DNA of 62,678 bases, counting the filler. It is 15 parts of 15 records of this genome, joined end to end, with 100 filler letters (N's around TTAATTAATTAA, not from the genome) between each part and the next. Parts side by side here need not be neighbours in the genome. Positions count along the whole stretch, not along the records: positions 25,250 to 29,197 come from SRR9670534_345; 14 more parts are not named here. One strand, given 5' to 3'. The notes below the pieces were generated by a model. It made no database searches, was not told the DNA's origin, and worked only from the letters and a program-made list of their open reading frames with translations. Each line of letters opens with the position of its first letter. Positions within the stretch are counted from its first letter, which is position 1. Of the stretch, positions 1 to 62,678 are shown piece after piece. The translations under genes were made by a program, and so were the position numbers.

Positions 1-1001
1 GTTGCCCCAAATTTCTTTTTAACTATTGAGAATTACTTATGATCATGTTAGCACTCATTTGACATAGAAAACTAAAATATTATTTTTTTTATGAAATATG
101 CAATGTCGTCATCTATTTTCTAGTTAAAAATTCATCTTGCTATGAATAAGAATCAAAACTTGATTTAATAAACACTTTAATAAAAATTTATTTTGCTATA
201 ATAAAAATCAAAACTATTATTAATAATAAACACTTAACTAATTCAACATAGAAAGGCTATCAATGATAACATGAGGAAATAATAAGATATACATATGTAT
301 TTGACTATCTCATAATGAGATTCTCATTCGAGATTGTGTTATTTCCTCAAAGTTTTGTGAACTAAAAACCATTCTAAATGCTATATAATACATAATTGAT
401 TCTAATTTTAATTTGCCAAAATTGCTTCAACTTCTACTTCAAAAATGCTAATAACTCTCAAATGGATGGGAGTAGTGTTGCAAGTTTAGATTTTAACATT
501 AGCTCTTCTGGGCTAGGAATCTTTCTTTTGAAGATAAGTGATTCCTACTATGTATTAGGATTTGCACAAATAATGCCAATTAATAAATATCTTCATTGTT
601 GTCTTCTATGAATAGTATTTTCATTAAACACATTTCAACAAGTTAGCTAATTTTAAATTTAACAAAATTACTCCAATTCCTCATCTTTGGTTTTACTTCC
701 TGGTGGGGTCCTCTGGCTGAGATTTGACCACTAAAATCAAAAAATATCATTTTGACTTTTTTCAGATGACTATATGTTTGCAAGAAGCTTTATTAAATCT
801 TATAAATTATCTTTTGTTCAAAACTAGGTTCCATATAATATTTCTACACTATTGTCCATGTTGTAATGTAAACTTCAAACTTTGTTAGAAGATAACATTT
901 TTTGTGGAATTGCCCTTTATGATATTAGATAAGATATATATTATGTTACATAAACTAATTAATATCATATGCATAAATAAATATATGACTTTTTTACATA
1001 G

Positions 1002-1921
1002 AACTGTTCTTCAATTTTATTGTCTATGTGGTGAAAACATCAGATGTTAACATTGATAACATAGACAAAATCAATGCTGATCTACATGGTATGAATCTCA
1101 AGGTAAGAATGATATAAATTGTACAAAGTATTGCAATGGATTTTACTTAGACTACTGATGGTGTTCCATTGGCTTGCAAGGTAAAAGATGAGTCAACATA
1201 TTCCTTGATAAGTGTTTCTACAATCGATCCTCCTTCCATACATGTTCTTCCTTCTAAATGGCTGAAGAATGTTATTCATCAACAAGGCAAACCTCCAAAA
1301 ACTCAGTCTTCTTCAACTAAATCTACAAGGTCAGCTACATCTACTAAATCAATTACATCTACTAAATCACCTACATCTACTAAGTTCACTACATCTACTA
1401 AATCAACTACATCTACTAAATCAACTAAATCTACTACTAGACCAACTACATCTACAAGATCAGCTACATCTACTAAATCAACTACATCTACTATGCCAAC
1501 TAAATCTACTAAATTAACTACATCTACTAGATCAACTAAATCTACTAGATCAACTGCATCTAATAGACCAACTATAGCAATTACATCAACTACATCTTTT
1601 AGTAAACAACAAAAGACTAAAACTCCAGCAAATACTAGTGATACCACAAAACAAATTGATGTGACCAATTCTGATGGCTTGACAGATTCTACAAAGCATC
1701 AAAGGCCTGAAAATACAGAACCATATACTACTGAGCACCAAAAGCCTGAAAGTACAAAATCAGATGCTGATCAGCCCCAAAAAACTAAAAATACAAAAAA
1801 ACATACTAAACACAGAAGAGTGTCTACTACAGAAGTAAACTCAAAGTTTGGTGAGGTAGTTAATAATGCAACAGGGATCCATGTCATGTTGGCCACACTC
1901 TGTCTTTTCTTCAGCTTTTAA
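1002..1921 (+). CDS. Ser/Thr-rich mucin-like surface protein, probably GPI-anchored (3' exons)
   Basis: Exons at about 1002-1102 and 1151-1921 with AG/GT boundaries; KSTTST-type repeats; hydrophobic C-terminus NNATGIHVMLATLCLFFSF. Confidence 0.65.
1315..1600 (+). repeat. Coding minisatellite with 9/18-bp units (ACATCTACTAAATCAACT-like)
   Basis: Repeated units are directly visible and explain the overlapping L/N/Q/H-rich and V/D/L-rich shadow ORFs. Confidence 0.85.
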
Positions 1922-2386
1922 ATGCAGTTCAGATTAGCATATTCGTTGTTGATAACATAGTTTGCAATACTACTATACACATACATAGATATATTATAAC
2001 CCTATTATTACAAAATTTGTGATTTCTAAATATAAAAGCATGTGACATTATTAAAAACCATGATTTAGTAAAAGATTAGCTAAATATTCTATGTCATAAA
2101 CTTTGCAAACATTCATGCATAATCTACTATTAAATATATAATATATTATATATATATTCCATCAGTCCATAGGAATAACAATAAAAGATGTCACTTTGCT
2201 AGCAATTTAGTTGGAATAGAGTTTTAACAATTACTTATCTGTAAAAAACGCTGTGATTTTTTTTGGTTTTATTTGTTATGTTAAACATTTTTACAAAAAA
2301 ACTTAATAGTATGTGCCAAAATTTCAGATTATCTTTTTTGGGCTGTTTATCAGGTGTACCATATCTTTGCAAAATCTTCAACATAT

Positions 2387-2811
2387 ATGGTGAACGAATA
2401 TTATAGAAAATGTTCTTTAGTTTTGGCTATAGCTTATATGATGATATTACCATCATGGTGCTGCTGTGTTGAGTTCGAAACTGTGAAACCAAGCACAAAG
2501 ACATTTGAAGGCATACGTTTTAGCTCAGATGGATGTGGCTATGCTAAAAAGTGGCCCCTGAATAAAAAAGTGATGATGATTATTATACTGCTGATACGAA
2601 ATATGCTCCATGGACAGCAACTGTGCATCGCTATCAAGGTGACAACGACTGGAAAACGAGAGGTTATGGAGTAATAATTAATCACAACCAAGTCTTAACA
2701 ACAGCAAATACATTATATTTACACAAAGAAAAGATTTCAACAAAGAATGTCGCTATTGTTGCTGGATGTAAAGGATGGACCAATTGCAATAATTGGAGAA
2801 ATGTGACAACA
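2387..2811 (+). pseudogene. Trypsin-like serine protease homologue, N-terminal part, frameshifted
   Basis: Signal-peptide-like segment and GCG in one frame, then YAPWTATV...GVIINHNQVLTTAN...VAIVAG in another frame; Asn occupies the catalytic His position. Confidence 0.5.
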
Positions 2812-2969
2812 GTTACTTATATAAGTATAATAGTATATTATGTCGAACTTTGCATAACGGGGGGGAGGTGAGGAAATTTTTGCTTTAGCCGAGGATGCAA
2901 AAAAATTTTAAAACTCTCTGCCTTGGTATGTTAACTTCGACATGCATAGCATCATATTTCACAGAAACC

Positions 2970-3069
2970 NNNNNNNNNNNNNNNNNNNNNNNNNNNNNNN
3001 NNNNNNNNNNNNNTTAATTAATTAANNNNNNNNNNNNNNNNNNNNNNNNNNNNNNNNNNNNNNNNNNNN
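2970..3069. other. Artificial contig spacer (N-run, TTAATTAATTAA, N-run), first of 14
   Basis: The same 100-nt linker with six-frame stops recurs at about 6886, 11296, 16560, 21840, 25150, 29198, 32964, 41288, 45198, 49678, 52225, 55687 and 60159. Adjacency across these linkers is not biological. Confidence 0.97.
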
Positions 3070-3164
3070 CATTATTATTATTAATAATAATAGTAACAAT
3101 TAGCATTGTAACCACGTACGCTTATTATTAATAATAATAATACATTGTTACCTACTAATAATAG

Positions 3165-4246
3165 TATTACGGAGACAAACGTTCGGCACGTGACTCATTT
3201 TCGGACTGCGAAAAAATTTGCTCTAGCTGTTACGCATGTTCCAATTGCAACACAAAGTTTTGTGATGACATTGAGCCTTACGCACATGGAAAGAACTACA
3301 TATGCAAGCGCTGCTATGATAGGTAATTACGAGCATTATTATTTGTCCTGCTTAATAACCTGGTATAAGGTACATTATGTAATTTACATAAAATTTGAGG
3401 TACATAGTTACATGAAAAATTTTCAGTGCTGTTCCACTAAAATGCCAAACTTGCAGCGATAAGATTGATTTGAATTCACAATGGATACGATTTGATGGGC
3501 ACGATTACCACCTAAAATGTGCTAAGTGCAAGGGTTGTGGTATGGGATCCTTTATTATTATCATTAATAATAAATGAATAAATGTGTCCACATCTCTCAC
3601 AATTATATTGTAGGAAATGTTTTTGATGAAAACAAATTGATGTTCAGAACAAAAGAAAACAAATTAATGTGCAATGAGTGTCTGGACCAACGTTTTAACG
3701 CAGAATGTTCAAACTGCAATGAACCCACTCCAAATGTAAGTAAATTTACATGCATTCACTTTGCATGTTAATCATTTCAATAATTTTTATCAAAGCATTT
3801 ATTGTTTTATAGCAAATAAAAGTTGCAAACAAAACCTTTTGTGGCAATTGTTACAAGTGTGCCACATGTCACCAATCGCTTGAAAATAGTGCATTCGCCA
3901 TTCAAGATGGAAAACTTAACTGTGAATGTTGTCGAAGAAGGTGCGTCTTTTATTGATATTATTGTATTCAATGCAATAATATCGTTCTACAGTCTGCATA
4001 TATTCATATCTTTACTGATGATCATTGTATTGTAGTAACTTCTGTGGAACATCAAATGGTAATTGTGGACACTGTCATCAACCTATTGGAAACCGTAATA
4101 CCATTGAAATAATGGGAATTGAGTACCATGACAATTGTCTTCAATGCGCGCAATGCAACACACACTTCAATGTACATCAAGTGGACAGTTTCAAAGTTGT
4201 CAATGATTCCGTATTCTGTAGCCAATGTGCCATTAGCAAATACTAA
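3165..4246 (+). CDS. Multi-LIM-domain protein (FHL/limpet-like), 3' part, about 5 exons
   Basis: Spliced translation gives repeated CxxC...HxxCxxCxxC...CxxC, e.g. CQTC..YHLKCAKCKGC..CNEC and CGHC..YHDNCLQCAQC..CSQC. Confidence 0.8.
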
Positions 4247-6026
4247 TGAACATACGTAATATGTTCTCATGTTAGCATACCTGTATTATCGATACTATAA
4301 TTTGATCGTGCTTGAGGATTATTATTAATAATACTCGATTAAAAATAACCCCTTTTCATAATGAGAACAAGAACCTTTCTTATTATTACATCAAATAGCT
4401 TTGCTTACTACAGAAATATTGTCCCAATGATTTTGACTGCATTGACTAAATATTATTTTAGCATTACGTATTATTAGCAATTGCTTTATAGTAATCATTT
4501 ACAAGAAATAAATTTTAACCGCCAACAATTTTTTGATTGACAGAATTCAATTAAATGTAGTTATTAACGGCTTCCAAGTTTATTTATAAGTATGTAAAAA
4601 TATAGCTTCGTGCTAATATGAAAAGCAATAATCTAGAACAAAATATTACTAAACGAAATGATTAATATAGACTATATTAATTAGTTTATCACAACATTTA
4701 GAACCTATTATATCACCATTTTCAGAATAACCATCATATTATTGTCAATATCCAGTTTTGTAATTTTAGTAACGATGGAAGCTATTCCAGCAAGTATTAT
4801 CCTGACTATTAAGTTCATTAAAAATTTCAACAACAACCTAAACAATGTTTATTAATAATAATAAGCATATAGGTAATACCTATTAGGTATAGTATACTAC
4901 TAATATACAATGTATGTCATACAGGTATTGTACTACTTATTACATACATATTACAAATTGTAATTTATTAACTTAAACCTGAACCGAACATAGAGAACAA
5001 AGACTATGAGTTGTTCAAGTTTTTTAATGGATACATGAAGATAAGTATATGTACGAAAGATACTTGGAGAATTCACAGTTGGAAGAACAAGGTGAGCATA
5101 AATTATGCTGCATAATGCAAGTTTTCAGTTTCGTGGCAAAGCGAAACTCATTACATAGTAGTAGCTTAGTAGCTAATTGTAAGTATTGTACACCTGTATT
5201 TATTGTTGCAACTTGCAACACGTTACGACGTAAGTTGCACGCAAACCAGATACCGAATACCGAATACCGAATAAGTATACTGCATACAGTACATACATTA
5301 TTATTATTGTTAGTAAATTAATAACATTATTGTTATTATTATTAGATATAGAAAACCTATGGTATTAGTACATACTATGTACCAATAGATTTAAGTCACT
5401 TATGATAAGTGTAATACAAAATATCATACTGTACGTATCGTAACAACGTTATTTTCTTGCCTCCGATTACGGTTTGAGATAGCTACAGGTAATCTAGCCT
5501 AAAATCGAATACCAAAGTATACAAAAGTTATGGTTTGTAAATTGCGTGAGTATTCGAAATAACATGCGATCCATAACAGTATAAGGCCCACGGCCACCCA
5601 AACAGATACCTAGGTTGTACCTACTTGTACAATGTACATACAATACCTATCATAGTATGTACCTTGTACATTGCACAAGTACAGAAAAGTAAGCAGCTTG
5701 CATCAAGTTACTTGGTAATACAAAGCAAGTAGGTAGTAAGTTACTAGTCATAAAGCAAGACCATTTATTATTAATAATATGCACATAGGTATGTAAAAAC
5801 AATCTATGACCGTCCTACTGACTAGGAACTATACATACTATGTTATTATGTACTACATAATACTATGTACAATACTATGTATTGTAGACTACAATTTATA
5901 GCATCATACGGCGTACTCGCATCATAAAACCTTTAGACGACGCTAGAAGTTCTAACTTACAACAAAAAGTTAGGACAAAGGATGTTTTCTATTCTGTCTA
6001 GGTATGCAAAAATACTCACGGAACTA

Positions 6027-6203
6027 TCAACCAGTTTTCGTAACTTTTCCAATAGGTTTTCCATCCTTCCACATTTTAATCTTTATCGACGAACCTTCTC
6101 TGGAAAGGGCTGCTTCTCGTAGTTCTGGCTTCAAAGCACGTCTAACCAAACGAGCACAGATTGCAGAATACTTCAAGTAAGTTAAGCCTGCTTGTCTCCA
6201 CAT
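6027..6203 (-). CDS. ATP5F1E: Mitochondrial ATP synthase F1 epsilon subunit
   Basis: MWRQAGLTYLKYSAICARLVRRALKPELR...WKDGKP matches the family; ATG at 6203. Confidence 0.92.
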   Translation of the reverse strand: MWRQAGLTYLKYSAICARLVRRALKPELREAALSREGSSIKIKMWKDGKPIGKVTKTG

Positions 6204-7084
6204 TTCAGTAATAAAATCCTTTTTTGCTAAACACATAGGTACATATGTACGTAGATATGTACTAACACATAGGTAACCCTGGCAGGTAGCCATGGCACTG
6301 GCTTCGCTCTACCATGCTACTTCCGATAGTAGTAGGCATACAGACTGTACTGTTACTATTGTACGGCCAGAATGGCATAGGTATCAACTAACATTGAAGT
6401 ATGTAGTAAATGTTGTATGTATGTACTGTATGTATTATGTATTACGCCTAAAGAAAACTAATTGTTGCGTACAAGGATATTACACACTAATATCCTTGGT
6501 TGCGTACATACTTACGTTGTAGGTAGGTACTTACGTTTTGTTACCGTAATATATGCCTTGCATTTTAGGCACTTGGGTAGGTATATGAAATCGATAGCAC
6601 TTTATTACAACGAAATTCAAAAAATAGGTAGATGTACAGTACTTTGCACTCAATAACTCCTAAACCAAGTTACATACTATTGACAATACAATTTGTACGG
6701 CCAGATAGCTTTAGGAGTTCTTGTTTGTACTGTACTTTGTACTTTCTTGCCAAATTTGCATTTTTACTCAATTCAATTTTATTAAGTGAATTGAGTGAAC
6801 CTTTAATTGTTACTTTAATAATGAATCAATAATGCTACTACATGTACAATAGTTCTGTTACTTGTCAAACAATTGCTTAATTTGANNNNNNNNNNNNNNN
6901 NNNNNNNNNNNNNNNNNNNNNNNNNNNNNTTAATTAATTAANNNNNNNNNNNNNNNNNNNNNNNNNNNNNNNNNNNNNNNNNNNNATTATTGTTAGTACA
7001 TTGTACACTGTAACAATATACATTGATTGTATTAAGCATTGTAATATTATTTAATTTAATAATTATGATTGTTTGAAATTTCAG

Positions 7085-8081
7085 CTTTGGTTATTCGTTG
7101 GGTTTATTTCACAAGAAGGTATGCGGTCATAAAGATGGTCAAGCAACATTTTATCGTGCAGATCGATTTGAGTTGGTCAAAAGTGAAGCTGTTGTTCTCA
7201 GTGAATCTTTTCATGAGGTAGTAACTTAATATTCAATGAATACCTAGTTATTATCACTGTACATATTATTTATTCTACTACATTTACAAAACTAAACTGT
7301 CTTTTAGGATGTTTACTCAGAGTCTAATAAAATGTCAGAATCAGATAGAGAAAAGTTGAAGATGTATTTGGATGAAGTGGACACAGTTTTGGTTATGACA
7401 AAATTTGAGTGCAAGGTTACAGGTATCCCTGTTTCAGTTGGAAATATCCATATTGCATGGGGGGAATGGAAAACTCACGATAAACATGCCGTACAAACTG
7501 CAAAAGCAGTAGAGCAGTTGTTGAAGTTCAATGGATCACCTATTCATCCTCATGTCTTGTGTGGAGATTTTAACTGTACTCCAACTTCTCCTGCATATCA
7601 TGTAATGTCTAATTCAGGGATCCAAGAACAGGATCGCAAACTATTACTAGAAATGAATTTTTTGCACAGAGATGACGGTTCAGTAAGTTCTGTGATGGAA
7701 ATTCCGCAAAAATTGTTTATTGAATTTAGGGCTTATCCCTTTTGGAAGCACTTCCGGGATGTTTTAGCCATCGATCCAATGGTATTCGGAGTTCCTCGAA
7801 AACAGTTTTTGTAAGATTATTTTGCCATTCTTTTATAATGATTTGAATATGTAATATTGCAGGGTAGTGAACCAAAGTTAACAACATGTTTGGTGCAACG
7901 TGACAAAAGTGTTGCTCTCATGTGTCTCGACTACATTTGGTACAGTTCAAATAATTTGCAAGTTTTGGGTATGCTGAAGTTCCCATCATCTGCAGAAGAT
8001 ATATTGTATCAAACTGCATTACCAAATGATTATTTTCCCTCCGATCATATAAGTTTGAAGGCTGAATTAACATTTTTTTGA
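7085..8081 (+). CDS. EEP-family nuclease/phosphatase (CCR4/nocturnin/Angel/PDE12-like), 3' part
   Basis: DGQATFYR, LCGDFN, LDYIWYS and PNDYFPSDHISL motifs over 4 exons. Confidence 0.85.
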
Positions 8082-8790
8082 TTATTAAATAATATACACT
8101 ATATATCGTGGTAATATGACGCTAAATGCCACTTAATTAACGGATCATTTTTAACGAAGCGGTAATTTATTATGATCTATCTAACATTCCGATTCAAACG
8201 TAATATATGCTGTATTATACAACTATTCAATATAACATTTAGCAATGGAAAAAGCAGAGCTGGACAAAAACAGAGATATATTAAAATTATAATTTACACC
8301 AGAATATTTTAGAATAAGTAGACCATTGTTGTACTAATATTATACAAGTATTAGTAAAGCAATCATTGTTATTGATTAGCTTACTAAATACAAAACAATA
8401 TTATTACAAAATATTAAAATCGTTTACTAATGACTGCTAAATAATAACAAAAATCCTATTAAAATTAAAATTATCTCAGCATATGTGCACAGTTTTGAAT
8501 AAAATGTCGAAAAATAGACCAGAAAAAGTTCATAAACAATAGACAGAGTTTCAAAGAATTCCTCCCAATTACTTGCAACAGGAACAAATGTCAGAGAATA
8601 TACTATATTATACTAATATTGTATTAGCTGCAAGTAATACCTAATTCCTTTTAAAAATTAAATGCCAAGAACCATTTTAAGAATAATATACACATGTTTT
8701 TCAATAATATTTTTCAATAAAATATGACGATAAACAAGAGTCAAAAAGTTACAGTATTATGCTACGTAAATGCGCCAAACATACACTTAA

Positions 8791-11166
8791 TCAAAAGTTT
8801 GTTGTCATGTTCGAGGGATATAAGTGTTGGTGATCATCAGCTTCACCAACTCCTCTGAACCTCACTCCTTCATCACCAGTGTTCCCAAAACCAGAAGATT
8901 GAGGATCCTCTTTTCCTTCTGCAGGAGTTTCCTGCTCGAAAAGAGTTTCAAAATGGGCTTTTTGGGCAAGAAATATTTCCTTCTGTATGTTTGTCTTAAC
9001 CTCTGAAGGAACATCAGGTATCATGTATTCGAAAAGGACCAGAAGAAAGAATATAACATGTTCAAAGACTACCACAAAAGCAAATTTGGCTCCAACCACA
9101 TGCCAATAAACATCTGTTCGGTCATATGCTTCTGGATGATCATGAGGGTAAAAGTAACCTTTGTATCTGTAAAAGAAATGTCTTGTTGAATATTTAATTT
9201 TAAATTTTAATTTTTAAATTTAATTTTTACAAAATTTTAAAATTTGTCTTGTCGAATATTTAATTTTAAATTGAAAACTTAAATTTTAAAACTTTAAAAA
9301 ATTAAATTAAAAAATTTGTCTTGTTGAATATTTTAAGTTTTAAATTTAATTTTAAAATTTTAATTTTAATTTTGAAGAAATCCTACGTACGTGCATATAA
9401 TTTCATTTGTATCATTTGGATAAAACTCCCCAAGATCCCCAGAATCTGGCCAATATTCCGAACCAACTGTTGACATATTAAAGGTGGTAAGTGTATATGA
9501 AAGATAACCGGTCATGGTCATGTCCTCCGAGTGCATCATTATGTACACAACTCTGGCCAAAAAGTCCGAAGAAAATGCAATGATAAAAGCCTAAATGACA
9601 TCTTATTAATTAAATTATTTTAAATAATAAGTACATACATTGCAAACAACACACAATCTTGACAGCACCGTCAGAATTCCAAACCAAACACCAATATCCT
9701 GTGCTGGAAATCCAACCGGACGTCTCAACTTTGTGGTAAATTTGTTTGCGTCCAGCCTTATTTCAAAAATATTGTTAACCAAAGCAAAAATTGGCGCCAA
9801 TGGAAAAGCAGCAACAAAGAGCGTTACAAACCCAAATTGAATGACTAAAAAGGTCCAAAAAATAAAATATACATTACATTATATTGAATAATATTGCATA
9901 TAGTGAAGTACCCATCTCTAAATATTCATCAAACAATCCCAAAGGTGCAAGTTCATTGAGGTCTTTATCCTGTTCCCATCGATTATATTTAACTTCTTCA
10001 TCTTTGCCTTCTTCCTCATCCTTTAAGGTCTTCCTACCAGCTCGACTTTTCCACAAAACTTTTAGCTTTCTAATTTCAAATGATTTGTAAGTAGGTAATA
10101 CTCATTAGTCATTATATGTTACTTACGGAAGAACAAACTCCAGAAAATTGTTAAAAATCTGTTTTCCAACCATTATGATAGCCATTTGAATTGTGAGTTC
10201 TACCATACAACCAGCAGGATCACACTACAATTCATAAAATTTAATAATTTTATGATTTAATTTGAATATTCTGAATAATTCACCTCTTCCGGTCTGTATT
10301 TGCCAAGGAAATAATTATCCGTATCACCAGGCCTTGTAGCGAATCTATTATTTAGATTTACTATTATATACATATAATCAAATCATGTAATAATATGTAA
10401 TAAAATAATAATACATAATAAAATATTATAATATTTATTAAATATATCTATAAACATAATATAGCATACCCAACTTTAGCAAATGCTATGTAACAAATTG
10501 ATGAATAAAAATTGACGAATTGAAAAAAGTACATCTTGAAGGTGAAGCTATCTTCGTACATTGTTTGTGTTCTTGGATATTCTACAATTTGGAACATTTA
10601 CAAACTACCAGAAGATATCGCCATTTCAGGTATTGTTATGATAATAATACAATTGTATACGCTATATGCGGCTATTTAAACGTGATAAATTATCACTGAT
10701 AATGTAGTATGTGGATAACTTTCAAGATAATGTTGATTACCAAGAGCAGTAAGAATTTTGGCCAAAAAGTAATAAATTTTGCCCAAAACCATGATTGCTA
10801 TGACATTGATGATAGCGCCAGTAATTGATACAGCAAGCTTTGCAGCATTGTCCACAAGGCCAACTTCATTTAGACCAGCAAAAGCAGCTACCATGCTCAT
10901 ACGATATACAACAACGCCAAAGACAGCTATGATGACCAAGCAAAGCTAAAACAAATAAGTAAACAAAAACCTTAGAGATTTAATAATACTAAGGGTAAAT
11001 AAGAGTCACTGTACCATGAAAACCACAAACAAGAAACTTGAAACATATCTCGGAGCCAGAAACCATTTCGGAATAAATGGCTCACTTTCTTCAGTTACTG
11101 GATTTCGCGAGTAGTACTTTTTATCCAAGCATTTCTTTTCATATTCAGGTCTGATCATTTCTCTCT
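8791..11166 (-). CDS. Anoctamin/TMEM16 channel or scramblase, C-terminal half
   Basis: [72 protein letters not shown] and VFEH motifs across about 9 exons. Confidence 0.93.
9177..9370. repeat. Intronic degenerate repeat (TGTCTTGTYGAATATTT plus AT tract, 3 copies)
   Basis: Copies at about 9179, 9245 and 9317. Confidence 0.6.
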
Positions 11167-11736
11167 GCAATGATGACAATGTTATTAAACCAAATTGAAA
11201 CAAAAAATAGTATATTCTTGGCTAGCTTTCATTCTCGCCCTTGGCTGAGCCAGCGAATCAATGCTAGCGATCCTAAGAAGGTACTTTCTGAGACANNNNN
11301 NNNNNNNNNNNNNNNNNNNNNNNNNNNNNNNNNNNNNNNTTAATTAATTAANNNNNNNNNNNNNNNNNNNNNNNNNNNNNNNNNNNNNNNNNNNNTTTTT
11401 CTTTGGAACACCCTAATATACAATAATCATAACACCTAGTGCCTAATATGTACATTGTTGCCCAATGAACGCTCTCCAAGGAGGCATTACCTTATTTTAA
11501 AAATTTATTAATTACTTAAGTAATAACAAAAGCAGAAATAGTTCTTAAAACTAGTCACGCCTTCTGCGACACAACACAATTGAATAATATTATTGAATTA
11601 TTGATGGAATCTAGTAATATTATAGAGAAATTAAAATTATTAAAAAGAAATGAAAACTTATTCTACTTGTTTGCATCATTTGATTAATAATAAACGGTAC
11701 CTAAATATTTATAGTCACAGTTATTAATTTTCTTAG

Positions 11737-12145
11737 AGTTTGTTGGATTTTTGGTACTCAAGTGAAAGAAGCACCATCCGACATAACGCCAACATTTTTG
11801 AGATCGAACATAGTAAATATATTGAGAGAGGCTGATCACGTTGCAACAAAAGTTTTAACGGATGAAAAACAATATGACAAAATAAGCCAAATGCCAGTTA
11901 TTTTAATACCTATTCATTTTGATAGGGATGTTACAATTTCACCCCAACCTTCTGTTCAAAGGAGTGTTGTTTTGAGACCTTTTAAATCTTCTGACTTTAT
12001 GACTGGTTTACCTGCAATACCTGGGAAAGATTTGGCCATTAAGACCGTTGATAAAATGGCCAATGAACTAAGGAATGTTTTTAACATAAGTAGGGTATTG
12101 TATGATTTAACATCCAAGCCACCTGGAACGACAGAGTGGGAATGA
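11737..12145 (+). CDS. GMPS: GMP synthase, last exon
   Basis: ISQMPVILIPIHFDR, RSVVLRPF.SSDFMTG and the C-terminal RVLYDLTSKPPGTTEWE. Confidence 0.96.
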
Positions 12146-14058
12146 CTAGAGATGTCGCTATTTTCGAAATTAGCGCCATCTTTTTATTACTAGTTTTTAT
12201 TGATCAGTCATTGTAATGTAGTAACAAACCGAAAAAATGTCACTATGACTCGTATTGACATCTTTTTGTTTTAAGCCATAATTACTTTTATTTTTATTTA
12301 TTGACTACTGTGACTAACTATGTGATATTTGTTGACCAGCAATGTTTGTGTGCAAGGCAATAGAAATAAAGCACATGTTATGGATTTTTTTCATGCAATT
12401 GAGGTGATTTGGTAATTAACAATGAACTTACCTTACCTGTCCAAGATAACCTACGTGCTCTTAATTATATTAATAATACATGAGCTATCTAGAATATATT
12501 TATCTTTCATTGATACTTAGCTGTTCAATGAGCAAGATAATATTAGCATAGTGATTTTTTAACGATAAGTCTAACTGATCCTTATTAACAGTATGATGTA
12601 AGCCATGCTCAGGGCAGAAAAATCTTTATTTTTTAGATTTTCCGCTTTGTTTTCATATATTAATAAGGTTATGATTAGTATTTAAGTATGTTATAAGAGT
12701 TGTGCGTTTAAATATGTACCATTTTTAATGATTTCAAATTGGTGAATAAAATATGTATACCTCTTTAACATGCCTAAAATTTTTCAAGCTTTTATTATTA
12801 ATATCATTTCAAATTAATATTTTAATTTTAAATGTTGTTTTATGTTTCTTGTTATTTTCATTTTTAGTAATTTATCTTTACTTTTGCATATCATTATCAT
12901 AAACGGAATTTGGAGGTATTAGGAGTAGATATTGATTCATTTGATATATCTGAGCAGATTAAGTTACTGTGTTCCACAAGTAGGATTCTTATTAGCGACT
13001 GCTTGTCTAAATTACCATCAGACCAGAATGATCCTAGCTGGTCTGGTATAGGATTTCATATTATTATCGGTATTGCTATAATTATTATTATCATTTATTA
13101 TCCCAGCTTTGATGAAAAGTGTCATTATTAGACTTCTTGATTTAAATTTGATTCGGTCTTTTTTGAATTGGGTTGTAGTATTGGATTAGCATCATATTTT
13201 TAACTTTTGAGTATGAATATCCATGATAACTATTAATAATGATGACCATTGCAGTAGACATACACTAAAATTTGAAAATTTAAATTATGGGTTTTTTTTT
13301 CTTATTACTGATTTAGAAATCACAGTGATTGTTGTCAAATTAACAAAATAAATTTGATAATTTTCTGCTAATGACGTGTATTGTTTCAGGTTTCAGGTAA
13401 GAGAGACCATAGGGAGAAAGTCAATCTATATATCCAGGTTCATTCCTTATTACCATAATTATTAATAGTAATAATAATAATGACATGACACCTTTTGGGT
13501 ACTTGAATATAATAATAGTCATAATAGTAAAAATAATTGATAAGATGTGGAAAGAATCCACAATTATTATTATTGTGCTATACCTGTTATTATTAATAAT
13601 CGTCATGTCCTTGTTTATTGAGTAATTTTTGTCCTTTCTCATGAACATCTAGGGAGCAATATTGATCTCTGATGTTTTGTCTAATCAAATCAGTGCAAGA
13701 TGCTCAATGGTTATTAATAACTTTAACAATATATATTCTTGAGCCAGCTAGGCAAAAGTATTGGTTAAGTTAAAGTGCCCTTCAACTGGTTACCCAAACT
13801 TGTCCCAAGCAGTTGTACTAATTCCATAAAGAGAAAAAAAATCATTTTGCTACATTGAAAATTAATTGGTGCTCTTCTTGTTGTTTTGTGGAGGGAAATT
13901 CCCAATAGAGCCTGGTTTCCATGGTTACACGCCAGCATCTGCTAGGCTGCAGCAAGTATAAGTAGAGTCTACGAATTCATTTTATTTGTGAGTAATTATA
14001 TTTTACCATGTTAACTTATCCCACCCTGCCTTCCTCTGGATCATTGTTATGATTAGTA

Positions 14059-15663
14059 ATGATGATCTTGTTGATACCAGTACTATTCCCAGTACTAAAC
14101 TTGATGATTTCCTTTATTATACTCATCAATTTTGGTGCATCTTCTGCAATAACAAAGCCTTCACTCTTCATTGCTGGGTTATTCCCATCAATTGATGACA
14201 AAGTTGCTGCTGACATTTTGCCTGCCATGCGCATGGCACTTCAGGATATCAACCAAAATTCTTCAATTTTGCCTCACTATACCTTGAATATTGTGGAAGG
14301 TGAAACTAAGGTAAGAATTAATTGTAATTAATGTTAATTAACAACAACAAAAAAACAAATATAAAATACTATAATAATATATGCAGTATACAGTAATTGA
14401 CTTGTTTGATCCACTGACAACTGTTACCAATGCTAATTTCAAAGATCTTCAATAGACAATAAAATGGCACAAACATGTGGTCAAAATTGCAACAGCATGT
14501 TTAGTAATTGTTAACATTTATTTACAATAGAAATTTATGTAAACAACAAACAAATTTATTTATTGTTATTATTAATAATGGGACTTTATTGTTAAAATTG
14601 AAAAATATTTTCATGTTTAGAAAATGCATAATTGTTTGATAATAATGATACTATTATTACAGTATTTACATCGAAACAATGTTTGTACATTCAATTTATG
14701 CTTTTCATCAACATAAGGGTATATAGGGCTACTCCCTCCACTTTAGTGTGACATGGCAATTGGCTTGAAACAGTTCTTTGACATGATGAATGATACTTCA
14801 CATACTAAATTAATGCTTTTTGGTGATGCATGCATTACTGTTAATGAACCAATTGCAAAGACTTCAATTTGGTGGAACATTACACAGCTCTCCTATGGTG
14901 ATGTTAATCCAGCATTGTCAGATAAGGAAAAATATCCAAATTTCTATAGAGTAATTCCAAGCACCCTCATGTTTAACACAGCAAAGATGAAGCTTCTAGA
15001 AACATATAATTGGAGCAGATTTGGTGTTCTTTATGAGTTAGATTCTCCAGGCTCAGCCATGACTGCTTCAGCATTCTTAAAATTAGCAGAGAATTCTGCT
15101 ATGGAAGTTACTGGTTTTTATGGTTTCTCCAGTTCATCAACAAAAGAAGACTTGGCAAAGTACCTTAAGGCCTTGAAGGTGAGTAATTAGATATCCTTCT
15201 TAATTAATTACTCAAGCTCAAGTAGTCAAGTAATTTAATCATAGGATTTGCTTTGATTTGGCTTATGTTACCAATTTAATTAATATTCTAGGAAAAGAAA
15301 ACCAGGATAATATTAGGATTCTTTAAACCTGTGTATGCTCCCATTATTTTCTGTCAGGTGACTTCACATCTTATTTACTCTTTTATTATTGCTGATAATA
15401 AGTGGACATGATTTTAGGCCTACAGGCATCAGATGTATGGTGCAAAATACCAATGGATTATCGACAATGATTCCATTGGAAATGCAAGGGTTCTCTCATA
15501 TATTTTGGCAAAGCCCCCTTCCAATGGTGGTACTGCCAATAGCAATGGTACTGGGGATAATGAGGAATGCACCAGTGAAGAAGTTGCTCAAGCTGCTTAT
15601 TCACATTTGTCCACAAGCATCCAAGAACATACTAGCTCAAATGATGTCACTGAATCAGGATAT
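14059..15663 (+). CDS. GABA-B receptor R2-like class C GPCR, Venus-flytrap exons
   Basis: Signal peptide; LFIAGLFP, ILPAMRMALQDINQNSSILPHY, CDMAIGLKQFFDMM, LMLFGDAC, TQLSYG, YPNFYRVIPS and MYGAKYQWI; 4 exons. Confidence 0.85.
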
Positions 15664-16996
15664 GTACGTAATTAGTAAATATAATTAGTAAATTAATGTA
15701 TTCATAATATGAATAATATATAACACTGAAACAAAAGAAAACTGAATGTAAGTGATATGATAACGGATAAATGTGGAGACCCTCTGGGAACGGGAACGGG
15801 ATGGAAAACTTTTTCCCTATAGTATAACGTTTGTTTTGCAATCATTTCCCATTCATTGAATTTACCCAAAATCCCAGTTTGGCCATGTGTACATTACAAT
15901 GTGGAATTCCTTTGCAAATTCTGAGGTTTGCAAAGGAGAAACCTATTTGCTTTGCAAAAAGGCGTTTCCTTGCAATTTTGCAATAATGCGTTTTTATTAT
16001 GAATATATGCATAACCATGGATTATGATCACGTGATCAGCCATTGCCTTAAAACCCTGCACTGACTGAGTCCATCAACCTGCCATTCAAAAAGGTGGTGG
16101 GCAATATCATGCAATAAACTATAAACTATGGTATACCATTTGAAACCATTTTAACGTATTTTAACGTAATTTTATTTTTGTAATTTTATAAACTCTTAAT
16201 AATAATAGTAATATTTCAGTAAAACTTGTTTACTTATTACTAATAATAGTTAGTAATTTTATTATAATATTTTTATATATTATGTTTTACAAAATTTATA
16301 GATAATGTGACATTATATTGTATCATTTTCAAAATGTGTTTAAAGTATGAATTATTGTGATTATTATGTACACTCACGTATATGCTTTATTAAATTTTGC
16401 CTTTGGAGTAGGTAATTTTATTTGTTTAAGTAAGAATCTAAATTCTATTTAATGCAATAATAAAATTAAGGTACGTTAGCACCTGCCACTGTTTAATTTA
16501 GTTTGCTGATGATTAATATAATTAGCATTCATTTTATTATTATTATTATTATTATTATTNNNNNNNNNNNNNNNNNNNNNNNNNNNNNNNNNNNNNNNNN
16601 NNNTTAATTAATTAANNNNNNNNNNNNNNNNNNNNNNNNNNNNNNNNNNNNNNNNNNNNTGGTGCGCTTCATTTGCAACAACCGAATATTGACTAATAAG
16701 CATGGAAATTCCATGATGGAATACTATTATAAACACATTAGATGGATATTGCCTGGCTATGTTATTGCTATTTGATAAAAGTAGTTGCAATGGCAGTAAA
16801 AAACTTTTCATCATGACATGTTATTGCTAACTAATGGTGTAATAAATGTGCTAGAAATGCATCATTGATGACTAATTTGTATATTGATTGTCTTGGAATT
16901 TCTTGTGAACATCTATCTATAAATACACTTGTAAACATACATTTCATTTCAAAAACTGCTATTCCTTGTCATACTTACTTCATACTTCATGCTTCA

Positions 16997-17545
16997 ATGA
17001 ATACTTTTGAAGTAATTTCCATAATTTTTGTATTATCAACCATTGCAAATCCACTGGCAGGATTTCATGATGATTTTGAAGAAATCCTGACATCTCAAGA
17101 ATTTATGCGGAAATTCCTGGCTACCAGAGCAATTCCTATGAAGGTTACTGGAACATCACACCCTGACGAAGCTCACTCATGGTTACACATTGATGACCCC
17201 GATATTATTCCTATGCTGAAGATACTTGATGTAGAAAACTCCACAATTGAATGCTTGTCATACCTTGAAGTTATCACGATAGACGAAATTGTGTATGTAC
17301 AAACAAATGGTAGCTGGAAGAAATACCTCGTTACAGATATTCCCGTGAATGGTGATTGCATTAAACCCAAAAAGTTTCATGAGGGTACCACTGGTTATAT
17401 TGCTGCAATTGCCATTTTGGCATCCTTACTTGTATGTACTTCACTTGTGATTGTGAAAATGTATCTGGATAAGAAAAATTCCACAACCAGCCTGACTGAC
17501 ATAGAATCTGGGACCTCTTCAGAATCCTCAAATTGTCTTTCGTGA
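16997..17545 (+). CDS. Unknown single-pass membrane protein (about 182 aa, intronless)
   Basis: ATG at 16997 followed by a signal-peptide-like stretch, two ectodomain Cys, TM YIAAIAILASLLVCTSLVIV and a Ser-rich tail. Confidence 0.55.
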   Translation: MNTFEVISIIFVLSTIANPLAGFHDDFEEILTSQEFMRKFLATRAIPMKVTGTSHPDEAHSWLHIDDPDIIPMLKILDVENSTIECLSYLEVITIDEIVYVQTNGSWKKYLVTDIPVNGDCIKPKKFHEGTTGYIAAIAILASLLVCTSLVIVKMYLDKKNSTTSLTDIESGTSSESSNCLS

Positions 17546-18381
17546 TAAAAATCACTTGTCGATATTATCTTCATTCTATTCAGTGATATTATATTATATA
17601 CCGCATACGTTATTCATTGTACTTTTATTAATAATAATTTTTTACCAATTTATTTGATATTACTTTTTTATAATATAATCATAATAATCTATAAGATATG
17701 TAATCAGCAAGCCACTTTGTTATTAACAACTAATTATTATAATAATTACAATACCTAATTATTATAACACCTAACAAGCTATAAACATGTACGCTCCGTA
17801 GAGTACTGCGCATGTATGTTATCACGATGTTTTTGAATAATTTTTTTATAAAATGTTTACACATTTACTACTTTGGAATTTCTCGCAATATGTGGAAATT
17901 CTGCCAAATTTCTTTTCTTTTGTCTAATGCAAATTTTGAATTGCTTATCACTTGTTAGATTTGTAAGGCAGAAGTCATTGATATCATTATTAGTAATACA
18001 TTGTAAGAACTTCTAAATTGAATTTCTTATTCATAATAAAACTTTTTGCAGATTTTCTGGTTTCAAAACGTAAACAAACGTACAAAAGTTATGTTTATTT
18101 ACACATTAAGTTATCAGGATACAGAACAACACCACCTCGGCGCTGTTAGTAAGAATATCAAAATATTATTATTAATATTCATTATTAACGAAAATTCACA
18201 AATATTATTATAATATTAATAATAACAGCATTAATTAATATGCATAATGAATCATTAATAATTAATTATGATAATCAACATTCAAACAATATTTGAGTAA
18301 TAAAAGTAATACTAGAAATAAAAAATTTCCAAATCAGTCACAAAATGACATCTCGGCAAATTATACCTAATTAATAAAGTA

Positions 18382-19187
18382 TTAGTAGTCGAAAGCAAAT
18401 TGCTTTCCAGATATAATTTTCCTACAAATTGGACATTTATCAAGTAAAATAGCACATGACCCACAACAAACCAAGTGCATGCAGGGGTGAAGGAGAACTT
18501 CACTGTAATTTGTTAGACATACTTTACATTTCGGCATGTCTTCGGAATCATCTTCAAGAGGATCTTTCTCACCTGGAATTACATCTAATACTTTGCCGTT
18601 TAATATTTTTTGGATTAAGGTGTTTCCAATTGTAAGTTGTAAGTGCTGACATTCAGGCTTGCGTAGAGTGTGTTCTACAAAAGGGTCATCGTCGTTCCAC
18701 ATGTTCTTCAAACCCAAACGGCAAGCGTAACATCGTATTTTGTTGTAGCCTAAATACAAATTTAGTAATTACAAATTAATAATGTATAATTTTGAAAGAC
18801 TATTGTCTTACCGACACAATAGAATCCACATTTTGCCATGTTTTCAGGTGACAGTTTGGGTGACGTTTTGTTGACCCAATTTCCATTTCTAAAAGTGTCA
18901 GCCCTCATATCAACATCTGCCATATCCAATTTGGATACAGAGTTTTTTACAACATTAACTTTTGTGTATTGAACAGTTTCGGATGAACATGCTTCTGATT
19001 TCTCACTATTAGAGCTGGTAGTAGAATTTACAAGTTTGGCTTCAAATTTACAAGGTTTGCTATAATAATTAGGACCAAAATAGCTGAAATTGGTAGACAT
19101 TGAGGAGCAATGATTATAGTCAGTCTTTTTTACTGAATAAGGTTCAGTTCTGTTGTCTGAATTGGTTGTATTCAATAAATTAACCAT
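18382..19187 (-). CDS. Inhibitor of apoptosis (one BIR plus C-terminal RING)
   Basis: RADTF..W...MAKCGFY..G...IRCYAC...W..DDPFVEH....PEC, then RING CKVC..LHPCMHLVCCGSC..CPICR; GT-AG intron 18750-18811. Confidence 0.92.
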
Positions 19188-19271
19188 AATTGCGATTTCC
19201 AATGTATTGGTTGGTTATCATGACATGATAAAAAAACATTTTGAGGAAACCGTTTTGACTATAATAATAAG

Positions 19272-19520
19272 CAGCCCTCAGGGCTGAGCCCTGATTACGA
19301 ATTTCTAGAAAGGTGCGTCATCTCCCTGGGCAACCATATAATAATTATATGATGACGTCAGCAGAAATTCGCTTAGATATTCAAGACAGCGAGAAAATCG
19401 ATGAATTGTTTGAATTTCAGGCTACCTATCTGTTGTATTATATTATAATGTTGTTATTATTAGTGACGTCATAACTAGAAATTCTATGCCTATAGGTTAG
19501 AACTATTAGAATTTCTAGCC
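19272..19520. promoter_or_regulatory. Putative IAP promoter motif cluster
   Basis: TGACGTCA at 19353 and 19464, inverted repeat CAGCCCTCAGGGCTG at 19272 and five GAAWTTC motifs, all just upstream of the IAP start. Confidence 0.4.
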
Positions 19521-22500
19521 TTGTAGCGGTGCTATGGAAACGGTCAATAATAGACATAGTAATAGAATAGGTATGAAGTGACAATTATGTATTTTAAATT
19601 TTAAAATATGGGATGATACAAAAGCGAAAGTTGTGAAAAATTTAATGAAATGAATTGATTTCATCCAGTAAATTTTAAGTGGTATTTCTGTTACTGACAT
19701 TATTATTATTAATAATAAAATTGCCTGTGTAATTCAGTGTCTTGTAAAGACCAACTTTACCTATTCTATTACAATGTATTGATGGTATAATATTTTCATC
19801 CGAAATTGTTGAAGTCTTATTCGAAATCAAAATCCCTACGAAAATAGCTCTGTGAAAAATTTGGTACCTACTTATATTTAAATCGAGAGGATTATTTCTA
19901 TACCTTTCTTTGACAGACGATGAGTCATTCTTTGTTACACGTGGCTTTGTTTACTATTAGAACATTTGGAACTTGGAACGTTGCCAATTACCGTAATGTG
20001 AGATTTAATTGATTAAAACCGGTCTCTCTCCTTATTTATTAAATGCATTTATTATTACTATTAATAATAATGTATTTTTTGAAAAATAAATACAAAATAA
20101 TAACACATTTTTCGAAATATAAGTACAAAAATAATATATTATTACTATAATAAGTAATACTCCTTCCTACTAGTCAAAAACACCATTCCGAATACAGTCT
20201 ACGAGCCAAAAAAATCAGTAGAAAAATATCTAAGGTAAAAATATCTAACATAGGAATTCTTATGTAATGAGGCCTATAGCGTAAAAAAACGAGTGCATAT
20301 GCTATGTAACATCACCCATGTAAAAACTCATGTAAAAAAACTAGTGCCTATGTAACATACTACGATAGTATTATAATAAACACATTTATAATATGTATTT
20401 TAATATTATAACAACATTTATTGCAATATGAGTAATATTATTATTTATTATTATTATTATTACATAATAAGTTATATTATTATATAACGTATTATGTAAT
20501 AATAAATAACAATTTCACTAGTAGTGAACTGTAGTACTCGAACTGCAGTCTTACTAAACATAGTTATTATAAATAAATTATTAGAACAAGACAAGTACCA
20601 TGAAAAAATATTACACCACTGTTCTTTTCTGTAAACTCTTCTCAGCATTGATCTTGGTTTTGGCTAGACTCAAGTTCAGGATGAAGATTAATCGTAGGAA
20701 ATTCCGAAGCATCATGTTTTTGTTGTACATTCTCACTTTGGACGTCTGGAACATAAGAAGTTGTTTCATCTTCTTCAGGTGTGCTTGGGTGAAGATTCAC
20801 AAATGCAATATTTTCTTCAGCGATAAGTTCAGGCTCGGAGTTTTCACTTACTTCAATGCTTAGCTGATGATTACTGCTTGTTAATAATACAGATTGTGCC
20901 AAAGATAAATTGCTCATTGGCAGATTAATAAAGGAAAACTAATCGTCTTACATTACTAATGGGTAGTAATGAATACAAATATAAATAAAGGGGGAATTTA
21001 CAACATTTCTTATATATCAGTCTGTTGCTACAACTGTATTCTTCCATGGAAATTTCCTATCATGCTTTTTGTAGTATCCCACACCTGGCTGCGAGCCAAG
21101 TACCTACACATTTTTCACTGTACGCATTCTTTACTACCATACCCCTACCCTTTCATAGTAAATGACTATGAGTCATTACTATAGTCTCATAACATATTTC
21201 ATATTACTCATTCAATCAATGAGTTGGCTCCTTGCCAAAAATTATTAGATCAATATGCATGGATAAAACCCATTGGATAGGTGTTGCTCATTTATAACAA
21301 TACATATTGATAGCATAATATAAAGGTTATATGTTTTCGCCATGTCAAGTTCCAATCGTTTATTTCCATTCAGTATGGAAATTTCCAAGCAAGCTGAACA
21401 CTTTCACTGAATATGCTCTTACACTCTTTATTATGCTTGCAATTGATTTTCTTCTGTTCATCATGATGCAAAAGGATCTAATCCAAAAGAAAACATCAAT
21501 TATTATTAATAACCTAAATTAGTACATAACTTTAATAAGATGATACATTATTATTAATTAATTGTTTGCTGCAGGTAAATTACTGGTAATTATATAGCCT
21601 ACAATTATTAAGAAATTTTGCTGAACATAACAATTAGATTTAATAATCATTACAAATGATATTAACAGTATATACTAATAATAATTAGTTACAAACAAAT
21701 ATCTAACAGTAATAGATGTTATAATAAATAATAGTATAATACTAAATGTTAATAAATATTTAATTGTTACTATACCATGGTAAATATTTAATTGTTACTA
21801 TGCCATTGCAATAAGGTATTTTTAGAGTAATGCAGCAATNNNNNNNNNNNNNNNNNNNNNNNNNNNNNNNNNNNNNNNNNNNNTTAATTAATTAANNNNN
21901 NNNNNNNNNNNNNNNNNNNNNNNNNNNNNNNNNNNNNNNCAAGTTTTACATGATATAGTAAGAATATCTTTAAATGATAACATCTTTTAGCATATATTTA
22001 TAAAAATTTAAATTAAATGATGTCAACTTAATAAAAATAGATCTATTATTATAAAATTTTTAGAGCAAAAAACATTTAAATAAAAATAAATTTTTAGAGC
22101 ATATAATATAAAAATTTTTAAATGTTTAATTTTTCTATGAGAATTTGCATGTTAAATCAGACATATTATTTTTTGATTACATATAAAATAGAAAAATGTT
22201 ATAGCTATAATGGATTTTTTGACTATATCTTATTAAGAACTTGGAACTAGCAATTTATAAACTTTTATATTTCAGTAAACATCTTATGTAATAATATGCA
22301 AGTGCTGTAATAAGCATACCAACTTGGGAAAAATAGGTCTATAGTAACAACTAAGTTAAATGTTTGTTAAAAGAGCTTTGCTTGCAACAATTGCAAGCAA
22401 TAGCTTTGTCTAAAAGTGATTTGCTTGTAATATATTACAAGGAATAATATTTCTATAACTTTGTTATAGTAAGACAATGACAAAGTTATTGAATAGAAAC

Positions 22501-22619
22501 TAAAGTAAACTAAGGTAGACTAAAAATAGCTACAAATTATATAAAAATAACATAAAAACAGCCTTTATGTTATTTAGATACTGTTTTTTCTCCAAAATAA
22601 GTATTGTTTGGCAAGAAAA

Positions 22620-23975
22620 TATAGCTAAAAACCTCTCTTTTCTTATTAATGGTTATCTTTTCCATAAGAAAGACAAAAGGGGTAATGTTTTTTCAATACA
22701 GATGCTCTGTTTATGAATGTATAGCAAATTTATTAAATAATACTGAATACTGAATTAATAAAACCACTAACATATAAATTTAAGCATGAAATAAATGAAA
22801 AGCTATTTTAAAACAAATTAATTATTAATTGATTTTAAGTGCAATTAAAAATGCATTTGAAACTCCAGTTGGCAAAGTAATTTTTAATAAAAGGATTGAA
22901 ATTATGTTAACTTTAAAAGATAGTTCTAAACATGAAAAAATTCAAAAATGTCTAAATTTTGAGAATAATGTTAATAACATTAAAATTGGGCAAAGAATTA
23001 AATTAAAGTTAATTTCATTTATTGACAAAAGTCTGGAAAAGATTGTTATTACCAACAAATATAAACACACTTTGGATGATAATGATTTTTTGCTTAATAA
23101 TATTACTGAAAATGGTAATAGAGTGATAGTTTTTGCAACAGTGGAAGCTTTAAGATTGTTATGTTTGATATTTTATTGAATAGTGGATAATATTTTTAAA
23201 TTATGTCTAAAATATTTTTATCAAATTTTCACAGTTTATGCAAAAGTTCATGGAGAAACAATGTCATTAGTTTATGATATTTTAACATCTAAAAAGCAAA
23301 CCTACTATGAAGTGTTTTAAAAAATTATTTTTAATAAACTGAATAAAGTAAAGATAATTTTACCTCAAAATTATACTAATTATTATTTAGATTTTAAACA
23401 AGCTATCATAAACAGTATCAAATCAGTTGTTAAAAGTTTATTTTATCAACTAATATTTTTTTATTTAATTTTCACTTTTAAAAAAATATTTTAAAAGGTT
23501 GGTTTGATAAGATACTATCATCTACATTATTATAAAAAATGGTTTAGATGGCTTTTATCAATGGTATTTTTACTACCTATTTATGTTTATGAAGCTTTTG
23601 ATATTTGAAAGTTTAGAAAGTCTAGTAAGCTTCCATAAGCAGCTTTTAATAAACTAATGGATTTTTTTAAGAAGAATTATTGTTGTCAAGCTGCTAAATA
23701 TCATCCAACTTATTGATGTCATTGGTTCAATGATGGATCAAGAACAATCAATAATTGTGAAGAATGAGATGCTGCCTTAAATAGAGTATCAAATTCTCAT
23801 CCAAACATATATAAAAAATTATATTTAATTTAAAAGAATCAGACAGATATGAAATTCAATATTTGGCAATTGGCAGCTAATGTTAGAAAATGATCATCAT
23901 TCAGATCTAAATATATTGTAAATAATAAAAGAATTTTTGATATCCAATTCTTATTTTTTATAACTAGAAATGTTA
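22620..23975 (+). mobile_element. Decayed Mutator-like (MULE) transposase with FLYWCH-like N-terminus
   Basis: INGYLFHK..YRC...C; IVFAT..L..L; *IVDNIFKLCL.YFYQIFTVY (consensus WxxDGTFKxxPxxFYQLYTIH); DFKQA; RTINNCEE*; HPNIY; many stops. Confidence 0.85.
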
Positions 23976-24115
23976 AGGCATTCTTGTAAAAACTATAATA
24001 TGTCCTTTATGACTATAATACTGATTTAGCTTGAAGATTATTAATTTATTTAAATTCAATTTAGTGTCAACTCTCAAATATCTATGATGCTTTGGTAGGT
24101 ATTGCAAATCATGTA

Positions 24116-24268
24116 ACATTACAAGGTTAACAAGGTAATATAACTCATTCTGAAGCCAAATAATATTACATTGCAAGGTTAATAAGATAACATAGCTTGT
24201 TTTGAAGCCAAATGATATGACATTACAAGATCAACAAAATAATATAGCTCATTTTGAAGTAAAAAGAC
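24116..24268. repeat. Degenerate 52-bp tandem repeat, 3 copies
   Basis: Units start at 24116, 24168 and 24220 (ACATTRCAAG...TGAAG). Confidence 0.85.
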
Positions 24269-24289
24269 TTGCAAAAAGCTTTTTCTTAT

Positions 24290-24716
24290 AAATTTCATAT
24301 CTTAGTTATAATTTGGCATAATATTTTGGTTAAAGTTACAAGTAACTTCATTAACATTAACAGTTACTACTTACAAAAGAAATCTTTTGATATGTCTATC
24401 TCTTGATAACTTAGAACTGAATAAAAGTTTTCTTAGTAAGATATAATGATGATTTTTGTGTCAATTTTACATAAGATAGATATCATTGCAGAAGAATTAA
24501 ACTTGAATGTTGGTTTCTAAACTGAGAAAAGGCTAAGAATTAGATATAAATTAAGATAATTTGACTATGAAAGTTATGATAAACCTATAGAGGATCTAAC
24601 TGCCAACTTCAAAGTTTTATTTTACTTTACTTTGTTAGATACTGCTATCTAGTTCATTAATGAAAGATTTGTGCACTTAAAGAAGCATTACAATATCTTT
24701 GGATTTGTTTATACTT
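24290..24716 (+). mobile_element. Decayed hAT transposase fragment
   Basis: IWHNIL, IAEELNL..GF, R*FDYESYDKP and FK..FYF.LLDTAI*.INERF..LK.H...FGF resemble the hAT C-terminal region. Confidence 0.7.
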
Positions 24717-25249
24717 AAATGCTACATAGTAATTACATTGTGAAACTTATTAACTTAATATAGGTAATATTATATTGTACTACATATTATAAATTTAAAA
24801 TTGGACTTTAAAAATTTTGCAAAGTTTAATTTTACATATATAATACATAGCATAATTTTTAAGTATTCACTTAGGGTATCAAAATTCCTTACACTAGCCC
24901 TAATTGAATTTTAAACATTTTTTTACTATTTTTACTCTAAATCTTAATTAAATTTATAAATGTAATCTATTTGATTATATTTTAATTTTTATTTTTTATT
25001 TATTTATGCCAATGGATTTTGTTATAAATATTAGCTAATATAACCTAAGAAAGTATTTCAGAGTAAATCCTTATATGGGCAATTCCACTGTTACGTACGT
25101 AACACTTTTACTCATTTTTTCTTATTCTAGTCATGATTATTATCATCTANNNNNNNNNNNNNNNNNNNNNNNNNNNNNNNNNNNNNNNNNNNNTTAATTA
25201 ATTAANNNNNNNNNNNNNNNNNNNNNNNNNNNNNNNNNNNNNNNNNNNN

Positions 25250-28200
25250 ACGAATTTCCTTTTCCATTTTTAACATGTACCTAATTTTGTATTTAAAGGT
25301 CATTTGATAATGATCGCTGTATTCTACGAATTTTGTTAAAATTTTGAAAGCCCTACTGTATTTCTGATTGATTATTATCCAATCTATCGAACATGATCCC
25401 GGTCTGGTACTTAGAGGAGATTTGTTGACCAATGCTGCACTATTCATAGCTGACATCAGGCCAGCACTTTCTTGTCCATGACTATCGGAGTTAAAGTCTC
25501 CTAAAATTAAATGTATTTCTACATTTTTCAATATACAAATGTTATGTAATTCTTGCCATACTGGTAAAACTTCTTCTTGTTTGGTTTTTGGTTTTACATA
25601 CCAACAAGAAACGCAAATTGCTTTTGTTCTAACAGTTAGCATTTGGATCTTTGCATCTGAATAATTGTGTATCATCTCGATTGTTCCTAGATTCTTTCTA
25701 ATTAAAATCATCACGCCCCCATGTGCATCATCTGGTCTGGAACACATTTTGTTGTCATGAGTTGTAAATTGATTGTTATCAGTTGGTCTGGTCCAAGTTT
25801 CTGTAAGGAAAATGATATCATTTGCATTCATTAGATCATGAACGTCTGCCGTTTTTTTCTTCAATGATCTAATATTAGCATAGGCACAATTAAGAACTTT
25901 GCCTTGCGGTTTAGTACCACTGTGTACTGGATACGCCAGTATATTTCGTTTAAACTCACTGCTAGATAAGCTAGTCAACATAAGTATTTTACTGTTGAAT
26001 AAATTTGCATGCAATGCTGTTTCAATAAGGTCACGTGACCTTGGCAGATTCTGATAAATTTTACAATCATACCCTATTGGGTATTGCGCGAAGTTCGAGT
26101 AAACATACAAAAAATTTATTTCAAAATTTAGCATTAGATAATCAAATTCAATTACATTTCGAATTCCTTTGCAGAAATTGTCATTCATAAATTTAAACTT
26201 GAATAATAATAATGCTTGCCTATTGCAATTAGTATTATCGTAATAAAATTTCAAAAAAAAACAAAAATTAAACACAATATGTATTGGAGAAACGGCTTTG
26301 CAAATCAATGAGAGAACAGGTTCTTTTGTTCGCCACTTCAGTGATATCTTTTGCGTCTTGCCACTGAAAGTAAATTTTGTTATATGCAAAGTTTTATACA
26401 AAATTTGTAATAAATTACCTTGAACTTTGCGATCAGTCACTCCTCTTTTCCTTATTTCTTGTTGTCGGATTTCTTCCTTCAATCTTTCATTCTCTTGGAT
26501 CAATAGCGATTTAATCGCATTCCAACTGTGGTTATTGATCAGTAGAAATGCATTACAGTTAAATGGTGCATTTATCAAGTACCTAAGTTTCCCAACTTTG
26601 CCGGGCAAACTTTCATTTAGCTTTCAGTCCATGTCATTGATGGTAGCAATATTTTCGCTTTTGAAAATATCCAAGTAGACAACTCTACCATTTAGCTTTG
26701 GTCTTTTGCTGATTTCTTTCAGGGTGTCATTGGCCGTACTGTATTTGAAATTATCTCCTGAAGGAGAGACCCAACCTGCCATCAAGTAACATTTGATCTT
26801 CAAGGTACTATTTCGGTCTAGGAAAATTTCGAAAGCTTTTCCAACCAGTTCAGCGATTTCGATCTTTAGCTCGTTCAGATCCAAAAATAACGTCAGTGGC
26901 ATGAAGAAGATGATGGCTCTCAATTTTGATCCAGTTACATTTAGGTTGGATAATAGCAGGTAGAGACCATGCCAGTCTATCAGGTCTCGATGAATGATAG
27001 AAATTTCTTGGAGAAAGCTGTTGGACAAGGTGTTGTTTGCTTTTCTGCTCAAATGCCAAATGTCGGTGACAATTAGGTACGTCTTGTCCCGTTGGATGAG
27101 AAAATCAGACAAGACGGACGGATGCCATCTGTCCTCCTCTTCCTCATCTGAGGTCAAGACCTCCCAAGGCATGTCACCGAACCTACTGTTGGTATTGCTC
27201 CATACTTCGAACTTTTTCGGATTCTTGCTTTGCTGCATCAGCATGTAGAACGTTTTTTCAAATTGTCTTCTTTTTTCTGTTTACTTGTCATCGAGACCAA
27301 GTAAAGATCTTCTCAAGACATCTTCTTTCACGTGAGAAACCAATTTCGCAGCATTCGATTTCGCTTTCAGAAGCAGATACACAGACAGTTCACCACTTTC
27401 GAATTTCTCTTCATAATTTTTCATTGTATATTCATTCAGCACCTTATTTTTCGACAATTCAGTAAATAACGAAGTCATGCCCATTTTGGTTATGAAATAC
27501 GCCAAGATGTTGGTGTTCTTTTGTAAAAAGACAACTGTTTTACCAAGCCCAATAACTTGCCCTTTAGCAAACTTCTGCTTTTTATCTTCTTCTGTCAGTT
27601 GATTTTCGAAGCTATTGAGTAATTCACCTTCTTCGAGACTTAACCGTTTTGCAACTTCTGACAATCGTGCCTTTTTTGGTGGATCACTAGTGAATGTACA
27701 TTCGCTAATTAATGCAAAATTATTATTAGAATTATTGTTACCTTTCCATAGCACTTGTTGGTATGATGAGATTTCCAAATTCGTCCATTTTTTCGCTTTT
27801 TCCGTTGATCTGGTCACTGATACTGATTTGTGCTGTATAATGCTGTAGTATTTATACACTAACGAAGTGGTTATGAAAAAACCTGTTCTCCCCGCGATTT
27901 GCAAGTCTGGTACGTGTACAATTTCAAGTTTTATGCACTGAAACGAAGTTTGATTATCAATAATAATTGATAAATTGACTAACCTGTTTTTCTCAGCCCA
28001 CAAGCGCATTCTCTACCTCAAAAATTCTATGTATTCGTGGTTGATGTACGGAATACGAATTTAATTCTTCAGATCGGTAATTTCACCATTTGTTAATTCT
28101 CTTTGTGGAAAGAGCTTATCCATTTGGAGCAACACAAATCTTGTTAAGTTCTCTTCTCTTTCTTGCCATCCATAGGTAACTTCGTACCAGGTTATAACAT

Positions 28201-29197
28201 TCATTTTTAACGAAAAAACCCTTTCATAGAATTCTTGATTGTACTTTCCATTGTAAAGCTTCAGGTGTTCATCATAATCGTGGTGATTTTTGAGAACAAA
28301 ATCTTCCCAGATGATGTTTTTAGCCATTGTTCTGTTTGATCTATCCAAATATCTTTGTACCATGTACATTGCAAATTCATGATATCGATTTTGTTGCATC
28401 ATTTCCATGTTGTACACATAGATGTCGCTTCCTTTTTTCGGCAGTATGCATGGCTTTGTATAGGTACAGTGTACCGTTTGAACCGTCTCTTGGCTAATTG
28501 GCAAAATAGTGGTTTTAGCAAGATTTTTACGACCAATATCATGGTACGTCATTAATAGATTGCGTACAGTACAACAAATGCCTATTACAGGCTTACCTGA
28601 GATAGGTACATACCTATATGTGAAATACATATCAGGGTATAGGACGAAAATTGGATTAAACTTAAAATTATGGATTTTTTCTGAACCCTTGACAAATTTG
28701 AAACAGCGTTTTGGGTAGTCGAGAGCAAATATGCCATAGAAATTGATTCTGCGTGGATAAAAAATTTTTCGTTGTCCCTTATAAAATGACAAATCATTGA
28801 AAGTCATTACAGTACCTGCGTAGTGTATATTACCTAGCTGTACAGCATGTTTTATTGTACCAAACGGTGATTTTGGGTTAGATATCATCCGTGACTTATA
28901 CACAGTGCTACCAAAGTTGCTACAAATTCGATTGACAGGTAAACATGAATTTTTGAACTTGTTATCACCCCACAAGTGGGCAATAATAGGAAAATATGTA
29001 TTTTCATACCTATATTTCCAATAGGATAATGTTTCACAGCAAAATTTGGTAGCTAGGTAGTCACAGTGTGCACCAAGGTGCCTCAGTAAATTAGTAAGCA
29101 TAAGCATAATTATGTGGGAAATAATAATCTGTAAAACTGCTTCGAAAAGAATAACAATAATCCGAAATAATCCGAAACGTCACAAGCTAATTTGTTT
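25250..29197 (-). mobile_element. LINE-like element 5' half: one long frame ending in an APE/EEP endonuclease, with point stops, truncated by contig ends
   Basis: YANIRSL, DIIFLTETW, GGVMILIR, ILGDFN, IDWI and YSDH at about 25290-25900; the four track ORFs are all in one frame. Confidence 0.7.
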
Positions 29198-29566
29198 NNN
29201 NNNNNNNNNNNNNNNNNNNNNNNNNNNNNNNNNNNNNNNNNTTAATTAATTAANNNNNNNNNNNNNNNNNNNNNNNNNNNNNNNNNNNNNNNNNNNNATT
29301 TAATATATTAATAATTACATTATAAATCATAATTATGAATTATATTATATGAATTATAATTATATTATAATTTATAATAATCCATTATAATTAGCTATTA
29401 CATTATAATAAATTATCAAAATGTTATAATTATTTAATAAAGTGGTTGGGAGTACATTTTAACAAAACTAATTTAATCGGCTGGAAGTTATTATAATACA
29501 TTAATATATTAATAATAACGTAATTGCTGAGCAATTATTGCCCTTATTAATTAAATTCAATTAGGT

Positions 29567-32500
29567 ATGAGTTTTGAATGCACTGAGACTGGTTTATTTC
29601 CATTTGAAAAGGACTGTTTTAGCTCCAACTTTTATCTATGTATTCCAAGAGAAAATGGTTATGACACCTTAATCAGAACTTGTCCTGAATTTTATCTTTT
29701 TAATCCAATAATGTCTGCCTGTGCAGATGCTGTTGGCACAGATTTACCAATATGCCCTGAAGAAGGTTATTATTATAATATACTATTACTAATACCTTTT
29801 AATTTTTAATAATAATTACATCCTCATTTAATTTTAGAAATTTGTTCCAAACCATCACTTTATACACAAAATAAAGATTGCTTGGATTCATTATACTATA
29901 TCTGTTTGTATGAAGGCTCTAAACCAATGAAAATACAATGTGTTGGTGACTCAGTATTTGATCCAATTTTGAGAGCCTGTATTGCTCTTCAAATTGCTAC
30001 TACAAATTGGCCCCTATGTAATTCTGTGGCAGAGGTAGTAACTACTGAACATACCATCACAACAGAAGCAGATTTTCAGAATCAAGGTATTACTATAGGG
30101 TGACCTATGATAGGTCTATGTAATACTTGCATAATAGATGGAATTAACTATTAAATTAATATTTCATTTCATATATTATTACTATAGCAATTAATTATAC
30201 ATATATATAATTACTATATATAATTATTATTATATATAACTACTATAATTAATAATATGTAATAATAATATATAATAATAATACAGTAAATAATATTATA
30301 TAATAGTATATAATAATAACTATATAGTAAATAATATTATATAATAATATATAATAATAACTATATAGTATATAGTTAGGCCTATATTATTATATTAGTA
30401 TATACTCATATAATAGTATATGGTATGTAATAGCCTAATTTTTACATTTTTTAATAATATCTATAAAGTTTTGGTGTATAATTTAAAATTTCAATTATTT
30501 GGGACAATTATTAAAATGAAACAGGATGAGTTATTATTAAAAAATTAGGTACTAAAATTTTAAACCACAAATTATATTTCAAATCATAAAATACATGTGA
30601 AACATAAAATATGTATGAAAATCTTCTAAATATAGCACCTGAATACTAAAAATTTTAACTTTAATTTTTGTTTATTTTCAGTAGCATGTGAAAGCTTTTC
30701 GCTTTTTCCTCAACATCCAAACTGTATTTCAAATAAATTTTATATTTGTCCTTTCATCAATGCATTACCATATTTGGTAGAATGTCCCCATGTGGAACAA
30801 TTTTATAATGACACCACAAAATTGTGTGTTTACCTTGATGAGATACCTTCAGACCTACCTATTTGTGATTTTGATACAGTACCTCAAACGACAGAAAGCC
30901 AAGAACAAACAACAGAAGAAGTTTCTACCACAGGTGAGACATTTGCCTAAGGCAATTGAATAAAAGGTATGCAAACACTGCATAGGAAGTGTATGCAAAT
31001 AAGCCTTGTTTGCACCTACTGAAGTAAACTTACCTATTTACATAAATTTTACTAACGTACATTCCTTATAAGTGTGTCGGAGCAACGCCTTTTCTATGTG
31101 ATTTTCTGTACCTATGTAGTAAATATTTTAGGTGGTATTTGCTATGGTGTTGGTTTGGTGCCTATTTCAAGAACTTGTTTATCCAAACAATTTTACTATT
31201 GCACTACTGAAGATGATAAATCCCTCAAGGTGTTAAATTGCCCTTCAAATCAACTATTTTTACCAGATCCTTTCCTTCTGTGTTATGACGAAATATTTGC
31301 TTCAGCTAAGACAAATCTTACAAAATGTTCCGACTTACTAGCAACAACAGATGGCAGTATTGCTACCACAGAAAAACTTGTTACCACAGAAAAAATAGGT
31401 TTAATTTAGATAATTGAACTAGAATAAAAAAAATTTCATTTTCGTAGAATCGGAATGTCTTGCTGCTGGATTTTTTGTTCCAAATTACAATTGTTACAGC
31501 ACATACTACTATATTTGTGTACCAACGAAAAATGGTCAATTTCAAAAGTTTGAAATGGAATGTGGACCTGATGAAGTCTTTGTGTGGGAAGAAAGTCGTT
31601 GTTCTGATGAAGAAAATTTTAAGGAGCATCTATGTTCCTTCCAGGAAGTGACAACAGAGCAAAGTGGTTATGACATAATATTCTTCTTTTATGCATGCTA
31701 AAAATATGTCTGACATCTTTTTGCAAAAATTAAACAATTTTTAGGTCAAATGTGCAATAGTTTTGGCGAAGTTATTCCTATCACTACGGTTTGCTTGACA
31801 AGTAATTTCTTCTTTTGTATACTTGATAGAAGTGGTGAATTTATTCAAATGAAAGTTTCGTGTGGAAATGGAAGGTATTTTGATCCCCTTGTCCTTGATT
31901 GTGTGGGCTTAGATAATATTTCCATAGCTGGAGATATTTGTACCGAAAATGACCTAGCAAGTTCACAGACAGTAACATCAACGTCATCAACACCATTGTT
32001 CACTACTAAAACGACGACATCGTCAACACCAAAATGTACACGTAAAATCAGTACCTGATAATAATAGTTTATTGCTAATAATAATAAGTTTATAAAACTA
32101 TTGTTAGACATTGAATTTATTGAATTAAAATTATATATTATTAAAAATTTGAAAAATCTAATATAAACGTTTTATTAAATTAAAATTCATTTAGAATCAA
32201 AAATTTAGATTCCTTTAAAATCAAAACAAGTTTTTTAATTTAGCATTTGAATTTTGTTTTAAAATTAGAGAATTAATTTTTCACTTGTTCTTCAAAAAGA
32301 AATTTTTTAAAGTTTTAATATTTTATAGGTAATTTTCAAAAAACAATTAGATGTAAATTATGAAATTATTAAATTTAACATAAATATGTATGTACGTTTA
32401 GCAACAGAATGTGCTGAGTTTCTTCATGAAAACATATTTGAAGGCTTTGAAAGTTGCTTACAGCCAGGATTTATCATGCCAAATCACAGTAATTGTCTTT

Positions 32501-32963
32501 CAACATATTATTATTTCTGTGCACCAATTGCTGATGAAAATATTAGGCTAAAAATAGAATGTCCAGAGGATATGCCATATTTCTCTTCGATTTCAAAATC
32601 TTGTGTTTCTAATATTGATGAAAATTTACCACCATGTGATTCAAATGATCAATATGCCGAAACTACAGTTTCTGCCGTTGTTGAGTCAACGACAGAATCA
32701 AGAAGATTTTCTTGTAAAAAAGTTGGCGTTTTTCCATACCAGATATGCTGTGCTTCCATGTTTTATTACACTTGCTTACCAGATTTTGATAGTTTGAAGC
32801 AAAATTTATTTCAAATTGAATTTCTAAAGCAAAAAATTGAAAAATGTAAGGAAGGCTTTTTGTTTGATCCTGCTCGGGAAACTTGTCTACCATTTGATAA
32901 TGTTACCATTTCTACTTGTGATGAGGAAGATGCAGTTCTTGAAGAATTTTCATACTCATGCTC
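29567..32963 (+). CDS. Multi-domain chitin-binding (CBM14/peritrophin-A) protein with Thr-rich linkers, partial
   Basis: At least 8 six-Cys modules (C..G.FP...C...FY.C...CP...F....C...C), mostly one per exon. Confidence 0.85.
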
Positions 32964-33147
32964 NNNNNNNNNNNNNNNNNNNNNNNNNNNNNNNNNNNNN
33001 NNNNNNNTTAATTAATTAANNNNNNNNNNNNNNNNNNNNNNNNNNNNNNNNNNNNNNNNNNNNATCATTCAGAGTACGGATCTGCAGTAGAGTCAAATTA
33101 TTTCAATTTTTGTATAAATTATTAATCCATACTTTATTTGTTATAGA

Positions 33148-33736
33148 TAAGTCGGGAAAACAGCGAGAAAGAGAAAGACAAAAAGAGATAGCATTCTTGG
33201 AAGCTCAGGTGTATAAGTTCTCTGAACTTTTGTCAGAACAACGACACGATAGCAAAGAAAATGTTCAAAGGAAACAAGCCCGAACGGTAGCTGAACGAGA
33301 AGAAAGTGACGATGAAGAAATCGTTGAAGTAGAATCCGATGATGAAGACAATGAAGTTATCTATAATCCCAAGAATCTACCTTTGGATTGGGATGGAAAG
33401 CCGATACCCTATTGGCTCTATAAGTTACATGGGCTAAACATGTACTTCAAGTGCGAAATTTGCGGCAACCAGACGTACAGAGGGCCCAAAGTATTCCAAC
33501 GACATTTTTCGGAATGGCGTCACGCTCACGGAATGCGTTGTTTAGGTATTCCGAATACAGCGCATTTTGCAAATGTAACATTAATAGCCGATGCAAAGGC
33601 ACTCTGGGAGAAGTTGAAGAAGCAAAAGTCAGCTGAAAGTTGGAAACCAGAAGCTGAGGAAGAATATGAAGACTCAATTGGAAATGTGATTAGCAAAAAG
33701 ATTTTTGAAGACTTAAAAAGACAAGGATTGTTGTAA
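33148..33736 (+). CDS. SF3A3: Splicing factor 3a subunit 3 (Prp9/SF3a60), last exon
   Basis: YNPKNLPLDWDGKPIPYWLYKLHGL, CEICGN..Y.G...F.RHF.EWRHAHGMRCLGIPNT and DLKRQGLL. Confidence 0.97.
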
Positions 33737-33834
33737 TAATTAGGCCTAAAATTAATAAGTTTGAGAAATTATGGTTGATTAAACTTTTAGTAAAATTTTA
33801 ATCTTTTTTTTTTGTATTACTAGGATGATAAAAT

Positions 33835-36800
33835 ATGACGCAATTTCTACCACCAAATTTGTTGGCACTTTTCGCTCCAAGAGATCCCATTCCTTATTTA
33901 CCACCAATGGCACCGTTACCGCACGAGAAGGAACGAAAGACGTATCTTGGAATTTCTCATCTGGTAAAGGAGTTTGAAGACCCATCGGAAACTCCACCAA
34001 AGGCCAAAGTTGAAACAAAGGAAGAAAAAACAAAAAGAATTGTATGTATACATACTAATTAAATTAAAAATAATATCGTATGAAAAGAACAGCAGGTATT
34101 GCGAGCAGGCATATCCATGACGCACTTTGGAGTAAAAATGGTATAATAACTGCTACTACCATCAGGAAGATCATGTAAGTGATGAAGAACAGTATTCTAG
34201 AAATAAGCCAATTTTGAAAGAACTTTAGTAAAATAAGTATGATAAACATGCTGGCCAGGAATTTCTGTAGCCTCTTTGGATTACTTCTTAATAAGAAAGG
34301 AATTCCATCTCCAATAATAAGCTTATATGCTGACCATTTGCTGAGGTAACCTTTATTATACACAGCCAAATGTGTCTGCTTTAAAAATATGTCATCAAAT
34401 TTTGCGTTTGCTTCTATTGATCGATTATTGAAACAAATGTCTGAAAAGGCCATGCGAATTCTTTCTTCTTCATCGATGTGATATACCAAAAAGGAACATA
34501 GGAAAGTGATTACCAATATTGTTACTTCACACCATTTGAGATCCCTACACATCAGGGAATGTGTAACTTATTCAAGAGAAAAGGTCTGTAAAAGGCTATA
34601 GCGGCCATTTGATAAAACAGATGTTTCCATGTGAAGCAAAAAGAGCTTGAGCCAGAGTGTTTATTAATTAGATATTCTCTTATAGACTTGCCTTGCTTAT
34701 ATGGTATTACAATACTACTAATAGATAACTACGTTTAGCCACATCATATTACTATCTTATCATATGTGGACATATTTTAAAACTATGCATGCATGGTTAT
34801 TATAAAATAGATTGTCACTAATGCTTTTGCATGAATGTAACATAGGCATTAAATTTTATTGTTTTACATCAAGACAGTAGTTATTATTGATTAAAAAGTG
34901 TTGCTCTTTGCATCATTTAATCTTTTGTTCTCTATGTAACAGCTGGATCTTTTTATATTATAATGTTTATGATATAAACCATAAAGGTCACCTCTAAAAG
35001 GTGGTACCGCGGTAATTAAGAAAACTACCATAAGCGCATCTTACACTATAGTGTTACATCATATATCATAATTATTACTTACATCATATATGATAATTAT
35101 TAGTAATAATACTAATAATTTTGCCTGGATCATAAGACGCAATATTTGCTGTTTGTGTTAATAATGTAGTAAGATTATGTGTCACTATAATAAATTATAG
35201 TATACTATATTTTACATTAAATATATTTAATGTCATTATTAAGTTAATACTAACATTATGTAGTATACTTAATCGTTCTTTAGCGTCAAGAAAAATTTGA
35301 ACAAGCCGCATACAAATTAGAGCAAGACTTGGCTGTCTGTAAGTGCTTTTCTAAATACTTTATGATCCTATGGTATTCAGATGATTCTTATTCATTCCAA
35401 ATTGGATCCCCAATCAATAATAGCTAACTATAGTATGCAATTGCTTTAGGGAATCCATCTGACGATAGCAATGTTGAAGGAGATCCCTATAAAACTCTAT
35501 TTGTTTCTCGCTTGGCTTATGAAACAACCGAATCAAAACTAAAACGAGAATTCGATGTATATGGACCAATAAAGAAAGTAAGTATTTTTAGTAACGCGTT
35601 GCTGAAGAAACCCTACTTTATGATATTTTACTTTAGATTAGACTTGTGACAGATAAATTCGGTGGCAAAGCTCGAGGATATGCTTTCATTGAATATGAAC
35701 ATGAACGCTATATGCACAGTAAGTGTAAACTTGATTTAATATGACGTAACTAATGATTATTACTATTATAATTATTCCAACAATCATTATGCCATAATTA
35801 TTATGGACATGGTTATAACCTAACGGTATTTTGGTCAACGATTGGGATTGTCATACAGGGTTAGTATCTATCCCAGGTAAAGTCCACAAAAGACTAAGTG
35901 AAAAAGTAAAGGGTTTGACGTTAGCATATGTTACTGTATACTTTTTATTAACAAGTGCAGATGTGAATTTTTAACAAATTAGCCTATATGTATTTTTGTT
36001 CTGTAGCTTGAGCCACTTTTAAAAATATCGAAATAGAAATTTCAAACGTGGCAGGCTTAATTTATTCTATATAGGTTTGTATCTCGGTAAGCAAATTTCG
36101 TATTATAGTACATATCACCTTATTTAATAATTACGTAATAATGGGAATGATATAAAATATAAGGTAAGTCACAATCGCAGGGGTAAGGTAAGTCACAATC
36201 ACAGGGATAAGGTAAGTCACAATCGCAAGGGTAAGATTTCGGATGAGAAATTGATCAAAATGTACTAAGAAATATTTTAAAATTTGTTCTGGTGACGTGA
36301 ATGTTATAGCTGCGTATAAAAGAGCAGATGGACGAAAAATTGATGGTAAGAGGGTCATTGTTGACATTGAACGCGGTAGAACTATAAAGGGTTGGAGACC
36401 CAGGAGACTGGGAGGGGGTTTAGGAAATTCTCGAAGGGCAAAAAGCGTGGATAACGATAGGATGAGAAGTCGCAGTCGAAGTCGAAGACGTAGTCGAAGT
36501 GGTAGTCGTGAGAGAAAGAGAAGACGATCAAGGTCAAAAAGCAGAGACAGATATCGTGATAAAGACAGAAGAAGAGGTTTGCTAATAATTCAGTAGCTTT
36601 TATCCAATAGTTCTTATACATACAATAGTATTATAATTTAATATTTATCATAATTATGTGGTATATTATGCTATATAAATTACATGTACAGTACTTACTG
36701 TAAATTATATGTACATTGTAGTACACTTTAGTACAGTGACTGTACATTGTACAGTACTTACGTATTTTTGCACAAGGTGTATAATTATAAGCTTATAGCA

Positions 36801-36963
36801 TTTTAAATAGGTGTTTTAATAAATTTTATGTACATGATTTGTACTATACATGTACGTGTTTTTAGAGAACCACAAAAGAGGCAGAAGTAGAAGCCGAGAC
36901 AGAGACAGGAAGAAGAAAAGGCGTAGATCAGAATCCGGAGAGATTGCAGCTGAAGATTATTAA
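33835..36963 (+). CDS. SNRNP70: U1 snRNP 70 kDa protein, complete
   Basis: [61 protein letters not shown] tail. Exons 33835-34041, 35284-35338, 35450-35577, 35637-35718, 36310-36576 and 36866-36963. Confidence 0.97.
34064..34552 (-). CDS. Unknown multi-pass membrane protein nested antisense in U1-70K intron 1
   Basis: 162-codon ORF with several hydrophobic segments and exon-like base composition; 5' end unresolved. Confidence 0.5.
   Translation of the reverse strand: MCRDLKWCEVTILVITFLCSFLVYHIDEEERIRMAFSDICFNNRSIEANAKFDDIFLKQTHLAVYNKGYLSKWSAYKLIIGDGIPFLLRSNPKRLQKFLASMFIILILLKFFQNWLISRILFFITYMIFLMVVAVIIPFLLQSASWICLLAIPAVLFIRYYF
36160..36236 (+). repeat. 24-bp tandem repeat, 3 copies, each carrying a consensus 5' splice site
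   Basis: TAAGGTAAGTCACAATCRCARGGR at 36160, 36184 and 36208. Confidence 0.95.
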
Positions 36964-37342
36964 TAGCTTATTAATTAAGCACCATGAACATTGCAGACGC
37001 TTTTGTAGTCTACTATACATGTAATCTAATTTTCAGTGCGACGTATGTATGTACTACGTAGTAACTCATTGTTCTTTTATATGTTATTATAATAAATATC
37101 AATGATTTCGATGTAATAATTGTCAGTAATGAGCTCTGATAAATTTTCGTCAGGAAGGTTATTATTAATAATAATGACTGTTTTATGAACATGGATAAAT
37201 AAAGTTTTATCAGTAATGAGCACAATGTTAGAGTTTAGTATGTAATAATAATTTGAAGAAAGAGGATTTGATATGTAGGTTTTAGATACAATTGTAATTA
37301 GTTATGACTTGAATGTTTTCCATACTCTAGAGAGCCTTCGAC

Positions 37343-39959
37343 ATGATTAGAAAACTTACCAAAGTTTGGCAAGAAAATAGTGAACTTCAAGCAGATATCA
37401 AACGTCTAGTAAAAACAGTTATTATTAATTTAAAAACAACATTATGAAGCTGCTTGTTTTAGCTCCCACAAAATTATTCCTTTGAGATAGACAAAACATT
37501 GGCACGAATTCAACAACTTCACTCAACGACAGGTTTTCGACATACACTATAATAATAGTATACGGCTATACATAGCATATACATAACATATTATTATTGT
37601 TGTTGAAACAAAATTGATAGGATTTTATACGCTTGAGCGCACATGTCAAAACTCGCAAATTCTTCGTTCTAAATTCCAAAAAAAAAACTTAAATTGTAGT
37701 TGGACTTCAATTTCCTGAAGGATTACTAAGATACGCAATCCCAATATCAGACCTAATTTCAAAGTATGGCAATGTTGAGACAGTTATATTGGGGGACATT
37801 GTCTATGGAGCATGCTGTATAGATGACTATACAGCAAAAGCACTTGGATGCGATCTTCTTGTACATTATGGACATTCATGTTTAGGTAATTGTACTATGT
37901 ATTGCCTTGATCATGTAGTGTAGCTTACTGTAAGCTACTTACAATTTTTATTAATGTGGTACTGTATTAATCTGTTGTTCCTAGAGTTGTCTGTAGTTAA
38001 TAATAATACATAATAACTAGCTATTCAGTTATTAATAATATACATCTGTACATTAATAATATACAGTATCTATAGCTACAATAATATACATCTTGTAACT
38101 AATAGTTACTAACTATACAAGTTGTAAGTTATAAAAAATTGTTTTAGAATTTAAAAATTAAATAATTGGCGCCATCTTTTTCTGACAGTTAACTATTATT
38201 GTTAAAATTTTGTTCAGTTAAGTTATTTGTCTACAGTTAACGGCAAACAGCTCTACTTGTTACACTATTGCGTAAACTTGTTACTCTATTATACCGTATA
38301 CTATATTATCATATTACTACTAGTATGCCTTGCACTGCGGTGTATTGAATACTATACAGTATATTTTATAATAAAATGTTTATTCCAAGTCTAAAAAACT
38401 CATTAATTAATAACTATCAGCTATTCCCAATTATATAGTTCCCATTGACAAAACTGAAGGAATTTCCGTACTGTACGTATTCGTCGAAATGCAAATAGAC
38501 GAAGTTCATTGTGCTGATGTTATTAAAAAGAATTTTAATCAAGAAAGTTACAAAAATCTTTGTATGGTGGCAACCATACAATTCATCTCAGCTTTGCAAG
38601 TATGATTGTTAATTTTTATTGTTATTATATCAAATAACCTTATTAACTCCATAGACACAAAAGAAGATTTTGTCAGATTCATACAAAATTTTCATTCCCA
38701 ATGAAAAACCTCTTTCTCCTGGAGAAATTCTGGGCTGTACTTCACCAGTTTTGCCTTCAGACATCGATGCTATAATGTACATTTTATTCTTGTTAGTATA
38801 AGTAACTAAAATTAGTACTATTATAACGAACACACCTAAATTTTATGCATTATTTAATTTTTCGCATCATATGATATGCATGTATGTGGTTTTAGCTTTG
38901 TTGGAGATGGTCGGTTTCATCTAGAATCAATTATGATAGCAAATCCACAAATTCCCGCCTTCAAGTAAAACCTATGATATAGTCACTAACAAGCCGAATC
39001 TCTATATAGTCAAATCGCTCACTATAGTGAAAACCCAGGTTTTGTGAGCCCATTATAGTGAACAAATAATATCATGTACCATATTCCATTGTAGTGCACT
39101 GCAGTGTACTATATTTTATTCTACATGACTGTGTTGCAGTACGTTATTAATGTACCTTAAGGGTTTTCTAGTGTAGTAATACTGTATATATTGTGAATTA
39201 CAATTTGTAATGTATTATACTGTATGTTTTGCATGTTTACGTGCAGGTATATTATTACTGGTGTACCTGTTTTATTAACAACTGTATTGAGTACTACCAG
39301 GTACTACAAATTGTAACATATTATAATACACATATTGTATGTACTAATATGTACAATTGTACACTATTCAGAATGTATGGTATTGTATTCTTAATGTATC
39401 TAGATATGATCCATATTCACAAATTATTACACGAGAAAACTATGACCATGCAAAGTTATTAACTGAAAGAGATGCCATTATTGGAGCAGTAAAACAGGCA
39501 ACAACATTCGGTCTTATCCTTGGTACTTTAGGACGACAGGGTTCACCAGATTTACTTGAAGTATGGAAACTTTTTCTATATAAGGGCAATTAAACGCATA
39601 TTATTATGATTTTAGCGGCTGGAGAATCTATTAAATTGGAACCATAAGGCATCAATTACAATTTTGTTGTCAGAAATTGATATGGATAAACTCAGTTTGA
39701 TGGAAAATGTCGATATGTAATGTCATTATTAATAATAATAATAAGACTACGTAAAAACATAAATCAAAATTTATTTAGCTGGGTCCAAATGGCTTGTCCT
39801 AGACTATCTATAGATTGGAGAAACAGCTTTAAAAAACCACTTGTAACTCCTTACGAACTGTATTGTGCTCTTGATGAGAAGTTGTATGCTTCAAGCGTGT
39901 ACCCTACCGATAATTATTCAGCGAAGCCTTCAGGACCATGGGCAAATTACTATATCTAG
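37343..39959 (+). CDS. DPH1: Diphthamide biosynthesis protein 1
   Basis: [76 protein letters not shown] and ACPRLSIDW; start approximate. Confidence 0.95.
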
Positions 39960-40113
39960 GTAATAAGGTAAAAATATTACTGATCGATCATGCAATGCAT
40001 ATGAGCTGCAGCGAATTACTGATAAATATTGTAGCAATAAAAAAATCTTCTACTAAAAATAAAATCGTTTGGTATTTCCAAGGAATCCTCTCCATCTACA
40101 CAAGCATCAAACT

Positions 40114-41175
40114 CTACTTTCGCCGCCCTTCCAAAATGTCCTTAGCTTCGTTAATCTTTGCGGCTAAGTACGGTGAACCTCCTACAATATAATTATATAA
40201 TTATATTAATACATATTATGTATTATTATTACTACATGTATTACATATTAATAATATTTTATGTAGCATGTTTAAACAGTAATTACAGTACGATCGTTTA
40301 TTATTCGAATATATGTATAAGATGAAACACAATATTACCTCTATCTGGATGATTGAGAAGCATAATTCGTTTATGTGATTCTTTAATGCGTTCTGATCTA
40401 GCACTGTTACTACAAGTAAGGTAAGTGACTAAGTGGGTACATATTTTCTAACCTACGTTTTGTAGCCTACGTAGATTATTATGTACATATTATGTATTGA
40501 ATAGAGCGTGTTGTTCAAACATGTAGACCACATGTGCATATGCACCACATGATGTAGTATGTATGTACCTTGATGTAGTTGGTATGTATATTGTAATTTG
40601 TATTTTATGTAGGTATGTGTGTAGTATGTAGTAATATCGGTAGGTATAATATATGTATGTACTACATATGCATCTATGTAAAATAAAATAATTTCACACT
40701 GATCAGAAAACTAACCTGACGCCCAAAATTTGGCACGCTTCCCTCCTACTCATTTTCGGTTGAAAACCACCTTTGTAATAATAAGCTGATCCGAAAGTCT
40801 AACAAGAAACAAGAAACAAGCTACATAAGCTTGTAAGAAACAAGCTTATGTAGCTTCAAATCAAAAAATAAAATACATGCATACATTAAAATATACATAT
40901 ATTCTACATAGTATATATTCTATGTAATAATGCAATATCTTATGTAAGGGATGAAGAAATGATGTCATTGTTCATCAACGAAACAAACAGCTGATGCAAT
41001 ACTGGATGAAACCTACCATTTGTGGATGATATTGTAGCCTACAATTTGTAGGACTACATAGGTAGGCTTAGTTAGTAGTAAAAGTAACTTACAGGTCCGT
41101 TAACTTTAGGGAAAAATGCTGAAATCTTTGCTCCTTTTTTCAAATGAGGTCCCAATCTTTTGACAATAATTCGAC
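40114..41175 (-). CDS. DNAJC19: Mitochondrial import J-protein TIM14/Pam18, missing first exon(s)
   Basis: Exons 41175-41093, 40798-40716, 40409-40339 and 40181-40114 give YYKGGFQPKMSRREA.QILGV...[27 protein letters not shown]. Orthology to DNAJC15 cannot be excluded. Confidence 0.9.
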
Positions 41176-41574
41176 CTAGGCAAAAGTGTAGTACATACTG
41201 TAGGTATACTACTGTACCGCAGACAGTTTATCTACCACTGGTAGACTTTTGTACTTATTAATAATACAATGTAAATACCTAAGTTAANNNNNNNNNNNNN
41301 NNNNNNNNNNNNNNNNNNNNNNNNNNNNNNNTTAATTAATTAANNNNNNNNNNNNNNNNNNNNNNNNNNNNNNNNNNNNNNNNNNNNTACTAACGTTAGT
41401 TAAAAGATGCATCTTTAAACTGGTTATTATTGTTGCTGTTTTAACACGTTTATGCTACACGTTATAAATATTGGCCAATTATTTAATCAATGGTCTTTAA
41501 GTATCGCAATGATGATGTACCATGTTTCAACATACCCTAACTATAGTATATTAGTAAACTTAACAAAGACAAAC

Positions 41575-44500
41575 ATTTAGATGATTTGTGGTAATTTCAA
41601 GTATATTGCTACAGACTTCCTTGTCAACTCTTTCATAGACGGTAGTATCTGCTCCTTTGCATAACAAAAGAATCTGACCTTCATGTCTTACAATAATCTA
41701 TGAAACAATGACATAAATTAAAACAGAGTTGATTTCACTTTAATTGTATTATTATCCATATATATTACATATAGTACACGAAAAGAAAACTTACAGACAT
41801 TCTTTTTCGGACATTATTAAAGTCTAATATACAAAGCAAATCATAAACTTCCTCTTTTCCATAAGCCTCAATGGTTATAGTTTTTGGTGTACGACTTTTA
41901 AAAACAAAGCCAAAATTTCTTGCAGCAGAAACCAATGCACCTTCATCTGGTGATTGTGCTTGATACCCTAAAGTACCATCATCCTTTTCTTCTGGCATTA
42001 CGGTATGACATAGCGCAAGCAATTTGAAGAATAGCACTGTTTTTTCATCTCGATCTTTGACACGATCCAATAGACTCTTGTCATAAAATTCAAATTTTTC
42101 TTCATAGAAAGGATTAAAACTGAAATCAACTCTGTCCATTCCTTCTGGATTATCATTATTGATATCATAGTCAACCGGTGGTGGTTCGCCATATTTTATT
42201 CCATCGATTGAACATTTATTAAACGTCATAACATTCTAATTGAGTACAGCATTATTAGCAATTATGTAACGTCCAACATATTATGTAGCACACTGTACAT
42301 CGTAGAATACGTAGCATTAATAATACACTAATAGTAATAATAACTATTAATAATTACGTAGCTTGTGTGTGTCATGTATACATGCATTGCATACATTGTA
42401 CACAATGCACATTGTACAATACGTAGTGCCAATTCGCAGTATTTTCTGATATGTACTATTGATACACTGCGTATTGTTTACGTATAGGTTTTTATAGAAT
42501 CTAGTAGATTCAATCTACGTACATAGTACGTTGTACATACAGTATGTATCTACAACGTACTGTGTACTGTGTAATGTGTATAGTATGTAGTACATACTAT
42601 AATAGTACTGTGTACAGTACATACTACTGTGTATAGCATGATACAATGTATCATTCATACATACTATGTATTACATAGATACCGCCATGTACACATGATG
42701 TTGTGCGATACTGTATGATACATAGATACTGCAGTATAGATACTGCATACACTGTATGACACATCGATACTGCAGTATACACAGGATATTGTGTGATTAT
42801 CACACTGCAATATTGTGCTATAGTGCTACATCTACGTACACTATAATTATTATCTAAGCATGATGTGTTCGACAGTGCGATATACATTGTATAATACAAT
42901 TTGTATTGTAAGGTTTTTGTATACTGTGTATTGTACATATAATACGCATGTATGTATTTAAATATAATATTGCATATACCTTCGTAAGTGTACCAGTCTT
43001 ATCACTGAAAATATACTCAATTTGTCCTAATTCTTCATTAAGTGTGGTAGTTCTAGCATTTGCAGGAGTTTCTTTGGCGTTTCTCATATCAGGATTTTTA
43101 AACAGCATGCCTCTATCCCAATTTATCCAGAAGCTGTGCGCCATTCTCATTACTTCAACGCTAAATGTTTTTAAATACTTTAATTAAACTTACAAGAGTT
43201 TTTATCATACAAAATTAAAAAAAAAATTGTTCATAAATGCCATAAAAAAAGTTCACGTAAATTTTAAGTAACAATTTTTTAATCAATAAAGAATATAATA
43301 TAATTTATACTATTGATCAAAGTTTAGTAAAAGCACGAACAATTAGACAAATCACATTGCTACCACATACATTTTTTGCCAAAAAAGTTGGCAGCAGTAC
43401 CCTTATTTAAATATTCACAGTAAGTAACTTACCTAACATATAATGAAATTGGTACTACTGTATTTAACAAAATTGCATAGGACCAAAAATTTAAAAAACC
43501 AGTAAACGCAGCATAATCCATATCTGTATTTGAGGCTACTTCCGGAATGTATGTACTTTTAGGCATCATTCCATACTCAATAACAAACCATCCTTGGTAA
43601 TATTCCCAAACTCCACCCCCAATTGCGCTCAGTAAACACATTACGAGTAAATAAATTATAATCTAAATGTTGAAATTTAAAATTAAATTCAAATTAATAC
43701 ATCCAGTAAAAAGTTAGCAACCCCAATAATTATAACATTCATTAGTCGATCAATGTTTGTTCGTTTAAATCTGGCTTTTCCGCTGTTCTGCATTAACTTT
43801 GAATCTGCACCAGCAAATATTACAAGACCAAAGCACCATTTGGTATTTCGTAATATACAACCACGAAGGAGCATCTTTTCATTGTCTATAGAGTATGTTT
43901 GATTGTTCCACATTAGAGTTCCTTCAAATTTTGCTAGATTATTGTTAGGTGGTTCACATTCCACTTTGGCATCAAATTTTCCAAATAAGTGCTCATCATT
44001 ATCTATAATAATATTATACATAGGTATGGCATATTACGGTATGAGATACCAGGTATGTCATATTATGGTATGACATACCAGGTATGTTAATAAACATACC
44101 CTAATCTATAACGTAGATATTACGTATGTTATCCTCCACCTACACAAAAAACTTATCGATAATTATACGAATCTCTTCAAGCTATGTTCTGACAAACAAA
44201 CCGAAGATAATGATTGTTCAAATTTATTCCTTCCTTTGTCAATATTTTTATTAATTATTCACAATGTACCTAATTCTGCAGTTTCTGGAAGAGCTTGTCG
44301 AACTTTCAGATTTGTTTCTCCATCTAATTCGGCCGTTTCAATATAAGCTAGGCTATTAGGTTCACTACTAGATAACAGTAGTAAATCAGCCTAAAGGAGT
44401 AATTGAAAATATAATTTATTAATAAAATCCACAACGTTATCATTAAGAAGATGTTGGCTGATTCATTTATTAAGTTAACTTAGCTAACTTACAGCAACAA

Positions 44501-45048
44501 ACTCATTATTCTTCATTTTAATAATGTCCCCAACTACAACTTTGTGCCATAATTCTTCAACGATTTTACCATCTCGAAGAACATATGATATCCTATTATT
44601 GATCTGGTTATCGCTTCGATGACGAAGCTAAAAAGATTACTTCGGTATAACATAATTAAATTACTATTAAACTCTGCTTCTTAATAATGCCAAAGACCAG
44701 AGGAACGTTTTGTACAATGATAAGTACACTAGGTAGTCACCGCTGCAGCATATTTCAAATCAATGAGCGTTTTAAAAGCTTTGACGTCATTCCAAATATC
44801 ACTAATTAATTAATTTAATTATTCATCAACAAGAATTCACAAGCACCAAAATTCTTGATTAATAAACATGATGACAATAATATTATTTGAACAAAACTAC
44901 TGTAATGTGGTACGTGAGAATATTATTAATAATGACGTTTACTTCTGGCCAAAGAATTTACAACATCATCAAAAACATCTTTCAATGCAAGATCCACAAC
45001 AAGAGGTAGAATCGTTGTCAAATGTGTTAGCGATGAAATTGGTGTAAA
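41575..45048 (-). CDS. P4-type ATPase phospholipid flippase (ATP8B-like), partial
   Basis: [71 protein letters not shown] and LCKGAD. Confidence 0.95.
44024..44087. repeat. Intronic about 29-bp direct repeat, 2 copies, with internal dyad
   Basis: GGTATGKCATATTAYGGTATGASATACCA occurs twice. Confidence 0.7.
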
Positions 45049-45889
45049 CTGTACAGAAATTGCAGTGGTTGCTTATGACTAATTGCATAAAAAGTCATTA
45101 CCGCTATGTAATAATAAGCTGCATATTACATGATGTAATTTACATCTTGTATAATAGTAATAAGTACTCAAGGCGATACCTAAGTTTAGGTATCGCCNNN
45201 NNNNNNNNNNNNNNNNNNNNNNNNNNNNNNNNNNNNNNNNNTTAATTAATTAANNNNNNNNNNNNNNNNNNNNNNNNNNNNNNNNNNNNNNNNNNNNATG
45301 GTCAGCTGCGCGCATCATCAGCAATGTTTATGCATCCTTATGTGATATGTTTATGTATTTCACTATAAACTAAGTTACTTTGGAATTACCGCGATTACTA
45401 CAATATTATCACATAATATGCAATTCTTATTACATAGGTATGTACCATTGAAATATGGTACATACCTATAAGGTGTTACAAGTGTTTGGCAACGCTGTTT
45501 TGACGGCACTGGTTTGTTAACCTCCCATAGAGCCCATGTTACGGCTCGCATAAACCATTTAGCTGTAAAGATTTATGGATACGTAATTTTAATAATCAAG
45601 AATACGATTAGTATCGTATTGATTACTAGTAGAATGTTGTAAGTACATTTACTATTATTGCATTGGATGCAGTTTGCATCCATAGTTTATTGATTGTTAG
45701 GATTGCTCACAATTTAATAGATAGATAGATAATAGATAGATAATCGATATAATTTACTACAATATAGGTACTTATAAGTTTGTGCGATACATTTAGTACA
45801 TAGTGCTCCATGATAGGCTGACTCATTTTTTCTTTAGTATGTGTACTTGCGTGTTGCCACGTCAATAGAAACAAGACGACTTTGTATAT

Positions 45890-47320
45890 ATGGGGCAAAC
45901 TTTTGCCTCACAAAGACATGGTGGAGGAAGACTTACAGCGAAAGAATTCAAACGAAAGTGGAATATGAACAATATTAACCGGGAACGAAGGAGAAGTAGT
46001 AAACAAGCAACCATTTTTGATAAATTTTATGATCTACAACTGCTACCGCCTGAATTAAGCTTGGGAATTTTGTCCAACTTAAACGCAACTGATCTCTGTT
46101 TAGCATCATGTGTATGGAAAGATTTGGCCGATGACCAGTTTTTATGGCAAGCGTAAGTGCAAACATTTTCAAGCGTATTTTAATTCATATTTATTATTAA
46201 TATTCTTTCAAATCTTCAGACTTTGTTTTAAAAATTGGAAATACGCATATATTTATGAAACATGTGACTTTTCCAACACATCTTTTAAAGACCTTTATTT
46301 ACTTTTGGACGAAGCTACTTTAACTTTTAATGCTGATCCTCATTTTGGCTACCATTATATGGTTGACAAAGGTATTGTTGATGCTTCAGTAACTTCAATA
46401 TCAAAATTTTTGCATGGTACAAACCAGATCTGCATTGCAAGTAGAGAAATCTTTTTCTCATCAAGGTAAGTAAAGGGTTGACTGAGCAATTTAAACATTT
46501 TTAAAACAATTAATTTATTAGGTTAGACATACTGAACTGTTTTGTTTCTCAAATAAATTATTCTGGACAGTTTTTGCCCAACGCCTTGCGAAATTTTTTC
46601 GCAGAAATTGTCAGACCCAAAAGTATTGGCACTGCGCAATTATCTGTTTTAATTGATATTTTTTCTAAACAATTTCATACATGCAACTGTTCTTCTGTTT
46701 CAAAAGGTATGATGTTGCACCTTTTTATTTCAGTAATAATGTAATTTCCAAATTCAGTCTTATTTGAAATTTTAATTAGCAATCTTTAAATAATATTTAA
46801 TTAGCAAATTTATAATTAATATTTAATTATAATATTCTCGCTATGCCTTTTTTAACTTTACTATACTTGAGTCTACACTGTATTACTAGTATAATTAGTG
46901 AAATTTAATTTTAAAGAAATACTTTCTAAAATTTTGTAAAATTTGCCATTCAATTAGCGTAAAATTAAACATACGGAATTACATAGTTGATTTTATTATG
47001 TACTGCATTACTATTATTATTGTTATTGACTAGGTAAGTAACTCGGAGTAATTTGATATTGCCTACCCAGTTTATTAATAATAAGTAGTAATATTAATAT
47101 TTCATAAAGCTAATATTAGGTGCAATTTAGATGCAATTCTTGTATTGTGTTTTGCACTTCTTATGCTTTCCTCCGACATGTACAACCCCCATGTTCGCAC
47201 GAAAATGACAAAGAGAGAATTCATTAAGAATGTTATAGTAGCTGTGCCTGAGGTATCCAAGGACTTTGTTGGCCACTTGTATGATAATATTTATCTTATT
47301 GGTCATATTATTAAATATAG
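45890..47320 (+). CDS. FBXO8: F-box plus Sec7 domain protein
   Basis: MGQ start; LPPELSL.ILS.LNATDLCLASCVW; LDEA.L.FNA.P; FLPNALR.FF; P.V..KMTKREFI.N; FVGHLYDNIYLIGH; 4 exons. Confidence 0.92.
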
Positions 47321-47721
47321 ATAATAATTAGCAGCAGGAAAAACAACTTGTTTCAAACAAAAAAAAGAACTCTTATTTTTATACTGTAAATATATACACA
47401 CATTGTTTTTAACCTCTAATAGCTTGTTTTAGTTACAGTATTACTATTGTGACAAGTTTTGTTCTATTTATTATTATGTCTATTTTTTCCTCCAAAAATA
47501 AAGTGCTCACCAGGTTTTTAATGATCAAAAAGCCCTTTGGCTAATATATTAGCCAAATTTGTTTGTGAGTAATGAGTCATGGCAGGGCTCTTTTAATTAG
47601 CTAATTAAGTGCTGAAGAAGGTGAGTATAATTGATGGATTTTTGTATATATTAATAAGTATGGGATGTGTATTCAAGCTTGTTGGGATTTTTATAATTAT
47701 TATTCTATCATACCATCCAGT

Positions 47722-49677
47722 ATGATTTCTTTCCTTTTTCTAATGATTGTTGCTTGTAATGGCATGGTCAGGGCAGAAGAGATCATTAATATACTGTACA
47801 TAAATCCATGGACAGCAGCGTATCCTGTTGGAAAGTATATTTCAGGAGCTGCCACTTTGGCAATTGATGAGATTAACAATTCTCAAGACATTTTGAGAAA
47901 TAAAACTTTGAATTTATATTGGAGTGATGGCAATTGCCACCCAAGAATTGGTCTTGGAACTATTGCCAGTTTGTATGAAAAATATGATGGGAACATTCAT
48001 TCCATAATAGGTAATAGATGTATTTGCCATTTTTATGGTAAAATTTTGGAAATAATAGTTTCCTTAAAATTTATATTTAATTTAAATGATTTAATAAAAA
48101 TAACCTAATTAGTAATATTAATTAAAATCTGTTTGTTATTAATAATCATATTAGCATTAGCTTAATTTAAAAAAAATTAAATTTGAATTTTTTAAAGAAT
48201 TAAAACTAAAATAAAAAATATGTTATTAATTAAGGACCAGCTTGTAATATTTTGTGTGAACCATCTGGTTATTTGGTTGGCTATTGGAACATTCCAATGA
48301 TATCGTATGGTTGTTCCTCAGGTAGACTTTCAGATAAGTCTATGTATCCTACATTTGCCAGAACTGTGGGTCCATTTACACTTCTAGCACCAATGATTAG
48401 AAAGGTCCTGAATTATTGGGATTGGAAAGTTGTTGGTATTATTAGTAGCACTGAAACATCTTGGCAGTTAACAACTTATGCACTTCAAAAAGAATTAGAA
48501 GATCATGATATTCATATTACTTTTTACAGAACATTTGAACCAGGCATTATAGCTGATGAAGTTGGAAAAGATTTGCCAGATTATGAATCTTTTCTTCTGG
48601 CAGCTATTGAACACACAAGAAGTATGATTGACTTTTTTGAGCTAAAACTTTCTATAAATAGTTATTAATAAATTTAAATAATTATGGATAATTTAAATAT
48701 TATCAAACTTAAATTAAATTATTATAAAAAAATTTAAATATTTAAAAATTAAAAATATTTAAATTTAAAAACAAATAAGGCTACATTTATTCAAATAATT
48801 ACAAACAATTATGTACAGTATTTATTAATAATTGATTTTAGTCATAATAATGTGTGCAGGACCTTCTGACAAAAGAATGCTGATGCTGAGTGCAAGAAAT
48901 CTCAATTTATTAAATGGAGATTATGTTTTTCTTGCGATTGATCTGAAAAAAGGTTTGCGATTAGTAAACAAGAGCCTTGATACATTTATATATTTTCTTG
49001 TAGAAGACAGCATTGGTAATCTTACCTGGATAGGAAATGACGGGCTTGATAGTGAAGCTGCAGAATCATTTGATGGTTTATTAAGCATAAATTTAAAACG
49101 GCCAGTGACTGAGGCGTGGGATGATTTTACGAATGAGGTCAGAGGCAGAACAGCAATGGCACCTTTTAATTATACAATGGAAGATTCCCAGGAGGTAAAT
49201 TAATAGTAATTCTCCAAGCCTTATTAATTAATTATGATATGCTAGCTTGTTTACTAGGATAACCAAGTTATACTAACACTAATTAATGTGCATGACTAAT
49301 GATATGCAGGTACATATTTTTGCTGGGATGCTTTACGATGGAATATATTTATATGCACGTGCTTTGCATGATGCTTTGGAAGTTGGAGTAAATGAATATG
49401 ATGGAATTTCCATAATGAACTATATCTTTGGACAGTCTTTTTTAGGTTCGGCTGTAAATTTTGATTTGAACTAATTAGTTGTATGTTAATGCCTTTTAGG
49501 AATTACTGGAACTGTGCTAATTGATGCTGTTGGAGACAGAAGTCCTGAATATTCTCTTCAGTTTTTTCATGATGGGGAATTATATGACATAGGATATTAT
49601 TCAAGTATCAATGAAACTTTGAGCATCAATTCTTCAGTAACAGTGTATTTCAGTGGTGGTGTAACAGAGCCTCCACT
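47722..49677 (+). CDS. Natriuretic-peptide receptor / receptor guanylyl cyclase-like gene, extracellular ANF-receptor domain, partial
   Basis: Signal peptide; AIDEIN, IIGPAC...C, WNIPMISYGC...LSDK..YPTFART, NGDYVF, LYDGIYLYARAL and ID..GDR. 5'UTR intron 47621-47720. The cyclase domain is not in the window. Confidence 0.85.
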
Positions 49678-50220
49678 NNNNNNNNNNNNNNNNNNNNNNN
49701 NNNNNNNNNNNNNNNNNNNNNTTAATTAATTAANNNNNNNNNNNNNNNNNNNNNNNNNNNNNNNNNNNNNNNNNNNNAATACTACATTATAACCACTCAA
49801 AATATCACACTACTCAATTTTTATTGAAAAACACACAATGTAATGCATTTTGGTTTTTAATTAAAACCATTATCAAGCTAATTTAATTTAATTTAATTTA
49901 GTTTTATTGTCTCACTGTTGCAGCATACAATTACAAAAAGGAGAAGCATTATGATATGGCATATCTAATAGTAAATCAAACATTTAATTGTCTCTTATTA
50001 CAAGGAAAAATGGATAGAGATTATGATAGCCTCTTATTGTCCAATAGTTGAAAATAATTAATAAACAGTGATTGAACACCAACAAAAGAATGTTATAATA
50101 CAAGTAGAACAATAACGTTAAACAATAATAATAAAAAGAATATTCTTGTACTACAACTCTATTAAATATCAAGCAAGTAATTGTACTATGGAATAATTGC
50201 TACAACAGCATCTTATAAAA

Positions 50221-52224
50221 TTTAAGGTGGGTCCAAGTCATTTCTCATCTGAAGATTGATATTAGTCTTCATCTTTTCATGCTTTCTATTGTTATAGTTA
50301 GCTGTGTGTTTAAATTGTAACCAGTTTTCAGCATCATTTTGTTGGAATACCCATCTCCATTTTTATCTTGAATCTGGTATGTTATGGTAAATCTAGCTGA
50401 TGGATCTGTAAGCCTTACCTGAATCATCATCAGCTTTAGTTTGTTGTTGGGAGAGCCATTCTTTTTTCACTTCTTCAAGAGAGAGAAGAGCTTTTCGGAG
50501 CTATTTTTGTTGCTCTTCTTCTGGAAGGGAATGCAATTCTTCCTAGTTTCTCACAGATTGTCGCTGCAATATGTTTTCATTCAAAATATGAAGTGCTTTT
50601 TTAGTAATAATACATGAAGTATTAATTTGCAGCTTTAAAGTGTAATTCCTAGAATTTTTTGTTAACATCATTCTTGTGTATGGTGTTCTTACCTTATTCA
50701 CAAATGCTTTCAAAATCCATTTTGCCTTAATCCATGGCAGCCAATCAGACATCGGTATGACTGATAATATCGATCTTGATATTGTAGAATGTGCTCTTCT
50801 GGGCATCCCCAAAACTCTTTTTGTTACTCCATTAAATGACTTGTCAAGGATTCTCAATTCTGATCCAGTCCATTCAAAGGCAGTGTTTCCATAATGGAAT
50901 AAAACATGAGCCTTAAAAATGTTGGTGTAATCAAAAAAGGGCATGAATTCTTTAACATTTTTTAACATAGATAATCCCTTACGTGTTCGTTTTCTAATAA
51001 TGTCATTCTGTATGTCACCAGTAGGATTCTGATCAATGTATCCTCCTAAATATTTCAACCATTCAACATTTTTAATAATACTATTTTCAACACGTATACT
51101 AAACTTACCAGTGGCAATCTTTTCTTTTGGTACAATGCAAATCATTTGTGTTTTATCTCCATTCACCAACAATTTCAGATCTTTCATAGTTTTCATGAAA
51201 ACTTCCAGAAAAGGCTCAAGTCAATTTATTATTACTTGTATAGAATCACCAGTCATGTAGATAAGAGTATCATCTGCATATATTTGCCCCTTGTTGCAAT
51301 TACATGGTTCAAAACTATTATTTTTGCAGTGTTCACATTCTTCCATTTCCCTTATTAATGGAAGCGTATAAATATTATAGAGCACCGGTCCAAGTTTTGA
51401 ATCTTGAGGTGCTCCAATATCAATATCCATTTCATCAGATTCCATATCCATATGTTTAACTTTCAGCTTTCTGTCCTTCAAGTAGGATCATATCAGGGCA
51501 ATTAATTGTCTATCGACATTAGCTCTAATTAATTCTTTCAACAGCAAATTGGGCTCAAGGCAATCAAATGCTTTTGATGAGTCGAGGGAAATAATAACAA
51601 TTGCTTTATTTTGGCATTTAGCCACTTCTATGGTATAATGGATGTTTAATAAAGCATCAATCATACCTGTAAATCTTTTGTATGCAAACTGCTTTTCTGA
51701 AAAAAGAAAATCTACCAAGTATGGCTGGAGGTCATCAAGAATCAGTTGTTCTAAAAATAGTCCAGAAACAGGCAATAGCGAAATTGGCCTGTAATTTTTT
51801 ATAACATCTTTTGCTCCACTTTTAAAAAGTGGAGTTACTTGAGAAATTTTCCATTGTTCAAGAAATACCAAGTCATTGTAAGCTTTCTGCATTAATTCCA
51901 TTAGCAGATCTTGGTTTTCATCAAAGAAATCTTTCATCACAGTCCATGGTGGTTGATCATAAGGAACAGCCTTCGAACCTTTCAATGATTGTAAAATTTT
52001 CTTCCATTTTCTACCTTTCAATAATCGATAAAATGTCAGTTCAGGAATTTTAATAGGTTCAGAATCTAAATAGATGCCCCTATTGCATTGCATTTGTTTT
52101 ATGCATGTCGAATAATATTTTGCTATGTAATTTACCATAGGGTGGCCTACTACTTTTTCTCCATTTTTCATCATCAAAAATTTTATCTCAACTTGCTGCT
52201 TTGATTTCTGCAATGTGATCAATT
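50221..52224 (-). mobile_element. Non-LTR retrotransposon RT (CR1/L2-like), pseudogenised by in-frame stops
   Basis: WK...VTPLFK, NYRPISLL, QFAY, LDSSKAFD, GAPQDS.LGP.LY, YADD, N..KT and KYLG; three track ORFs in one frame. Confidence 0.92.
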
Positions 52225-52680
52225 NNNNNNNNNNNNNNNNNNNNNNNNNNNNNNNNNNNNNNNNNNNNTTAATTAATTAANNNNNNNNNNNNNNNNNNNN
52301 NNNNNNNNNNNNNNNNNNNNNNNNGATAAAGTGAAATTTGTCTAATCCATTTGATATATGTACAGGATTAATTAACACAACCTTCTAGAATTTTGCTTTC
52401 ATTAATAATTAATGCATTCATGAGAAGATTTCAAAAATTGGTTGTTAAACCAAAAAATAAAAATTTGAAAAAGTGGAACATAGAAAAACAATTTAATAAT
52501 AATAAGAGAAATTCCATTTAAGAACAACAACTACACCTAATACGTATTGCTGTACAGCAGAAGCCACTTTATTATTAATGTTATTGTATATACATGTATA
52601 GTATGTAGTACATGCCTTGGGGAACAGAAATAATGTTGTATTAATAATAAGCAGTTGTTACATTATCGATCCCAGATATA

Positions 52681-54708
52681 TTGTACATGGAGGTAATAGA
52701 AAGCCTGAAAATGGATCAAAAATCTGTGAACAAAAATATGAAAGGACGCAGTAAATGTCTAACAGAGATATTTGCATACCTGAGAAAGCGTAAGCCTAAG
52801 AAGTTACCTGCAATGATAACAGATGATGAGCAGAACTCCTACACTAATGCTTTCGATAAAGCTTGTGCTTTTACCAAACACTTCTTGAACGTGTATAGGA
52901 ACTGCCCACTGGACCAAAATTTCATTGAGGAAATTGCAAGAACATGTATGACAGAAGATAACTTTTATTACCCATCCCAAGCTGAGATTATAAGATATAT
53001 TAAACAAATAGATGTCAGTAGCGCTTCTGGAATTGATCATTTAAGTGGCAAATTAATTAAAATACTGCAAAGTAAATTAGCGCTAGTGATTCAATCCTTT
53101 TTCATAATAATTTACAAAACAAATAATTTTCCTAAAATCTGGAAACTTGGAATTATACATCCAATTCCTAAGGGCGGTAGTGCTCAAGACATCAATAACT
53201 ACTGTCCTATAACTCTCTTACCAGTAATTAGTAAGATAATTGAGAAAATATTCCTCCATAGACTAGAAAAATTAGCACCTGCCAGCACCATGGTTGAGCA
53301 ATACGGCTTTAGAGAACATTCTTCAACGCATATAGCATTATTTGATTTCCAAAATACTCTGGTGGCAAAGTTGGAAGAACAAAAAACGGTAGTCATAGTA
53401 GTTTATCTTGACTACCGTAAAGCATTTGATACAGTTAAACATCAATCAATAATTCAGAGAATGAAAGAGTTGGGCATGAAAAAAGAAATGGTACAGATGC
53501 TTGCATCCTACCTGACCGACAGAATCAGTGGGGTTATGGTTGATGGTGAATATGGAGATTTTGGCCATTGTAATAGCGGTGTTGGGCAAGGGGCTCCATT
53601 GAGCCCAAAATTATTTAATTTGACAACCTACCCCATTGCGATGTTGGTTAGCAGGGGCATCATCTATTTGTATGAAGACGACGGGAAATTGATATATTCC
53701 TTTCCAAAAGATATGGGAATAGATAAGATTGGGAAAATAATTTTGGATGAACTTGGTAATGTGGCTTCAGAAGCAGAAAAAATCGGGTTGTCATTAAATT
53801 TGAAAAAATGCTCAAAAGTAACGTACAGGGGAGACAAGAATACCCCTATATCTATATTAGGTGAGCCAGTAACCGAAAAACCCTTGCAAAGGGATTTAGG
53901 AGTTCACTATTCACCAACATTGCATTTTAGTGAGCAAATCGATATTTCTATTACGAAAGCCAATGGTGCTTATTACGGTTCCATGCATCTATTAGACACT
54001 GAAATAGATGCTCTAGATAATGCTAACATGTACAAGCAACTTGCTCAAAGTAACCTATTGTATGGCACAGAAGTGATGCCAATTTCGAAAAATGATATGC
54101 AAAAACTTGTACGCCTAGAAAAAGGCATAATAACAAGGATTTTGAATCACTTGGTTGAATATGTAGACTGCTGCCTGCGCTTCAATATGTTACCAATACC
54201 TTTGGAAGTATTGAAGCGTAGGATATTAATGCTACATGATATTGTAAATAACAACATAAATAGCTCTATCTCAAGTTTATGTGGTACACTTGTAGATGGT
54301 ACATGTCTCAGAATAGGGGAAGACTTCTGTAATACCACCAGAGCCAAATCATCGATGCTAAATGAGACAATTCGATCAGTCAACAGAATGCAAAAATCTC
54401 TTGGATTTGGAATGAATCTTAGTTTTCGCAATTCCTTGCAAGAATATTTGGAGATTTACACAAAAGAATTTTTCTGCTTAGATAAGCCATGTACTTGGAA
54501 GCTTGTATGTGACTGTTCTGATTGTACGCTAACCAGGAAATTGCTGCCCGAGATTTTATTGCCCAAAGAACCCAGAGCCCTGAAGAATTCAGCAGAACTC
54601 AAAGCCAGAAGAGAAGATGACGAAGAAATGTTTCAGCAGTCTGAGAAGCTCCTGAAGATGTCACAAGAACTACTGCAACTATCTCAAAATCAAACACTCC
54701 TCAATTAA
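52681..54708 (+). mobile_element. Non-LTR retrotransposon RT ORF, 5'-truncated, no endonuclease seen
   Basis: SGID, WK...I.PIPK, NYCPITLLP, QYGFR, YLDYRKAFDTV.H, SGVGQG.PLSP.LF, YEDD and RDLGV; C-terminal Cys cluster. Confidence 0.92.
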
Positions 54709-55856
54709 GGCCCTTGTTACTAAGCATTCCATTTATAATCGATAATGTCAATATACAAGTATACTACTTTTAGAATTGTAATTATTTTTTACTTTACAAT
54801 GTTTTTCACACAAAGTTTACTTTATTTCTATACCTGTCTTGATTAATGGTTTACTTGTCGCATAACTAATATGCATTGTTTACGTAAACGCAATTTATGC
54901 TTAATTCTTGTTTTAGCGTTGCATAGGTAAATTGCTCAATGGATCGATATAAATCTTGTCTGTAAGTATTGGTTTTGGAAAATTCGCTAAATCAATAAAA
55001 ATCTCACTTTTTAATACCTGATGGAGAAATTCTCTCAATCGATAAAAATCTCAACTTACAATTGATCCAGCGGGTTTCACAAAATCAATACAATCCTAGC
55101 AATACCAGATATACCTCCTTATAATACCTATATCTAACATGAATGTTATGCAGGATATAAGATATATTGTATACTAATATGATTAGTGAAACAATTTTTT
55201 GTTCAGATTGTATATAAATTTAATTAGCGGAGAAATAATCAATACATTTCTCGCAATTTTACCCTGGATTTAATCAATATTTTTCTCGCATTTTTTATCT
55301 TATTATTTCTAGGATAATATGTAGCTTGGCTATAGAATATACTATTTTTAAAGGTCTCTCTACGCGCAACTAGAACCAAATTATGTTTTTTTTCAATAAT
55401 TCATACTGTGAGTGCTTCTTTTTATTTGAGGATTGTTAGTTATACATAATATATCACTATAAATATACACTGTGATTAGTTAATCAAATTGTTTTATTTC
55501 AATACGACATTTTCATATTATATAGTATGAAAGCAATACCACAGTTTCATTTCACAGATAGGTAATTATAAGAATAGCTGCGAAAATATTAACCAGCTTA
55601 TTCCTATGATTGAACAACAATAATTAGCATAGTTAAAAATCAAAAATTAGAAAAAGCATTCATATTGGCCAGAAAGGGGCAAAAGCNNNNNNNNNNNNNN
55701 NNNNNNNNNNNNNNNNNNNNNNNNNNNNNNTTAATTAATTAANNNNNNNNNNNNNNNNNNNNNNNNNNNNNNNNNNNNNNNNNNNNATAATTAATAATTA
55801 TAATTATTAATTATTATTATGATAATAAAAACGTGAAAATTAATAATCATGAATAC

Positions 55857-58800
55857 CTGAAAATGAAGAATGACAGTCCAGATAAGTCCCAATGTAAGTT
55901 TTGGGTTTCCATCAACAATCTCATCTGGGCGTATGTTTACAAGTTTAATCTAAATTAATAATATTTCATGTTATAATCCATACTAACATGTTTTAATAAA
56001 CTAATAAGTTAAATCTTAAAGTACTTTTTCATTAAGCAAAAAATCCAGAGCTTTGTTGACATTTTGAATGTTGTGAAATCTTGTCGTTCCACGCTCTATT
56101 GGCTAAAAAGTACCATGTCACATGGTCCATGTGTAATGAAAATCTTCAAATAAATTTAATTTACTAAATTTATACCAATCGAGATCCACTCAATATTTCT
56201 AATAACATCAGTAAATAATGGCCATTTCGCATGTCCACAAAGAGATCCTTAATGACTCTGTTCACCTAAACTTGTAACTAGTCTCAACCATCAATTAATA
56301 ACAAACAAAAGTACCTTTTTCAAGTGTTTATTTATCCATTTTGTGAAGGTTTTCTTTTGAATGGCATCCCTCTCATCTACAAATAGATCAGTTATAGATA
56401 GCAAACCTTCGGCAGGTATCAATTGATCGCTATCATAAAATATGTTAACAAGGCACATCAAGTGGGAAACGTGTGGTAGAAATACGGTATTTCAAATACC
56501 TCTCCGGAATCCAACATTTTCTTCATAATAGATGCTAGCCATAGCATTCGTTAGTTAGCATGAGAAGATTAGTAGTTTCATCAGTAAAACTGCAGGATAA
56601 AAAACGATCAATATGAACACACAAACTGTTAGGCACAATAGGAGTCCATGTAAAACATGAAAAACATATCAGTATTGAGTTTACTACTACCTTACACGAA
56701 ACGGCACATAAATCACCCAATAAAAGTAAATAAACACGAAAGAAACATGTTACTTATTATATACTGTAACAATATAGCATTAATAATTTCAAATAGATAA
56801 TATAAACCAATGAGATTGCTACAAAAGTATAGGTAACAGGAAATGACAAGGTATGATTCAAATTAGCAACAATCACCATTGAGTTCAAGTACACAAAAAA
56901 GATAGCAAATTTGGATAAACAAAAACCTCTCTAAACCACTACAGAAAGTCCTCAAGAAATGAGTCTACCTTTCCTAGAAATACCCAGTAATCCCAATTGT
57001 GCCAGCCTGGCTTATACTTCTCACCAAATAATGATACATTATGTTATATGTTCATTCAAAGAATAATAAATAATTCGTATATAGGTAAGGTATAATAATA
57101 ATAATGGCACCCAAATGAGATTATCCAAGTATGACGAAAAAGATACTTATCCCTGCCAGGAAAATAGCGCATAATAAAATACCTGTACATAAGTGATTCA
57201 TACAATGGCAATTCTAATCATGTAAAAGATATGGAAAATCCACACATATCACAATACACATATATAAGTGTTATTAGTTATGGTCAATAATAATAATACA
57301 TAGATATAAAGAATCCGGCAAGATGAGATTACCAAAAGAGTTAGCATCTGTTGTCAGAGCTCATACAAGCAGAAGTTTACTACACCTAGATATGATTTCA
57401 AGAAGTGCAAACAGAGTGTAGTATTCCAGATTATCACTAATGAACATACATACTTTGCAAGTTCCCAATCTTTTGGCAATAGTCATTCAAAAGTGCCAGA
57501 GCTTTTCTTTCTGCATCAGTTAAGACAAAACCTCCTTCAGACTGAGCATTTTCATTCATTTTCATTCAATAAAATTTCTTCATATTATGCCTCAGTATGA
57601 CATTAGCCTTATGAAAATAATAAATAACATGGCATGCCAACAAGACGTTATTTATTAATATGAATAGGTAGCCAGTAGGTAATATTAATCCTAGCTTGTT
57701 TAAACTGCACTATTTAAACAGTAAGTTTGGATCAGTAGTATTCCAGGTACACAAATATGGAAGTCATTATTAACTGACACAATAATAAATGCTACCACAA
57801 ATACATAGGTACTGCACATATTATTATTATTAATAATATGATGATATTATAGTATAGATTCCATACGGTTTGCTATATGAAAATAACTTTCAAATTACAA
57901 CTTATATTGTAATTTAATTGCAATATAAATTTTTATGATGTACGTATAATTACCTACTATAAAATTAGTAGGCAATACCCAAGGGTAATACTAGGCGACA
58001 CTATCGCCTTTCGCTTAGTATGCCGTCTTTGAAAGAAAGTTTCGCCTAATGGTTTCGTAGTATGCACCATCTATTGAAATTTTAGATATTATTATTATTT
58101 ATAATAATAATCATAATCAAAAATCAAAGGTCAGTTTACACTGTTATTAACTTTACAGTAAAATGTTGGATACATATTATTTATATATGTACATACTAAA
58201 TATTATTTATTTGCTAATAGATAGTATTTACTAAATAATCTAGGTATATCATTGTATAAAATACTTAATAAGTATTACTTATGTACATGTATTCCGGTAC
58301 CATGTACTACATGGCATGTAGTGTCTAAGAATACACTGAGGGTGTTCCAGAAAACGTCGAAATTACCTCGTTACTGCGCATTTTTATAAAGATTTTCAGC
58401 AAAAAAATAATAGGACAGGTCGCTTAATTTTGACTCCTTCGTTTACCTAATGTTTACCCATGGAATTTCCATAAAAAATCAACTGCTATAGTATACATTC
58501 AATCATTCATCCCTTGTGGAAAAACTGACAGAACAGTCTTACACATGTCGTCGATTAACATCCCTTATTATTAAAGTTCATGGGCCTTCCATTGCTTTGT
58601 GAGGACATGTCACATCCCAAAAAGCAAAATTCTCACAGGAATTTAATTTAACTCTCATAAGAATTTAATTTTCAAAAATATCAAATAAGTAGGTAACATA
58701 ATGCTAAATTCCTGTGAGAATGTTACTAACATTCAATGTTTGTCATAAAGTTTATCATTTATATGTAGTTACTTATTATTGATAATAATATTATTACTTT

Positions 58801-59933
58801 AATAATAAAGGTTTATGGAACAGTTCCAGGAACACCCCATTGTGCAGCTGGAACAAGGATAGATACTATTAGATAGTACATGATAATTGAATTAATTATT
58901 ATTGATATATGCACCAATTCAATAGCGTGAGACAAGAACAAAAGACATAATTTGCAACAAAAGACACTCAAAGTATGTATGTTGATATTAATAATAACAA
59001 AGAACCGCCATCAGCTATAACAGTTATCACACTAATGATGACTTCCCGTGAACAATGTAACAAGAGTATAATACGACAACAATGCAAACAAACAATAGTA
59101 TGTATATATGTATAAAATTTAGAAATTCTACTTCATACACCAACCAATTATTATTACTACTATTATTATAACTATTGTTATTAACTATTATTATTAATAA
59201 TACCAAATTACTTCAAGCAATTTACTTGCAAGCAATCGAAGTTATCATAATGATTACAATTACATATTATGTAATTGTGCAATGCTGCAATACAGCAGCT
59301 GCATAGAGTAGATAGTAGAGACCACCACATAAGCTTTCAAAAAAATTGTATCAAAAATGTCGATTCAAAAACAGTTACGCAAGGTCCGTACGTAAGAACA
59401 AAGGTCAAGGCTTATTAAAAATATGTATGTGCAAATTCCGATATATACGCACACATTTACTTACATACGCATACTGTACTGTGTATTTCTTGCCATAATA
59501 GTGATTACATAGTGTATATGTATGTAGTACAATGTACAGTACATATTATCGTAATTTATTAATTAATCTTTATTATTATTACATATTAATAATAACTATT
59601 GCACATAGGTATATGTACATACCTACATGTGCCAATATACGTAATAACGTATTACTAATAAGGTACACTGTATTATGTAGTAATACGGTATTTGTAATAT
59701 AGGTATACTAATACCACCGTGGTGCATGATGCAACTAATATGTAACTATGTAAATATAAAGTTTATAAACATTTTTCAACTACATTACCAGCAATTCTAA
59801 GAACAACTCTGTCAGCAGGATCAAGATGAAGAATACCCAAGGGTTGCTCATCAAACCACGTCAGAGGATCAAATTCAAGTTCGCCACTTTCAACTGAAGA
59901 AATGCTATCAAAACTGTCCAAGAAATCAACCAT
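55857..59933 (-). CDS. Spectraplakin (short stop/MACF1/dystonin-like), N-terminal exons and CH1 domain
   Basis: [57 protein letters not shown] and KLVNIR...[20 protein letters not shown]. Confidence 0.92.
58334..58843. mobile_element. Possible about 500-bp MITE (Tc1/mariner-type ends) in spectraplakin intron
   Basis: GGGTGTTCC at 58340 and its reverse complement GGAACACCC at 58829; a similar end lies at about 11405. Confidence 0.4.
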
Positions 59934-60128
59934 ATCATTTAGCCGTTCCGAAGGAAACCTTCGGAGAGTTCAGCGCTAAGGAAACAGACATTACAGTACA
60001 AATGGTGCAAATGTGACTGTAGAAAGAATCGGTAGCAATAGGTAACAAGTAGCACAGATATTATAATACATAGCTATGTATGTATGAATGAATGCGGCTT
60101 TATTGTAAAGGCTGTTGGTAGGACTAGG

Positions 60129-60158
60129 TACCGTATTTTCTCGAATTGGAGCCGCGGC
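60129..60158 (+). mobile_element. Possible pogo/Tigger-type terminal inverted repeat at contig end
   Basis: TA followed by CCGTATTTTCTCGAAT; the partner end is not visible. Confidence 0.35.
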
Positions 60159-60258
60159 NNNNNNNNNNNNNNNNNNNNNNNNNNNNNNNNNNNNNNNNNN
60201 NNTTAATTAATTAANNNNNNNNNNNNNNNNNNNNNNNNNNNNNNNNNNNNNNNNNNNN

Positions 60259-61307
60259 AGAGTTTTACTTTGACCCTGGAGATCCTGCACTAAATGATAA
60301 CACTGGCAAGACATCTATTTTATTAAACAGCTATGAACTAGATGGATGGCCTACATATGTCTACCTTGTTTCTCAAACTGACTATGTATTTAGTTGCCAC
60401 ATAAACATTGATTCAGGCAATGAGTTGTTTTCTGGAAATGTAGATGTGTCATCAGTAGGATACTGGCATAAGCTTTGCTATTCCTTTGATGGTACAGATG
60501 GTAATGTAACAGTGATATATAACAATGATGTAGTTGACAAAACAACTGGTCTTCATGCTGGCTATAGCTTTCCTGCATATACGGGATTTACCAGTGGGCA
60601 GTTGCATTACCTTGATGGAGCATACATTAATGTTGGATTCCCATTCATTGGAAAGGTAAAAAATATCCTGATATGGAACCAAATTGTTCCAGAAGAAATT
60701 CTGGTCAAGAATATGTCAGAAATAAGACTTCTGATGAATAATGAGAGTTCTCGATATTTGCATGACTCTGTAATTGTGTCTTTTGGTGATTGCACAAAAG
60801 ACTATATAGTGACTGGTAGCAAAGTTACTATTGAAAAAACAACAACTGATGTGACTGACAATACCATTCCCAGTGCAGGTGGCAGTAAGTATTGTGCTGC
60901 ACATGAATGCTTTATTATTCCAAATAATATTACATATTACTTATGTTGGCTAATTGGCAAATTGTTACTAAATTAATACACAAGAGATGTTATAATAGCT
61001 ACTAATAGTAGCCTACAATACAATAGTTATTGTTGTTTTAATACAATAATTATTGTTATAATAGACCATTACCAATGGTCATAATTAGAATGAGAAGTAC
61101 CATACTATCTTTTTAGATGGAAGGATGTTTCAGTTATCAAGAAGAGATAAAAGGCAGGAGGTATTGAAAGCATTGGTATCTAATCTGATCTCCAATCAAG
61201 TGAATGTTGATAACTCAAGACGGATTTGCATATCTGGAGATAATGCCCAGCATATTTGTGATGCTGAAAACATTGCTGCTAGTTGTGATGCATATTCACT
61301 GCCTTAA
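60259..61307 (+). CDS. Pentraxin/LamG-like domain protein, 3' part
   Basis: WHKLCYSFDG..G.V.V.Y, SGQ...DG and F.G.V.NI.IWNQIV; exon to about 60878, then a last exon at about 61117-61307. Confidence 0.7.
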
Positions 61308-62678
61308 TCAGAACTATTACTTAATAAACATTTATTAGCAGTGCTTACTCCGATAATAAATGTTATATCAAATATATTTTTACATTTGTTAGTTTCAATC
61401 ATGCACATTTTCCATAGTTTTTGTAGACTTGCTTTTTTCATAAAGGTTTGTTTTCATGTGCTTCATTTTTTGACTATCATACTGACAATGTAAATCATCT
61501 ACACCAGAAGTGACATTTACCTTGGGATTTCGTTTTGTTGTCGAACTTTCGGAGGCCCTCCATGTAGAAACGTATATGTGTGTCTATTTTCAATATACAT
61601 ATAAGTATGAATTTTCGGTTGTCATTATGGTAAATAACAATAAAGTGTAACAGTGTGCTGAATTAAACAAGATTGAACATCAGTGCAAATATTTTTCAAA
61701 ATAAGATAAGTATATTACACATTTTATAATATACATTTTATAGGTATTTTTTATTACATAAAAGCATAGTACAACATCTAATCAGAACATCCGTGTTATA
61801 TGATCAAGCAAAGATCTTGAATCGCTTGAAGCTATGGTTACTACTATACTCGTTTGCATTTTGTTGCTATTTTAAGAATCCTATTAATTATACAGGTTGT
61901 TTCAGTGGCATTGCCAAAAATTGAAAATGTTGTAACTCTTTGTCCCATTTTGGATCACCTAAAGTACATATTTTGTTAGGAATGTCACATATCATTGACA
62001 GGTCTTTTCCTTCCAAATTATTAATTTGAAATTAATGAAGGCCTGGCAAGAATCCCAGTAATGTAAATACCCTTTTGGAACATCATGTACCATGCTTTGC
62101 AATGTCTATAGCTGGTTGTCTTTGCACTTCACCAAATCCAGAATACATTAGTGTCTTATCGTTACAGTATGTCCAGGACCATAATGACATCTTTTAATCT
62201 TTGGCTTTAGCATTTTGCTAAAAGATGTCGACTGATATGAAAGGTGCTATTTAACGGGAATGGCATGCCTCGTCTTCTGATGATACTGGAGACCAGCGGA
62301 CAATGGATTTGGAATCCTCATATTTTCGTTGACTTTTCTCGTTGGTGCTTGGGTCATTGGGAGCAAAGCAACATCTTCTTGACGAGGCGGGAACATTGCA
62401 ACTTTAAATAGATGTGACTTGTGGTGACTCATTATAAATATATATCATAAAATAATATAATATTACCAAATGTTATTCGTAGCATTTGCTAACTAATTAG
62501 GATTAGGAACAAGTATCAATTAATAATTATTACTTATGCTATTACAAGGAATTATCTATTTACTTTTGTAAAAGTTAATTATTTAAATTAAATACATTTG
62601 CATAATTGCTTAGATTACTTATAAAATTATTTTAATTAAAAATTTTAATAATTAATAATATAATATAATTAAATTAGT

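Follow-up and report, generated by a model that had tools for sequence, protein, structure and literature searches.

What kind of genetic element places a retrotransposon-type endonuclease at the end of a long reading frame that otherwise matches nothing described, and was that frame translated as one protein or as several? These questions are raised by a single contig of the 62,678-nucleotide stretch of DNA analysed here (the window), which consists of 15 contigs joined by N44 + TTAATTAATTAA + N44 spacers. The original prediction read this contig as a possible single-polyprotein or readthrough retroelement, an interpretation that is partly supported by the analysis. The reading that we favour, with a probability of about one half, is that the contig covers 3.9 kb from the 5′ part of a LINE-like non-LTR element, in a copy that has decayed slightly and probably no longer functions, with a CR1-type APE and long orphan coding sequence upstream of it.

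An almost uninterrupted minus-strand frame

The region 25250–29197 is one entire contig of 3,948 bases, with artificial N spacers on either side. The minus-strand frame starting at 29197 comprises 1,316 codons and contains exactly five stops, compared with 46, 78, 92, 97 and 115 in the other five frames of the contig and with a mean of 99.1 (s.d. 9.2, minimum 74) in 500 shuffles of it. The stops are TGA at codon 6 (29180–29182), TAA at codon 379 (28061–28063), TAG at codon 395 (28013–28015), TAA at codon 639 (27281–27283) and TGA at codon 858 (26624–26626). Four large ORFs adjoin within this single frame without a frameshift, and the earlier observation of a long open minus-strand frame is confirmed, including the three junction strings quoted for it, the number of stops and the extra TGA near the contig start. 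The accompanying remark that a single transition separates every stop from CAA, CAG, CGA or TGG holds for any stop codon and is uninformative. Methionine accounts for 37 of the 1,316 codons, and no internal repeats were found in the frame. An intron across the stops was rejected: the sole GT...AG bracket near TAG395 measures 44 bases, leaves TAA379 in place and breaks the frame. The contig comes from an animal genome that is rich in AT and depleted of CpG.

All parts of the frame lie on the minus strand. Codons 1–30 (29108–29197), which include the first TGA and are open to the contig end, are a probable 5′ leader; the 24 open codons ahead of ATG31 are not significant, being stop-free in 4,497 of 20,000 shuffles. 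ORF-A (codons 31–378, 348 aa; 28064–29107) ends at TAA379 and is followed by a probably native inter-ORF spacer (28010–28063) composed of this TAA, 15 codons, TAG395 and one further codon. ORF-B (codons 397–638, 242 aa; 27284–28009) starts at ATG397 (28007–28009), two codons past TAG395, and ends at the TAA of codon 639; its C-terminal half is modelled as helical, at low confidence. Segment C (codons 640–857; 26627–27280) has its first ATG at codon 652 (27242–27244), ends at TGA858 and alternates between strands and helices in a low-confidence, alpha/beta-like model. Its GC3 is 0.52, compared with 0.28–0.37 in the other parts. The stretch preceding the APE (codons 859–1101; 25895–26623) is open, continues the frame of segment C and contains a short charged, helix-like run and a part rich in F, Y and N. 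The APE endonuclease (codons 1102–1298; 25304–25894) is followed by an AT-rich tail (codons 1299–1316; 25250–25303; GC1 0.19, GC2 0.12), in which the frame stays open to the contig end, reached 20 codons past the SDH motif with no stop in between. The tail contains AG/GTACAT, readable as a splice donor directly after the APE.

The APE endonuclease

The endonuclease named in the original prediction matches the Pfam family PF03372 (Exo_endo_phos; cut-off 24.5 bits) at 36 bits and E 7.9e-9, over residues 1107–1280 and profile positions 3–206 of 225. No described family matches the whole protein end to end; the known-family match is confined to the last ~200 codons of the frame. An alignment of four APEs (A2), comprising this one together with P0002, P0003 and P0004, the latter two being LINE APEs, has 25 columns that are invariant among the four, and 25 of 25 are kept here. 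The kept motifs include N-I-R-S-L, E-T, Y, G-D-F-N-x-D, I-D and D-H. In the 234-aa APE piece, invariant positions are N26, E51, Y118, D152, N154, D190 and D213-H214, and we take these N, E, Y, D-x-N, D and D-H positions to be the equivalents of the catalytic and metal-binding residues of L1-EN. The motif variants FLTETW, GDFNSDS and IDWII are common to this APE and the LINE protein P0003, but not to P0002.

Among 496 scored candidates, the sole APE match at E ≤ 0.001 was P0002. This protein of 796 aa combines Pif1/AAA_30 helicase domains with an APE at its C terminus, and it ends 9 residues past its SDH. BLASTP of the APE gave 57.8 bits for P0002 (31% over 213 aa) and 48.5 and 39.3 bits for two LINE proteins. 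By alignment score, the APE appears about equally close to a helicase–APE (Helentron-type) protein and to LINE proteins. The latter make up two of its three relatives, P0004 carrying RVT_1 and P0003 running into an RT-like YADD region. Against the PDB, the A2 profile matched LINE-1 endonuclease chains end to end, with five of six matches at E 2e-11 to 9e-9, and scored the L1 endonuclease (E 2e-11) above a cellular APE (1.7e-5); the query was not this APE alone, and the result leans on the two LINE rows of the profile. The APE alone had no PDB match at E ≤ 1. Excerpts from the Helentron literature report Helentron APEs as nearest to those of CR1 LINEs (PMC4067079), so the likeness to both kinds of protein points to a CR1-like group. 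The predicted APE-type endonuclease of the contig is real, as judged by its Pfam match.

Upstream coding sequence without relatives

Upstream of the APE, the searches returned no relatives. With phmmer, codons 30–1100 had no relative among 1.84e9 representative proteins; the lone match, a 967-aa repeat protein, was judged spurious from its sequence. A word-indexed protein search with codons 30–860 scored 7,999 candidates, none at E ≤ 0.001. Comparison of the upstream segments with Pfam (E ≤ 10), NCBIfam, PHROGs and the PDB gave noise only, the 1,071-aa upstream query retrieving from the PDB an unrelated affibody (E 1.2). The Atlas yielded no usable match for ORF-A and, for segment C, polyketide-synthase Rossmann-type leads (0.75–0.84) too low to count beyond leads. 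Single-sequence AlphaFold2 models were unusable, with a pLDDT of 32.9 for ORF-B plus segment C and 29.3 for ORF-A, and every residue below 50.

Searches for specific domains were likewise negative. Pfam identified no RT or RVT family on the contig. No helicase or Rep family was found at E ≤ 1 on the contig or at E ≤ 10 upstream, and neither Walker A nor HxH occurs, in agreement with the earlier statement that helicase motifs are absent. Segment C had been called SGNH-like: the quoted strings exist and lack GDS, as described, but the assignment itself finds no backing, with no Pfam family of any kind for segment C at E ≤ 10 and hence no GDSL/SGNH, no PDB match, GDS and G.ND absent from the entire frame, and D..H strings only at codons 689, 712 and 1156, none of them close to the end of segment C. 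The proposed coiled coil is likewise unsupported; it amounts to a charged run of ~20 residues at most, and a crude test over 28-residue windows was passed by none of them. The frame contains no 2A motif (neither NPGP nor D[VI]E.NPG) and no PHD pattern. No second copy was found in the 62.7-kb window (best E 0.14), and pattern matches in metagenome contigs (52 and 54) and in viral contigs (6, 13 and 0) included none confirmed, by tblastn in the metagenome case.

These results support the view that ~1,050–1,100 codons ahead of the APE, which appear coding-like and share its frame, belong to no described family, as the original prediction had suggested for its long unassigned region. A LINE-type endonuclease behind ~1,050 codons that match nothing known is unusual.

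Probable native and secondary stop codons

The stops differ in what surrounds them. After TGA858 the frame stays open for 145 codons without an ATG, the next methionine being codon 1004; none of 20,000 shuffles was stop-free over this length, and (1-p)^n gives 7e-7. TGA858 therefore interrupted one ORF that ran from the alpha/beta-like segment into the APE, and translation carried on from segment C through the stretch preceding the APE. This supports the conclusion that codons 640–1316 at least were formerly one ORF, and that the APE bore a long N-terminal fusion. The fusion proposed earlier thus stands for this part of the frame; its extension to a polyprotein spanning the full 1,300 codons is unlikely, since the pair of TAA379 and TAG395 with ATG397 close behind resembles a native ORF boundary with its inter-ORF spacer.

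A control is provided by a LINE copy on another contig of the window (50546–52222, minus strand), which carries two TGAs within its RVT_1 match over 559 codons, without a frameshift. Programmed readthrough, which had been suggested as a possibility for this element, is therefore unnecessary; where CpG is depleted as in this genome, stops that come without frameshifts are a normal product of decay. The CpG observed/expected ratio is 0.59 in the window and 0.79 in the element, which retains 10 CGA codons alongside its two TGAs; both TGAs (codons 6 and 858) fit the type that CpG decay yields. An alternative genetic code with TGA as a sense codon was rejected in view of a 685-codon RT ORF without TGA and of the fit of the TGAs to CpG decay.

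Nature of the element

Under the favoured LINE-like reading, ORF-A would be a separate first ORF in the intact element, and a spacer of 51 bases containing two stops in frame would come after it. The ORF of the endonuclease would start far upstream of the APE, at codon 652 at the latest and possibly at ATG397, and would give the APE an orphan N-terminal extension of at least 450 aa (segment C and the stretch preceding the APE). TGA858 is a secondary nonsense mutation, and TGA6 probably likewise. By analogy with LINEs, the upstream proteins may have an ORF1-like RNA-packaging or accessory role, the APE would nick target DNA, and the nick would be the site at which an RT encoded past the contig end copies the RNA. 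We infer the roles of ORF-A, ORF-B and segment C, the division into native and secondary stops, and the LINE identity with its RT beyond the contig end, judging the last from one truncated copy. As a precedent, excerpts of PMC3708506 describe LINEs whose ORF1 reaches 656 aa, and others in which domains of the ORF1 type precede the APE within ORF2. The sense strand has an excess of A like that of two RT-bearing contigs in the window. One RT contig (49778–52224) is similar to the element in base composition and GC3 (0.29 versus 0.28); the two do not overlap, and it is not claimed as a continuation of the element.

Several observations weigh against a LINE. The contig carries no RT and ends 20 codons past SDH, and for this reason the retroelement label of the original prediction is not supported. 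With no second copy in the window, the metagenome or the viral contigs, mobility is putative. The APE scores highest not with a LINE but with the APE at the C terminus of a Pif1-helicase protein; on its own it has no PDB match at E ≤ 1, and the A2 profile match leans on LINE rows. The ~1,070 upstream codons exceed the descriptions contained in the literature excerpts, ORF-A, ORF-B and the APE ORF would share a frame by chance in ~1 in 9 cases if independent, and a possible splice donor directly past the APE would not suit a LINE. Tentatively, and with clearly lower probability, the contig could belong to a family of mobile elements with an APE that has no description so far. The APE of such elements would be fused to novel domains of at least 450 aa on its N-terminal side, with one or two orphan ORFs further upstream, which makes ~1,050 codons of cargo without a relative among the 1.84e9 representative proteins. 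Such a family could represent a new lineage of LINEs in which the 5′ coding module is much enlarged, or else elements that are not retroelements and captured a CR1-type APE without a helicase.

Other readings differ in how they treat the stops and the origin of the APE. A single polyprotein of ~1,300 codons or more (the orphan regions, the APE and presumably an RT), encoded by an ORF that was once continuous and acquired all of its internal stops later by nonsense mutation, would account for every piece lying in one frame without a frameshift and for the secondary nature of TGA858. Stops are as dense in it (4 in 1,286 codons) as in the decayed RT copy used as a control (2 in 559), and ~4–5% of substitutions in the frame create a stop, so that ~2% divergence would be enough. 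This reading is nonetheless unlikely: TAA379 and TAG395 stand 16 codons apart with an ATG two codons on, a typical inter-ORF spacer whose layout would arise by random nonsense with a probability of ~0.1–0.2% (estimated from 37 Met in 1,316 codons), and no 2A motif is present to split one ORF into separate products. The opposite treatment, in which all stops are native and four same-frame ORFs are expressed by programmed stop-codon readthrough or non-AUG reinitiation, is very improbable. It could draw on the 145 open codons past TGA858, which require translation across or just after the stop, and on TGA being the leakiest stop; Alisch et al. (2006, cited in PMC3708506) are also said to have reported AUG-independent ORF2 initiation in human L1. 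However, the control RT copy shows TGAs arising inside a conserved domain of the same genome, GAC TGA AAG is not known as a readthrough context, and the natural ORF ends examined in the window use TAA or TAG in three of three cases (n = 3 only).

Somewhat less likely than the polyprotein is a non-retro origin, in which a DNA transposon or other element captured a CR1-type APE as the C-terminal domain of a novel protein, either as a Helentron derivative in which Rep and helicase were lost or replaced or as an undescribed class. The helicase–APE protein P0002 is both the sole APE match at E ≤ 0.001 and the top BLASTP score, the AT-rich tail past SDH contains a possible splice donor, and Helentrons carry extra ORFs and captured genes, according to excerpts of PMC4067079. 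In Helentrons, however, the helicase directly precedes the APE in the same ORF (P0002; excerpts of PMC4067079), whereas here 1,070 codons before the APE contain no helicase, Rep, Walker A or HxH, and the frame stays open for 20 codons past SDH where P0002 ends at 9 residues. It is improbable that the contig is a host gene or pseudogene encoding a lineage-specific protein with a domesticated APE, now inactivated, or, as a variant, an assembly chimera. The lack of a second copy in the window, metagenome contigs and viral contigs would suit this origin, as would the orphan status, expected of a taxon-restricted gene, and the GC3 of segment C, a hint of composite origin; one 62-kb window tells little about copy number, however. 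The 3.9-kb intronless frame contrasts with the short host open stretches in the window, where only 23 stop-to-stop stretches of at least 130 aa occur elsewhere, several of them TE-derived. Moreover, the APE motifs are retrotransposon-type, with the A2 profile favouring the L1 endonuclease over cellular APE, and four or five stops indicate no present selection.

No part of a LINE is less well understood or more variable than its 5′ module (ORF1 and the sequence before the APE). If the contig represents a real family, the 450-aa orphan extension and the orphan ORFs would widen the range of accessory proteins in APE-type elements, and the deviating codon composition of segment C could mark it as captured cargo. 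A lone dead copy, by contrast, would be nothing more than the usual debris of a genome. Either way, in-frame TGAs without frameshifts are normal decay here and no sign of recoding.

Comparison with known systems

Among the closest known systems are LINEs of the CR1/L2 group with a large or esterase-bearing ORF1 (for example ZfL2-1; L2A-1_NVe, with a 656-aa ORF1), which share with the element a retrotransposon-type APE, an extended same-strand coding region ahead of it that evolves fast, and a helical region before an alpha/beta-like segment (the latter in a low-confidence model here). In CR1/L2 ORF1 proteins, excerpts of PMC3905857 place a coiled coil before the esterase; segment C has no SGNH/GDSL match and lacks the catalytic Ser and His motifs. 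The element further differs in that no RT is seen on its contig and in having ~1,070 upstream codons in two or three ORFs. ORF2 of the CR1/L2 group usually starts at or near the APE, whereas at least 450 aa precede the APE in its ORF here.

Extra in-frame sequence upstream of the APE is also known from 2A-bearing single-ORF LINEs (Odon et al. 2013, PMC3708506). In excerpts of that work, these tracts are ~90–115 aa or a PHD domain and are delimited by a 2A motif; by this description, the extension here is at least four times longer and has neither NPGP nor a PHD pattern. Helentrons, rolling-circle transposons with a Rep–Pif1 helicase–APE protein, differ in the Rep, zinc-finger and Pif1 helicase that the upstream region of the element lacks. 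They are alike in that the top-scoring relative of the APE is a helicase–APE protein and in that the APE is distant from the protein N terminus in both. Human LINE-1 differs in sequence, ORF-A and ORF-B having no similarity to anything and the L1 endonuclease being matched by the four-sequence profile only. In human LINE-1, ORF1 and ORF2 share one frame, and only a short stretch containing two stops of that frame comes between them; ORF-A and the ORF that follows it are laid out in this way too.

Reading frame and its stops

Read on the minus strand from 29197, the element, which occupies one entire contig (25250–29197), forms a single frame of 1,316 codons with five stops: TGA at codon 6 (29180–29182), TAA at codon 379 (28061–28063), TAG at codon 395 (28013–28015), TAA at codon 639 (27281–27283) and TGA at codon 858 (26624–26626). 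The remaining five frames of the contig contain 46–115 stops, and 500 shuffles of the contig gave 99.1 ± 9.2 (minimum of 74). The near-open frame of the original prediction is confirmed as real and far outside chance, and the junction strings quoted for it are all present; the accompanying point that a single transition separates each stop from a sense codon has no evidential value, because every stop codon has that property.

The 145 codons past TGA858 are open and ATG-free, with the first Met at codon 1004, and were therefore translated as the continuation of segment C (codons 640–857). The same stretch contains 27 stops in the other two sense frames, and none of 20,000 shuffles of it lacked a stop. 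At TGA858 a formerly single ORF is interrupted; counted from ATG652 it spans at least 665 codons, with the APE endonuclease at its end. TAA379 and TAG395 are 16 codons apart, with ATG397 two codons beyond TAG395. This layout looks like an inter-ORF spacer and is improbable as random nonsense hits, with a chance of approximately 2.5% (spacing) × 6% (ATG) by a post hoc estimate from 37 Met per 1,316 codons. TAA639 is followed by ATG652, and the 12 intervening open codons are uninformative. TGA6 probably sits in a leader; the 24 open codons after it are not significant in a shuffle test.

APE endonuclease and its relatives

The APE domain (codons 1102–1298; 25304–25894, minus strand) was correctly called in the original prediction. 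Exo_endo_phos (PF03372; 36 bits with a cut-off of 24.5, E-value of 7.9e-9, codons 1107–1280) is the only Pfam family above threshold across the whole read-through frame, on which a PF14529 match is sub-threshold. At the sequence level the domain is very divergent. Among word-sharing candidates of 723–2,303 aa, 1 of 496 passes E ≤ 0.001 (P0002), and two of 231 longer candidates were retained at E ≤ 10 (P0003 and P0004). P0002 (796 aa; 57.8 bits in BLASTP against the APE) combines Pif1/AAA_30 helicase families with a C-terminal APE, which is the Helentron layout. P0003 (48.5 bits) is a partial nematode protein in which the APE leads into an RT-like YADD region, and P0004 (39.3 bits) is a LINE protein of 1,138 aa with an APE–RT arrangement.

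In an alignment of these four sequences, the APE retains 25 of 25 invariant columns, including N-I-R-S-L, E-T, Y, G-D-F-N-x-D, I-D and D-H, which we take to cover the catalytic positions of the L1 endonuclease. The alignment profile matched LINE-1 endonuclease structures in the PDB end to end in five of six matches (E-values of 2e-11 to 9e-9), which lean on the two LINE APEs in the profile; the sixth match is a cellular AP lyase (E-value of 1.7e-5). The APE alone matched no PDB chain at E ≤ 1.

The motifs FLTETW, GDFNSDS and IDWII are common to the APE and the LINE protein P0003 and absent from P0002. The similarity of the APE does not settle whether the host element is a LINE or of the Helentron type. 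The Helentron endonuclease is reportedly nearest to CR1 LINE endonucleases (passages of PMC4067079), so the likeness to both LINE and Helentron APEs suggests a CR1-like APE. P0004 carries GDIHPNPGP at residues ~84–93, just ahead of its APE, which fits the 2A motif quoted as GD(V/I)ExNPGP in a section of PMC3708506.

The region upstream of the APE

The upstream coding region is unusually long and truly orphan, with codons 30–1100 lacking a detectable relative. Exhaustive phmmer of these codons against 1.84 billion representatives returned one match, a tandem-repeat protein, which was considered spurious. None of 7,999 scored candidates in a word-indexed protein search reached E ≤ 0.001, and searches of the upstream segments against Pfam (E ≤ 10), NCBIfam, PHROGs and the PDB gave noise only. 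The frame contains no internal repeats and no CCHC, PHD, 2A, GDS, GxND, Walker A or HxH motif. AlphaFold2 without an alignment gave a pLDDT of 32.9 for ORF-B (codons 397–638; 27284–28009) plus segment C and of 29.3 for ORF-A (codons 31–378; 28064–29107), with every residue below 50. In an Atlas search, ORF-A returned nothing and segment C weak Rossmann-type leads (0.84 or less).

The proposed SGNH-like character of segment C reduces to an alternation of strands and helices in a model of low reliability, with the catalytic motifs missing, and the proposed coiled coil to at most a charged run of ~20 residues, no window of 28 residues passing a crude test. The background statement that some LINE ORF1 proteins bear an esterase is right, given that passages of PMC3905857 place esterase-type ORF1 in CR1, RTEX and Penelope elements, with a coiled coil ahead of the esterase. 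Segment C (26627–27280, minus strand) has a GC3 of 0.52 ± 0.03, compared with 0.28–0.37 in all other segments of the frame; this break is a hint that the segment arose separately, for instance as captured cargo.

Genomic context

The window of 62,678 bases is no single molecule; it consists of 15 contigs of 2.4–8.2 kb, artificially joined by spacers of N44, TTAATTAATTAA and N44, so contigs side by side are not to be taken as genomic neighbours. The other contigs carry fragments of eukaryotic host genes and of transposons, among them a host-gene exon with the complete SF3a60/Prp9 C-terminal domain (33065–33736, plus strand; E-value of 1.4e-55), closed by a TAA TAA double stop where the domain ends, two RVT_1 reverse transcriptases, and weaker matches to P-type ATPase, ANF-receptor and pentaxin. 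At 7308–7814 (plus strand), an open stretch of 168 codons matches Exo_endo_phos below threshold (19.4 bits; cut-off of 24.5) and probably represents a further APE remnant; tblastn found no relationship to the element's APE at E < 10. An Rfam search gave no match. At 1278–1655, within the open stretch 1151–1921 (plus strand), 26 overlapping repeat copies are spaced by 9 bases, a three-codon period in a 256-codon open frame without a Pfam match. We read the host as an AT-rich, CpG-depleted animal genome in a fragmented assembly; a CpG observed/expected ratio of 0.59 at ~30% GC suggests methylation.

An uninterrupted ORF of 685 codons (52651–54705, plus strand; contig 52325–55686) has a full RVT_1 domain (E-value of 1.8e-26), ends in TAA and shares 29% identity with P0004 across 208 aa; a young LINE from a different family may be represented here by its 3′ part. 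Reassignment of TGA to sense is unlikely, as this ORF contains no TGA; natural ORF ends in the window are TAA or TAG in three of three cases, a small sample.

Nature of the element

The contig is best explained as the 5′ portion (3.9 kb) of a LINE-like element that has undergone slight decay. This element would begin with ORF-A (348 aa), followed by a native spacer (28010–28063) and then a long ORF from ATG397 or ATG652 in which the APE is preceded by orphan domains and a low-complexity stretch, with the RT beyond the contig end. The element is of APE type and probably LINE-like; the terms retroelement and even mobile are inferences from the APE type, because neither an RT nor termini were seen on the contig and no further copy in the window, metagenome contigs or viral contigs.

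One fully continuous polyprotein, as originally proposed, is unlikely and not supported as stated, since the TAA379–TAG395 spacing and ATG397 point to separate ORFs. Native stops passed by programmed readthrough, also part of that proposal, are highly improbable. Some 4–5% of substitutions in the frame create stops, and at usual indel rates several frameshifts would be expected alongside them, so the lack of frameshifts would argue against decay. That argument is removed by a decayed frame for a LINE RT, 559 codons long and split into three abutting pieces (50546–52222, minus strand; contig 49778–52224), which has two in-frame TGAs, both spanned by its RVT_1 match (E-value of 5.3e-22), and zero frameshifts. 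Its stop density equals that of the element (2 in 559 codons versus 4 in 1,286), which makes frameshift-free stops a normal outcome of decay in this genome. TGA, the stop that CpG decay yields, accounts for four of the seven stops in the two frames. This fits the CpG depletion of the window (0.59), the intermediate CpG ratio of the element (0.79) and the 10 CGA codons left in it. The GC3 (0.29) and base composition of the decayed RT frame resemble those of the APE part; no overlap joins the two contigs. Somewhat less likely than the polyprotein is a non-retro element whose C-terminal APE was captured, and less likely again is a chimera or a host gene in which an APE was domesticated; these non-LINE readings draw on a possible splice donor (AG|GTACAT) immediately after the APE and on the AT-rich tail beyond it.

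The proposed LINE-like element would resemble human L1 in the in-frame spacer with two stops between its ORFs. For at least 450 aa ahead of an APE, or ~1,070 upstream codons, we met no precedent in literature searched with other aims. In the sections of PMC3708506 concerned, a long ORF1 has a precedent in L2A-1_NVe (656 aa), and ORF1-type domains or unassigned tracts precede the APE inside some ORF2s; those unassigned tracts span 90–115 aa, whereas at least 450 aa lie before the APE here.
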